In this document: piece by piece, positions 1 through 64,000 of the stretch
Layout: each line of letters begins with the position of its first letter
Position numbering within the stretch: position 1 is the first letter of the stretch
DNA from: an uncultured Nitrososphaerales archaeon
Lineage (GTDB): Archaea > Thermoproteota > Nitrososphaeria > Nitrososphaerales > Nitrososphaeraceae
Assembly: GCA_963709405.1 (NCBI GenBank)
Contig: CAVPXM010000073.1
Span: 44,533-108,532 of the forward strand
Direction: 5' to 3'
DNA: 64,000 nucleotides
Position numbers and translations under genes: made by a program
Notes under the pieces: generated by a model
Databases searched by the model: none
The model's input: only the letters and a program-made list of their open reading frames with translations
Told to the model about the DNA's origin: nothing

Positions 1-171
1 GACTGTTCGTTGAATAGATTTTCTTGCAATATTGCCAGTAGTAACGAGATCATCTCCAGCTTTAACTTTTATACCCTCTTGAAAGTACGCCTTGTATATG
101 AGGCCCCTTTTTACTTTATAATTCGCTAATTTTATTGAATTATAACCAAGATCTATTACAGATATTTTCAA
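1..171 (-). CDS. ppx: Ppx/GppA exopolyphosphatase, N-terminus (runs off window)
   Basis: Not in ORF track. Manual translation from TTG at 171: MKISVIDLGYNSIKLANYKVKRGLIYKAYFQEGIKVKAGDDLVTTGNIARKSIQRTV; IDLGxNS is the Ppx/GppA N-terminal motif. Confidence 0.8.
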   Translation of the reverse strand, partial: MKISVIDLGYNSIKLANYKVKRGLIYKAYFQEGIKVKAGDDLVTTGNIARKSIQRTV

Positions 172-703
172 ATCTTAGCCACCGTCCCACATTGGAATAA
201 CAATAATAATAATAAAAAGATGTGAGGATCTCTAGCATCTTATAATAAAAATATTTTCTATTGATCTAGTATTTTAGTTAGTTGTATATAGATCATATAG
301 ATCATATTGCATTAAACATTAAAATATTAATAATCCTGTATTCATAAACTTGATTCTGTTTCACATTCGTACTTGAAATTAATGGAGGTTTAGCTTTGTT
401 CCATTGGATGGATCTAAAAAGAGTTTATCTGTAAAATGACCATTAGTGAAATTGAACATATTCAGGATTGAACCCGTGGTACCTTCATTGACCTCTAATA
501 TATGTGGAGAAAAGATATCCAGAGGAATCCTAATTTTGTTTAATTAACTCCTTTATGTTATGAGGGTGTTGTTGTTGAGTTAGTAGTAGTGTTCTGACCA
601 GAGCTGACAACAATAAAAATATCGTTACAATAAATCTGTGCCTCTCCTGCTTCTTGTCATCAATGAGTGTAAAATTCGCATTCTAATAATATAATAATAA
701 TAA

Positions 704-1171
704 TCATTTTACAACTAACACAGGACAATGTGCATAAGTTACAATATGTGATGCAACACTTCCAAGTAATAGTTTCTTAAATTCTGATCTTCCTCTTGTT
801 CCAATTACAATTAAGTCAAAATTATTTTCTTCAGCATAATCTATTATGCCTCCAGATATATTCATGGTAGAAATAATTTCTGTTTTTATTTGAACATTTT
901 TTTCATGTGCTTTAAGTTTAACTTTATCCAAATATTTTTCACCATCATTTCTCATTCTTGTCATAAACTCTGAATTTTCAGGTGGTCCGAATATATCAAC
1001 ATCAGCACGTATAACATGCAAAGCGTAAAGTTCTGCATTATATTCTTTAGATATAGAGATAGCATAGTCTGCTGCATCCATTGACGAATCAGAGCCATCT
1101 ATTGCAACTAACATTCTGGAGAATACTGCTTTTTGAATAGTAGTAGTATCACGTGTTGTTGTATTTGACAT
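704..1171 (-). CDS. Universal stress protein
   Basis: LVAIDGS and DLIVIGTRGR...LLGSVA...AHCPVLVVK motifs. Confidence 0.95.
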   Translation of the reverse strand: MSNTTTRDTTTIQKAVFSRMLVAIDGSDSSMDAADYAISISKEYNAELYALHVIRADVDIFGPPENSEFMTRMRNDGEKYLDKVKLKAHEKNVQIKTEIISTMNISGGIIDYAEENNFDLIVIGTRGRSEFKKLLLGSVASHIVTYAHCPVLVVK

Positions 1172-1331
1172 ACATAGGTTATTTGTTATGATCTCTAATT
1201 AAATTCATATCATAAAATGATCCTAAAGATGCTCTAGTATTGGATAATAAACAAAAGATTCTTGATATGTTGGGCAAACAAAAATAATAATAACAATAAT
1301 AGTAGCATCGGTAACAATAACTTATTTTGTG

Positions 1332-1893
1332 TCACTTGTTGGTGTCGCTGCTGTTGTCTCTTCCTTTTCTTATTCTTCTTATTCTATCCTTTATCAAAAA
1401 TATTCCTCTAATAATCAGAACAATAATTCCAATTAATGATAATAATGGTCCAGCTATTGCCATGGCGCTCAGTAAGGTTTTAGGCTGGCCGCCGGCATCA
1501 AAGAATTCAATGTTGCCAAATATAGTATTTGCACTCAAATGTTTTGTCCCCAAATTTGTAATCAAAATGTTATCCACACCATCATTGCCTGGTACAAAAC
1601 TGGTAAATAGTCTGTGTGTAAAGTTAAGATGTAGTATTTTAGCTAGGCCTGGTTGTTGTATAACCTGAATATTTAAACGCACATCTGGTGGTTGATAATT
1701 TACAGCAATTGCCATTTTTGGCTGCTTTGACTTCTGAAGTCTTGAAAATGGATTTACCAGGAGAAAGTGTTTCAATGCTTGAATTAATTGAGAATAGTTG
1801 TTGCTTTAATATGACAAATATTATTCCAATTAAAATTATCCCTCCACCAAGAATTGCACCGCCAGCAATTAACAGCCTAGATCCTCGTTGCAT
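1332..1893 (-). CDS. Membrane protein, frameshifted (ORFs 1639-1893 and 1332-1775)
   Basis: N-terminal TM in one frame and C-terminal TM in another; the frame changes at a homopolymer near 1715-1720. Confidence 0.6.
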
Positions 1894-2006
1894 GTAATTT
1901 AGCTCATCAACCTACCACGACTAATATTAAACCTACCAACAAGCATCACATAGCTTATGATGTGTTACTCTTCGATAATTGGTTCTTTAATCTTTATTGA
2001 TCTTAC

Positions 2007-2255
2007 TTATCGAAGTTTGTCTTTTCTTTTTGACTCGATATTCTTCAATAACTCTTGAGCTTTATCCTGACCCAAGATCTCCTTTAGTCTTTCTTCTGAT
2101 TCTTTTCCTTTCCAAGAATCCAGCACTTTGATGACATTATCTTTAGTATCTGGAGTAAAATCCTTTATTGCATTGTCTATTATCTTTCTGTGGCCTCTAG
2201 CGAGATCCTTGGGTCTAAATACAGCACCCATATAATGTCTTATGAAGATCATCAA
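2007..2255 (-). CDS. Hypothetical protein
   Basis: 82-aa charged helical ORF with protein-like composition. Confidence 0.55.
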   Translation of the reverse strand: MMIFIRHYMGAVFRPKDLARGHRKIIDNAIKDFTPDTKDNVIKVLDSWKGKESEERLKEILGQDKAQELLKNIESKRKDKLR

Positions 2256-2649
2256 TAATAATATTATTTGGATTTGACATATTACCGCATTTATTTTTAA
2301 TTTACTTTATTTTAGTTGAACTTTTCGGGGTATGGAATATGGACAACAATATACATTCGTTACTTTGTCGCCTAACCCTCAATATGTTTAGCTCAGATTG
2401 CGATATTAGCCTTTTCTATGCTGTTGAGCATGGCCATTCTTATAACAGTCATAAGTTAGGCTTGTGGTAATTAATAAAATCATTTTCTTGTATAATTTTT
2501 TGATATAGAAGAGGATTTTTTGGAGACGTGTCTTAGACAAATCTGCAACTACATAAAGCTTCTTTTGTTATCGTTCTTATCCCGTGTATTACTATAAACA
2601 GTATTTCCATGAGATGGAGAATTTAGAAGGAATTTCTACTACATAGTAA

Positions 2650-2735
2650 TAGAAGCGTTAGCATGTAAAGAAGTATGGAATTTAGATAATGGTATTTCTA
2701 TACGTTGTAGATGTCATAAAGACTGCAGAATAAAT
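2650..2735 (+). pseudogene. Possible HNH endonuclease remnant
   Basis: Translates as IEALACKEVWNLDNGISIRCRCHKDC, resembling the N-G-x-x-L-C-x-x-C-H end of HNH domains. Confidence 0.3.
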
Positions 2736-3256
2736 TAAGAAATATGTTTATGGTCTGGTATATGAGAAAAAGCTAAATAAGCAAAACAACCGATAACAGT
2801 GGTATCAATTTGAGGCATGTAACATAACTAATGTACCTTTGAAAGCTATCACTTTACAAGCTCTTTGGACCATAACCGAGTTCGTCAAAATTCGGGACGT
2901 GCTGACAATACTTCAGTAGATGGGTTCTTAGATGGTAGGCATGTATTTCTACCATGGAACACTTAAGAACTTCGATAAGACCAGCGGGAATAGCTAATAA
3001 TTTAAGAGTTGAAGACAGTTTCACTAATGGAGAGTTTCATATTGAGACCAGATCACAATGCCTTCAATTGATTGTGCTGTTGTTGGTATAACTGACATTG
3101 TGGTGAGAACGGGCAATAGCCGCGACAGAAGTTAGACCGATTGCTAAAAAGAACCATAGCATATCTAGAAAAACGATTTGGAGATTAGTGATTGTTTATC
3201 TAGATATAACCATGAGTTACATGAGTTTATATTATTTAAGTCAACTACTATAATAA

Positions 3257-4555
3257 ATGACTAATCAAATAAAATCATTTAAGAAAAGAACCATAGTGAT
3301 AGTAGTTCTTGCATCTTTGGCTGTTATAATTCCTGTTGTATATTTAATTCATAACCCCTCTACTGCTTTAGCAGCTCCTTCTATAACAAAAGATCCAAAC
3401 CTGAAAGTTGAGACCGTAGTTACTGGATTATCTTCTCCTACTAGTCTAGCTTTTATTGATAATAACAACATCTTGGTCTTAGAAAAAGGGGGTCAAGTAC
3501 GTCTTGTGTCAAATGGGGTACTACAAAGCAGGCCAATCTTGCAAGTATCTGTTGCTACAGAAAGTGAGCGAGGTTTGCTTGGAATTGCTATTCTGAATAG
3601 TACAAAGACAGGTACTAGTCCCACTGCGGCCAATAACAACAAGTTCGTATTTCTATACTATACTGAATCCAAAGGTGGAGATTTAAGAAATAGAGTTTAT
3701 AGATATGAATGGAATGTGCAAAACCACAATCTTACCAATCCTACTTTGTTATTGGACCTTCCAGCACTTCCAGGTCCCAATCATGATGGAGGGAAACTGG
3801 TTATTGGTCCAGACCATTATCTTTATGCAGTAATAGGAGATCTTAACCATAGAGGTAAGCTCCAGAATATTAAGAATGGTCCTGATCCTGATAATACTTC
3901 CGTTATACTCAGAGTGAACCTTAATAACGGTTCAGCAGCCAAGGACAATCTTTTCATAAATGATGCCAATATTGCGATGCACAAATACTATGCATACGGT
4001 GTAAGAAATAGCTTTGGAATTACATTTGATCCTATAACCCATAATTTATGGCAAACCGAAAATGGACCTGATATATATGATGAAATTAATGTAGTAAAAC
4101 CAGGCTTTAATAGTGGATGGATTCAAGTTATGGGTCCACTATCAAGAACTGCAGGTGTTAGCACAGATCAATTAGTTAATTTTCCTGGCTCTCATTATGC
4201 AGATCCTGTATTTAGCTGGAAAAATCCTGTCGCAGTTACAGATATAGAATTTATGAAATCATCGGTGCTGGGAGAGAAGTACAAAAACAATATTTTTGTT
4301 GGCGATTATAATAACGGTAATTTATATTATTTTAAAGTCAACAATACAAGAACAGGAATCAAACTTGATATCAGTCAAGAGCAGGCTGGACTGTCTGGTT
4401 TGGTTGTAGACAATAGCAATCAGCTATCTGCAGTAACATTTGGTACTGGTTTTGATGGAATTACTGATATAAAGACTGGACCAACAGATGGCTTTCTATA
4501 TATTTTATCAATCGGTGATGGAAATATCTACAAAATTGTACCATCAACCAAATGA
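3257..4555 (+). CDS. PQQ-dependent glucose/sorbosone dehydrogenase family protein, exported
   Basis: Signal/TM N-terminus; ERGLLGIA, NHDGGKL, YAYGVRNSFG, ENGP..DEIN motifs. Confidence 0.92.
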   Translation: MTNQIKSFKKRTIVIVVLASLAVIIPVVYLIHNPSTALAAPSITKDPNLKVETVVTGLSSPTSLAFIDNNNILVLEKGGQVRLVSNGVLQSRPILQVSVATESERGLLGIAILNSTKTGTSPTAANNNKFVFLYYTESKGGDLRNRVYRYEWNVQNHNLTNPTLLLDLPALPGPNHDGGKLVIGPDHYLYAVIGDLNHRGKLQNIKNGPDPDNTSVILRVNLNNGSAAKDNLFINDANIAMHKYYAYGVRNSFGITFDPITHNLWQTENGPDIYDEINVVKPGFNSGWIQVMGPLSRTAGVSTDQLVNFPGSHYADPVFSWKNPVAVTDIEFMKSSVLGEKYKNNIFVGDYNNGNLYYFKVNNTRTGIKLDISQEQAGLSGLVVDNSNQLSAVTFGTGFDGITDIKTGPTDGFLYILSIGDGNIYKIVPSTK

Positions 4556-5733
4556 TCTATATAATATCATGTGCGCGAAGCAAGCGAAATCGTATAAGCT
4601 TTTGAAATTACATTCTATTTATCTCCTGTCTAGAACTTCGAGTTGTTTCGCCTGAATTTATTATTACGTAATTCTATTCGGCAAGCTCTTTTTTAGCAAA
4701 ATCAATGAGGAAAAATAATACCTGTCTATGGTGGTAAAATACTTTCAACATGTTACAGAATATGATGGGTGTAAAGCTGGCACGCAATGAAAATTATCTG
4801 GACTCGGGCATGCGAGTTTTTTCAGTTTTGTTTCTGAATGAATGTATGTTTATCTATCAGTAAACTACTAATAAAATATATAGTTTTATGCCAGGACTGG
4901 GGTGGTGGAAAGAGAAGAAACTAAAAGTCTAATATCTTGTGTGTGGGGCAAGGGGTTATAATTATAAACAAATTCTATCCGTTGTAAATGATAACTTAAA
5001 GAAGCATAAACTAGTATCTCAGAAAAGGCCTCATTTAATATTTTAGCAAAGACAAAAAAAGATGCTCAGGAATGGCTGAAATATCTCTCCGTAGGTAAAG
5101 ATGACTACATCGATGAATATAGACAGAGAATTATGGAATTAAAGGAACAACGTAGAGATTTATGTGAACTCGTTAGAAAATACGTTAGCCAATCATTTGT
5201 TCAAATCTCAGCTCATAAAGAAATTCATGCTCTTACAAAATCTATTTTACAATTATATGAAACACTTCCACTATTGGTAACTAACAGCAATATACCCCAA
5301 TGGCGATATATTTTGTGATTCTATCTACGAAGATACGACTGGTAAATATCCCGATCTTTCTGCATAACATAAAATAATGTATTCTTGCAATACTCCATTT
5401 TTTTAGGAATTTTTTCTGATCGGTAAGTCTCATCGAATCTTTTGAGCGTCGTTTCGTATTCATCAACGTATTCTTCAAGTCTATAATATTGTGTGAACCT
5501 TGTAAAGTTGGCAATCCTATGTCTAACTTTATCACGAAAGCGTTCAGTCAGAGGTACGAATGTTTTATGCCAAAAAGTACACTAATTACATGTACATAGT
5601 CTTATATCGTATTATTCCCTTTGACCTAGAAAATTGTGATGTTGTCATATATTTTTGATGATGATTTCAAATAGTCTTCATTGCTATTAAGTGAAAGATA
5701 TTCTTTAGTAAGTGAATACTGTCAATAAGGCTA

Positions 5734-5958
5734 TTGATTGGTAAACAATCATTGGGAATATCGGATAAACACTCGTGGAGTATGTTTCGAGGAAGTTCGA
5801 TGCGAACAGGAGTCTCTGCATCCAGGATACCCCGCAAACCTTCGCTTTTGTGGGTAACAGAAATTGGACCAAGCGTGTCCTCTCCTGTATTCGATGACAA
5901 TAAAATATACGTGGCAACTATGACTGGACGAATTTTTGCATTAAATCCATTTCAATGA
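5734..5958 (+). pseudogene. PQQ-like beta-propeller protein fragment
   Basis: WSMFRGSSMRTG...LLWVTEIG...SSPV...IYVAT..GRIFALN; only one blade present. Confidence 0.6.
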
Positions 5959-6231
5959 TGGCCTTTTTAGTAGATTTGGATTCTTCTTTTTGTTGTTCTT
6001 CTTGCATAGATTGTAATATCTTTGCATTTATATCATCAGTATCCAAGTTCGCTTTTAAATATCTTGCAAAATCAGAAGGAGTAATTATGCTTTCAGATCA
6101 CATTTTTGCTCCTCGTAAATATCAAATACTAATACCTGGACCTTGGTCTCACTGGGCTAAAATATTATTTGAGAAATATTATCTGTGGAAAATGAAACAT
6201 GGTGTTACATATTTGCCTTAAATAATAATAA

Positions 6232-6603
6232 ATGGTAAAGAGAAATAACATGACGACAATTGATTCAGAGCAGCTTACAAAATTTCTTAAAGATCCTATC
6301 ATTGTAAGAATAGTCAGCATACTAGACATTGCAAGTTTATCTATACTAGAGTTACTGGAATATGATTTAACCAGAAAAGACATTAATCATGCATTATCAA
6401 GCGGAGTTATTACAATTGATAAGTCTGTATCCTCAGCTTCATCTTATGAATATGATCAAAGAAATATGCTTGTTAGCGGAGACTATTATTTTTACAATTT
6501 CCTAAATAGTAAAGTGAAATTAACTGAGATTGGGCTGTATATTTTAGAATCTATAAAGGGAGACAAACAATCGAATGTGAATATTCCAAGGGAAGTAGAA
6601 TAG
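6232..6603 (+). CDS. Hypothetical protein, possible winged helix
   Basis: 123-aa ORF with a wing-like C-terminal VKLTEIG motif. Confidence 0.6.
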   Translation: MVKRNNMTTIDSEQLTKFLKDPIIVRIVSILDIASLSILELLEYDLTRKDINHALSSGVITIDKSVSSASSYEYDQRNMLVSGDYYFYNFLNSKVKLTEIGLYILESIKGDKQSNVNIPREVE

Positions 6604-6752
6604 CAAAGATGACAACGTATCTGAGCTTTTCGTCTTATCCAGATTAATTTCGATAATTTCCCAATCGTACACCTAAAAGCCTATAATCATTATTTTATAA
6701 AAATTTCTACTGATTTTGTATATTTATGAATTCATTTAACTTATCACTATGT

Positions 6753-6941
6753 TCATAGCGCATTATGGCAATAACATCTCGGTTTTGTTCTTAGTCCATG
6801 GCCACAACATGGACATTGCACACCTTTCCATTCTATGAAGATTGCATATACCTGATAACATTTCTGGCCTGCTGATCTCTGGCTTAAGGTAGATGCAGGT
6901 TTACTGACCCTATACTTTATGCATATGCCTTTACAAACCAT
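6753..6941 (-). CDS. Small Cys-rich (Zn-ribbon-like) protein
   Basis: CKGIC...KC...CPCCG..LRTKPR pattern; one expected CxxC looks degraded. Confidence 0.6.
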   Translation of the reverse strand: MVCKGICIKYRVSKPASTLSQRSAGQKCYQVYAIFIEWKGVQCPCCGHGLRTKPRCYCHNAL

Positions 6942-7022
6942 CGAAGTATGAGCCTCTAAAAGACGGAAATCACAAAAAGTATGATATCTCAGTCTTAACT
7001 GAGTAGATATAATAACTCTCTG

Positions 7023-8022
7023 TGCTTTGTTGCATGATTCATTATGTTGTAAGTGATATTTATTTGACCACTCCGCATTTAGCTTACTAATAGTAATTAT
7101 TCTGATATGATTGACTGGCCTTCGTACAATGAATCACTAGTCAGACGTGGTCAAGTACTCTTGGATTTTGATGTCACTTGATGAATGGGATCATGAATTA
7201 TCTCAAATGAATGAAGGTAAGGTTGGTGAGCCCTATGACTACCCAGATTCATTTATGCAGCTTCTAGGTTACATGAGAGCATATTTCCATCTACCATATA
7301 GACAAACACAGGGTGTAGTCATAGCTCATGCGAGTAAAAAAGTTCCAGGCATACCAGATTATAGTACTATTAGTAGACGCATAAACAAACTGGAAATTAA
7401 AATCAATGAAAGATTGGGAAATGATATTGTCATTGCTTTAGACAGCACTGGCATTAAAGTAACTAATCGTGGAGAATGGATACGACACAAATGGCATGTT
7501 AGAAAAGGATATCTAAAGATACATGTGGCAGTTGACATCAAGAGGAAAAGAATCCTGTCTTTGGAGGTAACAAGTGAAGAGGTACATGATGGTAGGATAC
7601 TAAAGAAGTTAGTAGATAATGCTTCTGAAAATAATAATCTGAAGGGTATATTAGCAGACGGTATGTACGATAGCAATAACAATTTTAGATACCTATCAAA
7701 GAACCACATTAAACCTGGTATAAAGACAAGAAGTAATTCCAAGGTCAAGTCAACTAACTGTCATGCTAGGAATATGTCTGTAGTAAAACAACAAGCAAAC
7801 TTCAAAAGATGGAAGCGAAGCATGAGCTATGGACATAGATGGATGGCAGAAACAGTATTCTCTTCTATTAAAAGAATGTTCGGAGAACATGTAACAGCTA
7901 GAAAATTTTCTAACATGGTAAAGGAGATCTTCCTAAAGGCAACTCTGTATAACATGTTCAATCGAATGACATAACCATCAGCATAAATGAACTAAAATCC
8001 TAATGGATCATGCAACAGAGCA
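7023..8022 (+). mobile_element. IS5-family (ISH1-like) insertion sequence
   Basis: 22-bp TIRs (tgctttgttgcatgattcatta vs revcomp of 8001-8022, 2 mismatches); 8-bp flanks actctctg/gctctctg. Confidence 0.9.
7107..7974 (+). CDS. IS5-family DDE transposase (frameshift near 7178)
   Basis: MIDWPSYNESLVRRG start lies in another frame; LDSTG, ADGMYD, RWMAETVFS catalytic motifs. Confidence 0.9.
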
Positions 8023-8112
8023 GCTCTCTGCAATGCTAGTTCTATGAGGCGAATTGTGCATTAGGTTATGTGCTCCGAAATGTAGTAATTCATATATGCT
8101 AACTAGAATCGA

Positions 8113-8691
8113 ATGTATATATCAATGAACAACCAACTACAAATGAAAGACACTACGCTTGAAATTATATTTTTCTTGTTAATTGTAATCTCTTTATTAG
8201 CGACTAGTACGGAATTTTCGCAAAGTGTTGTATTTGGAGCCGTCAATATGGCGATGCAGAATGAGAGTGGGATGAGGGGAATGACAATGCCTAATAACAT
8301 GACGATGAAAAACATGATTGAACGTGGAAATATTGCCATGGGTTTTAACCAAAACAAAATAATGCATCATTTCATTGCAACTACAACCGGTGGTGAAATT
8401 ATGATAGTTGCTTTAAATAGCAGTGATAGTGACACAACAAAGCAAATTAGAAACCATGTTGCCGATATTCAAAATGAATTCTCTAAAGGCAACTTTACAA
8501 AACCCTTCTTCATACATGCGCAACAGGTCCCAGGTACCAAGTTAATGACTGAGAAAAAAGACCTAATAAAATACAGTATAAGACAAATGAGTAATGGTTC
8601 TGCTTTATTACTTACAACAAATGATCAACAATTAATTGGAGCAATACATCAATTCATTGCTTTCCAAACAGGCCAACATCGTGGACATTGA
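8113..8691 (+). CDS. Exported Met/His-rich hypothetical protein
   Basis: Signal/TM, Met-rich linker, then a domain with HHF, RNH, FIH and terminal HRGH. Confidence 0.75.
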   Translation: MYISMNNQLQMKDTTLEIIFFLLIVISLLATSTEFSQSVVFGAVNMAMQNESGMRGMTMPNNMTMKNMIERGNIAMGFNQNKIMHHFIATTTGGEIMIVALNSSDSDTTKQIRNHVADIQNEFSKGNFTKPFFIHAQQVPGTKLMTEKKDLIKYSIRQMSNGSALLLTTNDQQLIGAIHQFIAFQTGQHRGH

Positions 8692-9035
8692 ACATCAGCT
8701 GTATGTTCTGGAAGATCTTTTTTGGCCATTATGAATAGAAACGATGCAAATGCAAGAAAAACATGGTAGTACAAAACGGGAACATTGACTGAATATCTCA
8801 CAATTTGCAAATCGTATAGTGAGATGTACAACTTCGGATTTGCATTAATATTTTTCCTATGCATCTCTACCACCTTCATTACTACCAAACTAAAAATAGT
8901 CGTTGTGACTAGTTAGATATTCTGTTTAGGTGTAAGGGAGGGTTGGTGTTACTCCTTTTAGTGCAGATATTATTTTGTCCAAGGTCATACCCATGTGAAC
9001 TATTTTAAGGATTTCTGTTTTTTCGTAGTCCTACT

Positions 9036-9739
9036 GGCGCTGTTCAGTTAACGGATAGACCTATAGCTAAAAACATCCTACATTCTGATAATGTCCACAT
9101 CCAAAGAAAGAAGTAGGACCTCTCCATAGTATGTTTATTATGCATTACAGCTATACTTCTCAGGTTTATCACTTCGAAGAACATCACAAAGGCTATCTCG
9201 ATTTATCAAGAGAAACCATGTTTCCATTTGGAACTGGATCCAGCGCTACAAGCCAAAGAAGATATTGCAAACAAAAGAGATGTAAACTATCAGAATTTAT
9301 GATAGATGAAACGTTGATTAAAGTAGGTAGTGACTATGTATGATGGTTATGGGTTGCTATTGAGCCAAACGAAAAGACAATTCTTGGTATACGTATCTCC
9401 ATTGAAAGAAATATGCTTGTGGCTGAACAGTTTATAAAATCATTGATTAGAAAATATGGAAAACACAATATTTCAACAGATGGTGGTATATGATATCCAC
9501 AAGCATGTAGATAGATTTCTAAACATTCAACATCATCACAATCATTCCTAGATTGAAAAAAGCTTCATTGAAAGAACGATCCAATACATAATAAAAGATA
9601 GAACTGAGTGTTTTGATGATTATTTCCCTTGTAGGAAAGACAGTGATTGTAAGCTACAGCATGTCATTAATTGGATGAGTTTATTTGTAGATATGCACAA
9701 TAGAGAGAATATGGAAAAGAGTGTTAAGTGAACAGAGCC
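9036..9739 (+). mobile_element. IS6-family element with pseudogenised transposase
   Basis: TIRs ggcgctgttcagttaac / gttaagtgaacagagcc; IDETLIKVG and STDGG motifs broken by stops. Confidence 0.9.
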
Positions 9740-9764
9740 GCTGAGTAAGTGTGTACGTTTATGT

Positions 9765-11076
9765 ATGTGCAAAATAGAATCTCAAGCTTGGGATTCATAT
9801 GGAATTGGAATGGACACCAAAGTAATTAATCCATTTGGTTGGCTGTCTAAAGATGGCAAACTACTTTTAGCTGCAAGAACGCTAAGAACATTTGCGTATG
9901 GTTTTCTAAGTGTAATTCTTGCAATCTATCTAAAGTTAGTTGGTTTCGAAGACTTTTATATTGGCCTAATACTGACTACTACTTTAATAAATAGTGTAAT
10001 CTTTACTCTAATAGCAAGTTTTTATGCGGATAGAATAGGTAGAAGAAAAATTCTAATCGTCTATGCAGCTCTGATGTCCTTATCTGGAGCAATATTTTTT
10101 GTAACAACTAACTATATAGCATTAATCGTATCTGCGTTAATAGGTACGATTAATGTAACTGGAACTGAGACTGGTGCTTTCCTTTCAATAGAACAAGCAG
10201 CGTTACCTCAGACAATCAATGATATAAAGAAAAGGAATACGGTTTACGCCCTTTACAATATGGTTGGAACCTTTGCAATGTCTGCAGGTGTTCTGCTTTC
10301 AGGTTTACCGCAAATCATTGCACAGCAGTATGGAGTAAACCAAATTGAATCCATTAAACCGCTTTTTCTACTTTATAGCATCATTGGACTCGCAGTATTA
10401 GGCATTTACTATTTGATTTCAAATAAAGTGGAGGTTACGGTAAATATTAATGATAATAACAAACTATCAAAACCACTGAAACAAACTTTATCACCGAAAT
10501 CAAAGCAAATCGTTGGTAAACTATCATGTCTCTTCGCTGTAGATTCTTTTGCTGGTGGTTTTGTTATTCAAAGCATAGTATCATTATGGTTTTTTACAAA
10601 ATTTGGAGTTGAATTAACAACACTATCTTATATTTTCTCTATCGCTGGAGTTCTTACTGCATTCTCGTTCCTTGTAGCTGCAAAAATTGCTGACAGGATA
10701 GGTTTGATTAATACAATGGTCTTTACACACATTCCATCTAATATTTTGCTTATACTTGTTGCATTTGCTCCTACCCTTCCACTAGCAGTCGCATTCTATC
10801 TTGCCAGAATGACTCTATCGCAGATGGATGTGCCTACAAGACAATCATATCTAGTTGCAGTAGTTAGAGAAGATGAACGAACTCCAGGCAGCAGGGATAA
10901 CCAATATTTCAAGAAATATCGCGCAAGCAGTATCACCATCATTAGCCGGCTATATATTGCAGTCGTTATCATTTTTATCAGCCCCATTTGTAATAGGAGG
11001 AGTATTAAAAATTGTATATGATATTGTTTTATATTTTAATTTTAAAAGTATTAAACCTTCAGATGAAAGAAACTGA
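9765..11076 (+). CDS. MFS transporter (frameshift near 10885)
   Basis: ADRIGRR motif A, many TMs, SQMDVPTRQSY; the C-terminus continues in ORF 10873-11076. Confidence 0.9.
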
Positions 11077-11360
11077 GATACCTCAACTATCACGCCCTGA
11101 GGTTGCTTGTTCATCATACAAGACTGCATTTCATTCATATTTTGATCATTATTATTATTGCCAAATGCATCAATTCTAAGCCCTAAAAGATTATTGCATG
11201 CATACTGACTCCTATAATCGCAGTAAATACCGTAGATGAACAGGTTTTATAGCGTTGAACAAATAAGGGAACAATGAACAATTTATTTGACATGAGTTAA
11301 GATGAAACGTATGTTGGATAACTTTATACTTTACCTTATGTCTATTTTGATTATTGATAT

Positions 11361-12596
11361 ATGGAAATAGAGAGATTTTCAGCCAAGCGTGCTGAGATGA
11401 CCCTTCTTATGATTGTACTTTCATTGATATTGGCGATGTCTTTTATTTTTATCAATCCTCTAGTATATGGAAAAAACAATTTAAACAATAGTTCAAACCA
11501 ATCTCCGCAAATAATATTAAGAGACAGATCACTTGTTGCTCAGCAATATATTTCAGGTCTTAAGATTCCTATGAATATGGCATTTTTAGGAAATGACATA
11601 CTGGTTTTGGAGAAGAATACTGGAGATGTTAGATTAATTAGGGACGTAAAATTGCAACCTGATCCTGTCTTAGCATTGAATGTAAGTAGCAATACTTTTG
11701 AAGAAGGTCTTTTAGGAATAGCGACAAAGGACTCAACTGTTTATTTGCATTTTACTCAGAGAGATCTACAAAACAAAGTTTCTAATTTGTTCTATAAATA
11801 CACATGGGATGGTAACAGGCTTATCAATCCAATACTAGTCAAGGAAATACATGGAGGCAGTGGACTACACAATGGTGGGGTAATGGTGACCGATGCAAAA
11901 GGAACAGTAGTTTACGCAGTTATTGGAGATCTAAATAATCGAAAAGGTGTATTACAAAATCATCCAGATGGTGCACCTGATGATACCAGCGTTATTTTTC
12001 CATTAGAATCAAAAAATCCTCATCCTCCTCATGATTACTATGCTATTGGAGTTAGAACGAGTTTCGGACTTGCAATAGATCCAGTTACAGGTTATCTATG
12101 GGATACAGAGACTGGCGGCCAAGTTGGCTATGATGAAATTAACCTAGTGACACCAAAGTTTAACAGTGGCTGGGATGTACTTATGGGACCTGCAAATTCC
12201 TCGAAGCTATCTAGCATACCGCATTATGATGGATATGCATACCATGATCCAAAGTTTACTTGGCAAGAACCAATTGGGGTAACTGCTGTATCATTTATTC
12301 GATCACCTATTTTTAAAGAGTACCAAAACTCAGTATTAGTTGGCGGTTTCCATAATGGAATACTTTACGAATTAAAATTAAACAAAGATCGAACAGGATT
12401 TGCATTTGGAGAACCATTTCTTGCTGACTTAGTTTTAAATAAAAATGATAAATCTACGATAATTTTTGGAACTGGATTTGGTAGCATTACTGACATCAAG
12501 GAAGGTCCAGACGGTTTGATCTATGTTATATCTTTCAGTGATGGAACAATTTATCGAATCGTTCCCAAAAATATGCCTTCTGATGCAGGGAATTAA
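11361..12596 (+). CDS. PQQ-dependent glucose/sorbosone dehydrogenase family protein, exported
   Basis: EEGLLGIA, HNGG, YAIGVRTSFG, DEIN motifs; paralogue of 3257-4555. Confidence 0.9.
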   Translation: MEIERFSAKRAEMTLLMIVLSLILAMSFIFINPLVYGKNNLNNSSNQSPQIILRDRSLVAQQYISGLKIPMNMAFLGNDILVLEKNTGDVRLIRDVKLQPDPVLALNVSSNTFEEGLLGIATKDSTVYLHFTQRDLQNKVSNLFYKYTWDGNRLINPILVKEIHGGSGLHNGGVMVTDAKGTVVYAVIGDLNNRKGVLQNHPDGAPDDTSVIFPLESKNPHPPHDYYAIGVRTSFGLAIDPVTGYLWDTETGGQVGYDEINLVTPKFNSGWDVLMGPANSSKLSSIPHYDGYAYHDPKFTWQEPIGVTAVSFIRSPIFKEYQNSVLVGGFHNGILYELKLNKDRTGFAFGEPFLADLVLNKNDKSTIIFGTGFGSITDIKEGPDGLIYVISFSDGTIYRIVPKNMPSDAGN

Positions 12597-13367
12597 GAAA
12601 CACATTTACGCACTTGCTTATTGCGCTATCCAGTATTAGCAATAATTGATTCCTATAATGCTAATCTGCAACTGCCAAATATATCACATCGTGCTATAAA
12701 GTTGCGTCCTTCTCAAATGTTACTGCATATCAAGTGCAGTTCTTATGTAAATCTGTTATAAGTTTATCACATCTACGGTTGATAGCAACAGTTCTTTCTC
12801 TAGTTTTATTTTATAAAAAGCAAACCATATCCTTATGTCATATTGAGAAAGAACAGGTTGACATCCATAACGCTTCCAGTCCTTATCATTTTTTGGCTTT
12901 GTCACATTTTGCTTCTTCCTCACCTTAAATACATAACGAAATGGATAAAGCTAAGTGACTCCTATTAATTGAGAAGTTGAAGAAGGGCTTGTATATGTAT
13001 TAATAGGTACTAAAAAAAAGTAATAATGTCGACGCAACAACTATTGCGATCATAAATGAGGTTATGAAAAGACATTCTTTAGATGTGACCCAATTTTTAA
13101 TCGACATGTAAAATAAAATGGATCGTATTACCAAATAAAATTCTAATGATTGAGGAGCTTGAAAATCTAAAAAGCCGCTTATTTTTGTCTTTTGTATTGA
13201 GTATGTACATTTTATGTATCAAACATACTTATGATGTTAAAATTGATTAGGCGAAACCATAGGACAAATATTAGTTTAGTTTCTTTTGTTAAACAATTTT
13301 TATATATTTAGGTTTTATTAACATTTATATCCTATCCATCAGTATAGGATATAACGACTGGATAAAG

Positions 13368-13908
13368 ATGTCAGGGGCCTTTGAGTATAAACCTAACTAT
13401 ATAAAAAAGGAAGAAATTATTAAAGGATATGAAAAGAAAAGTGAAGAAAAGATAGAGATACTTAGATTAGCTGGAATAGCCATGGTGATGATATTTGTAA
13501 CGTGGCTGCACATCTTACAGCCAAAATGGCTAGAAAATATCTCCATCATCATTACAGTAATAGTTTGTGGATACCCTCTGTATAGGGAATCATTATCTTC
13601 ATTGAAGAAGGGTCGGGTCAACATGGAATTATCTATGGTTATAGCCATTGTTGCATCACTTATTTTATTACAATTTCTTCTAGCAATTGCAATCACTTTT
13701 TTTGCATTGGTGTCGGAATTTATCGAAGGATTTATTGTAAGAAAAGGAAGGAAAAATATTGAAGGACTTTATAGGTATACTCCCAGAAAAGCAATTGTAA
13801 AAAGGCGGAATGATCACGAAGATGAACAAGAGAATCTAACCACTCAAGAAATACCAATCAGCAAGGTTATCGTTGGGGATATCGTCATTGTAAGAGAAGG
13901 AGACATCC
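13368..13908 (+). pseudogene. Heavy-metal P1B ATPase N-terminal fragment
   Basis: [32 protein letters not shown]; homology stops before the TGE motif. Confidence 0.8.
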
Positions 13909-14217
13909 TTATTTACCCACTCATATTTTGGCTGGGTTATAGGAATGTCTCTTCTTGGTATTGGAACGGCTCTCGTGTATCCTACACTACTTGCAGTAAT
14001 AAGCGATATTGCTCATCCAAGATGGAGGGCAACGTCTTTAGGTGTTTATAGATTTTGGAGAGATTTAGGATTTGTAGTTGGTGCAGTGGGGATAGGCTTT
14101 ATTGCAGATATATCGAATATCAGTATTGCAATTCAATTTGTTGCATGGATTGCATTAATATCAGGAATTTTTGTCCTTATCGTAATGCGTGAACCTAATC
14201 ATACATTCTATCGATGA
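13909..14217 (+). pseudogene. MFS transporter C-terminal fragment
   Basis: LLGIGTALVYPTLLAVISDIAHPRWRATSLGVYRFWRDLG. Confidence 0.8.
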
Positions 14218-14464
14218 GTTGAGTATACATGTGTTAAACCACGCATAGTCAATACTTTACTTTACAACATAACGTTGACAAGAAAAAGGGGATATTTTTT
14301 TCCCAGATTAGCCTGTGATCAGCCATATGAGAGTTATGCAATACAAAAGGATGAGATAATTAAAAAACACCAAATAATAATAAGATCCAAGGCAGTCATT
14401 GGATAAGCGTTAGTAACAGTTGCAAAAATATACTTATAAATCAGTCAACCCATAATATCAATTA

Positions 14465-14599
14465 TTATACGGACTCATCATAATGAATCATATACCAACA
14501 ACAACATTTGTCTAAGGAACAAGTAGGGCAATCAAATGCTGATTTGCTAGCAATACATTCTCCTGGATAACAACCACAATCCACACATTTAATTTTCAT
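14465..14599 (-). CDS. 44-aa Cys-rich metallothionein-like peptide, copy 1
   Basis: Manual translation: MKIKCVDCGCYPGECIASKSAFDCPTCSLDKCCCWYMIHYDESV; two paralogues in the window. Confidence 0.85.
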   Translation of the reverse strand: MKIKCVDCGCYPGECIASKSAFDCPTCSLDKCCCWYMIHYDESV

Positions 14600-14870
14600 A
14601 GTTATATGTATGAGATACTAGACGATACGCTTAAGGTTTAATTAGCATCATAAGAGCTAGTTATAGAGACTATTGAAGTTGCGCTCTTAACGATGTGACT
14701 ATCAATTAATATTAGTTGATGTCGATGGTTGGATTTGCATCAACTGACTATGCTGTAAATGCTCGTGAAGGGGAAGTATTGTTACCTAATGCCACTTGAG
14801 GTCTATACTATAATGAAACGGAGACATTTAGAATGTTAGATAGGATAATACCAGACTTATACAAGGTATT

Positions 14871-17069
14871 TCAACCATTTTCATTCTTATGAAGAGCAAA
14901 TCTTCTAATTAATAGAGAATTGCCAAATACCGCGGAATCACTTATGACCCATCCTAATGCTGCTAATGCTGGAGTCAGTATTAGAGAATTTGTGAGACCG
15001 TATAGTAATCCAGCAGCAATTGATATCGTTATAACGTTATATGTAAAAGACATAGCTAAATTCTGTTTTATTTTCTTAAAGGAATACTGCCCTAACTTTA
15101 AGGCATAAAGAACATGCTTTAGGTCACTTTTCATAAGTATTATGTGTCCAGCTGACATGGCTATGTCTGTCCCAGAACCAATCGCTATCCCGACGTCAGC
15201 CTGTGTTAGTGCTGGAGCGTCATTTATTCCGTCTCCAATCATAATAACTTTTTTCCCTTGATTGATCTGTAATTTCTTTATCTCTAGGGCCTTTTCGGCG
15301 GGTGAGACTTGAAACAAAACCCTTTCAATACCAAGTTTCCTAGCAATAGCATCGACAGTTCTTTTGTTATCTCCGCTGATCAGTATAATTTCTTTTTTCA
15401 TCTTCTTTATTTCTTTAACAATATATTTTGCATCTTCTCTAAGTGTATCTGCGACAGCTATCAATCCGACTAGTGCATCTTCTACAAATACTTCAACCAC
15501 CGTTTTTCCTTCTAATTCTAGGTTTTCGATTTTTGACTGAATATCTTGGGAAATCAATCTAGTTCCATGATTGTTATTTTTGTTGTCATCCCCATTTACT
15601 TTTCGTGTTGCTCCGTTACGACCAAGAAATATTCTTTTTCCCTGATATGACGCCAAAACACCTGAGCCAGATAACGAGTAGAATTCTGATACGTCCAGTT
15701 TCGGAATGGATTTTTCATTTGTTTTTTTTACTATAGCACTGGCTATGGGATGTTCTGATTTTGCTTCAATAGATGATGCTATCTGCAATATACGGAGTTG
15801 ATCATATTCATGATGATTTGAAATAACATCAGTTACTTCTGGTGTTCCTTTTGTCAATGTCCCAGTTTTATCAAACACTATTGTATCTATAGAAGATAAT
15901 TTTTCAATATATCCTCCACCTTTAATTAATACCCCTTCTCTTGCCGCCTTATCTATTCCTAAAGATATCACCATAGGAGTAGCTATACCCAATGCACAAG
16001 GACATGATACTACAAGCACCGTGGCAAACACAGTTATAGCAAATGAAATAGGTTCGTTTGCAACAAATAACCAGTAAAGCGATGCACTGATTGCGATCAT
16101 AAGAACGGTTGGTATGAAATACTGAACAGCTCGATCTGCGATTCTTTGCACAGGTGCTTTTGACATCCTAGCTTTCCTAACCATATCGATTATACTCGCA
16201 AGCACAGTATTGCTTCCCACATTGGTTGTCTTAAACTGAAGATAACCATTCTTGTTTAAGGTGCCACCTGTAACTCTATCGCCAATTTTTTTCTCAACAG
16301 GTATTGATTCTCCAGTAATCATAGATTCGTCTAGAGAGGATTCTCCGTCAATTACTTCTCCATCCGTAGCAATTTTTTCCCCAGGTTTTACAATAACTAT
16401 ATCACCAACAACAATTTCATCAGAATCGAGAATCTCTTCTTTTCCATTTCGAATAACCATTGCAGTCTTAGGTTTTAAAGCAAGCAGATTCTTTAATGAT
16501 TCATTGGTTGTTTTCAGAACCCTGCTTTCAAGATATTCTCCTATTGTGAATATAGTTAAAACAGATGAGGAAGCCTCAAAAAATTGGATATGAGAAGATG
16601 TAAAGAGCAATGTAAATATACTATAAAGATATGCTACGGTAGTGCTTAGTACAACAAGAGTATCTGTGGTAAATCGCTTTCTGTATCTTATTGCTTGCAA
16701 GAACCTGTAATAAAATGGTCTTCCTAGAAGAACTTGAACAATTGTTGCTAACGCTAATATCACAAATTCAACCGTAATTGAACGATATTGCACAAATACT
16801 TCCAGCAGGACTATAGATATGGTTAAAGTGAGACCAATAATTATGAGTAATTTGTCGTTAAGCAGCAGACGATTCTCATTCTTCTGGTGATCGCTTGTGT
16901 GCTCATGCTGCTGCATATTATCATGTTTTTCTTCATCACTTCTAGTAACTACTTGATTTAAGGCAGGTTCGTTACTGCTGCAACAATCGCAGTTAATATT
17001 AGCATCAACAGAAGAAAACTTAAGATGTTCTTGTTCTTTATCCTTTAATAACTTGTCAAATTTTTTCAT
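14871..17069 (-). CDS. Heavy-metal-translocating P1B-type ATPase (CopA-like)
   Basis: TGES, CPC, DKTGT, SEHP, GDGIND and TM7 YN motifs. Confidence 0.95.
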
Positions 17070-17090
17070 ATATCTATAGTCCTCCCTATT

Positions 17091-17268
17091 TCACTTCTTC
17101 TTTGGTTCCTCGTTATAGTTTACACATTCAAATATTCCTCTTGCTATTTCTGATAGTATAGTATCGCCTTCTCGTAAAATGTTTGAAACCATCTTGTTGC
17201 GAATGCTGTAAAAAATATTCTTTCCTTCTCTTCTATTCTGAACAAGTCCACAGTCTAGCAGACACGCT
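17091..17268 (-). pseudogene. ArsR/SmtB (CmtR-like) regulator, C-terminal half
   Basis: ACLLDCGLV..RREGKNIFY plus a distal Cys; N-terminal helices not recognisable. Confidence 0.7.
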
Positions 17269-17656
17269 CTGTAATTGTATTGACACATTATTAGTTGATG
17301 ATATGATGAACTATTGATAGCCATCGCTATTTAAATTCATCTATTACATCTCCTAAATTGAGATTGGATATCTATCTAGGTAAAACTGTTACTGGCTGTC
17401 AAAGACAAGGTAAAATTAGGAGAATTAAGAATTTACTAGTATATTTGCAGATATGGCTTAATTATTTCCTCTCTCATACCTTGTGTTTACAAGAGAAACT
17501 ATTTAAGTTGTCGAGAGAAACTAGGTAAAGTAGTGCGGTTATGGAAACAAAAAGAAATGAAGCGCAAAAACAAGATCAGTAAAAACAAGAACAGCGTTAC
17601 CACTTGTTCAAAATATTGAAAATTGAGATTTTCATGGATATGATACTGATACACTT

Positions 17657-17956
17657 ATGAAAGAGACTGCTAAACTACGTAAGATAATTACAAAGAGAGG
17701 AACTCTTGAAATCCTAATCCCATTATGTTGTACCACTACACCAGTTAGATATCTAAAATTCAGAAATACACTGAAGGGTTTTAGTAGCAAGACTTTAGCG
17801 AAAAGGCTAAAGGAACTTGATAAAAGCGGAATTCTAGAAAGACAAGCATACAACGAAATCCCACGAAGAGTAGAATATAGATTAACAAATAAAGGACAAG
17901 AACTTGTTGAATCTATAGTCTACCTATCGCAGTGGATGAGACGATGGTCTTCCTAA
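17657..17956 (+). CDS. HxlR-family transcriptional regulator
   Basis: SSKTLAKRLKEL...AYNEIPRRVEYRLT.KG. Confidence 0.92.
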   Translation: MKETAKLRKIITKRGTLEILIPLCCTTTPVRYLKFRNTLKGFSSKTLAKRLKELDKSGILERQAYNEIPRRVEYRLTNKGQELVESIVYLSQWMRRWSS

Positions 17957-18022
17957 AATTTTGATACGATTCAATGTTTCTATTTTGAAAATCATTAATA
18001 GTAGTAATCGGAAGTGCTATGT

Positions 18023-18157
18023 GTGAATATCACGTGCTCGGAGTGCTTATGTGCACCTACCGATTGTATTATTATTGATCGGAAAGATCCTCACATGTGC
18101 AAGTATTGCATAAAGGACATATGCTGCTGTATAAGTATTCATATAGAATCGGATTAA
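18023..18157 (+). CDS. 44-aa Cys-rich metallothionein-like peptide, copy 2
   Basis: GTG start; MNITCSECLCAPTDCIIIDRKDPHMCKYCIKDICCCISIHIESD. Confidence 0.8.
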   Translation: MNITCSECLCAPTDCIIIDRKDPHMCKYCIKDICCCISIHIESD

Positions 18158-18271
18158 CAGCTATTCATTAATTTTTGTCTTCTGGATTCAAGAATCAACA
18201 AGAAATGCTCTTAGAACTACAATCCTTCATCAGATTCTTATAATAGCAGGTTTTGTAACCCTTTATCAACA

Positions 18272-18649
18272 TTGAATAGTAACGTAAAAAATATCTCAAT
18301 TAGTTTATTCTTATTTTTTCTTGCTGGTTTATGTGAAATTGGTGGCGGATATCTAGTATGGTTATGGTTAAGAGAGGACATGAGCTGGGTTTTAGGAGTT
18401 ATTGGTGGGTTTGTTTTGTTTGCTTATGGAATAATTCCTACCTATCAACCAGCTCATTTCCATCGTGTTTATGCAGCCTACGGTGGAATCTTTATTATCA
18501 TGGCCCTAGCTTGGGGTTGGTTATTTGAAAGGATTGCTCCTGACATCTATGATATTTTGGGCTCAATCATTGCAATTATTGGAGTTGTAGTAATATTTTA
18601 TATGCCTAGAAAGAATGGTGGTGAGAAATCAATCTGGGCCAATCAATAA
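18272..18649 (+). CDS. YnfA/UPF0060 family small membrane protein
   Basis: AGLCEIGGGYLVW and RVYAAYGGIF motifs. Confidence 0.93.
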   Translation: MNSNVKNISISLFLFFLAGLCEIGGGYLVWLWLREDMSWVLGVIGGFVLFAYGIIPTYQPAHFHRVYAAYGGIFIIMALAWGWLFERIAPDIYDILGSIIAIIGVVVIFYMPRKNGGEKSIWANQ

Positions 18650-18981
18650 TAATAATAATAATCATAGTTACTCTGACATTATTCTTTACTGCAGCAATCG
18701 CAGAGATTGGTGGAGGATATCTGATTTGGTCGTGGATAAGGAAAAAGAAGCCGCTAATTCTCGGTTTAGTTGGTGGAATAATTTTATTTATTTATGGAAC
18801 TCTTCCAACGCTCCAACCATCGAACTTTGGAAGAGTATATGCAGCCTACGGTGGAATCTTCGTAGTATCTTCTATTATCTGGGGATTATTGATAGACAAA
18901 AAGAAGCCAGACAGATATGACGTCATTGGGTCATTTATTGTGTTATCAGGTGCAGCAGTAATATTTTACAGTCCTCGCTAG
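18634..18981 (+). CDS. Second YnfA/UPF0060 family protein
   Basis: Not in ORF track. Open frame reading AAIAEIGGGYLIW...FGRVYAAYGGIF...PDRYD...YSPR*; likely CTG start after GGTGGTGA. Confidence 0.88.
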   Translation: MGQSIIIIIIIVTLTLFFTAAIAEIGGGYLIWSWIRKKKPLILGLVGGIILFIYGTLPTLQPSNFGRVYAAYGGIFVVSSIIWGLLIDKKKPDRYDVIGSFIVLSGAAVIFYSPR

Positions 18982-19114
18982 CTAGCTGCCATAGCGAACA
19001 TCTGTTAATCTTCATGACCATATAAGCGCTATCTATTATTGGATTATTGGACTACTAAATTTGCTTATATATGCTCCAAGTTTAACTTGATTCAAATCAG
19101 GGAGAAGAAAAATC

Positions 19115-19537
19115 ATGTTCTCGGGAGGAAAGAAAAATGAGAAGCATAAGAACAAGAAGAATCGCTTCTCATCAGAATATACAATGCTTTCAATCCTCGA
19201 ATATCTTTATACAAATACACAAAAGATACCTGTAAGTAAATATAATATTGTGACAAATACTCCTGGTATTAAGCAACAGAGACCAGATAGAGTGAATATC
19301 ATGATAGATTCACTCGAGAAGAATGGATACATTACATCGGTAAATACCTCTCCCAATCTCATATTCTATAAGATAACTCAAAATGGTATAGACGCTTATG
19401 AGAAATGGATTAAGGATTTTCTAGACTTTGCAAGAAATACAAATATTACTACTACACATGCAAGATCTATCACAACCAATAATGAATCTTTGAAAAAAGG
19501 TAGCTATGACAGTAGTAACGTTATGATGACAGTGTAG
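19115..19537 (+). CDS. Winged-helix-like hypothetical protein
   Basis: LEKNGYI...YKITQNG wing pattern. Confidence 0.65.
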   Translation: MFSGGKKNEKHKNKKNRFSSEYTMLSILEYLYTNTQKIPVSKYNIVTNTPGIKQQRPDRVNIMIDSLEKNGYITSVNTSPNLIFYKITQNGIDAYEKWIKDFLDFARNTNITTTHARSITTNNESLKKGSYDSSNVMMTV

Positions 19538-19554
19538 TAAATAAGTAGAACACG

Positions 19555-20409
19555 CTAAGTGACCGATGCTTGTTGTTGTGGCAGTGATGCAGATGAAGAT
19601 GATGGTTTAACTATGAGAATAAGATGAGTTATTCCTCTCTTCCTATGAAAAGAGATTTTGCTTGCATACTCTCGGGCATCATCTGTTAAACTATCTCCTA
19701 TTACTAGCCCTATGCCAATTTGATGTCTTGTAACCGAATTATATTTTATGAGCGAGTCTGCAAAGGACTCTACGAGGTTTCTATCTATATCGCCATCAAC
19801 GATCTTGATTATAATGGCTCCATATTCTTTTAGAACTCTCTTAAGATTATTACTTGAACTACTGCCATCATTCACTACGTGATCCGAATCTAATAGGACA
19901 TCAAATAACAAATCGTTAGCATCATGTATAGATACACTGAGAAATTCATTAGGACTCGTTTTTCTTGAATCAATATAATCTTGCAACGGTTTGCTAATTT
20001 CTTGTATTGATTGCGACAAAGCGAGGATTGCTTCTTCTTTAGTTCTTGCTGTCATTGTAATACTCATGGTGGCCATTATGGTATTTCTTTCAAACATATC
20101 AGTCCACCTCTCGAGAACATTTCTTGACCTTAGTAAAAGTAAAACCAGTGGTATCAACACGGCTATTAAAACCCCCAATAGGGTAAGATCAACTATTTTA
20201 TCTACTTGCTCACTTGAAGTAGAAAAATAATCTAACGCTCCAAGTATATTTAATATTGAAAGCACTACAAGAGTTGCAATCAATCCAATAACAACGTAAA
20301 GATTTTTTTGTGCCAAGTGTATTAATCGGGTGGATTCATGACCAAATCTAGTAGTCAAAATCGCCGATGATGATAAGTCAAAGTCATTAAATTTGTCTGT
20401 CTCTCTCAT
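19555..20409 (-). CDS. Membrane-anchored hypothetical protein
   Basis: Two N-terminal TMs followed by a soluble domain, 284 aa. Confidence 0.7.
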   Translation of the reverse strand: MRETDKFNDFDLSSSAILTTRFGHESTRLIHLAQKNLYVVIGLIATLVVLSILNILGALDYFSTSSEQVDKIVDLTLLGVLIAVLIPLVLLLLRSRNVLERWTDMFERNTIMATMSITMTARTKEEAILALSQSIQEISKPLQDYIDSRKTSPNEFLSVSIHDANDLLFDVLLDSDHVVNDGSSSSNNLKRVLKEYGAIIIKIVDGDIDRNLVESFADSLIKYNSVTRHQIGIGLVIGDSLTDDAREYASKISFHRKRGITHLILIVKPSSSSASLPQQQASVT

Positions 20410-20462
20410 AATGTGTAAATATGTGAAGAATATATGGCATTTTTGAATATATAAAGTGGCAT

Positions 20463-20496
20463 ATAACTAAGTTACAACCACTTGTAACTGAGTTAT
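20463..20496. promoter_or_regulatory. Inverted repeat, putative operator between divergent genes
   Basis: ataactaagttacaa-ccac-ttgtaactgagttat; arms match 14/15. Confidence 0.6.
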
Positions 20497-20535
20497 TATA
20501 GTATTATTATAATCCCAATTATTAACTATGCATAC

Positions 20536-21348
20536 ATGAAAAATAAAATAGCATTTTTGAATGTCTCACTGGTATTAACTGTATTATCCTTAGCGTTACT
20601 TCACGTGCAATCATCATCTTATCCTCTTGAAACAATAATTCATGGAGCAAAGGCTGCTGAAACGGCCGAAGAAAGAGCACATGAGGAGGGTGGAAATAGC
20701 ACTATCCAAAATGGTTTTTCTCCAGCAAGTCCTGAAGAAAGCAAGCAAGTGACTAAACAATCAGAAAAAGAAGTCGCAATCAATTTATCACCACAAAGTT
20801 TAATTCAATCAGGCTCTCCATTGCAAGGAAATCCAGCAGCACCAGTTACAATAGTTGAATTTGGTGACTTTCAATGTAAATTCTGTGATAGATTTGCTAA
20901 AGAAACTGAACCAAAGATTAATGCGACTTATATTCAGACAGGTAAAGCAAATATGATTTTCAAAAATTTTGTAACCCATGGGCCAGATTCAATCACTGCC
21001 GCTATGGCAGCCCAGTGCGCTAATGACCAAGGTAAGTTTTGGAGTTTTTATCAGATCCTCTATAAAAATCAAGGAGAGGAAAACTCTGGTTGGGCTAATA
21101 CAAGCAATATGAAAAAGTTTGCATCACAAATACCTGGCTTGAACATTCAAAAGTTTAATTCGTGCCTTGATAGCAGTAAATACAAATCATTTGTAGATAA
21201 GGATAATACTCTAGCAATATCTTCAGGATTTCAGGGCACGCCTAGTTTTGTAATAGAAAAGAAAGACGGTTCAAGTAGAGAAATGTTACTCGGAGCATAT
21301 CCTTTTCCTTCATTCCAGGCGGTAATAGATAAGAAATTAAATGAATAA
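20536..21348 (+). CDS. DsbA-family thiol-disulfide oxidoreductase, exported
   Basis: GNPAAPVTIVEFGDFQCKFC and cis-Pro GTP motifs. Confidence 0.93.
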   Translation: MKNKIAFLNVSLVLTVLSLALLHVQSSSYPLETIIHGAKAAETAEERAHEEGGNSTIQNGFSPASPEESKQVTKQSEKEVAINLSPQSLIQSGSPLQGNPAAPVTIVEFGDFQCKFCDRFAKETEPKINATYIQTGKANMIFKNFVTHGPDSITAAMAAQCANDQGKFWSFYQILYKNQGEENSGWANTSNMKKFASQIPGLNIQKFNSCLDSSKYKSFVDKDNTLAISSGFQGTPSFVIEKKDGSSREMLLGAYPFPSFQAVIDKKLNE

Positions 21349-21937
21349 TGAATGGATTAAAAGTAAATTGAAAAGAGATAATAAAATAACTTCATTGCCG
21401 AAATTATCTGGATCGCGACCTTATCTTACTATTTCGACTTCAATAAGAATAGTCTTCTCAAATTGGCATTATGTTGTTATAGCAGGAATTATATCCGCAA
21501 TATTCTGGATCATATTTAGTATTTTTGACCAATTGCTATTTTTTACACCTATCTTTGTATTTTACCTACCAGATGATGCAGTAACAGGATTTATTCTCTC
21601 CACTATAACTGCAATCCTTTTGGGTGTTGTTGTAGGAATGAATGTATATGTGCTAAGACATTCAAAAGGTTTGAAGATAAATATTAAATCATTTTTTTCA
21701 GGATCAACTTTAAGTGTGCTTTCAAGCACATGTGCTAGTTGTTCCTCACTGGGTTTTCTCCTTGTTTCTGCATTCGGAGGAATAGGGGTAACTGCATCAG
21801 CCTTTCTATCTAATTATCAGACACCTTTACGAATTCTTTCGATAGCCCTATTGATATGGGCACTATATTCAATAAGTAATAAATTGACTAATAGTTGTGC
21901 ACTACAAAAAGATGACATAATTAAAAACACCAAATAA
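21341..21937 (+). CDS. Membrane protein with CxxC, overlapping dsbA
   Basis: Several TMs and a TCASC motif; 8-nt overlap with the upstream gene. Confidence 0.8.
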   Translation: MNNEWIKSKLKRDNKITSLPKLSGSRPYLTISTSIRIVFSNWHYVVIAGIISAIFWIIFSIFDQLLFFTPIFVFYLPDDAVTGFILSTITAILLGVVVGMNVYVLRHSKGLKINIKSFFSGSTLSVLSSTCASCSSLGFLLVSAFGGIGVTASAFLSNYQTPLRILSIALLIWALYSISNKLTNSCALQKDDIIKNTK

Positions 21938-22014
21938 TAAGAGCAGTCATTAGAGGACAAATCCGTAGCAATAGTAATGCTATTCCTGCAATTCAATCAA
22001 CAAATTACCAGTTA

Positions 22015-22149
22015 TCATATGGACTCCTCACCATGAATCGTAGACCAACAACAACAATCCTCTAAGACACAGTTAGGGTAATTAAATGAAGAAATACTTG
22101 CTATACATTCTTCTGGATAACAACCACAATCCACACATTTAATTTTCAC
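22015..22149 (-). CDS. 44-aa Cys-rich metallothionein-like peptide, copy 3
   Basis: GTG start; MKIKCVDCGCYPEECIASISSFNYPNCVLEDCCCWSTIHGEESI. Confidence 0.8.
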   Translation of the reverse strand: MKIKCVDCGCYPEECIASISSFNYPNCVLEDCCCWSTIHGEESI

Positions 22150-22459
22150 AATATTCTCATGTATGTAATGCTAGGTGATAAAGTATACTTTGATTACTAT
22201 CTCATTAGATATTCGTATTTGCATAGTAGTTATGTTGCTAAACCACTGGTAAATGAGTTGGACAATAACGTATGAAGAAGAGAGACCAAACTACAATGAA
22301 TTGGAGACGTAAATCAGGACATGATGATATCCGATCTGTGCAAGGCGGAGTAGCAACAGTAGCGGCAGTGGAGATTCTATCAGTGGTTAGCTTCTCTGCA
22401 CTGGCACAAGCACACGACTCTGATTCATAGAATAGATCATTCTCATTCTTCTTTGATTT

Positions 22460-23434
22460 TCATGTTAATGAAAGAAAGGTTTCTAGCACTGCTGTAGATT
22501 GTTGTGGATATTGGAACATCAGACCATGTCCTCCTCCTCTTATTTGCACAAGCCATGCTCCAGGGATTTTTTCTGCTATCATTACCGAATTTGCTGGTGG
22601 GGAGGTTATATCGTCAGTTCCAGTTATAACCAAGGTGGGCTTTGTTATGCTTGAGAGTCTATTGCAAGTGCCACTCCATTTACTAGTAGCTTCAAGCTGA
22701 AGCTGAAGACTTTCTTTAGAAACCTTACCCATTGGAAGTTTGGGCACAAAATTCTTTTCAATATAGTCTGTGTGCTGCTTTATCCATTCTTTTGGAAACA
22801 ATGTAGATAAGAATGTGTCAATACTCTCAATACTGGCATTACCAGATACCACACTTCTAATAATCTCAGGGCTTAGTTGAGGAGGTAAAGTCTCCTTTCC
22901 TCCACAAGTTGATGAATAAATTATAAGTCTGTTTACCTTCTCTGGATGCAAAAGAGTAAGCTCTTGAGCGACAAATCCCCCTGCAGATAAACCAAGTACG
23001 TCAACAGGTTTTCGGATTCCTAATGCATCTATTAAACCAGCAGTATCATTAGCAAATAGTTGTATCGAGGGAGTTTTGTTACCGGCAGTTGGCTTTCCAA
23101 TTCCTCGATTATCAAAAATGATTATTGTATGATTTGAAGATAGTTTGTCTAACCCTATTGGTTCCTACATATCCATTGTCATTGAAAAACCTGGAATGAG
23201 CAATAATGGTTCACCTTTGCCAAATATTTTGTATGAAATATCAATATCACCTACTTTCACTTTTTTCGTAGGTATGCTATCTACTAATGAAGATGTATCG
23301 TTAATCTTCTTCTGTGCTTGAGCTGTTAGAGCGATTGTATTTTTGAAGATTAATGACGTTGGGACAACTAAGCTGATAAATATAAAAGCAAGTAAAAGAT
23401 ATTTATTCAAACCGCTCCTATTCTCTTCAATCAT
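22460..23434 (-). pseudogene. Alpha/beta hydrolase with in-frame TAG at 23165-23167
   Basis: One continuous frame: PGFSMTMDM*E, FDNRGIG, GLSAGG, GTDD, GGGH. Confidence 0.85.
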
Positions 23435-23482
23435 TTCAATCTCATGATAGCCAAAATTATATTAATTAATCTTATCTTTAGC

Positions 23483-23755
23483 CTAGTTTTTCAAATATAG
23501 ATTTTCAAACAGATACTCTTGCGCTTCCACAATCCCCTTTACCATAGTTAAAATAGCTCGAGATAACGGACTTGTTTCCTGTGAAACTCCATGGAGTAAT
23601 GCCTCTCTTCCATCAGCTATTCCAAAATTAGGTCTAACTACATCTAGATGAGGGAGTTCGCAAACATCCAATAGCTTTTTACAATAAATAATATTATCTG
23701 ACGTAATCTCAGTTACAATTCTTACCTTTACCCCTTTTTCCTTAAGTGGAACTAG
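23483..23755 (-). pseudogene. Fragment of a sensor-kinase N-terminal domain
   Basis: KGVKVRIVTEITSDNI.YCKKL...HLD.V..NFGIADG...QEYLFENL; no kinase core follows. Confidence 0.6.
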
Positions 23756-24061
23756 ACCAGTTTATATTGGCCAATTCGTCAATAAGATCAATAGCGTTAT
23801 AGGATGATTGTTGTGGGGAAAGAATAATGAATAGATCCTTAACTAATACAAATGTTTATATAAAAAATATCAAAAAAGACTCCATAATATGCCAAAATTT
23901 CTCTCTTTAGATGATATACTATTTCAGAATATTTTCCTTACTCTAGAAATTTGATATAATATGAAGATATGATAACAAATCATTTAGTACTGTAGATATG
24001 CCAGATTAGGCCAACACATATCAAGGGAGAAGCAGCAATATATGATCCAGGACAGGAAACA

Positions 24062-25474
24062 TTGGGCGTTAAAGAAGATATTAATAAAGATGCACACAGA
24101 AATGAGGAAAGTGTATCCAAGACTAATCTAGAAAAAATACCTCCTCATGTTTCTATTATTCATGAAAAGAAACAGAAACAGAAACAAAAAAAGAAGCATT
24201 ATCATAGAAACCTCAAACAAATATTCATCTTATCGTTTGATGCCCTAAGGGAAAGAAAAGCCAGATCGATATTGACAATATTGATGGTAGTTGCTGGTGG
24301 CGGTTTAATGATTGCACTTAATGGTATGAGTGCAGGCGTGGCCAGTCTTATTAATAAGCAATTAAGCATCTTGGCACCCAATGTACTGTTTGTCAGTCCT
24401 GGCCAAATTAATTTTCGTGGAGGACCTTCACCACCATCTACTCTAATTTTCAATTCTGAGGTAGTAAATAGAATAAAATCATTGCCATATGTTCAGGAGA
24501 TCCTACCTACATATCAAGGTCAGTTTGAGCTCAACGCTCAAGGAAATATATTAACCACTCCTGTCCTTGCAATGGATCCGACTAAACTTCACTTGGTTAG
24601 TCCCTCATTGCAACTAGTACCTGGTTCGTCAATACAAGAAAATAATCCATCTGGCATGATTGTGGGCGATACTATAGCTAATCCCCCAGGAAAGACAGGC
24701 TTTGTAACAGTTGGCCAGAATATCAAGGCAACATATTCCTTTGCAGACCCTAGAACAGGAAAGCTCCAACACCAGTCTCGAAGTTTTGTGATAAGTGCAA
24801 TAATGGAACCTTCTGGGAATAGTTTCATAGATAGGTCAGTTATAATCAATCTACCAACTGGCAATTCATTATTCAAAAAAGGAGGAAAGTATGATCAAAT
24901 GGCAGTAATTGCACTTTCTGGCGATTATGTTAATGCTGTTCAACAGGAGATCACAAATCTATATGGAAGTAACAATATTGGAGTTACAACTCCTAAAGCT
25001 ATCCTTAAAACAATACAGGGGGCACAGGGAGGAAATAGTTCATTTCAAACAGGTATAGCATTTATTGCACTACTTGTAGGAGCTGTAGGAATTATTACTA
25101 CTCTCTATACATCAGTTAATGAAAGAATAAAAGAAATTGGAACAATGAAGGCTATTGGTGCAAAAAATAGGTTCATCCTTGCACTGTTTCTAAGTGAGGC
25201 TCTGATTATCGGTCTTTTAGGCTCAACACTAGGATTAGTTACAGGTGTTGCAGGTGCGTATATACTAACATCCGGCATGCTTGGAGCAGGAGGAGGTGGA
25301 GGAGGATCACCAGGATCAGGAGGAGGTGGAGGAGCTACTCATTTTGCTCCTATCTTTCTTCCTAATGATCTTTTGAATGTGTGGTTTCTCTCGCTCTCAT
25401 TAAGTTTAGCAGCAGGAGTCTATCCTGCTTGGAAGGCATCTCGTCTCTCTCCGCTAGAAGCTCTAAGAAGATAG
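24062..25474 (+). CDS. ABC transporter permease, MacB/FtsX family
   Basis: RSILTILMV, SVNERIKEIGTMKAIGA, YPAWKASRLSPLEALR. Confidence 0.93.
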   Translation: MGVKEDINKDAHRNEESVSKTNLEKIPPHVSIIHEKKQKQKQKKKHYHRNLKQIFILSFDALRERKARSILTILMVVAGGGLMIALNGMSAGVASLINKQLSILAPNVLFVSPGQINFRGGPSPPSTLIFNSEVVNRIKSLPYVQEILPTYQGQFELNAQGNILTTPVLAMDPTKLHLVSPSLQLVPGSSIQENNPSGMIVGDTIANPPGKTGFVTVGQNIKATYSFADPRTGKLQHQSRSFVISAIMEPSGNSFIDRSVIINLPTGNSLFKKGGKYDQMAVIALSGDYVNAVQQEITNLYGSNNIGVTTPKAILKTIQGAQGGNSSFQTGIAFIALLVGAVGIITTLYTSVNERIKEIGTMKAIGAKNRFILALFLSEALIIGLLGSTLGLVTGVAGAYILTSGMLGAGGGGGGSPGSGGGGGATHFAPIFLPNDLLNVWFLSLSLSLAAGVYPAWKASRLSPLEALRR

Positions 25475-25654
25475 CTTAATTTTGCGACTAAATTAACCAA
25501 CCAACAGAAATAATGGAAAATAACATGGTCCATCTGAATAATGAGAATTGTGTTTATGGCCACAGTAACAGATGTCAATTATCACTTGACGCTACTATTA
25601 TTATTATTATTGTAATTCTTTGTTTGTTTTCTGTGACTCCTATTGGCAAAATAT

Positions 25655-26806
25655 CTATGCTGTTATTTGTCTTCTCTCAATTTCTTGTAGTCTTGTTGTT
25701 ATAGCAATAAGTTGATCTGATAAGTGTGCTATCGCATCATCTTTCATTTTATCACGGGCTCTCATTGATTGGTTCAGTTGTTCTAGTTCTTCTTCTTTTG
25801 ATTGTATATCTGCACCTTGTCTTTCTAGTTGATGGACATTTAGAAATGTCAAATACAGTTCGATCTTTCTAAATATCTCGGCTTTCTCTGAATCCTTTTT
25901 GAGCCAGTATGTAGAACCAGGATGGCCTATAAAATATTCAGAATAATCAGCATATCCTAGATCAGATATAGTAGTTTTTACAAAGCGTCTAAAGAGTGAA
26001 GGGTAATTTGTCTTCGTCGTTTGTTACTATCCTCTCGAGCACCTTTACCCATTCTGTCCAAGGTCTTTGCAAAAGACCTAACTAAATCTTGATATAATGA
26101 AAGGGTTTTTGGGATGTCCTTGTTCTGATAAACCGCAAATACTAGATCAGTATCATCTTTAGTAGGGGTTCTATATTCTGTTATTGTTTTATTTTTTGAT
26201 GTCGTATTCTGCTAATTGTTGTAAGATACTCTCCTTGTCGATATTTATAATCTATCCATAACTTTAGCTGCTGTGTCATCTCATCAGTTAAAAATGCAGT
26301 TCTGTCTGTTCTAGTTTTTGTATATTCACCTCTTACAAAAAACTTCGCCGGCATTGAATTTTCTTTTAGATCAAAATCCTTGATACGAAGAGATAACGCC
26401 TCTTGTTCACGCATTCCAGTTGAAGCTAGTAACATAACATATGTTTTTAATCGAATATCTGAGCAGGCATTTATGATATCGATAAGGTCTTCCTTTGACA
26501 ATGCTTCTTTGTTTTTCTAATTAACTTTGGCAGTCTTACCTTTAACTTAAACTTCCTCGGACTAATATCCACATCATGGTATTCAAGGAAACTCTTGACA
26601 GTGATAATACGCGATTTCATCGTCACTGTTGAAATGTTAGAGTAGCTAAGGTATGAGATATATTCATTTAAAACCTGAAAAACATCATTATTCCCTTCTC
26701 TAATTCTTTTAATAAGTTCGTCTGTGGTTAGATTAAACGTATTTGATATAAAGTTCCTGAATGAGGTTAATCTTCTAAGGTATACATATGCTGTCGATTT
26801 ATTCAT
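25655..26806 (-). pseudogene. Tyrosine recombinase/integrase with multiple frameshifts
   Basis: LASTGMR..EAL and KTRTDR motifs, then ITLHS-FRRF and YFIGH in shifted frames; homologous to 57575-58636. Confidence 0.88.
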
Positions 26807-26983
26807 AATACTGACATTTTGATATACTTAGAAATTGAATCGCCATCGCTAACCATAGGCTTAACGCTTCGAATTGGCGACGATGACGGTGAATGAGCAA
26901 GCCCCATTTACTTCATAATAGGTTAACGAGTTAATATAACTTTTGTATTCATTGATTTGTATGCGCAATGAAACATATTGTTT

Positions 26984-27487
26984 CTATATTTTTTTCAAAA
27001 GTTTTGGACTTAATAGCCATCGCAGCTCCCCTTTCATGATAGGCATTAAAGATGTTATTACAAGTTTCGCTAAGCCAGATTTTTTAAGAATTATTCTAGC
27101 ATTGTCATCACTATCGGAATCAAATGTCAGATTGCCTATCATTTCAGTAAGATAAGGTTGATGCCCTACAATTAAGAGGGACGAATCTAATTTCAATTGT
27201 GATAATTTTTTATATAGTTCTGATCTATTGCCTTCAGGTTTTAATTCATTCCAATCTTCCACTCTCTCTTCCATCGCAAATACCTTAGATACAATGACAG
27301 CTGTTTGATGCGCTCTTTTTAGAGGACTAGTGATTATCCTATCGATATTAATATTTAATTTCTTCAATGATATCGATATATTTTCTACTTCTTTTTGACC
27401 TGTAGATGTAAGTGGTCTATCAAAGTCCTTACTTCCGGACTGCAATCTTTTGCCAGCTTCACCATGACGAAATAGAAATAATTCCAT
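26984..27487 (-). CDS. sixA: Phosphohistidine phosphatase SixA
   Basis: RHG, DRPLT, SPLKRAHQTA, VGHQP motifs. Confidence 0.92.
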   Translation of the reverse strand: MELFLFRHGEAGKRLQSGSKDFDRPLTSTGQKEVENISISLKKLNINIDRIITSPLKRAHQTAVIVSKVFAMEERVEDWNELKPEGNRSELYKKLSQLKLDSSLLIVGHQPYLTEMIGNLTFDSDSDDNARIILKKSGLAKLVITSLMPIMKGELRWLLSPKLLKKI

Positions 27488-27642
27488 TTTATGAAATATA
27501 TTGGTACCAAATATTATTTTACTATTTAAGATTTGAAATAAAATATTTCAAGTAAATGGTAAACTTTTCGAGCTACTTTCACCATTGATAAAGATAAAGC
27601 CATCCTGCATATTATTTATACTTATTTACGAGACGGATTTTC

Positions 27643-27915
27643 TTACGCTTTATTCTTAGCCAAAGACTTGAAGTTAATTTCCAACCCACCTTTTGGCTTA
27701 ATTAACAAATCATAATATTCATTTATCTCAAGAGGAATTAATGATAGATTATCCTTTAAACATGAGGGGCAAATACTAAGCAACTCTTGTGTCATCCCGA
27801 TTTCAAAAATAGTTGCACTCCATAAACAGGAATCACAAAGAGCAAAGCTGCGTTTAGCAATATTGTACAAATTCTCAATCGATTTTATTTGATACGTATG
27901 CAACTTCTTGTCCAT
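27643..27915 (-). CDS. Zn-ribbon hypothetical protein
   Basis: CDSCLWSAT...CPSC. Confidence 0.7.
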   Translation of the reverse strand: MDKKLHTYQIKSIENLYNIAKRSFALCDSCLWSATIFEIGMTQELLSICPSCLKDNLSLIPLEINEYYDLLIKPKGGLEINFKSLAKNKA

Positions 27916-29942
27916 TCATGAAACGATCTTTCATAAATCTCTTACCAAATAACAGTACTTATAATATATGACACTATAGAGAGGTCAGCAGTATCATTAC
28001 TTTATGTTCAACATACATTTGATTGATGAAATAAATCATAATAGTAATAATGATAACAACATAGTGAAATGACTTGCGTTTAATTCGTGTTTATCGATTC
28101 ATCTCAAATGAGTATTAAAGAAGTTGACTGAGCAAGTAGCAGGTAATATGTTACGGTGAAATTTTTGGCGGTCCTCCATTAAACATTTTTTTGTCAAAGA
28201 AAATATATTTAACTCTGACAGTTTACTAGATATCACTCCAAGTGTTGCTCCATATATTAGATGAAATATAACTTAGCCACCAGCTACTACGTAGTATAAA
28301 TTCCTAAAAATGCTTACAAAGTAGGTTTCACGATATATTTGAAACTATATCATCTGTAGAGAGGATAATGTTTTGATAGGCTCTAATTCTTGTATATCGA
28401 GGTAGCGTGCCAGATAAGTATACACAATCTTATAATGTTGGATCGTTCAAGTATTTGAGTGAATAATGTAAAGTACAGGACTCGATACCTATTGTAGTAT
28501 ATATAGAAATCAGAAGGGAGCAAGATCGATTTACTGCAGATATTCATATAGAGGCCTCGATAGCCATAAAATAACTGAATATCATACTTGATAACCCATG
28601 AATATGAACACCAGTAGTTGTTATGGTAAAAAATATTTTTCATCTAACACTGCATTATTGATTATTGACCCATTCAACGGTTTATTTATTTGAGGGTGGT
28701 AGACTATGGTCTTTTAAGAAAGAAACCGTCAATTGCACCAGTCTCATCAAAAATCTAAGAAATATAATTTGTGTTTATGTAATATATTACTATTCAAAGT
28801 AGTCTATCTTGAAAGATAAGAATGACTGAATTCGAGACCTACGGTAAAATCTCCTTGCACTAAAACGGGTTCATGTCGTCATGTTCGAAACGATACAAAA
28901 ATTAGCTACCATTCATTGATGCACAAGCCTAAATATTCCTAACCCATCCTTTAATTGACACAATATTTCTTGATTTGATTCAATCAGTCTAAAAAAATAG
29001 CATATGATTGATGGTGTGCCCCAAAGCAATCTGTAAGGATGAACCCATGTCATCAATTTTCTACATTTATGCTATCGGGGATTCCCGTCAACCTTATGCT
29101 GTAAAATGACAGCAGATCTATCTATTGACTACAGCGATAAATGGCTATTCAAAATGAATTAGTAACATGGCGTGATCTCTATGCGACATATATGATCTAT
29201 ATAACTGGAGAAGACATGTGAGAAACGTTTGATTTTTTTTGAAAAATATACCAACCTAGGCGTGAAGGCATTGGCCAGCATACTTGTGAATGTTACATAT
29301 AATAACAGCTTAATGGTTTTCTTATGATAAAACATCTGGACATCGGATACAGTGTCATAATATACATTTACATTTGACAGTTTTGCTCAGAAATATGAAT
29401 GCACTCCGAGTCCATACCAGTTTCATTTAATTGGGCAATAAGAAATATATCTCATAATAAAGAATTGGTTTGAATTGAGTAAAAGGTTACCACGAATAGA
29501 CTTACTAAATTACCAAACAATTCCCCAGAATTATAAGAACAGTCAAAAGTAAAATGTGCAGGAAAAAAGAATCAGATTTGGCGTTAGATCTTGACTCATC
29601 ATACTTTTTTATTTCCTGAATCGATTGTTCAGATGAATAAGTTGCAAACATAAAAAATACCAGAATTAGATACAAATATTATCCGTTGCAAAGTACGTTA
29701 TACAATGAGCCTAAAATTACCTACTATTGTTAAGTAGCTGATGGTCGATGACTATCATAAGGAAGGGCTATTGACAAATATTATATGTAGGGCAGCGCGA
29801 TTGATATAATTTATTTTCTAATATTATTTAATCCGATATCTCACAGGTGAATATTGGAAAAAATAAATATTTATTACCAATAGAGAACCGTACCACAAAT
29901 GAAAAAAGATCGCAATAATCAGTTTAAGGTAATAATATTCAA

Positions 29943-30575
29943 TTGTCAATAGTTTTTGAAATAGCAAGACCGTTAATAGAATTCATTACTTCCTTCATTT
30001 CTAGTGTTGGATATCTCGGAATATTTTTTCTGATGACTCTTGAAAGCGCGATGATTCCAATTCCTAGTGAAATCATAATGCCTTTCTCAGGCTTCCTGGC
30101 TTCAACTGGAAAGTTTGAACCTATACTAGTAGTACTGGCTGGTTCATTAGGAAACCTAGTTGGCTCGATATTAACATATTATTTTGGTCTTAAAGTAGGC
30201 AGATCCTTTATTATCAAATATGGAAAATACATATTTTTTAAAAAGGAGCATTTGGAGTTCACGGAAAGACTATTTCAAAACTATGGAGATAAAATTTCAT
30301 TCGTAGGTAGATTATTACCTGTTATAAGAACTTATGTTTCTCTTCCTGCGGGAATAGGAAGGACAAGATTCACCAAATTTGTGTTCTATACCCTAGTTGG
30401 CTCTCTAATCTGGAATTCGATACTCACATTTGCCGGAATGCAACTTGGAAATAATTGGAAAAACATTGACAAATACTCTATCTATTTAGATATTGCTACT
30501 GTTTGTATACTCGCAGTTTTTGGTGTCTGGCTTATAGTTAAAGTCAGGAAAGGACGGAAAAAACAGCTTTCATAG
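29943..30575 (+). CDS. DedA family membrane protein
   Basis: LESAMIPIPSEII, GRLLPVIRTYVSLPAG. Confidence 0.93.
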   Translation: MSIVFEIARPLIEFITSFISSVGYLGIFFLMTLESAMIPIPSEIIMPFSGFLASTGKFEPILVVLAGSLGNLVGSILTYYFGLKVGRSFIIKYGKYIFFKKEHLEFTERLFQNYGDKISFVGRLLPVIRTYVSLPAGIGRTRFTKFVFYTLVGSLIWNSILTFAGMQLGNNWKNIDKYSIYLDIATVCILAVFGVWLIVKVRKGRKKQLS

Positions 30576-30664
30576 AAAACTCACAAGCTTGATACATGCT
30601 GGTCGAAAACTAAATCGATAAAAAAAGACGAGCACGAGAAATAGATGAGAGGTTTGATCGTTTA

Positions 30665-31705
30665 CTATTTCAATGAATAGTTTTGGGTGTTGTTTGTTTG
30701 ATTGATTGCTGTTTGATTGATATATAGATAATTCGTGTTTGGGTCATATTGAATTTTATCCATAGTTATTACATTAAACCCATTATCATGCAGGTATCTC
30801 ATTTCTGTCTCAAACAAACCTATATCAGTACTAAACGGTCTTCGACTATTATCTATAGCATGATATGCCATTATCGGAATCGCATTTATTGTATCATTTG
30901 TATTATAACGGGTTTGACTATTTACATCATTAACAAATTTCGAAAATATTAACGTATCATTATACGCGTAATCCTGATCCCACGCATTATGACTTTGTTC
31001 TCTAATTGAATATCTATTTATAAAATTTAGCTCACCACGTTCATTATAAGTTTTGCAATCGATTTGATTGGGAGCTCTTTCATATCCCCTACAATGCAAA
31101 TACATTAAATGAGCAAACCCGTTATCTGCAAGATTATAATATTTGGAAATTTCATTAATTATAGTTGAGTTATTCCATGCATCTCCATGAGGTACTGCAA
31201 AAATGGTAGCTCTGATGGCATGATCTGCTAGACACTTTTTTGACTGGCTTATTTCAAATTCCAAATCTTTGTAAGGCAGGCCATTCAAATCTCTATGTGA
31301 CATAGCTTTAGATTCCACATCGTGGCCTTGGCTGTGTAATAGTTGTATCTCCTGCCAACTCATTCGTGAACTTTTATCATCATCGACTGTACCTACCCAG
31401 TTACATGTTACAAAGAAACTTCCTTTAAATCCGTACTTGTCAAGGATTGGTTTTGCATTCGTATATTGAGTTTGTGATATATCCCCAAATGTTAAAATTA
31501 TTATTTTATTCAAATTAATAGGACGGATTTTAGTACTATTCTGAACATAGGAAACGGTCTTATTTTGATCTTTACCTGCAATTGCTATAAATCTAAGTGG
31601 GTGCACATATAATCCAAGAACTATCAGTATTGTTAGAATCAAGAATGCTGTCACGAATATTTTCTTGTTATTTGCAAAAAAATGGATTGAGAATGGAAGT
31701 ACCAT
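30665..31705 (-). CDS. Polysaccharide deacetylase family protein, membrane-anchored
   Basis: ILTFGD, KYGFKGSFF, MSWQEI, SH motifs; TFDD is altered to TFGD. Confidence 0.85.
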   Translation of the reverse strand: MVLPFSIHFFANNKKIFVTAFLILTILIVLGLYVHPLRFIAIAGKDQNKTVSYVQNSTKIRPINLNKIIILTFGDISQTQYTNAKPILDKYGFKGSFFVTCNWVGTVDDDKSSRMSWQEIQLLHSQGHDVESKAMSHRDLNGLPYKDLEFEISQSKKCLADHAIRATIFAVPHGDAWNNSTIINEISKYYNLADNGFAHLMYLHCRGYERAPNQIDCKTYNERGELNFINRYSIREQSHNAWDQDYAYNDTLIFSKFVNDVNSQTRYNTNDTINAIPIMAYHAIDNSRRPFSTDIGLFETEMRYLHDNGFNVITMDKIQYDPNTNYLYINQTAINQTNNTQNYSLK

Positions 31706-32085
31706 TATAATATATATAATATAGTATTAGGTATATTTATCTAAACGTACTTAATAAATAATAGATACCTTTTCAAATACGAATTAGATGTCATCTTCAA
31801 AACAGCTAGACATCTGTACCTAAGGCCTAATATATGCAGTTATCCGACTTCTTTGGAATAGTCTAATAACTTCAAAAAAGAAGATTCTCAAGCATTAGTA
31901 GATAGAACTTTAAGAAATAATTCAATTATTTTGTTTTTAAATTCAATATTTTATCGCTGGTGAATTTATTGATAGCTGCGCTATCATCCAATAATACAAC
32001 TTACGCAAGTTGCTGACGAATCAGAAAACTTATTTAGTTAAAAAACGAAAAATGAAAATCGTATGATAAAGATTATATTCTAATC

Positions 32086-32277
32086 TTAAGTTTGCTTGAT
32101 TAATTTTCGATATTTTTCTTCATTTTTCTTGGCATCTTCTTCGAAGTCTTGTGCGGTCATTCCATGTGTTTCCATAGCATGTTTTTTAGCGTTTTCAAAT
32201 AGCTCTTGTTCTGTGTTACCCGTAATGGTGTGAGAACAATTTAGATCACCAGCTTCTTTACAATTTATTGATAACAT
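32086..32277 (-). CDS. DUF1059-like small metal-binding protein
   Basis: MLSINCKEAGDLNC...EL...KKHAMETHGM; likely start is 32277, not 32376. Confidence 0.8.
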   Translation of the reverse strand: MLSINCKEAGDLNCSHTITGNTEQELFENAKKHAMETHGMTAQDFEEDAKKNEEKYRKLIKQT

Positions 32278-32806
32278 TAGGTTCAGATTCAAAAATAGAG
32301 TCGTTGTATATAAAGACAGCTTTCTTTCATCACCCTGCGTATTATATTGCCTATTTCTCTGTTTTGATATTTTCATATTTATGAACTAGCTGGGGGTTGA
32401 ATATAGTCAGGAAATAATTAGAGATATAGTAGCTTTAGGGTACATACTAGACCAGTATTCAATTTTTTCCACCCTGCTTATAAGAAAGTCGTAATACATA
32501 GGGAACTCTAGATAGATAGAAAGTTATGTAATACTAAGATCATACTGAGTAAGAAGCTATCAGAGTTTATTTTTAGTCGACATTTAAGGAATGTTTTAAT
32601 TATTGATTTACGCTTGTTAGGCTACCTAATTTAAAATGACAAGTAAATTTAGTAACTTAACAATCATTATGAATTATAGCATTTGTAGTACATTCTACGA
32701 ATGTATCGATTTATTTTACTGCGTTACCAAGATTGGAATAACATAGTTAACCTATTCTTATATCTCAAGTCGGCATTAATAACATGTGAGGTGAAATCTT
32801 GAAAAT

Positions 32807-32917
32807 ATGCAGGTCAATATTATTAATAAACTAAAACACGACAAAGTAACATTTGGGTTGGCGGCAATGCTAGTGGTTGTAGTAGGCATTTTAGCATACA
32901 TAGTCTTAAGTTTATAG
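32807..32917 (+). CDS. 36-aa single-TM small protein (copy A)
   Basis: MQVNIINKLKHDKVTFGLAAMLVVVVGILAYIVLSL, with GAGGTGA upstream. Confidence 0.45.
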   Translation: MQVNIINKLKHDKVTFGLAAMLVVVVGILAYIVLSL

Positions 32918-33137
32918 GAATCGGCAATTCGTCCAGATTCATAACTAACTTCTTTTTAGCGCATAAAATATAATTAACATTATTCTTATTCATTCAATCA
33001 TTTAGTATAACAAGTCGAACCACAATGTGATATATGTTGTAAGATATGCTCTTAACCAGCAGAGATGGAATACTAATAATCTACTATCAAAGATACAATA
33101 TGAAAAGGGATTATTAATAGAAAATCACGGTTCGAAT

Positions 33138-33752
33138 GGCTCTGTTCATTTAACGGATAGACCTATAGCTGAAAACTTCCTACATTCTGATGATGGCTAT
33201 ATGCAAAGAAAGAAGTAGGACTTCATCAAAGTATGTATATTACGCATTACAGCTGTACTTCTCAGGCCTATCACTTCGAAAAACATCACAAAGGCTATCT
33301 CAATTTATCAAAAGAAACCATGTTTCTATTTGGAACTGGATCCAGCGATACAAGCCAAGGAAAATATTGCAAACGAGATGCAATACTGATAGGACAATCC
33401 TTGGTATTCGTATCTCCATTGAAAGGAACATGCTTGTGGCTGAACAGTTTATACAATCTTTGATTAGAAGATATGGAAAGCACGATATTTCAACAGATGG
33501 TAGCACATGGTATCCACAAGCATGTAGATTCCTGAATGTTGAACATCATAATCATTCCTCGATTGAAAAAAGCTTCATAGAAAGGACAATACAGTACATA
33601 ATAAAAGATAGAACCAAATGTTTTGATGATTATTTCCCTTGTAGGAAAGATAATAATGATTGTAAGCTAAAGCATGTCATGAATTGGTTGGGCTTATTTG
33701 TAGATATGCACAATAGAGAGATTATGGAAAAGAATGTTAAGTGAACAGAGCC
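33138..33752 (+). mobile_element. IS6-family element, internally deleted
   Basis: TIRs ggctctgttca..; exact 8-bp TSD gttcgaat; ORF 33190-33744 lacks the IDET segment. Confidence 0.93.
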
Positions 33753-34019
33753 GTTCGAATAGTGAGAACTGTTTTATCTTGGCTGATGACTAACGGAATT
33801 TGACCAAGACACGAAGGTGAAGGTGATAAGTTGATCAAAACCAATGGCTGCTAATCAGACGTTACAGACATGATTGATAATTAAAGTTAAAGAACGTACA
33901 GTAAATAACGAGGATAATTAAATCAAGTCAATTCTTAACTATGATGAATCAGATTTAATGAAGCATACTGATCATCCTAATCATAATAAACCATCAAATA
34001 TACCTACTGGTAGAATTAT

Positions 34020-34299
34020 ATGAACAGCAAGACGATCGCAATTATAGCAATTGGCAGCAGTAGGTGCTATGTTAATTGCTACATCAGCTATGGCATTACT
34101 AGATCACGCAGTATATGCAAAAAACTATAGACACCATCATCATCACCACGGTAGTAGCAGTAAGCAATCACAGGCTGCGGCACAGGCCAATGTCTGCGGA
34201 AATGGATCTTTACCATTGAAAATTTTCTGTCAAGCACTAAGTAATCAAATCCAAGGCGATGGTAACGCAGTAAACGTAATTGGTGTACAACCATCCTAA
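34020..34299 (+). CDS. Secreted His6-containing peptide (copy A, 1-nt insertion near 34053)
   Basis: Matches intact 55833-56111. Confidence 0.75.
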
Positions 34300-34394
34300 A
34301 AAGACAAAGAAAAATTACTTCTCAACACAGGTTTTCACTTTTTTTCACTTTTTTGGTTTGAAAATGGATGTTCTAGTAATTATAATAGTGATAT

Positions 34395-34598
34395 CGACCA
34401 AACGCTCTGGCTGTAAATGCCTTAGCTAATAGATCTAATCGAAATGTCTATGCTACCGATGCAATCTTTGTCCATGAGTCCGTGTACCAATCAAATTTCC
34501 ACCAGAATCAACAATTGCGACGTTCATGGGTTGTCCCAGTTCAGCTGCTTTTTTCTCGGCAGCCCCAATGACCTTGTTGGCGCGTTAAGTGTAATCAT
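34395..34598 (-). pseudogene. GlcG/HbpS heme-binding protein fragment (copy A)
   Basis: Mirror of 55533-55736. Confidence 0.7.
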
Positions 34599-34609
34599 GA
34601 CAATTTCAT

Positions 34610-34920
34610 CTATTGAGGTAGCTTGGCTGCAAGGACTGTGACATTTTCGATGCTAGGTGGCCGTGCGAAAAGCTCAGATGCTTTCTCCTTCAGAGCTGCC
34701 GCTACGACGGGCCTGTGAGGTGTGCTTGCCTACCTGATTCGTCTGGAAAGGCATCAAAAATCCCAAATGTAGATGGCCCTAGACGAATTGCAAACCATGC
34801 GATCGTTGAGGGTTCTTCTTGAACAATTGAAAGGCCTCCTTGGAGAAAGGTTTCCACTTCAGACTCTTTTCCTGGCTTTGCCTCTAGTCGAACAAACAGT
34901 GCGACGTTGACATTAGCCAT
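34610..34920 (-). CDS. ABM monooxygenase-like protein (copy A, frameshifted)
   Basis: Mirror of 55213-55521. Confidence 0.8.
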
Positions 34921-35132
34921 AATAATGCTGTCTCCTTTCGAGATTGATGTGCATTATAAAACATTTATACATCATGAAATTTGGCAACACGGATTATTTA
35001 AGAATTTTATTTTGGTCCAATTATAGTTACAATCATATTTACAATATCTATCAATGTCTTGATAATCTCTGCGTTTCCAAACAAACATGTACATTCTTAC
35101 AGATTGGCCTTCAAGTTCAGCAACTAATCTAA

Positions 35133-35505
35133 TCAACTAGTTTGATATCTAGGACTGTGCGTCTTATCTCTAGAAATAGTAATGGATTTAGAATAATTAT
35201 CGTCTGAAGAATCAACTGCTACTCTTTCCGAGCGCCTACACAGCATTTTATAAGAATCTAAAACATCTATTTCAATTACTCCTGGTAGATGTTGTATATT
35301 AGGCACGTAATTATTTAGTGTGTATAGATTTTGCATTCTAACTTCTATTTTGATGTCTTGTACTTTTCAAATCTTCAGAATCTGATTTATTTATAACCTC
35401 TACCGAACTTGCGAATTTCTGTTGCTGATCTTCCAACGGATATTTTCCCGATCGGATCGAGCCTTCGATCATTTTACATAATTCTGAAATCTTCAAAGCT
35501 TTCAT
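35133..35505 (-). CDS. Hypothetical protein (copy A, frameshifted)
   Basis: Mirror of 54629-55000. Confidence 0.65.
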
Positions 35506-35618
35506 AGTGGTTTGTCGTTACTTTTATTTATACCAATCATTTTTAAGATTATATCTGATTAGTCAAAATTTCCTTCTCTGATGTACATCCTCTAGACCCT
35601 CATCCAGAGACTGGATAG

Positions 35619-36182
35619 TTATTCTACATTCTTTTTCATCCAGTCTCTGTCATCCAAATATTCTATTAATTTCATCATTTGTTCAATTCTTGCTTTTCCA
35701 CCGGCTCGATCTCTACAAATCGAATAATGCTTTATCAAAACTTCATCTTCTTTAGTTGAGATGCTGCCTTTATTTTCAATTAAATCAAAGAATTTGTCTT
35801 CTTTTCCGGTATGGTCAGTTACAAAGACTGCGTATGATTTTAAGAATCTCGCAACTGGTTCTCTTGAATCTATTCCTGTTCTCCATACTTTTAACTCCCT
35901 TAGAAGCATTTGTGCAATTCTTCTTCCTAGCTCATGTTCAATGAGAAACTTGCGAATATCTTCTTCAAATCCGTTTTTATCTTTAGTTTGCGGAAAATAT
36001 GCCTGTTCCTCCTTCCCATGATGAAATCTATCTACGAATTCTTCAATAATTACAGAAATAATTTCAATATCTTCAAGTGGAATATTCTCATTAGCATATA
36101 ACTTATCAGAGCATCTTTGAGCAATGTTGCGAACTCTTCGTATTATTAAATGATCTTGCTTGAGGTCGTTAGTTGCATTCAA
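35619..36182 (-). CDS. Hemerythrin/HHE domain protein (copy A)
   Basis: DH, HHGKEE, EHE, DHTGKED ligand pattern. Confidence 0.9.
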   Translation of the reverse strand: MNATNDLKQDHLIIRRVRNIAQRCSDKLYANENIPLEDIEIISVIIEEFVDRFHHGKEEQAYFPQTKDKNGFEEDIRKFLIEHELGRRIAQMLLRELKVWRTGIDSREPVARFLKSYAVFVTDHTGKEDKFFDLIENKGSISTKEDEVLIKHYSICRDRAGGKARIEQMMKLIEYLDDRDWMKKNVE

Positions 36183-36204
36183 CTTATTCTGTAATATGCT
36201 GGAT

Positions 36205-36492
36205 TCATGCTTTATTAAGTATTAGCCGCGCTGATTTCCTACCCACATCGAATAACTTCTCTTCATTGCTTTTACCATTTGGATCAGTTACTATGAAACG
36301 AATTTTCTTTACTTTCTGATCATTGTATGTTTTTTCTACTTCGATAATCCCTTTTTGAGGAAGGAATTGTAATATGCTCTTGCCTCCTACACCTATGCTT
36401 ACATACTGACTGCTTGCATTCAATATTTTCTCGATTTCATTTATGTTATTATTCGCTATTGATACTTGATTTTGTTCATTTGTTATTGACAT
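36205..36492 (-). CDS. Element protein, possible OB-fold ssDNA-binding (copy A)
   Basis: Mirror of 53642-53929. Confidence 0.6.
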   Translation of the reverse strand: MSITNEQNQVSIANNNINEIEKILNASSQYVSIGVGGKSILQFLPQKGIIEVEKTYNDQKVKKIRFIVTDPNGKSNEEKLFDVGRKSARLILNKA

Positions 36493-36770
36493 TTCTTTTG
36501 ATTCACCTCCTGATTCTATGTTTTAAGCAAATTAGCCCATTATCCAGTAAGTGAATAATAGTTTACGGCCATGCCACGCGAAGGCTTTGCTATGTGGTCA
36601 TCTTATAAAGTCTATCCATTAGGCCTAGACCTATTTTGAAATTCCTCCGATTCGGGATAGTTTAGTTTGCCAGGACGTTCGCTTTCTCTATGGCTTATGC
36701 GTTCTAAGTCACTGGTGAAGCATTCAGAACAGTAATAGAGCCAAATCTAATGCTAGAAAGAAGATTGTCT

Positions 36771-36874
36771 TAGGTGGTCTAGGTTGATCTCTTATTAATA
36801 TGATATTCCATCATTATTCTCTGCAAATTTTCCTTAGGGACATTAATAATAGGAAGTAACCTAGACCACCTAGG
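36771..36874. repeat. Inverted repeat, putative replication origin (copy A)
   Basis: taggtggtctaggtt ... aacctagaccacctagg. Confidence 0.65.
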
Positions 36875-36884
36875 CCAGTGATTG

Positions 36885-38571
36885 TCATAGAACATTCTCC
36901 CTTGATTTTACTCCAAGATAGCAATACTCCCTGTCTGCCTTGTTTAGCCTTAGCCGTTCTTTCTTTATGCCTAGTTGTCCCAATTCCATTCCAAAAATAT
37001 TATCGTTTTTCGAGGTAAGGTTGTTGACTTTGCAGACCAAGATAAACTCCCCATAGATCACGGCAGATTATGTAGTCTTCTCTGTTGTTCGTTACATCGC
37101 ACTTCTCTCTTAGGAACTCTCTCTACTGTGCTCGCATTAAGATTATACTCCCTTTCGATGGTCGCAATGTCGTCTGCGTGCACAAATTGGTTATCTTTGA
37201 TAAGTTGCCGAAGCGCGATTAATGCCAGATTTAGAAGACCAGACAATTCTTCCGGTGTGGTTAATTTGTATACCAATTCCGTATCGTTGTCGTCGCCTTC
37301 ATAAACCTTCTCGAAAAAGAGGATAATCCATCTCCGGAAATAAGCATAAGTTCGATCCTCCGACTGCGGAATCTCATTAGCACTGAAGATTAACTTAGCA
37401 TAGTTTTGAAACTCAAAAGGGTTTTGGAATTTCTTTTGCGCTCTAATATAATCGCCAGAGACGAGCATTTTGAAATTGCCAGTGCTAACTAATTTATCCG
37501 ACTTCAAATCGGCGAACGTGTTGGCCAGTTTCCCATAAAGGCCGGCGCTCGCAAACCTGTCGCCGGCCAAATCCTGAAGACTAATGTGGCTGATATTTTT
37601 GGAGCCAAGTAAATGATCTATTATCCTTAAAAATGTGGATTTGCCGTTAGAACCTTTGCCAATACACAACACCGCTTTTTCAAATTTTGAGTCTTATAGA
37701 GGCAGTATCCTATTAATTCGAGTGCTGTAAAGACGTCTCTTTGGTTTTAATACTTGTCCCAAGAATCTGAGATCCTGGCACATTTCGCATTCGGGTTGAA
37801 TTTTACAGGTAATTGCGTAATGGAGTATTGATCGGGCGAGTGGTGTGTTAATGTCATAGTATGTATATTCAACAGGCCGTTTTGCAGATTTAGAATCTCA
37901 GGATTGGAATCAAATATTGATCGGTCAATGAATGTTCTTCGCTTTATATGGTTGATAACCTCTTGGACATCGTTAGTCTTAATCTTCGGTTGTATTTGTT
38001 GACATTCGGATTTGATTCGCCATTCTTGGCCTGACAAATAGAGACCGTTACCATCATACCAAAACAATTCCTCATTGTCGGTAGTAGTTCTGAAGATATT
38101 TCCACTAGTTATCTTTTTAGCGAGTTGTTGAATTGGCGAGGCATCTTCTGGCTCTGCTGTATCTAGACAATTAACAAGATCATTGACGTGTTCGGCGATT
38201 ACTGAACCGTCGCCCTTCCAATTGCCGTCGCCTTCTAAAAGTGACCATCTTAAAGGTTCATTCTGAAGATACTCATAATAGACTTGTGCCGCCGGGACTT
38301 GATTATTTTATAAACTGCCGTGGTTACAACATCGTTGATTGACTGTGAATCAGTGCATAAATTAATGATCTGTTCCCTTAACTCTGCACTAAAATTTTGA
38401 ATATATAGTATAACTACATCAGTAAATTCTGAGGGATGATTTACCATCGTCCGTCTTGTAGCATATTTGAGCCTGGACGTAATATTTTCTCTCATGAGCA
38501 GTTTCATCGTAGCGACACATTTCCAAATACAATCTATCGGCATTAGCAGATGATGTCCACCACTCTTCCAA
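36885..38571 (-). CDS. P4/D5-like SF3 helicase (copy A, several frameshifts)
   Basis: GKGSNGKS Walker A; mirror of 51555-53247. Confidence 0.85.
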
Positions 38572-38794
38572 TCAGTATACTCACCCCTTACTCAGATAGG
38601 TAACTGTTGTGCGTTTCAGATTTATTTATCATGATTTATTTTGCCTACTTCAACTGCAGTTGCTTTACCCGCTTCGCGATCCGCTTCGGGAGCAATCTGA
38701 AGAATGGAATGCTTGCAATTACTCTCTTCCAGATGTTCCCTAATGACTCTTAAAATGATCTTAGAAAAATTTAACTCTATGGAGGGCAGATTAT

Positions 38795-38965
38795 TCAGGA
38801 GTCTTTTGCATCTCCGTTTGCTGACTTGGCGCTATGACTTGATTCGGCTTGTTCAAGGAGGTTAGTTATAACGGAATCAAATGAGTCCGTTACTATACCT
38901 TGATTTCGTAGCCGATCGTAATTGCGTTTTGAAATTACGATTAAACACCTTTCCTTTTGTGTCAT
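38795..38965 (-). CDS. Small RHH-like DNA-binding protein (copy A)
   Basis: Mirror of 51162-51332. Confidence 0.65.
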   Translation of the reverse strand: MTQKERCLIVISKRNYDRLRNQGIVTDSFDSVITNLLEQAESSHSAKSANGDAKDS

Positions 38966-39043
38966 TTATTAATTGAGTTTATTAAGCCGACGTTCATACT
39001 ATTTAACAAATCGGGTGGTAAAGCATTTCGTATAGAACTAACT

Positions 39044-39273
39044 ATGAGAACCGTTTAGCTTGGTGGAGCACATGGAAAACAATCATCGAAAGGAATGGAC
39101 CTCTAGGTATCGGTTTCAATGAAATACAGCGAATGATAGGTTGTTCTAGCAAGACTGAAGCCAAGTATCTTAGATACTTTCTTCAATGGAATTACATAGA
39201 ACGTGATTCTAAAGGTAGGTATCACCTAACCCAAAAAGCCATGGACGACTCGGATGATTTTTTTATCATTTGA
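39044..39273 (+). pseudogene. Winged-helix regulator remnant, divergent from RHH gene (copy A; mirror ~50853-51083)
   Basis: GIGFNEIQRMIGCSSKTEAKYLRYF..WNYIERDSKGRYHLT; broken start. Confidence 0.5.
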
Positions 39274-39631
39274 GATAGCCGAATTTACAGCCATGTGGTG
39301 AGCAGAGCAAAGATTCAACCAAGAATGACAAATCACCTAATCCTAAGAAAAAAGTAACCTAGATAGTCGTGTTATTGTGCTTATGTTTTGCTAGATGAGC
39401 AGATATAATAAAAGGTTACAATTTAGCTCGTAATAAGAAATACGTCATAATTAAACAAAGGTATAAGATGAATGTGAAGCCATTTTTGTATGTCTGCTTT
39501 TTTCTCTCCTTTCTTAGAGAAGTCCTCAGAATCAAGTAGATCCCCCTTGCCACTGCCAGAAAATGACTTAAAGAGTTGTAGACAGTAATTGTTTTATAGA
39601 GAGATAATCTCGTTGGAGCACCATCATTTTG

Positions 39632-40760
39632 TTATTTTTGTTGATATGTATTTGATGCCTTTGTCTTTACGGCTACAAGTTCTCTAATGGCATCCATTTC
39701 CTTTTGTAGAGCTTCAATCTGACTTTTTTCTACTTGAAGAGTCTCAATCTGCCGTCTTAACTGTTCATTTTCCTCATCTGTAGCATTTATTGTCAAATAG
39801 GGAATTACACCACTATAGCCTACACTCTTATCGTTGCCCTCCAATAGTTCAGTGTCAGTAGGCTTAAAATACGATTTTATCAAACCTGATTTATGACCCA
39901 TGAGGTATTCGCAATATAAAGGGTTCATGTTGTGATTTATACACTGAGTATCAAAGAATTTGCGAAAGCCGTGACACTGCATCAGGCTAGTTTTGTTATG
40001 GTTTTGAGTAGGTGGCCTTAGACCAGTTTTGTCTAATAGGATGCTCATTATACGGCTTATCGAATTTGATTCTAATGGTCTGGGTTTTGAGATTCGCATC
40101 AAACTGGTAGTATTAAATTCTCTGCGAAAGAGGATAGATTCGGGTTGCAGTTTTTCACCTAATCTTTCCCTCCATGCCAGGTATTGATCGATTAGCCTAG
40201 CGCATTCTGGCTGGATATGTCGTATACTGTTCCCGGTCTCTCTTGTAGACTATGATTTTGTATAGACCGTATTTTTCTATCTTTTGCAAATCTTTTAGTC
40301 TTAGGTTGGGTAGTGCTCCCCTTCTCAAACCAGCTGAAGCCATCATTAAAATCATGCAACGGTCTCGCAGTGTGGTATTATCTATCAGCTTCTTAATCTG
40401 CTGTCTTGTATAGGGAACATCTTCAACAACACTTCGCAACTTACCTTTGAACTTTTTTAGTTTTTTCCAATTTATTGTGATATCATTCATTTCGTAAAAG
40501 TGGGCAATTGCTGAGAAGTAGGCTGCTATAGATGCAGGTGCAAGTTTTCTGTCTTCTCGTAGGTGGATAAAGTAGTCTCGTATCAGTCCTTCTAGTTTTT
40601 TGATAGGTTGAATTTGGAGCATTGCCTCGTATGAGTCTACTTTGCAAAAGCGCATAAACTGAGGGAACGAGCGCCTGTAACTACGGCGTGAGTATTCGCT
40701 ATCTAAACTGTTGATAAAATTCTTGTAGGCATCAGATGTCTCTGCGGTTATTGTCTGCAT
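39632..40760 (-). CDS. Tyrosine integrase (copy A, frameshift near 40210)
   Basis: SAGLRRG, HGFRKFF, LMGH and catalytic Tyr (SYF). Confidence 0.9.
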
Positions 40761-41190
40761 AGCAGTCGTTACTAACTAATATCTAATATTTAATCGTATG
40801 ATATGGTGTTACTAATTTATGTTAGCAGTATTAGTCTATTATATATAACCTCAAGATTCAAAATAATTTGTTATCTTACTTTGAATTTGCGTACTATTGG
40901 TAAAGGATTTGATTTAACTTGCTTCGTCAGATCAAATTTATTCCAGTGATTGGATTTTTTTTTGGGTCCTATAGTTGACAGGAGCAAACTTACTTAATTC
41001 AGAAGCATTTGATTTTTTAATTGAGGCGCGCATAAAGAAGGCCATTCTATGAAGTTTATTTTTCAACTTTTTATACTAATATGTAGAATCGAAAACTGAA
41101 ATGTCCTATAAAAATATCTAGAAAATCCCTACAGGAGTTCTAAATCATTTCTGTACAAATCATCTAATGAAAAGGTACTCTCGATACTTA

Positions 41191-42162
41191 GAGCCTATCC
41201 CAAAATTCGATACGATTATAGCTCGATGTTGCTTTTGCTAAAGTATGGCCTGTATCCAGAAGAAGAATGAGAAAGAGGATGATAAAAAGGATAATCGCAC
41301 CATCATAACCATTCCAGATGAATTGTGGGATGAGATTAAAGTAATTTTACCCAGAGAGAAACCACTCAAAACAGTGGGTCGGCCAATTGTACCATACAGA
41401 AGGGTACTTGATGGAGTTTTATACATCCTTAGAACTGGGTGCCAATGGAAGATGCTACCCAAAGAGTATGGATCGGGTTCCACATGCCATAGAAGGTTTC
41501 AGGAATGGAATAAACTGGATGTTTTCAAAAAGACATGGGTTCGATTACTGAAAATATATGATCGAATCATTGGTATCAACTGGACATGGCAATCAATCGA
41601 TAGTATATCCATAAAATCGCCTTTAGGGGGGCGATGACCGGAAATAATCCCACGGACAGGAGCAAACTGGGCACAAAAAGACACATTTTAACAGACAAAG
41701 AAGGTATACCGCTTTCGGCGGTCATTTCATCTGCTAATACCCATGACATTAAACTGGTAATAGATATGGTTGATAATTCAGTTATTAAAAAGCCGTCATC
41801 ATCATCCAAACCGAAATCAAGAAGAAAGGGAAGAAGGAGAAGGTTACAACATCTATGTCTTGACAAAGCATATAATTCCACACAAGAAGAACAGGAACTA
41901 ATCAGGCGGGGATATGTACTGCACATTAGTCCCAAAAGAAAGAAGGGTGAAAAAGAGGAGGAGGTCAAGACGGAAACGCAACCTTCCTTAAACCGGAAAA
42001 AACATTCTGCAAAAAGATGGGTTGTGGAAAGGACAAACTCATGGCACAACAGGTTCAGAAAACTGTTCACACGGTATGAAAAGAAGGCAGAGAACTACCT
42101 TGGACTGGTACAGTTCTCCTGTTTTATGATCATCTGTAGAAAGATAATTTTGGGATAGGTTC
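41191..42162 (+). mobile_element. IS5-family element with two-ORF transposase (41245-41637, 41634-42158)
   Basis: 17-bp TIRs gagcctatcccaaaatt (1 mismatch); TTA on both flanks; LRTGCQW, IDS, LDKAY, RWVVERT. Confidence 0.93.
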
Positions 42163-42802
42163 TTAATTGTATGTAAGTTGACTAGATATTATAAGATCGG
42201 AGAGAATACTATTAGTAAAGCATTTAAATTTCCAAACATATTATTGTGTGGGATTACTAATGTAATTTTCTTATCTTCAGCTTAATGGTCTGTTCTGATT
42301 CGCGGTAAACAAAGCATGAATAATGATTTTGTGTTTGGGGTAATGATGATGATAGTAAAAATGATGAGAATAGACCGTTCTAATTCGAATTCATTCAGTT
42401 AATGGACAGGTCAAAACAATTCGTCCCTTCAATAATAACACGTTAGGCATTCAGATTTGTGTTATCTTATCGAAATATAAGCTAACTGGGGTTTGCATAT
42501 TCAATTTCTTGCCTATATTACCCTCTCTTAGTTACATACGCAGGTTACATGTACCACTGAAAGCTTTATACTGTATCCAGCTCTAATCTGTAGTACATCA
42601 AGATCTCATATTTTAATTCTAATTTGCATCTTCAGTAGATCATGCATGTCTTAAGATTCACAAAAATTTACAAGAACTAAAAAAATAATGGACCTTTTCA
42701 TCCTTTTATTATTATACAAACAATCTGATCCGGATGGAGTGAACATCTCAAGATATTATAAATGACCAAATAGCAATTCATAGACAGCTAGACTTCTAGT
42801 GC

Positions 42803-42994
42803 TCAACGCAGGGGACGAAACTGGTAATCTCTTAGTTTGACTATATGTTGTTGAGATAACAATCCATTAGCAAATACCAATGCTCCACAGGTATTGTACC
42901 TTAGCATTATATGACCAGTCTTGGTGGGTTTCAGAGAAGCCATAGAATTGCAAAATAGGCAGTAGACTATGCGTTCCCATGAATTCAGAGTCAA
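42803..42994 (-). CDS. Small Zn-ribbon-like hypothetical protein
   Basis: CLFC...YNTCG; second CxxC degraded. Confidence 0.4.
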   Translation of the reverse strand: MTLNSWERIVYCLFCNSMASLKPTKTGHIMLRYNTCGALVFANGLLSQQHIVKLRDYQFRPLR

Positions 42995-43477
42995 ATAACC
43001 AGTATATATTACGCTTGATGACTATATATATAGAGCGGATGTAACAAACCTCTTCTCATCAGATGAGAATTAGTTCCTATTTTGAAGATATGAATAATGG
43101 TCTATAGCTACTTACACGAAGGAAGTACTCATCGGTTATCACCAATAATAACTGATTCTACCTAATTATAACTACTCAGTACGCATACGGCTTCTCATAT
43201 CACTAGAAAAAGTATGCGTCACCAAAGATGGAGAATGATCCTAAAATAATTACAGCCGCCCAACTAATAGCGGAAGGATAAGTCTCATGTACTATTTATT
43301 TCTAATAACATACTGATCAGCTACCGTTGACTGAGTATGATTATAGGGGGAAGATGATCTCTTCTTCTAGCCTGATTTGGTCATTATTGCTCAAAGATAC
43401 AGCTTTACCATTCACCTGAAAATGATATGCGATCAAAATAGGCAAACCAAACAGTATGGGACATTACTAAAAAATAT

Positions 43478-44406
43478 GGTAATACCTAAGAAGTTGGAAC
43501 AGTTCTTACCATTATTTTAGCTAGTAACCGGAAGATATTCTCGTTCCTATGGTTGAATCTAAATTCTATTTCTTTAAGGTACAGGTAAAAGTACTGTTTG
43601 GGTACTCCTCGATAATGATACAACCAGGTCTTTGCATAACTCCAGAATCCTTCAATACCATTGATATGACTAGTATCTTCACGTACATATTCTTCCATTC
43701 GATGAGCAATTATCTGATGTTTTCCGATTAGATCTAATGAAGCATATGCAGTATGGTCATCGGTATAATACAAGGAACCCTTCTTAGTATGGAGTTTAAT
43801 TAATGGAATTAATGTATCATGTATTCTGTCAGATACAGGAAATGTGATGACCTTCCCATTTCTTTGATATATTCCAAATACCAGGCTTTTACCTTCTGCA
43901 CCCCATCCGCGTTTTCCTTTCCTATGTCCACCAAATAATGCTTCGTCTATTTCTATTTCTCCTGACAGCTTCTTCAGCTCCTTTAATTTCTGAAGTGATT
44001 CATTGTAGATTGATTGTCTGAATACTCTGAATGTTCTCTCTATTGTGGCCAAGCTAAGTGGAACATAAAATCGGATTCTGTACGCTGGTACTCCAAGAGC
44101 ATAGAGATAGAGGAGGTGCACTAGTATATCAAGTGGGAAATAAAACTCTCCAAGATAAGTTCCTGTCAACTCTCCAAATTTGTATCTGCAACGTTTGCAT
44201 CCAAACCTCTTATCTTTAAGATGGTACAACAATCGATATCCACATCTTGGACATCGTCTCCTTCCTTTCCATCTAGCATGACGAAAATATACGCGGCTTT
44301 TTGTCACACTTCCAGCAAGTTCTATAGGACTAGATTCACGCACGCATCACGAATAGGGCACTAGAAATTATCCCTTATTATCTGTTCCAAGTTCTTGGGT
44401 ATTACC
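43478..44406 (-). mobile_element. IS1595-family element, intact transposase 43486-44343
   Basis: 25-bp TIRs ggtaatacc..ggaacag; exact 8-bp TSD aaaaatat; Zn ribbon, EIDEA, YTD, HINGIEGFWS. Confidence 0.95.
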
Positions 44407-45163
44407 AAAAATATTAGTATAAAATTATCTCCATCTTCTCAAGATTCAGTAGCATAATAATTGGAACAAAAATCGGTTACTATTATTCGATCGTTTCTAA
44501 TTACAACTTATTCTAAATTCTTTTGTGTTCGGTTAATATTTATGTGGAAACATTCTTAATTTGATATTGTTACTTTTTCATATCCTAAAAAAATGCCGAT
44601 ACATTTTTTCTATTTTCCTATGTACCCAAAGACCTATCGTTAGTCTTGTAGGTCTATTGGCATCGTCTATATCTGGACGGTCATAACCTATTGAAAAATG
44701 GTCGCTTTCTATAATTTGCTCTTATTTGATACCTCTATTATGATCTAGGACATAAGCTAAAATGTGACACAACTTCGATCATTAAAAAAGATAGATCTTG
44801 TGATACTAGCACAATGGAAGTACAACTCAATATCTAGCATTTTTGAGTTTGTTGTTTGTTTGGACTGCTGATAAAGACATTATTGATTATTAGTTTTTAG
44901 TGTTAGATATAGCGATCATTTGAAAGAATGCCCTTTTTTATAAATGTTCTAATTGCTTGTTCACTGGTTGCAAATAGAAGATAAGATTACCCATGATATT
45001 GAAAGTTCCGTCATCTAAAGCTGAAAATATTTAAAATATTGTAAGAAATGCACTTAATCTGACTACCTTGCATAATAGTGACAACCTTCGATGAATAATT
45101 CAGATTAGCATAAGTGATAGTTATATGAGACCCTGATAATATAGACAAAATGGATGATCCACT

Positions 45164-45541
45164 ATGATACGCGGTAATAGACTAATAGTTATTATACTCA
45201 TGGGAGTACTTTTATCATCAGCAGTTGCTGGTGCTATATCATTTTACAATAGGGCTCCTAGTGCAAATACTGATAATAACAACATACCATTAATAAATGC
45301 ACGACTCAATAGTGTGGTCAATTTTTGTTTGAAATCATTACCAAAAGGGTATGCGGCTTGTGATAGTGAATTAAGTCCTGCTGTCAGTAAAATATGTGCG
45401 GAACATACTGGCCAACCCATTGATGCGTGCAGTGATGGAAAGGTAGCCCAATATTACAAGATCAGAAGTAGTGAAATGGCAAAAAATTCTACAATCATAA
45501 ATGGAAGCAAAAACAAAATCAATAGTACTACAGAATACTAA
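45164..45541 (+). CDS. Exported hypothetical protein with four Cys
   Basis: Signal/TM N-terminus, 125 aa. Confidence 0.7.
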   Translation: MIRGNRLIVIILMGVLLSSAVAGAISFYNRAPSANTDNNNIPLINARLNSVVNFCLKSLPKGYAACDSELSPAVSKICAEHTGQPIDACSDGKVAQYYKIRSSEMAKNSTIINGSKNKINSTTEY

Positions 45542-45697
45542 AAAGAATAGATTCACATTTACTACCATATGCTATCCATTGGGAATGTTTGATTATGTTT
45601 CATCACAAATTCAGACACTCAAAGGATAGCTTTATCCTAATTCATTATAGACATAAAATATGGATCTTGGAATATGCCCAAGCCTCGGTTAACTAGA

Positions 45698-46331
45698 CTT
45701 CTTGATTTCGGTTTGGATGATGATGACGGCTTTTTAATAACTGAATTATCAACCATATCTATTACCAGTTTAATGTCATGGGTACTAGCAGATGAAATGA
45801 CCGCCGAAAGCGGTATACCTTCTTTGTCTGTTAAAATGTGTCTTTTTGTGCCCAGTTTGCTCCTGTCCGTGGGATTATTTCCGGTCATCGCCCCCCTAAA
45901 GGCGATTTTATGGATATACTATCGATTGATTGCCATGTCCAGTTGATACCAATGATTTGATCATATATTTTCAGTAATCGAACCCATGTCTTTTTGAAAA
46001 CATCCAGTTTATTCCATTCCTGAAACCTTCTATGGCATGTGGAACCCGATCCATACTCTTTGGGTAGCATCTTCCATTGGCACCCAGTTCTAAGGATGTA
46101 TAAAACTCCATCAAGTACCTTTCTGTATCGTACAATTGGCCGACCCACTGTTTTGAGTGGTTTCTCTCTGGGTAAAATTACTTTAATCTCATCCCACAAT
46201 TCATCTGGAATGGTTATGATGGTGCGATTATCCTTTTTATCATCCTCTTTCTCATTCTTCTTCTGGATACAGGCCATACTTTAGCAAAAGCAACATCGAG
46301 CTATAATCGTATCGAATTTTGGGATAGGCTC
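45698..46331 (-). mobile_element. Truncated inverted copy of the IS5 at 41191-42162
   Basis: Near-identical left TIR and ORF A; identity ends at 45698 inside ORF B. Confidence 0.92.
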
Positions 46332-46703
46332 TTAGTAATTATGTTGAAATATTGAGTTTCAATATGCCTACCTTTGAATCAAATTGATCTCGACTATTGT
46401 TATTCATTGATGTCCACTTGGCGAACGCGAATTCCTTTCATGGGACAGAAGTGATGGATTCTTAATGTATACCTAACCCGCAGTGTACAAACATAACGAG
46501 TTTATAAAATTACATGTGGACATGAATTATACATTATTTAAGCTGATATTGATCAATTTATCTAATCAATCAGTAATACAATAAGGCATCAGTACAACCA
46601 TATGGTATTAGTTGTTATCGGATACAAATCGCAAACGTTTGTGCAATAAGGTTAACAATATTATTATTATGGATTCATACAACAACTAAAACATGATAAT
46701 AAC

Positions 46704-47192
46704 TTGTCAAGAGTAAATGAAAAGCAATTATTTTCCAAAATTCTTGTAGGAATAGATGGATCTACGATTGCATTAAGGGCGGCAGATTCAGCGATATCGA
46801 TCGCAAGACAGCAGAATATCTCTTATATAGTCGCACTACATGTATTGCCCCAGGAGATAAGATATGATTCTTTGATAGATAGAATCGATCCCGATATCTC
46901 TAGCCCAGTGAAAGGTACAATTGAACTAGCTAGTTTGGAAGCACAAGAATGGTTTAATAAAATTAAAGAAAAACATACAGGACATGATGAACAGAAAATC
47001 AAAATACAGACCGAAGTAATTGTTGGTACTAAATTTATAGCGACTGAAATTTTAGGCTACGCAGAAAACAATAATGTTGATTTGATTGTGATCGGTACGA
47101 AGGGTCGTTCTACATTTAAGAAAATATTACTTGGAAGTGTCGCCTCTTCTGTATTAGCACATGCACACTGTCCTGTCATGGTAGTGAAATGA
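46704..47192 (+). CDS. Universal stress protein
   Basis: ILVGIDGS...DLIVIGTKGR...LGSVA...AHCPVMVVK. Confidence 0.95.
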   Translation: MSRVNEKQLFSKILVGIDGSTIALRAADSAISIARQQNISYIVALHVLPQEIRYDSLIDRIDPDISSPVKGTIELASLEAQEWFNKIKEKHTGHDEQKIKIQTEVIVGTKFIATEILGYAENNNVDLIVIGTKGRSTFKKILLGSVASSVLAHAHCPVMVVK

Positions 47193-47739
47193 ACCTACCA
47201 TGCCGCACTATAAGGTTCAATTTATCCACATGACAGTGACCACTACGATACGATTTGACGTTTATGTATTATATATATGTAGTATACGGCTCAGTTAATA
47301 AATAGATAATATTGATACCATGAATATTACATGTTCTTATAATCCAAATTTACTTGACTTATAAATTTGTAAAATATTGAATGCGTTCACAAATTATTAC
47401 AAATACGTCAAGAATGGGGTCCAGCTATTTCAAGCTAACTTTTCAGGTTGACAAATCCACGATTAATTGTGTTTCACGCGTTTCACTTTATTATTTTATG
47501 ATTGACATGAAAAATCGTGATTATGCTCGTTCCGAAAGACTTATTGGGTAAATTGGAATTATTTGTATTTGCTACTTGGTGTAGATTGAGATGAGCAGCG
47601 TAATGGAAAGCAGTTGAATGTAGGGATATAGTGTTAGCATAGGTTTCAATGAATTGACGATATAACAGGATAACAAAGAATAATCATATGGGTTCCAGCA
47701 ATTATTATTAAAATAGACAACACTTAGTTATATTGGACA

Positions 47740-48759
47740 GTGATATGTAGCCCTTTTATCAACTTCTATTCATACCTAACATTTTATACTTTTAATCATT
47801 CAAATTCAGTAAAATTGAATTATATATTTTTTCACTTAATCTTAACAATAATTATATGTTTGATGCTGATTGGTTCGCACATTCTAACTAGTCTACTAGC
47901 ATATGCACTAGACAACACCATTGCGAAAAAATCGCCGACAAACCTACTAATAAAGTCTAAACCACAGGGTGTAAAAATTATATACCCTGCACAAGGTCAA
48001 AGGGTTTCAAATGACAAAAATCTTACAATAACTGGAATGTCTACGGACAATAGTCATACTAATTGTCAAGTTTCAATTATTGTAAATAACGTAAGACCAT
48101 ATCAACACGTTATTGCTACCGGACACAATGGTACAAATGATTATTCAACATGGAAATTCCCTCTAAACCCTAAATACGCTACACTCAAACCCGGATTAGG
48201 TAACAAGGCCACAGCAAAATTAACCTGCTACGACACACGAACCAATCTCACAAAATTTTATAGTGTAAATTTCACCAGTAAACCAACTAATATCTCTATC
48301 GCACAAACGCAACAATATTCAAAGAATAGTACCAAGATCATTAATGGTAATAAAAAAGTTACAGAGTTATCCTCTATCCTTAGAAAACAACAATCTTCTA
48401 AACTAGGAAACCCGTCTGTATCATCACCTACTGGTATTCTACCAGCAACCAACAACAAACAGAATGCTCTAGATAATTTTACAACAAACAAGCGCATTAC
48501 AGATACTCGAAACGAGGCTTCGCTAAAACCTGAATCTACAGTGACATCAAAGCAGTCTGGTGTGAAAGGGAATGAGAAGACTAATGATCCTTTTGTCCTC
48601 ACTTTACCTTCAATTGGAAAGGCATCGCTAAAACCTGAATCTACAGTGACATCAAAGCAGTCTGGTGTGAAAGGGAATGAGAAGACTAATGATCCTTTTG
48701 TCCTCACTTTACCTTCAATCACCAACTATTCATCACCCTCATTTCTTCATAGTAAATAA
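47740..48759 (+). CDS. Exported Ig-like domain protein with repetitive tail
   Basis: TM, then VKIIYP..GQ.V...LTITG.STD...CQV...DYSTW; true start probably downstream of 47740. Confidence 0.7.
   Translation: MICSPFINFYSYLTFYTFNHSNSVKLNYIFFHLILTIIICLMLIGSHILTSLLAYALDNTIAKKSPTNLLIKSKPQGVKIIYPAQGQRVSNDKNLTITGMSTDNSHTNCQVSIIVNNVRPYQHVIATGHNGTNDYSTWKFPLNPKYATLKPGLGNKATAKLTCYDTRTNLTKFYSVNFTSKPTNISIAQTQQYSKNSTKIINGNKKVTELSSILRKQQSSKLGNPSVSSPTGILPATNNKQNALDNFTTNKRITDTRNEASLKPESTVTSKQSGVKGNEKTNDPFVLTLPSIGKASLKPESTVTSKQSGVKGNEKTNDPFVLTLPSITNYSSPSFLHSK
48515..48719 (+). repeat. Tandem repeat, 2 units with 105-bp (35-aa) period
   Basis: tcgctaaaacctgaatc...ccttcaat at 48520 and 48625. Confidence 0.95.
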
Positions 48760-49370
48760 CAATTCGAAAACCATTTAAAGAATAATGATGCGAATACTCA
48801 TCATCACAAGAAATCTTTGTCTGAATTTCTGCCTAAAAGTTGAATGATTTCTTAATTTTTAGCAAGTCATTTATCTCACCAATATCTAGCTATTTGGGCT
48901 GTCCAGTACATTGGATAGATAAAAGAGTTAAATGGAATGACTAAGTATCGAGAGTACCTTTTCATTAGATGATTTGTACAGAAATGATTTAGAACTCCTG
49001 TAGGGATTTTCTAGATATTTTTATAGGACATTTCACTTTTCGATTCTACATATTAGTATAAAAAGTCGAAAAATAAACTTCATGGAATGGCCTTCTTTAT
49101 GCGCGCCTCAATTAAAAAATCAAATGCTTCTGAATTAAGTAAGTTTGCTCCTGTCAACTATAGGACCCAAAAAAAATCCAATCACTGGAATAAATTTGAT
49201 CTGACGAAGCAAGTTAAATCAAATCCTTTACCAATAGTACGCAAATTCAAAGTAAGATAACAAATTATTTTGAATCTTGAGGTTATATATAATAGACTAA
49301 TACTGCTAACATAAATTAGTAACACCATATCATACGATTAAATATTAGATATTAGTTAGTAACGACTGCT

Positions 49371-50499
49371 ATGCAGACAATAACCGCAGAGACATCTGAT
49401 GCCTACAAGAATTTTATCAACAGTTTAGATAGCGAATACTCACGCCGTAGTTACAGGCGCTCGTTCCCTCAGTTTATGCGCTTTTGCAAAGTAGACTCAT
49501 ATGAGGCAATGCTGCAAATCCAACCTATCAAAAAACTAGAAGGACTGATACGAGACTACTTTATCCACCTACGAGAAGACAGAAAACTTGCACCTGCATC
49601 TATAGGCAGCCTACTCTAGCAATTGCCCACTTTTACGAAATGAATGATATCACAATAAATTGGAAAAAACTAAAAAAGTTCAAAGGTAAGTTGCGAAGTG
49701 TTGTTGAAGATGTTCCCTATACAAGACAGCAGATTAAGACGCTGATAGATAATACCACACTGCGAGACCGTTGCATGATTTTAATGATGGCTTCAGCTGG
49801 TTTGAGAAGGGGAGCACTACCCAACCTAAGACTAAAAGATTTGCAAAAGATAGAAAATTCGGTCTATACAAAATCATAGTCTACAAGAGAGACCAGGAAC
49901 AGTATACGACATTCTGCAGCCCAGAATGCGCTAGGCTAATCGATCAATACCTGGCATGGAGGGAAAGATTAGGTGAAAAACTGCAACCCGAATCTATCCT
50001 CTTTCGCAGAGAATTTAATACTACCAGTTTGATGCGAATCTCAAAACCCAGACCATTAGAATCAAATTCGATAAGCCGTATAATGAGCATCCTATTAGAC
50101 AAAACTGGTCTAAGGCCACCTACTCAAAACCATAACAAAACTAGTCTGATGGAGTGTCACGGCTTTCGCAAATTCTTTGACACGCAATGTATAAACCATA
50201 ACATGAATCCTTTGTATTGTGAATACCTAATGGGTCATAAATCAGGTTTGATAAAATCGTATTTCAAACCTACTGACACCGAACTGTTGGAAGGCAATGA
50301 TAAGAGTGTAGGCTATATTGGTGTAATTCCCTACTTGACAATAAATGCTACAGATGAGGAAAATGAACAGTTAAGACGGCAGGTTGAGACTCTTCAAGTA
50401 GAAAAAAGTCAGATTGAAGATCTGCAAAAGGAAATGAATGCTATTAGAGAACTTGTAGCCGTTAAGACAAAGGCATCAAATACATATCAACAAAAATAA
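49371..50499 (+). CDS. Tyrosine integrase (copy B, frameshifts near 49605 and 49855)
   Basis: R, HxxR, H, Y catalytic set spread over three ORFs. Confidence 0.9.
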
Positions 50500-51161
50500 C
50501 AAAATGATGGTGCTCTAACGAGATTATCTCTCTATAAAACAATTACTGTCTACAACTCTTTAAGTCATTTTCTGGCAGTGGCAGGGAATCTACTTGATTC
50601 TCAGGACTTTAAGAAAGGAAGGAAAGCAGACACACAAAAATGACTCTACAATCATCTTATACTTTTGTCTAATTATGGCACATATTTCTCATTATGAGCT
50701 AAATTGTAAGCTTCTACTACTATTTGCTCATCTAGCAAAACATAAGCACAATAACACGACTATCTAGGTTACTTTTTTCTTAGGATTAGGTGATTTGTCA
50801 TTCTTGGTTGAATCTTTGCTCTGCTCACCACATGGCTGTAAATTCGGCTATCTCAAATGATAAAAAAATCATCCGAGTCGTCCATGGCTTTTTGGGTTAG
50901 GTGATACCTACCTTTAGAATCACGTTCTATGTATTTCCATTGAAGAAAGTATCTAAGATACTTGGCTTCAGTCTTGCTAGTAACAACCTATCATTCGCTG
51001 TATTTCATTGAAACCGATACCTAGAGGTCCATTCCTTTCGATGATTGTTTTCCATGTGCTCCACCAAGCTAAACGGTTCTCATAGTTAGTTCTATACGAA
51101 ATGCTTTACCACCCGATTTGTTAAATAGTATGAACGTCGGCTTAATAAACTCAATTAATAA

Positions 51162-51332
51162 ATGACACAAAAGGAAAGGTGTTTAATCGTAATTTCAAAA
51201 CGCAATTACGATCGGCTACGAAATCAAGGTATAGTAACGGACTCATTTGATTCCGTTATAACTAACCTCCTTGAACAAGCCGAATCAAGTCATAGCGCCA
51301 AGTCAGCAAACGGAGATGCAAAAGACTCCTGA
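51162..51332 (+). CDS. Small RHH-like DNA-binding protein (copy B)
   Basis: MTQKERCLIVISKRNYDRLRNQGIVTDSFDSVITNLLEQAE; strand-helix-G-helix pattern. Confidence 0.65.
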   Translation: MTQKERCLIVISKRNYDRLRNQGIVTDSFDSVITNLLEQAESSHSAKSANGDAKDS

Positions 51333-51554
51333 ATAATCTGCCCTCCATAGAGTTAAATTTTTCTAAGATCATTTTAAGAGTCATTAGGGAACATCTGGAA
51401 GAGAGTAATTGCAAGCATTCCATTCTTCAGATCCCGCCGAAGCGGATCGCGAAGCGGGTAAAGCAACTGCAGTTGAAGTAGGCAAAATAAATCATGATAA
51501 ATAAATCTGAAACGCACAACAGTTACCTATCTGAGTAAGGGGTGAGTATACTGA

Positions 51555-53247
51555 TTGGAAGAGTGGTGGACATCATCTGCTAATGCCGATAGATTGTATT
51601 TGGAAATGTGTCGCTACGATGAAACTGCTCATGAGAGAAAATATTACGTCCAGGCTCTGAAATATGCTACAAGACGGACGATGGTAAATCATCCCTCAGA
51701 ATTTACTGATGTAGTTATACTATATATTCAAAATTTTAGTGCAGAGTTAAGGGAACAGATCATTAATTTATGCACTGATTCACAGTCAATCAACGATGTT
51801 GTAACCACGGCAGTTTATAAAATAATCAAGTCCCGGGCGGCACAAGTCTATTATGAGTATCTTCAGAATGAACCTTTAAGATGGTCACTTTTAGAAGGCG
51901 ACGGCAATTGGAAGGGCGACGGTTCAGTAATCGCCGAACACGTCAATGATCTTGTTAATTGTCTAGATACAGCAGAGCCAGAAGATGCCTCGCCAATTCA
52001 ACAACTCGCTAAAAAGATAACTAGTGGAAATATCTTCAGAACTACTACCGACAATGAGGAATTGTTTTGGTATGATGGTAACGGTCTCTATTTGTCAGGC
52101 CAAGAATGGCGAATCAAATCCGAATGTCAACAAATACAACCGAAGATTAAGACTAACGATGTCCAAGAGGTTATCAACCATATAAAGCGAAGAACATTCA
52201 TTGACCGATCAATATTTGATTCCAATCCTGAGATTCTAAATCTGCAAAACGGCCTGTTGAATATACATACTATGACATTAACACACCACTCGCCCGATCA
52301 ATACTCCATTACGCAATTACCTGTAAAATTCAACCCGAATGCGAAATGTGCCAGGATTCTCAGATTTCTTGGGACAAGTATTAAAACCAAAAGACGTCTT
52401 TACAGCACTCGAATTAATAGGATACTGCCTCTATAAGACTTCAAAATTTGAAAAAGCGGTGTTGTGTATTGGCAAAGGTTCTAACGGCAAATCCACATTT
52501 TTAAGGATAATAGATCATTTACTTGGCTCCAAAAATATCAGCCACATTAGTCTTCAGGATTTGGCCGGCGACAGGTTTGCGAGCGCCGGCCTTTATGGGA
52601 AACTGGCCAACACGTTCGCCGATTTGAAGTCGGATAAATTAGTTAGCACTGGCAATTTCAAAATGCTCGTCTCTGGCGATTATATTAGAGCGCAAAAGAA
52701 ATTCCAAAACCCTTTTGAGTTTCAAAACTATGCTAAGTTAATCTTCAGTGCTAATGAGATTCCGCAGTCGGAGGATCGAACTTATGCTTATTTCCGGAGA
52801 TGGATTATCCTCTTTTTCGAGAAGGTTTATGAAGGCGACGACAACGATACGGAATTGGTATACAAATTAACCACACCGGAAGAATTGTCTGGTCTTCTAA
52901 ATCTGGCATTAATCGCGCTTCGGCAACTTATCAAAGATAACCAATTTGTGCACGCAGACGACATTGCGACCATCGAAAGGGAGTATAATCTTAATGCGAG
53001 CACAGTAGAGAGGTTCCTAAGAGAGAAGTGCGATGTAACGAACAACAGAGAAGACTACATGATCTGCCGTGATCTATGGGGAGTTTATCTTGAGTTCTGC
53101 AAAGTCAACAACCTTACCTCGAAAAACGATAATATTTTTGGAATGGAATTGGGACAACTAGGCATAAAGAAAGAACGGCTAAGGCTAAACAAGGCAGACA
53201 GGGAGTATTGCTATCTTGGAGTAAAATCAAGGGAGAATGTTCTATGA
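51555..53247 (+). CDS. P4/D5-like SF3 helicase (copy B, frameshift near 52366)
   Basis: D5_N-like LNLQNGLL, Walker A GKGSNGKS, LIFSAN, RRW, C-terminal winged helix. Confidence 0.9.
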
Positions 53248-53257
53248 CAATCACTGG

Positions 53258-53363
53258 CCTAGGTGGTCTAGGTTACTTCCTATTATTAATGTCCCTAAGG
53301 AAAATTTGCAGAGAATAATGATGGAATATCATATTAATAAGAGATCAACCTAGACCACCTAGG
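53258..53363. repeat. Perfect 17-bp inverted repeat around AT-rich spacer, putative origin (copy B)
   Basis: cctaggtggtctaggtt (53258-53274) and aacctagaccacctagg (53347-53363). Confidence 0.7.
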
Positions 53364-53641
53364 ACAAATCTTCTTTCTAGCATTAGATTTGGTCGCTATT
53401 ACTGTTCTGAATGCTTCACCAGTGACTTAGAACGCATAAGCCATAGAGAAAGCGAACGTCCTGGCAAACTAAACTATCCCGAATCGGAGGAATTTCAAAA
53501 TAGGTCTAGGCCTAATGGATAGACTTTATAAGATGACCACATAGCAAAGCCTTCGCGTGGCATGGCCGTAAACTATTATTCACTTACTGGATAATGGGCT
53601 AATTTGCTTAAAACATAGAATCAGGAGGTGAATCAAAAGAA

Positions 53642-53929
53642 ATGTCAATAACAAATGAACAAAATCAAGTATCAATAGCGAATAATAATATAAATGAAAT
53701 CGAGAAAATATTGAATGCAAGCAGTCAGTATGTAAGCATAGGTGTAGGAGGCAAGAGCATATTACAATTCCTTCCTCAAAAAGGGATTATCGAAGTAGAA
53801 AAAACATACAATGATCAGAAAGTAAAGAAAATTCGTTTCATAGTAACTGATCCAAATGGTAAAAGCAATGAAGAGAAGTTATTCGATGTGGGTAGGAGAT
53901 CAGTGCGGCTAATACTTAATAAAGCATGA
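53642..53929 (+). CDS. Element protein, possible OB-fold ssDNA-binding (copy B)
   Basis: Strong GGAGGTGA upstream; beta-rich sequence; directly downstream of the helicase and inverted repeat. Confidence 0.6.
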   Translation: MSITNEQNQVSIANNNINEIEKILNASSQYVSIGVGGKSILQFLPQKGIIEVEKTYNDQKVKKIRFIVTDPNGKSNEEKLFDVGRRSVRLILNKA

Positions 53930-53951
53930 ATCCAGCATATTACAGAATAAG

Positions 53952-54515
53952 TTGAATGCAACTAACGACCTCAAGCAAGATCATTTAATAATACGAAGAG
54001 TTCGCAACATTGCTCAAAGATGCTCTGATAAGTTATATGCTAATGAGAATATTCCACTTGAAGATATTGAAATTATTTCTGTAATTATTGAAGAATTCGT
54101 AGATAGATTTCATCATGGGAAGGAGGAACAGGCATATTTTCCGCAAACTAAAGATAAAAACGGATTTGAAGAAGATATTCGCAAGTTTCTCATTGAACAT
54201 GAGCTAGGAAGAAGAATTGCACAAATGCTTCTAAGGGAGTTAAAAGTATGGAGAACAGGAATAGATTCAAGAGAACCAGTTGCGAGATTCTTAAAATCAT
54301 ACGCAGTCTTTGTAACTGACCATACCGGAAAAGAAGACAAATTCTTTGATTTAATTGAAAATAAAGGCAGCATCTCAACTAAAGAAGATGAAGTTTTGAT
54401 AAAGCATTATTCGATTTGTAGAGATCGAGCCGGTGGAAAAGCAAGAATTGAACAAATGATGAAATTAATAGAATATTTGGATGACAGAGACTGGATGAAA
54501 AAGAATGTAGAATAA
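53952..54515 (+). CDS. Hemerythrin/HHE domain protein (copy B)
   Basis: HHGKEE, EHE, HTGKED. Confidence 0.9.
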   Translation: MNATNDLKQDHLIIRRVRNIAQRCSDKLYANENIPLEDIEIISVIIEEFVDRFHHGKEEQAYFPQTKDKNGFEEDIRKFLIEHELGRRIAQMLLRELKVWRTGIDSREPVARFLKSYAVFVTDHTGKEDKFFDLIENKGSISTKEDEVLIKHYSICRDRAGGKARIEQMMKLIEYLDDRDWMKKNVE

Positions 54516-54628
54516 CTATCCAGTCTCTGGATGAGGGTCTAGAGGATGTACATCAGAGAAGGAAATTTTGACTAATCAGATATAATCTTAAAAATGATTG
54601 GTATAAATAAAAGTAACGACAAACCACT

Positions 54629-55000
54629 ATGAAAGCTTTGAAGATTTCAGAATTATGTAAAATGATCGAAGGCTCGATCCGATCGGGAAAATATCCGTTG
54701 GAAGATCAGCAACAGAAATTCGCAAGTTCGGTAGAGGTTATAAATAGATCAGATTCTGAAGATTTGAAAAGTACAGACATCAAAATAGAAGTTAGAATGC
54801 AAAATCTATACACACTAAATAATTACGTGCCTAATATACAACATCTACCAGGAGTAATTGAAATAGATGTTTTAGATTCTTATAAAATGCTGTGTAGGCG
54901 CTCGGAAAGAGTAGCAGTTGATTCTTCAGACGATAATTATTCTAAATCCATTACTATTTCTAGAGATAAGACGCACAGTCCTAGATATCAAACTAGTTGA
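54629..55000 (+). CDS. Hypothetical protein (copy B)
   Basis: 123-aa ORF, present in both arms. Confidence 0.7.
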   Translation: MKALKISELCKMIEGSIRSGKYPLEDQQQKFASSVEVINRSDSEDLKSTDIKIEVRMQNLYTLNNYVPNIQHLPGVIEIDVLDSYKMLCRRSERVAVDSSDDNYSKSITISRDKTHSPRYQTS

Positions 55001-55212
55001 TTAGATTAGTTGCTGAACTTGAAGGCCAATCTGTAAGAATGTACATGTTTGTTTGGAAACGCAGAGATTATCAAGACATTGATAGATATTGTAAATATGA
55101 TTGTAACTATAATTGGACCAAAATAAAATTCTTAAATAATCCGTGTTGCCAAATTTCATGATGTATAAATGTTTTATAATGCACATCAATCTCGAAAGGA
55201 GACAGCATTATT

Positions 55213-55521
55213 ATGGCTAATGTCAACGTCGCACTGTTTGTTCGACTAGAGGCAAAGCCAGGAAAAGAGTCTGAAGTGGAAACCTTTCTCCAAGGAGGCC
55301 TTTCAATTGTTCAAGAAGAACCCTCAACGATCGCATGGTTTGCAATTCGTCTAGGGCCATCTACATTTGGGATTTTTGATGCCTTTCCAGACGAATCAGG
55401 TAGGCAAGCACACCTCACAGGCCGCGTAGCGGCAGCTCTGAAGGAGAAAGCATCTGAGCTTTTCGCACGGCCACCTAGCATCGAAAATGTCACAGTCCTT
55501 GCAGCCAAGCTACCTCAATAG
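55213..55521 (+). CDS. ABM monooxygenase-like protein (copy B)
   Basis: LEAKPGKE, EEP.T, FDAFPDESGRQAHL. Confidence 0.9.
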   Translation: MANVNVALFVRLEAKPGKESEVETFLQGGLSIVQEEPSTIAWFAIRLGPSTFGIFDAFPDESGRQAHLTGRVAAALKEKASELFARPPSIENVTVLAAKLPQ

Positions 55522-55532
55522 ATGAAATTGTC

Positions 55533-55736
55533 ATGATTACACTTAACGCGCCAACAAGGTCATTGGGGTCTGCCGAGAAAAAAGCAGCTGAACTGGGACA
55601 ACCCATGAACGTCGCAATTGTTGATTCTGGTGGAAATTTGATCGTACACGGACTCATGGACAAAGATTGCATCGGTAGCATAGACATTTCGATTAGATCT
55701 ATTAGATAAGGCATTTACAGCCAGAGCGTTTGGTCG
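55533..55736 (+). pseudogene. GlcG/HbpS heme-binding protein, N-terminal fragment (copy B)
   Basis: AEKKAAELGQPMNVAIVDSGGNL...MD...IGSIDIS, then KAFTARAF in a shifted frame. Confidence 0.8.
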
Positions 55737-55832
55737 ATATCACTATTATAATTACTAGAACATCCATTTTCAAACCAAAAAAGTGAAAAAAAGTGAAAAC
55801 CTGTGTTGAGAAGTAATTTTTTCTTTGTCTTT

Positions 55833-56111
55833 TTAGGATGGTTGTACACCAATTACGTTTACTGCGTTACCATCGCCTTGGATTTGATTACTTAGTGCTT
55901 GACAGAAAATTTTCAATGGTAAAGATCCATTTCCGCAGACATTGGCCTGTGCCGCAGCCTGTGATTGCTTACTGCTACTACCGTGGTGATGATGATGGTG
56001 TCTATAGTTTTTTGCATATACTGCGTGATCTAGTAATGCCATAGCTGATGTAGCAATTAACATAGCACCTACTGCTGCAATTGCTATAATTGCGATCGTC
56101 TTGCTGTTCAT
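55833..56111 (-). CDS. Secreted His6-containing peptide (copy B)
   Basis: Signal peptide ending AVYA, RHHHHHH, then a Q/N-rich domain with two Cys; T-tract terminator-like sequence downstream. Confidence 0.8.
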   Translation of the reverse strand: MNSKTIAIIAIAAVGAMLIATSAMALLDHAVYAKNYRHHHHHHGSSSKQSQAAAQANVCGNGSLPLKIFCQALSNQIQGDGNAVNVIGVQPS

Positions 56112-56385
56112 ATAATTCTACCAGTAGGTATATTTGATGGTTTATTATGATTAGGATGATCAGTATGCTTCATTAAATCTGATTCATCATAGTTAAGAAT
56201 TGACTTGATTTAATTATCCTCGTTATTTACTGTACGTTCTTTAACTTTAATTATCAATCATGTCTGTAACGTCTGATTAGCAGCCATTGGTTTTGATCAA
56301 CTTTCAACTTATCACCTTCACCTTCGTGTCTTGGTCAAATTCCGTTAGTCATCAGCCAAGATAAAACAGTTCTCACTATTCGAAC

Positions 56386-57000
56386 GGCTCTGTTCACTTA
56401 ACATTCTTTTCCATAATCTCTCTATTGTGCATATCTACAAATAAGCCCAACCAATTCATGACATGCTTTAGCTTACAATCATTATTATCTTTCCTACAAG
56501 GGAAATAATCATCAAAACATTTGGTTCTATCTTTTATTATGTACTGTATTGTCCTTTCTATGAAGCTTTTTTCAATCGAGGAATGATTATGATGTTCAAC
56601 ATTCAGGAATCTACATGCTTGTGGATACCATGTGCCACCATCTGTTGAAATATCGTGCTTTCCATATCTTCTAATCAAAGATTGTATAAACTGTTCAGCC
56701 ACAAGCATGTTCCTTTCAATGGAGATACGAATACCAAGGATTGTCCTATCAGTATTGCATCTCGTTTGCAATATTTTCCTTGGCTTGTATCGCTGGATCC
56801 AGTTCCAAATAGAAACATGGTTTCTTTTGATAAATTGAGATAGCCTTTGTGATGTTTTTCGAAGTGATAGGCCTGAGAAGTACAGCTGTAATGCGTAATA
56901 TACATACTTTGATGAAGTCCTACTTCTTTCTTTGCATATAGCCATCATCAGAATGTAGGAAGTTTTCAGCTATAAGTCTATCCGTTAAATGAACAGAGCC
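56386..57000 (-). mobile_element. IS6-family element, internally deleted (copy B)
   Basis: TIRs and TSD attcgaac on both sides. Confidence 0.93.
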
Positions 57001-57220
57001 ATTCGAACCGTGATTTTCTATTAATAATCCCTTTTCATATTGTATCTTTGATAGTAGATTATTAGTATTCCATCTCTGCTGGTTAAGAGCATATCTTACA
57101 ACATATATCACATTGTGGTTCGACTTGTTATACTAAATGATTGAATGAATAAGAATAATGTTAATTATATTTTATGTGCTAAAAAGAAGTTAGTTATGAA
57201 TCTGGACGAATTGCCGATTC

Positions 57221-57331
57221 CTATAAACTTAAGACTATGTATGCTAAAATGCCTACTACAACCACTAGCATTGCCGCCAACCCAAATGTTACTTTGTCGT
57301 GTTTTAGTTTATTAATAATATTGACCTGCAT
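57221..57331 (-). CDS. 36-aa single-TM small protein (copy B)
   Basis: Mirror of 32807-32917. Confidence 0.45.
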   Translation of the reverse strand: MQVNIINKLKHDKVTFGLAAMLVVVVGILAYIVLSL

Positions 57332-57574
57332 ATTTTCAAGATTTCACCTCACATGTTATTAATGCCGACTTGAGATATAAGAATAGATTAACTATGTTAT
57401 TCCAATCTTGGTAACGCAGTAAAATAAATCGATACATTCGTAGAATGTACTACAAATGCTATAATTCATAATGAATAAATCTTTATAAATGAATACCAAG
57501 CTGGTAATAATCATTGTCATATTCGATCCTAAAAAGCACTTTTAGGACAAAGGTACCTGTCATCCATAGAATTT

Positions 57575-58636
57575 ATGAATAAAGGTTCTGCTATAACTTA
57601 CCGCGATCACCTTAAACCATTTGAATCCTTTGCTATGAACAGTTACAATATAGATCTAGACAGCCTTATAATAAATATACAAGAAGGCAAATACAATGTA
57701 TATGATATCTTGTCAGAATTCACTTCATATTTGCAGGATCATAATTATAATAAACCATTATCGTCTACTACTTTACGTAATCGAATAAAGGCTGTAAAAA
57801 ACTTTCTTGAGTTTAATGATGTTGATATAAGTAATAACAAGTTCAAACTGAAGATAAGGTTACCAAAAGCAATAAGGAGAAACAAAGAAGCTCTGACCAA
57901 AGATGACATACGGGATATAATTTTGGCATGCTCAGACATTAGATTAAAGACCTATGTCATGTTTTTGGCCTCTACTGGAATGAGAGCTGTTGAGGCTCTA
58001 TCAATTAGACTAAAAGATATTAATCTAGATTCGAATCCTGCGAGAGTTTACCTTAGGGGAGAATTTACAAAAACAAGACAGGACCGACATGTATACCTAA
58101 CTTCAGAGATAACCCAACAGCTAAAAATATGGTTGGACTATAGGTATCGTTATCACAGATCATGTTATGTTGACAAAGAAAATGGTAATTACAAAAGTGA
58201 ATATATAACACCGATAAGAAAGTCAGATGATCTAGTCTTTGCTATTTATGGTAAACCCCATAATGCTGATCTTAGGATAATGTACATTCATTTAGCTATA
58301 TCATACGCAAAGATGCTTGACAGAATAGGAAGAGGAGATAGGGAAGACAATGACAAGCGCAGAAAAATCACTTTTCACTCATTCAGACGTTTTGTAAAGA
58401 GCACAATATCTGATTTGGGTTTTGGGGATTATTCAGAGTGGTTTATCGGACATAGTGGCTCAACTTATTATAGAAAAACTGAGAAAGAGAAAGCAGAAAT
58501 ATTTGCAAAGATTGAACCTTATTTGACATTCTTGGATTATTGTGAGCTTGAAGCAAGAGGTGCAGACGTTGTAACCAAGTTACAAGAGAAAGATAAACGA
58601 ATTGAGGCTATTAGTAAAGAAGCAAGAGAAGTTTGA
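57575..58636 (+). CDS. Tyrosine recombinase/integrase
   Basis: STGMR, TK, HSFRR, IGH and catalytic Tyr (STYY). Confidence 0.93.
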   Translation: MNKGSAITYRDHLKPFESFAMNSYNIDLDSLIINIQEGKYNVYDILSEFTSYLQDHNYNKPLSSTTLRNRIKAVKNFLEFNDVDISNNKFKLKIRLPKAIRRNKEALTKDDIRDIILACSDIRLKTYVMFLASTGMRAVEALSIRLKDINLDSNPARVYLRGEFTKTRQDRHVYLTSEITQQLKIWLDYRYRYHRSCYVDKENGNYKSEYITPIRKSDDLVFAIYGKPHNADLRIMYIHLAISYAKMLDRIGRGDREDNDKRRKITFHSFRRFVKSTISDLGFGDYSEWFIGHSGSTYYRKTEKEKAEIFAKIEPYLTFLDYCELEARGADVVTKLQEKDKRIEAISKEAREV

Positions 58637-58708
58637 ACAGTTAATTCAATCACTAATAGACTCGGGACAGTTGAAGAAAGCATCCTGATTTGAAGATATA
58701 ATATAATA

Positions 58709-59637
58709 GGTAATACCTAAGGATTTGGAACAGATTTTACTATTATGCTTGTGAGTATTTTGAAGATATCTTCTTTTCTGTGATTGAATCTGAATTCTAT
58801 TTCTTTTAGGTAAAGATCAAAGTATGGCTTCGGTACACCTCGATAATGATATAGCCATGTTTTGGCATAACTCCAGAATCCTTCAATACCATTGATATGA
58901 GTTGCTTCATCTCTAACATACTCTTCCTTTCCATGAAGTATCATCTGATGTTTACCTATCAAATTCAATGCAGCATATGCAGTATGATCATCTGTATAAT
59001 ACAATGAACCTTTCCTTGTATGCTGTTTTATCAATGGGATCAAAGTATCATGTTTTCTGTCGGATACAGGAAATGTAATGACTTTGCCATTTCTTTGATA
59101 TATTCCAAATACTAGGCTTTTACCTTCAGATCCCCACCCTCGTTTCCCTTTCCTATGCCCACCAAATAACGCTTCATCTATTTCTAATTCTCCGGACAAC
59201 TTCTTCAACTCTTTTAATTTCAGCAATGACTCATTATAGATTGATTGTCTAAATACTCTGAATGTCTTCTCTATCGTAGTCAAACTGAGTGGAACATAAA
59301 ACCTGATCCTGTATGCAGGAACCCCTAGAGCGAATAGGTACGTAAGGTGTACCAGTAATTCAAGCGAAAAGTTGAATTCTCCTATATAGGTTCCTGTAAA
59401 CTCTCCAAACTTGTACCTACAGCGTCTGCATCCAAATCTGTAATCGAACAGATAGTACAAGTTTCTATATCCGCACCTAGGACATCTCCTTTTACCACTC
59501 CATCTAAGATGACGAAAATATATACGGCTTTTTGTTACGCTTCCAGCAAGTTCTATAGGACTAGATTCACGCACGCATCACGAATGGGGCACTAGAAATT
59601 ATCCCTTATTATCTGTTCCAAGTTCTTAGGTATTACC
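58709..59637 (-). mobile_element. IS1595-family element, intact transposase 58717-59574
   Basis: TIRs ggtaatacctaag..ggaacag; tataata repeated on both flanks. Confidence 0.95.
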
Positions 59638-59999
59638 TATAATATGGTCAATAATATAGCGGTACTTTATCGAGTCAGATGTCAGACGAAATGGACAACT
59701 CTTACAATACTTTAGCATATTTCTCAGAAATTATTACAAGATTCAATATTAGCCGTCGGTACTGAACCATACTATATCTGATTCCTGAGATATCTCATAT
59801 CGAAATGCGTTAAGGTGATTGCGTCATCACTTGTTTATTTTTCAAAATATATTCTGGCTCTAGGAGTGGATGCTAGTAATATTTGTCATAACGGACTGCT
59901 AAGAAATTAGTCACTATATTGCTATATAGTGAATGAAGATAAAATAAAAGACTATTTTTTTATTTTATTTTATTCTAAATTTTTTAACAGCTGAGTGTA

Positions 60000-60155
60000 A
60001 TGTGCAAGTCGAATGCAAGGCATACTGTGATGCTAAACGAAACCTCCTTTCAACTGCTCAAAAAAGAAGGCCATTTCGGCGAGACGTATTCACAGCTAAT
60101 CTTCCGTATTATAACGGAACTTGAAAGGACCAGAAGGAATGGAGGGTTGCCATGA
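60000..60155 (+). CDS. Small RHH-like DNA-binding protein
   Basis: MCKSNARHTVMLNETSFQLLKKEGHFGETYSQLIFRIITELERTRRNGGLP; ATGA overlap with the next ORF. Confidence 0.7.
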   Translation: MCKSNARHTVMLNETSFQLLKKEGHFGETYSQLIFRIITELERTRRNGGLP

Positions 60156-60325
60156 TGATCACTGGTGAAGATTGTCTTATCGACATTCTATCCAAGGAGT
60201 GTAAAGCCAATGAACATAATACCTGTCATGGAAAATGGCTAGGCTTTGGCTTTGAGGTAGTCTGTAGGTGTGGTTGTGGTCATAGAGTAAGAATGCAACT
60301 GAAACAGGAACAAGCGAGCAACTAA
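60152..60325 (+). CDS. 57-aa Cys/His Zn-binding protein
   Basis: MMITGEDCLIDILSKECKANEHNTCHGKWLGFGFEVVCRCGCGHRVRMQLKQEQASN; GGAGGGT upstream. Confidence 0.7.
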   Translation: MMITGEDCLIDILSKECKANEHNTCHGKWLGFGFEVVCRCGCGHRVRMQLKQEQASN

Positions 60326-60326
60326 A

Positions 60327-61412
60327 TTGACGAGCGTCAAGGCCGATGTACCAAATGGGACCGGGAACGATGGACTAACTCGGCGATTGGTACTTACCCT
60401 GCCGCGAAAAGTAACGTGGGAGAAGGTGCTAAACTTCGCGATAGAAAAATATAACAAGTCTCATCTAGGCATTGATTTTGCTGATCTTGAACTACAAGGT
60501 TGCAAAAAAAGTAAGGCACAAAGCATCTTGAAACGAATGTGCAGTGAAACCCATGACAAGAACGGACAGAAATATCCTCCCTTGTTATTTAGATCACCAC
60601 TACGGAGCTGTCCACAAAAATACTATCCAGCGTCATTAGAAGCTGACGCAATAGAGGACATGAAAAAGAGAAAGGTACTAATTGATCCCACGGAGGTAAC
60701 CACTTCACTAATAACCCCATTTTCCAAGTCTAGGCATCCTCTATCCAATGTCATAGAGTCTGGAAAGGCAAACTCCTTCTTGGAAGCATTAATGTTAATT
60801 CCCTATCAACCTGCGTACATTCATAATATTCATCTCCAGGTTGATATTGATCGTGATGAATACGAACTTATCTCTAGCAAACAGGAAGCAAGATCTAGGT
60901 ATAAAGACCATCACGAAAGAATTGGTCGTATAAAGGGTATATCAAATGTGAATTTTATAGTCTATCCTAACGGTAAGGTTATGGTGTACGCCAAGTGCAG
61001 TGAAGATCCGTTCAGACTTGAAACTGAAAATGATGCAAGCTATTTTTTCTCATTCTTAGGACAAGTTAGAGACAGGATGGTCATCTGGTTGAGCGATCTG
61101 CATGAGACGGTAGTGCCTTCCATAATGGACTGGCATTTATTGCAATGCGATATAAATCGAGATGTAGAATTAACCTCCATGGCGCAAATTACATTACCCG
61201 ATATCCAGATTAAATACGCGGATCGGGTTTTCAGGCTCTATGTCAAATCCCTGCATGATAAGGCGGTATATAGGGCTGAGGAGTTCTTGAACATAAAGCG
61301 GCTTCTTCCTGAGGCGTTAGAATGTATATTAAATCCTCACAAATCGCTACATGCAAAACTGGATCTCATATTGTCACGCACCGCACTCTCTAACCAGACA
61401 AAATCAGAATAA
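60327..61412 (+). CDS. Putative replication initiator (Rep_trans-like motifs)
   Basis: 361-aa ORF; DINRD...RLYVK...YRAE in order. The gene is well supported, the function is inferred. Confidence 0.55.
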   Translation: MTSVKADVPNGTGNDGLTRRLVLTLPRKVTWEKVLNFAIEKYNKSHLGIDFADLELQGCKKSKAQSILKRMCSETHDKNGQKYPPLLFRSPLRSCPQKYYPASLEADAIEDMKKRKVLIDPTEVTTSLITPFSKSRHPLSNVIESGKANSFLEALMLIPYQPAYIHNIHLQVDIDRDEYELISSKQEARSRYKDHHERIGRIKGISNVNFIVYPNGKVMVYAKCSEDPFRLETENDASYFFSFLGQVRDRMVIWLSDLHETVVPSIMDWHLLQCDINRDVELTSMAQITLPDIQIKYADRVFRLYVKSLHDKAVYRAEEFLNIKRLLPEALECILNPHKSLHAKLDLILSRTALSNQTKSE

Positions 61413-61560
61413 AATTATTAATAATTGATTCGATGATGTTCCATTACCGTGGGGAATATCCTGGACGGTCAGAGAGATCACACCGGCTAAACATATACAT
61501 GCATAAGCTACATTCTTTGGCACAAACAAGCAATGTAGCAGTTTTAATAACAAATCATAT
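61411..61560 (+). pseudogene. RadA/Rad51-like internal fragment
   Basis: KLLIIDSMMFHYRGEYPGRSERSHRLNIYMHKLHSLAQTSNVAVLITNH (Walker B to TNQ region). Confidence 0.75.
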
Positions 61561-61698
61561 TCCTAACTTGTCGCTATCGACTGCACTAATTATAACGTCT
61601 GTAATTGCAATTGTAATATTGCTTAAAAATAAAAGAAGATAGTTAGTTAATTAATCAGTCAACCAACCAACCGATTAATTAATTATTTATTTACTTAT

Positions 61699-61890
61699 CT
61701 ATCTAGCTAATTTCAATTCTTCTGCGCTATGTTTGCAGGTATCCAATCCTTCCCTTAGACAATGCTCAACTATTGCCGTTAGAGTCGTGTCCTTTTCTGC
61801 GGCTTTAATTCTCGCACGCCACCAAAAATCCGTGTCTATATTCATATTTACTATATGTTTTTGATGATTTGCTACCTCTCGTGTTTTCAT
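61699..61890 (-). CDS. Ribbon-helix-helix protein
   Basis: VNMNIDTDFW.RARIKAAE...TLTAIVE..LRE. Confidence 0.75.
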   Translation of the reverse strand: MKTREVANHQKHIVNMNIDTDFWWRARIKAAEKDTTLTAIVEHCLREGLDTCKHSAEELKLAR

Positions 61891-62398
61891 GTCGCAAATA
61901 GAAATACTAGCTATCTATTATATAATATTAGCTTTGTAATTACTAAGTTGTTTGTAGTCACTAAGTGAATACTAAATCCATAGTATCTTAAGGATAAAGA
62001 AGATATTAATATCAGTGACATATAAGTGGAAAAAAGCCCGACCCCCTCTAAGAAGAAGGTCGATCACGGTCCAGTAGGAACAAGCACGCGGCAGATCACT
62101 GGATACTTCACCGTTAGCGGTATACAGAATGAGACAACTGTCCTCGAAAGGCTAGCCTAGACTTCGCATTTAAAGAGAATTGTGATAATGCTTACGATTG
62201 GTTAAATGACTTTTATTCCATATCAGAGCCGGTAAATAATTACGACTTACAGATTAGAAGACATGTCACTATTAGCGTAAGGATAAATGCGATTTCGGGA
62301 ATCCAAATCAAACAAGAATATTTAGTATATGCGTGCGAAATTCAAATATTGACGAAATAAGGATACAAGAGTTTGAAAGTCCAGAACAGATATTTATT

Positions 62399-63424
62399 TG
62401 TATACTACACAGATAGGTTACATTTTCGATTACCTACATGGGTTACACTTTGCTCTTGTTCTTGTACGTATGGTGGATGTAATTAATCTTTGTAGAAACA
62501 TCTCTGATGGAGTAAGACCATTTATGCCTCCATGCTCTCTAGTTTCATTGTACGCTTTTACAAAGATATCATATCTTAGTTTACCATCGTCTATGTTTGG
62601 TATATCCTCAACTGCTAGGAACTCGTTTTTCACTATCTTGTTATATGCTTCTATTTTCCCTTGTAACTGCGGATAGGAATTTGGTATTTGTTTATCCTTT
62701 ATCTGATTGTGTACGAGGAAATGTCTGAACATTTTGGATGTAAACTGCTTTCCATTGTCATGCATTACCCTTTCAGGCTTGCCATTAATCATTATCCAAT
62801 CCTCTAGTACGTTAAGAACATCAACTGACCTCTTTCTTTCAGACCATCTGCTTGCTACTTTTCTTGAACAGTCATCTAGACAGCTAATGATGTAATTCCT
62901 TTGACTAGAATTACTCAGATAGAAAGGGCCAAGGATATCCATCTGTACCATATCATTTGGATGCTTCATGACAAACCGTTTGTAAGTTCTTGTTTTGGCC
63001 TTACACTTCAGGATATTAAGCCTGTATCTCTTTAGTATCTTGTAGATAGTTCTGGTGCTTAATGAGATTCCAATAACCTTTCTTAATCTAAACTTGATCC
63101 TATTACATCCAAATCTCTTGCTTAATCGTAGATCAAGTATTGTCTCATGTATTTCAGATGTTACCTTCTTGTACTTGATATTATGAGGCCTTCTGGAATT
63201 ATCTGATAGACCTTCTATCCCTTTCTGTTTGTATCTCTTATTCCACTTATAGTACGTCTTTCTGGATATACCATATCTTTTACAAATAATAGATACAGTA
63301 CCACCAGTCCATTCTTTTTCATGTATTAGATTAAACCTTGTTGTGATTTCTATATGGATTCACTTCTTGACAGGAGTGTAACCCATGTTTGTAAGCTATA
63401 ATGTCACCTATGTCTGGAAGTACA
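62399..63424 (-). mobile_element. IS481-family element; transposase frame open ~63359-62430
   Basis: TGT...ACA ends with long imperfect TIRs; HTH (YGISRKTYYKW), QMD, HDNGKQF, QGKIE; no ATG at the frame start. Confidence 0.88.
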
Positions 63425-63848
63425 ACAATTAATCCAGTGTGGAGGACATGGAAACTTACGAAGAACTCTTACTGTGCTACGAGAAATTATAGAGTCAAAT
63501 GAATTCAGGGAGTATTTCGCAAATATGGATAAGCCCTGGTATTTTGCAAAACCTGCTGACACGTCTAACCTACTAAAAAGAATAGGTTTTATAAATACAA
63601 AGATAAATACAAAGGTTAATTTGCATAATGATCGCATAAACCTAGCTAATCGTAAATTATATAGTAGATTTGTAAAAACCGTAATAATGAAACCTTTTCT
63701 AGAGCGCCTTACTGAAGAAAAAATAAAGAATAGATATTTGGATTTGTTTTTGAATAAAGTTGAAAGCGATAGTTCTAATAGTAACGCATCTCAAACCACG
63801 TGGTCATTAGATTACGTTAGGTTAAATATCATTGCTGAAAAGCCATAG
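63425..63848 (+). pseudogene. Class I methyltransferase-like C-terminal fragment
   Basis: QLIQCGGHGNL...PWYF...LL..IGF...LDYVRLNIIA; 5' half is missing at the IS481 end. Confidence 0.6.
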
Positions 63849-64000
63849 TATATCATCCCTTTATCTTCATTATGAAAAGATGGTAAGCAATAGAAATAAC
63901 TCTTAACAACTTCTGAAACAACACATAATATATCATTCTAACGTGTTCTGTATTATTCTTCGCAATAATATATCCTAAAATGAATGCCAAGACAATGTCT

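Follow-up and report, generated by a model that had tools for sequence, protein, structure and literature searches.

Three small Cys-rich ORFs and their neighbours

The 64,000 nt window analysed here, from a contig of an uncultured Nitrososphaerales archaeon, contains three small ORFs of a cysteine-rich family that we refer to as Cys9 (Table 1). The initial annotation had their coordinates and strands right, each being 44 codons plus a stop. The gene context that it had named around them (P1B ATPase, HxlR, YnfA and the DsbA pair) was confirmed. Cys accounts for 9/44 residues, and Tyr and Phe also occur in the window copies. The Cys skeleton, written as a regular expression, matched the six-frame translation of the window three times and 200 mononucleotide shuffles not once. 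In the alignment of the three copies, copy 3 is 66% and copy 2 is 38% identical to copy 1, and the invariant residues are I3, C5, C8, C10, P12, C15, I16, C27, C32-C34, I38 and H39. Two features read earlier from the letters are seen in this alignment: a 10-residue gap in copy 2 where the others have 8, and a Tyr in copy 3 at the Cys24 position of the other copies.

Table 1. Cys9 copies and neighbouring genes in the window.
Feature	Positions	Strand	Basis
Cys9 copy 1; 44 aa, ATG start, 9 Cys, CCCW type	14465..14599	-	translation
Heavy-metal P1B-type ATPase; 732 aa, CPC motif	14871..17069	-	Pfam E1-E2_ATPase 1.2e-57
ArsR/SmtB-like regulator remnant; 77 aa, upstream of ATPase	17091..17324	-	
HxlR-family winged-helix regulator with CC pair	17657..17956	+	Pfam HxlR 5.8e-20
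Cys9 copy 2; 44 aa, GTG start, CCC-I-x-I-H type	18023..18157	+	translation
YnfA/UPF0060 small membrane protein	18272..18649	+	Pfam UPF0060 3.7e-39; NCBIfam YnfA above cut-off
Second YnfA-like open frame, tandem to first	18625..18978	+	local HMM match E < 1e-6; translation
DsbA-like thioredoxin-fold protein	20536..21348	+	Pfam Thioredoxin_4 5.5e-31, DSBA 4.1e-10
CxxC membrane protein, paired with DsbA-like gene	21341..21937	+	no Pfam family
Cys9 copy 3; 44 aa, GTG start, 8 Cys (Cys24 -> Tyr)	22015..22149	-	translation

Copy 1 is the top match of the family profile in the host genome (E 4.4e-26) and belongs to a genus-specific clade of six sequences (support 100/99). On the same strand, 271 nt separate it from the P1B ATPase gene upstream. 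The ATPase scores 593 bits with NCBIfam TIGR01525 and is above cut-off with the Cu as well as with the Cd subfamily model; it has no HMA domain. The ArsR/SmtB-like remnant is matched by NCBIfam NF033788 in its C-terminal part only (3e-06, below cut-off), and the contigs of other strains hold 146-148 additional letters at 17267/17268.

Copy 2 is located between the HxlR gene (66 nt upstream, same strand) and the YnfA gene (114 nt downstream). The second YnfA-like frame has no ATG, GTG or TTG start close to its beginning. A paralogue of copy 2 on contig C51 has an ATG at copy 2's start position. Copy 2 had been taken for a diverged copy; instead, it groups inside 11 N-terminal domains of fused membrane proteins, and the remaining sampled members of its subfamily are N-terminal domains of membrane transporters. 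Copy 2 is the free-standing form of a distinct, transporter-attached subfamily.

Copy 3 is convergent on the gene pair for the DsbA-like and CxxC membrane proteins, the end of the latter gene and the stop of copy 3 being 78 nt apart. The same pair also adjoins a Cys9 gene in a relative. The flanks of copy 3 are almost identical to those of the copy on contig C42, which points to a segmental duplication of this region. Between copy 3 and this closest paralogue dN/dS is about 1 (dS 0.066), so purifying selection was not seen in this pair. Together with the missing Cys, this counts against the interpretation that we favour below.

Conservation and distribution of the Cys9 family

Cys9 members are about 40 residues long (range 37-47) and share the skeleton C-x2-C-x-C-x4-C-x8-C-x2-C-x4-CCC. 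Each of the nine Cys columns holds Cys in 80-82 of 82 sequences, 55 of which have the exact spacing 2-1-4-8-2-4-0-0, and 61/68 free-standing members have exactly nine Cys. The Cys columns are kept while the codons TGT and TGC alternate in them (e.g., 63/19 and 47/34 among the 82 sequences), which argues that the ORFs are real genes and bears out the earlier proposal of selection on the Cys ligands. Homologues and dN/dS were checked as the initial annotation had called for: the ORF is present at 60/60 further loci from other genomes, and among paralogue pairs the more diverged ones have dN/dS values of 0.24-0.35. At 58 of the 60 loci a start codon is found no more than four codons from where the profile match begins; these are 50 free-standing ORFs (28-55 codons) and eight N-termini of fused proteins. 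In 23/75 upstream regions a TATA-like hexamer begins between -40 and -21, the other 10-nt bins holding 1-4 each. On this sequence evidence, we regard the three ORFs as real, conserved, unannotated genes under selection on their Cys ligands. The His and the acidic tail, formerly listed as family traits, proved to be genus-level: His follows CCC in 37/79 members having CCC, and an acidic tail occurs in 7/68 free-standing members. Neither a signal peptide nor a hydrophobic stretch was found in Cys9 sequences, and the Cys are therefore expected to be reduced, in the cytoplasm.

Short Cys-rich products with several paralogues per genome are also what one would expect of RiPP precursor peptides, that is, Cys-modified natural products. 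We consider this origin very improbable. The ORFs start 1-6 residues (mostly 4) ahead of the first Cys and thus have no leader/core architecture. No maturase-type gene is adjacent in 228 flanking ORFs (110 of 33 loci and 118 of 60 loci), among which ThiC is the sole radical-SAM match, and the module is also fused to cytoplasmic regulators and transporters.

A family profile search found six Cys9 copies in the host genome. Across the host's class the family is present in 97/301 genomes, nearly all of them in the ammonia-oxidiser order, where it is widespread and, in soil lineages, multi-copy. It was absent from every other family of the phylum sample. What had been proposed as an archaeal family in general is, in the genomes searched, confined almost wholly to this order. 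Of ten exact Cys9 sequences, nine are missing from a collection of 15 billion proteins, and no more than 120 matches came out of an exhaustive profile search over 1.84 billion representatives; gene callers miss the family because of its small size. The longer database proteins that match Cys9 number 127 and are mostly a four-transmembrane (4-TM) protein.

Comparison with known families

The three window ORFs matched no Pfam or NCBIfam family, nor did the 82 members at E up to 1, and the PDB sequence search gave no chain at E < 0.068. An AlphaFold model (pLDDT 84.4) has two short helices and no strands, and was without a structural neighbour able to confirm a metal site (Foldseek best E 4.2; VIA-align no Z >= 2), a point against the interpretation that we favour. 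The initial annotation had recognised no described family, and by the Pfam, NCBIfam and PDB searches Cys9 is a previously undescribed, lineage-specific family.

Haloarchaea have CPxCG zinc-finger micro-proteins, and Cys9 could by comparison be a structural, zinc-ribbon-like adaptor that binds protein or nucleic acid and is unrelated to metal homeostasis. In a zinc ribbon, a pair of CxxC knuckles on beta-hairpins binds one Zn. The two CxxC motifs of Cys9, C5-x2-C8 and C24-P-x-C27, the second of the C-P-x-C form, would be the Zn(Cys)4 knuckles. A Zn-ribbon RNA-binding protein is among the weak best PDB matches (E 0.95), and fusions to DNA-binding proteins and a variable genomic context, both described below, would suit an adaptor. 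However, the five other invariant Cys (C10, C15 and CCC) would be superfluous for a ribbon, the strandless model matched no zinc ribbon in Foldseek or VIA-align, and metals are indicated by the fusions to transporters and MerB and by the neighbouring ars, YnfA and ATPase genes. We think a zinc ribbon unlikely.

Metallothioneins are classically defined by high Cys content and few or no aromatic residues, and hold several metal ions in thiolate clusters. The bacterial ones are SmtA/BmtA and MymT, and a nine-Cys M3S9 beta-domain occurs in those of animals. Cys9 is likewise very small and about 20% Cys, and by analogy its nine thiolates would be a fitting number for three As(III) or for three divalent ions. 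Unlike metallothioneins, it has a conserved Trp/aromatic residue and Pro and serves as a domain on regulators and transporters. Trp follows CCC in 52/79 members having CCC, and no described metallothionein family was matched in Pfam, NCBIfam or PDB. The initial label "metallothionein-like" thus holds as an analogy only, not as similarity. Aromatic residues being unusual for metallothioneins, we also count this Trp against our favoured interpretation.

The TRASH domain has three Cys (C-x19-22-C-x3-C). Cys9 differs in having nine Cys in 30 residues at other spacing and in being confined almost wholly to ammonia-oxidising archaea, and no TRASH/YHS Pfam match was found. The likeness lies in usage. 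TRASH is found in the archaeal CopM chaperone and CopR regulator (Ettema, 2003, as described in PMC7830388), and as portrayed there it is, like Cys9, a small Cys-based module that is either free-standing (as a chaperone in TRASH, a putative one in Cys9) or fused to metal-resistance regulators and transporters, is prominent in archaea and adjoins P1B ATPases. Cys9 also recalls the HMA domains of CopZ-Atx1 metallochaperones, standing alone beside a P1B ATPase or fused as a module to pumps and mercury enzymes. HMA domains are 70-residue ferredoxin-like folds with one MxCxxC site; there was no HMA Pfam match, and the Cys9 model has two short helices where HMA has a beta-alpha-beta-beta-alpha-beta fold. 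The vicinal Cys and C-x2-C-x-C triads in ars operons resemble the As(III) sites of ArsD (Cys12-Cys13-x4-Cys18) and ArsR (C-x-C-x2-C), and the 4-TM fusion proteins add CC-x4-C loops to these features. ArsD itself is a protein of ~120 residues with a thioredoxin-like fold, much beyond the size range of Cys9, and no ArsD match was found in Pfam or NCBIfam; unlike ArsD, Cys9 is encoded at a distance from ars genes as well. TackOD1 is described in PMC5847659 as a Cys-rich, predicted metal-binding output domain of thaumarchaeal response regulators, present also outside Thaumarchaeota, whose 11 Cys form a double zinc-ribbon-like arrangement of five CxxC and an HxxC. By that description, Cys9 is similar in being Cys-rich, occurring in Thaumarchaeota and being fused to receiver domains, and differs in its CxxCxC...CCC skeleton.

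Fusions, gene neighbourhoods and possible function

Cys9 is fused to a CDF transporter (Pfam Cation_efflux 2.6e-22), to MerB (1e-10), to HxlR in three proteins and to ArsR HTH_5 in two. Further Pfam partners are HFX_2341_N (two proteins), Response_reg and SLFN_AlbA_2 (one each). The Cys9-fused 4-TM protein has conserved E-x2-C-x3-AE motifs in addition to its extra CC-x4-C loops. The HxlR, ArsR, HFX_2341-like and receiver fusions point to a sensing or regulatory role no less than to buffering.

For the host genome, ORF pieces of each neighbour family were counted when they lay no more than 3 kb from a Cys9 gene, and the counts were compared with chance expectation. YnfA is near Cys9 in 4/4 cases (expected about 0.03), all within 500 nt, and HxlR in 3/11 (expected 0.08). 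The corresponding counts are 3/10 for MIP, 2/5 for ArsC-like, 4/11 for ArsM-like and 1/1 for ACR3 genes, ArsM and ACR3 exceeding the NCBIfam cut-offs. Contig C2 has the order arsM-arsC-MIP-Cys9 with ACR3 alongside, and on contig C51 YnfA-Cys9-HxlR is divergent from arsM-arsC-MIP. UPF0060/YnfA mutants of several bacteria are reported to be specifically thallium(I)-sensitive (bioRxiv 10.1101/072470). Neighbours in other genomes include CsoR, ChrB, NikR, a ZnuB-like ABC-3 protein, CbtA and P-type ATPases. The context is variable over 92 loci, the commonest BLAST cluster of neighbours occurring at only seven, and the majority of these loci have no metal gene adjacent; this counts against the interpretation that we favour. 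The tie to metal(loid) handling drawn at the outset is sustained by the CDF, MerB and ArsR fusions and by the ars operon, YnfA and P1B ATPase neighbours.

The Cys could alternatively form a redox switch (zinc-thiolate/disulfide) or hold an Fe-S cluster. Instead of handling metals, Cys9 would then signal the presence of oxidants, electrophiles or NO to HxlR-type regulators. An HxlR gene is immediately upstream of Cys9 on the same strand at 7/92 loci, besides the three HxlR fusions, and the closest NCBIfam models to the window HxlR, below cut-off, are those of RrpA and RrpB, which are redox regulators. AhpC/TSA-Thioredoxin_10 occurs within 500 nt at 8/92 loci; thioredoxin, DsbA, OsmC and MsrB are further recurrent neighbours. 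These are thiol-redox rather than metal proteins, which counts against the metal reading and fits a redox one equally well, and the receiver and DNA-binding fusions would suit any sensor. A pure redox sensor, however, would not predict the fusions to a CDF exporter and MerB, placement in ars operons, or YnfA and P1B ATPase neighbours. We know of no ferredoxin, WhiB or ZAS motif that fits the Cys9 spacing. On balance, a redox or Fe-S sensor seems rather unlikely.

Cys9 is probably a new, putative soft-metal(loid)-binding module that is used like HMA and TRASH domains, as chaperone, buffer or sensor. In this cytoplasmic module of ~40 residues, the nine Cys would make up a thiolate site or cluster that binds soft metal(loid) ions, with As(III), Zn/Cd, Cu(I), Hg and Tl as candidates. 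Free-standing Cys9 may be a small chaperone, buffer or sensor protein; on exporters (CDF, the 4-TM Cys/Glu protein) and MerB it could serve metal capture or gating, and when fused to or encoded behind HxlR or ArsR it might report the metal(loid) to the regulator. In the window, the P1B ATPase would be the partner that copy 1 serves, copy 2 may be a split-off cytoplasmic domain that works with the YnfA pair under HxlR control, and copy 3 would be a recent duplicate with one ligand lost.

A bolder and improbable version of the metal-binding interpretation is that a regulator has been split and Cys9 is its missing half, the one that senses the metalloid; the two would make a new type of two-protein metal(loid) sensor. 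HxlR-type proteins would occupy the place of ArsR, divergent from arsM-arsC-aquaporin and P1B ATPase operons. Cys9, just behind HxlR or fused to it, would bind As(III) or other soft ions, three at most, switch HxlR in trans and pass the ion to YnfA-type or 4-TM exporters. Such a sensor would be built on a fold without known relative.

Ammonia-oxidising archaea drive nitrification in soils and oceans and are copper-dependent and metal-sensitive. To our knowledge, their metal homeostasis proteins are poorly known. If Cys9 binds metal(loid)s, it would represent a new cysteine-cluster fold and a marker of metal or arsenic stress for nitrifier metatranscriptomes. It would also give access to three of its partners: the paired YnfA proteins, the 4-TM Cys/Glu membrane family and, in archaeal ars operons, the HxlR regulators.

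Cys9 ORFs and their surroundings in the window

The initial annotation's observation of three Cys-rich ORFs was confirmed: each lies at the claimed coordinates and strand and translates to 44 codons plus a stop. We refer to them as copies 1, 2 and 3 of Cys9, a module of ~40 residues with nine cysteines. Copy 1 begins with ATG, copies 2 and 3 with GTG. Copy 1 is 66% identical to copy 3 and 38% identical to copy 2 in alignment. The columns invariant in all three are I3, C5, C8, C10, P12, C15, I16, C27, C32-34, I38 and H39, and Cys24 is a Tyr in copy 3. The cysteine-skeleton pattern has three matches in the six-frame translation of the window and none in 200 shuffles.

Annotation of the window also bears out the gene neighbors that had been named. 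An HxlR-Cys9-YnfA cassette, which recurs on host contig C51, is divergent from a string of an ArsR remnant, a P1B ATPase and Cys9. Relative to the window, contigs from other samples have 146-148 additional letters at the 17267/17268 junction, and thus there is a deletion within the ArsR-like gene in the host genome or assembly. No ATG, GTG or TTG occurs close to the beginning of a second YnfA-like frame. A tandem YnfA pair is likewise found on host contig C51, and another Cys9 locus (L030) also has two YnfA genes; this arrangement suggests that the tandem frames may form a heterodimeric SMR-like pair.

Other features were noted around the cluster (see the table). Two overlapping ORFs just beyond copy 1 look like gene remnants, and the split alpha/beta-hydrolase gene upstream of copy 3 is a probable frameshift or pseudogene. 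At 5/92 loci, a homolog of the CxxC membrane protein is encoded no more than 1.5 kb from a Cys9 gene.

Coordinates of Cys9 copies, neighboring genes and related features (window positions unless a locus is named)
Feature	Position	Strand	Remark
DDE transposase	7147-7974	+	DDE_Tnp_1 5e-26; few kb from cluster
ORF with short E1-E2 ATPase match	13368-14051	+	with the MFS fragment, spans 13368-14217
MFS fragment	13945-14217	+	overlaps the preceding ORF
Cys9 copy 1	14465-14599	-	
P1B ATPase	14871-17069	-	271 nt upstream of copy 1
ArsR/SmtB-like remnant, 77 aa	17091-17324	-	upstream of P1B ATPase; only C-terminal part of model matched
HxlR	17657-17956	+	flanks copy 2
Cys9 copy 2	18023-18157	+	
YnfA/UPF0060	18272-18649	+	flanks copy 2, other side from HxlR
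Second YnfA-like open frame	18625-18978	+	tandem; overlaps end of first YnfA
DsbA-like gene	20536-21348	+	with CxxC membrane protein, convergent on copy 3
CxxC membrane protein, ~200 aa	21341-21937	+	no known family; pairs with DsbA-like gene
CxxC membrane protein, locus L010	1694-2305		counterpart
Cys9 copy 3	22015-22149	-	
Segment shared with C42 copy	22015-22350		locus L003
Alpha/beta-hydrolase gene	22460-23434	-	two adjoining frames, 22460-23164 and 23165-23434
4-TM Cys9 fusion, locus L015	832-1620		one of several examples
4-TM Cys9 fusion, locus L021	1501-2283		one of several examples
4-TM Cys9 fusion, locus L079	5001-5771		one of several examples

Conservation and range of the family

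Conservation across genomes establishes that the three ORFs are genuine members of a gene family. The ORF is present at 60/60 further loci, and at 58 of them the profile match begins no more than four codons from a start codon. In the alignment of 82 sequences, the start codon and the first Cys are separated by 2-5 residues, most often four, and each of the nine Cys columns holds Cys in 80-82 sequences, with TGT and TGC alternating freely. The exact spacing C-x2-C-x-C-x4-C-x8-C-x2-C-x4-CCC occurs in 55/82. Free-standing members are 37-47 residues long, and 61/68 have exactly nine Cys. The dN/dS of the more diverged paralogs is 0.24-0.35, a measure that is noisy over 44 codons. TATA-like hexamers are concentrated 21-40 nt ahead of the start codon (23/75 upstream regions, compared with 1-4 in each of the other 10-nt bins), as would be expected if archaeal promoters were followed by short leaders. 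Copies 1 and 2 are almost certainly translated genes. Copy 3 has near-identical DNA in common with the copy on contig C42 for ~200 nt upstream and ~130 nt downstream, which points to a recent segmental duplication. Purifying selection was not seen between these two (dN/dS ~1, a value resting on about eight changes), and copy 3, with one ligand missing, may be decaying. Contig C42 also bears an integrase and an MIP fragment.

A scan for bacterial promoters and terminators around copy 1, which is not applicable to archaea, gave nothing above shuffles. The RNA-labelled soil run X20, compared alongside three other runs over 13900-22400, covered 28/30 bins and is uninformative on transcription of small ORFs. 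Its contigs are mostly 90-99% alike, so the coverage may derive from DNA carry-over or relatives.

The host assembly (4.83 Mb, 100 contigs, 91% complete) encodes an archaeal AmoA. It has six full Cys9 copies, three in the window and one each on contigs C42, C2 and C51, plus a fragment with an internal stop on contig C74. In the profile search for homologs, a profile of the three ORFs matched 22/41 related genomes, and a broader profile matched 97/301 genomes of the class (94/298 without three unpublished genomes, G168, G260 and G311, all positive). By family, the matches fall in f1 (28/39), f13 (54/180), f9 (6/9), f10 (3/3), f4 (4/4) and, outside the order, f18 (1/9); the other nine families had none (0/56). 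Of 401 genomes sampled from the phylum, 12 were matched at E ≤1e-5, all of the same order (f13 10/56, f9 1/1 and the host), and the remaining families of that sample gave no match at this threshold. In a named genome collection, 87 of the 137 stretches with the peptide pattern CADCGCLP encode a Cys9 relative. The titles of the 80 records listed are Nitrosotenuis, Nitrosopumilaceae, Nitrososphaera, Nitrosopolaris, Nitrosotalea, Nitrosarchaeum, Nitrosopelagicus, Nitrosopumilales, Nitrososphaeraceae, Nitrososphaerota, Thaumarchaeota and Thermoproteota, the sole exception being one unclassified 'Archaeon MnTg01'. The class and phylum searches place Cys9 in the ammonia-oxidizing archaea and not across archaea in general.

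The initial annotation did not recognize the cysteine spacing, and searches of Pfam, NCBIfam, PDB sequences and the literature matched no described family. The three window ORFs have no matching Pfam or NCBIfam model, and Pfam gave only stray matches, in at most two members, when all 82 were searched. The best PDB sequence match (E 0.068) is a designed peptide. An AlphaFold model from the 82 sequences, confident at pLDDT 84.4, is mostly coil with two short helices. The 44-aa model had no match in the PDB with Foldseek at E ≤0.001 and none with VIA-align wide at Z ≥2, a null result that on 44 residues indicates neither novelty nor fold. As a lead only, the ESM Atlas returned unnamed 'hypothetical' clusters (scores 0.85-0.86). 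Of ten exact family sequences, nine do not occur among 15 billion predicted proteins. When 1.84 billion representatives were searched exhaustively with a profile, just 120 matches emerged, many of them ORFs over-extended upstream. A word-indexed search found just two homologs of similar length; it requires shared 5-mers and called genes, and the result is not taken as rarity. Longer forms, where sources name them, are called 'hypothetical protein'. Full-text literature searches found no description of the family; the 'cysteine-rich' matches in Nitrosocosmicus were CAP proteins. The TackOD1 domain of thaumarchaeal response regulators has 11 Cys and a different skeleton, as described in the available part of PMC5847659.

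Fusions, subfamilies and gene neighborhoods

Cys9 also occurs as a domain of larger proteins. It is N-terminal on a cation-diffusion-facilitator exporter (Pfam Cation_efflux 2.6e-22; CDF superfamily model above cut-off) and, by Pfam, N-terminal to a receiver domain and to an AlbA_2 domain. It is C-terminal on a MerB-like protein, on HxlR regulators (n = 3), on ArsR-type HTH proteins (n = 2) and on HFX_2341-like proteins (n = 2), again by Pfam. By far the commonest fusion partner is a membrane protein of ~260 residues with four predicted helices (4-TM), repeated conserved E-x2-C-x3-A-E motifs, and cytoplasmic CC-x4-C and DSCCS loops. The N-terminal Cys9 domain is always present on this family, to which most of the 127 longer database matches probably belong; the entries among these that have a name are all 'hypothetical'. 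No Pfam or NCBIfam family was matched, and kinship to YnfA is not detectable, given an hhalign probability of 0.45%. An AlphaFold model (pLDDT 58) was too poor for structure search. The 4-TM proteins probably constitute a new metal transporter family.

A tree of the 82 modules is based on 43 alignment columns, and well-supported groupings alone are readable. Copies 1 and 3 belong to a clade of free-standing CCCW-type modules that is specific to the genus (100/99). The clade formed by the eleven transporter-attached modules (93/84), itself within a starred set (100/96), includes copy 2 and its C51 twin. Copy 2 is thus not a worn copy of copy 1; it represents the transporter-attached subfamily in split-off form, and its gene immediately precedes one for a membrane protein.

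Context varies among the 92 Cys9 loci, a set in which two places appear twice, and the largest BLAST cluster of neighbors occurs in seven. Within 500 nt we found HxlR at eight loci, in seven of them immediately upstream and in the same orientation, an AhpC/TSA-Thioredoxin_10 protein at eight, always divergent, YnfA at six, and aquaporin-type MIP and DUF7482 at four each. Single or rare neighbors include thioredoxin, OsmC, MsrB, CsoR, ChrB, CbtA, NikR, ZnuB-like ABC-3 permeases and P-type ATPases. The thiol-redox genes among the neighbors, together with the link to HxlR, would fit a redox or Fe-S sensor, a role we consider rather unlikely. A RiPP precursor is very unlikely, since 228 flanking ORFs included no maturase, a leader is absent and the Cys9 fusions are cytoplasmic.

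The association is sharp in the host genome, where we counted stop-to-stop family ORF pieces within 3 kb of a Cys9 gene. All four YnfA-like ORFs are near Cys9 (~0.03 expected by chance), as are 3/11 HxlR, 3/10 MIP, 2/5 ArsC-like, 4/11 ArsM-like, 1/1 ACR3 and 2/11 P1B pieces. Arsenic is the most frequent companion of Cys9 in this genome. The order on C2 (L178) is HxlR / arsM (split in two ORFs) - arsC-like - MIP - Cys9 - Usp / ACR3, and on C51 (L179) it is YnfA - Cys9 - HxlR / arsM - arsC-like - MIP. ArsM and ACR3 are both above their NCBIfam cut-offs (285.6 vs 263 and 407 vs 282.8). The arsM-arsC-MIP operons on both contigs are divergent from HxlR-family regulators, not ArsR. The Cys9 copy on C51 has a two-piece IS630 transposase nearby. 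According to the available part of one preprint, several bacteria depend specifically on UPF0060/YnfA to tolerate thallium(I), and it sometimes adjoins czcD- or zntA-like genes (bioRxiv 10.1101/072470).

Possible function of Cys9

The ORFs had been read as an archaeal metallothionein or metal-chaperone family whose members share a His and an acidic tail. That reading is partly supported. Cys9 is indeed a new family, linked to the handling of metal(loid)s, but the His and the acidic tail are not defining features of it. The module appears to act less as a classical metallothionein than as a portable domain for metal binding or sensing. Cys9 stands free beside pumps, is attached to exporters and a mercury enzyme, and is found on or behind transcription factors, and we therefore think it somewhat likely to be a soft-metal(loid) binding module. 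HMA and the archaeal TRASH domain have this pattern of usage in common with Cys9, being free-standing, on transporters and on regulators. [quoted passage not shown]

From known chemistry, a soft-metal(loid) module could be built in three ways, and the bound ion may differ between subfamilies and contexts. The nine thiolates could hold three divalent ions; nine thiolates and three divalent ions make up the M3S9 cluster of metallothionein beta-domains. They could also bind three three-coordinate As(III). In the third option, a Zn(Cys)4 knuckle pair (C5, C8, C24, C27) would be combined with an exchangeable site (C10, C15, CCC). A purely structural role, as a zinc-ribbon adaptor, seems improbable.

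The predicted complex of an HxlR dimer with copy 2 (score 0.02, mark 0.32) speaks neither for nor against binding. Cys9 is of interest as a family that is invisible to annotation and lineage-restricted in an ecologically central group. It further offers the testable idea that Cys9 may supply the sensing half of arsenic and metal operons under HxlR control.
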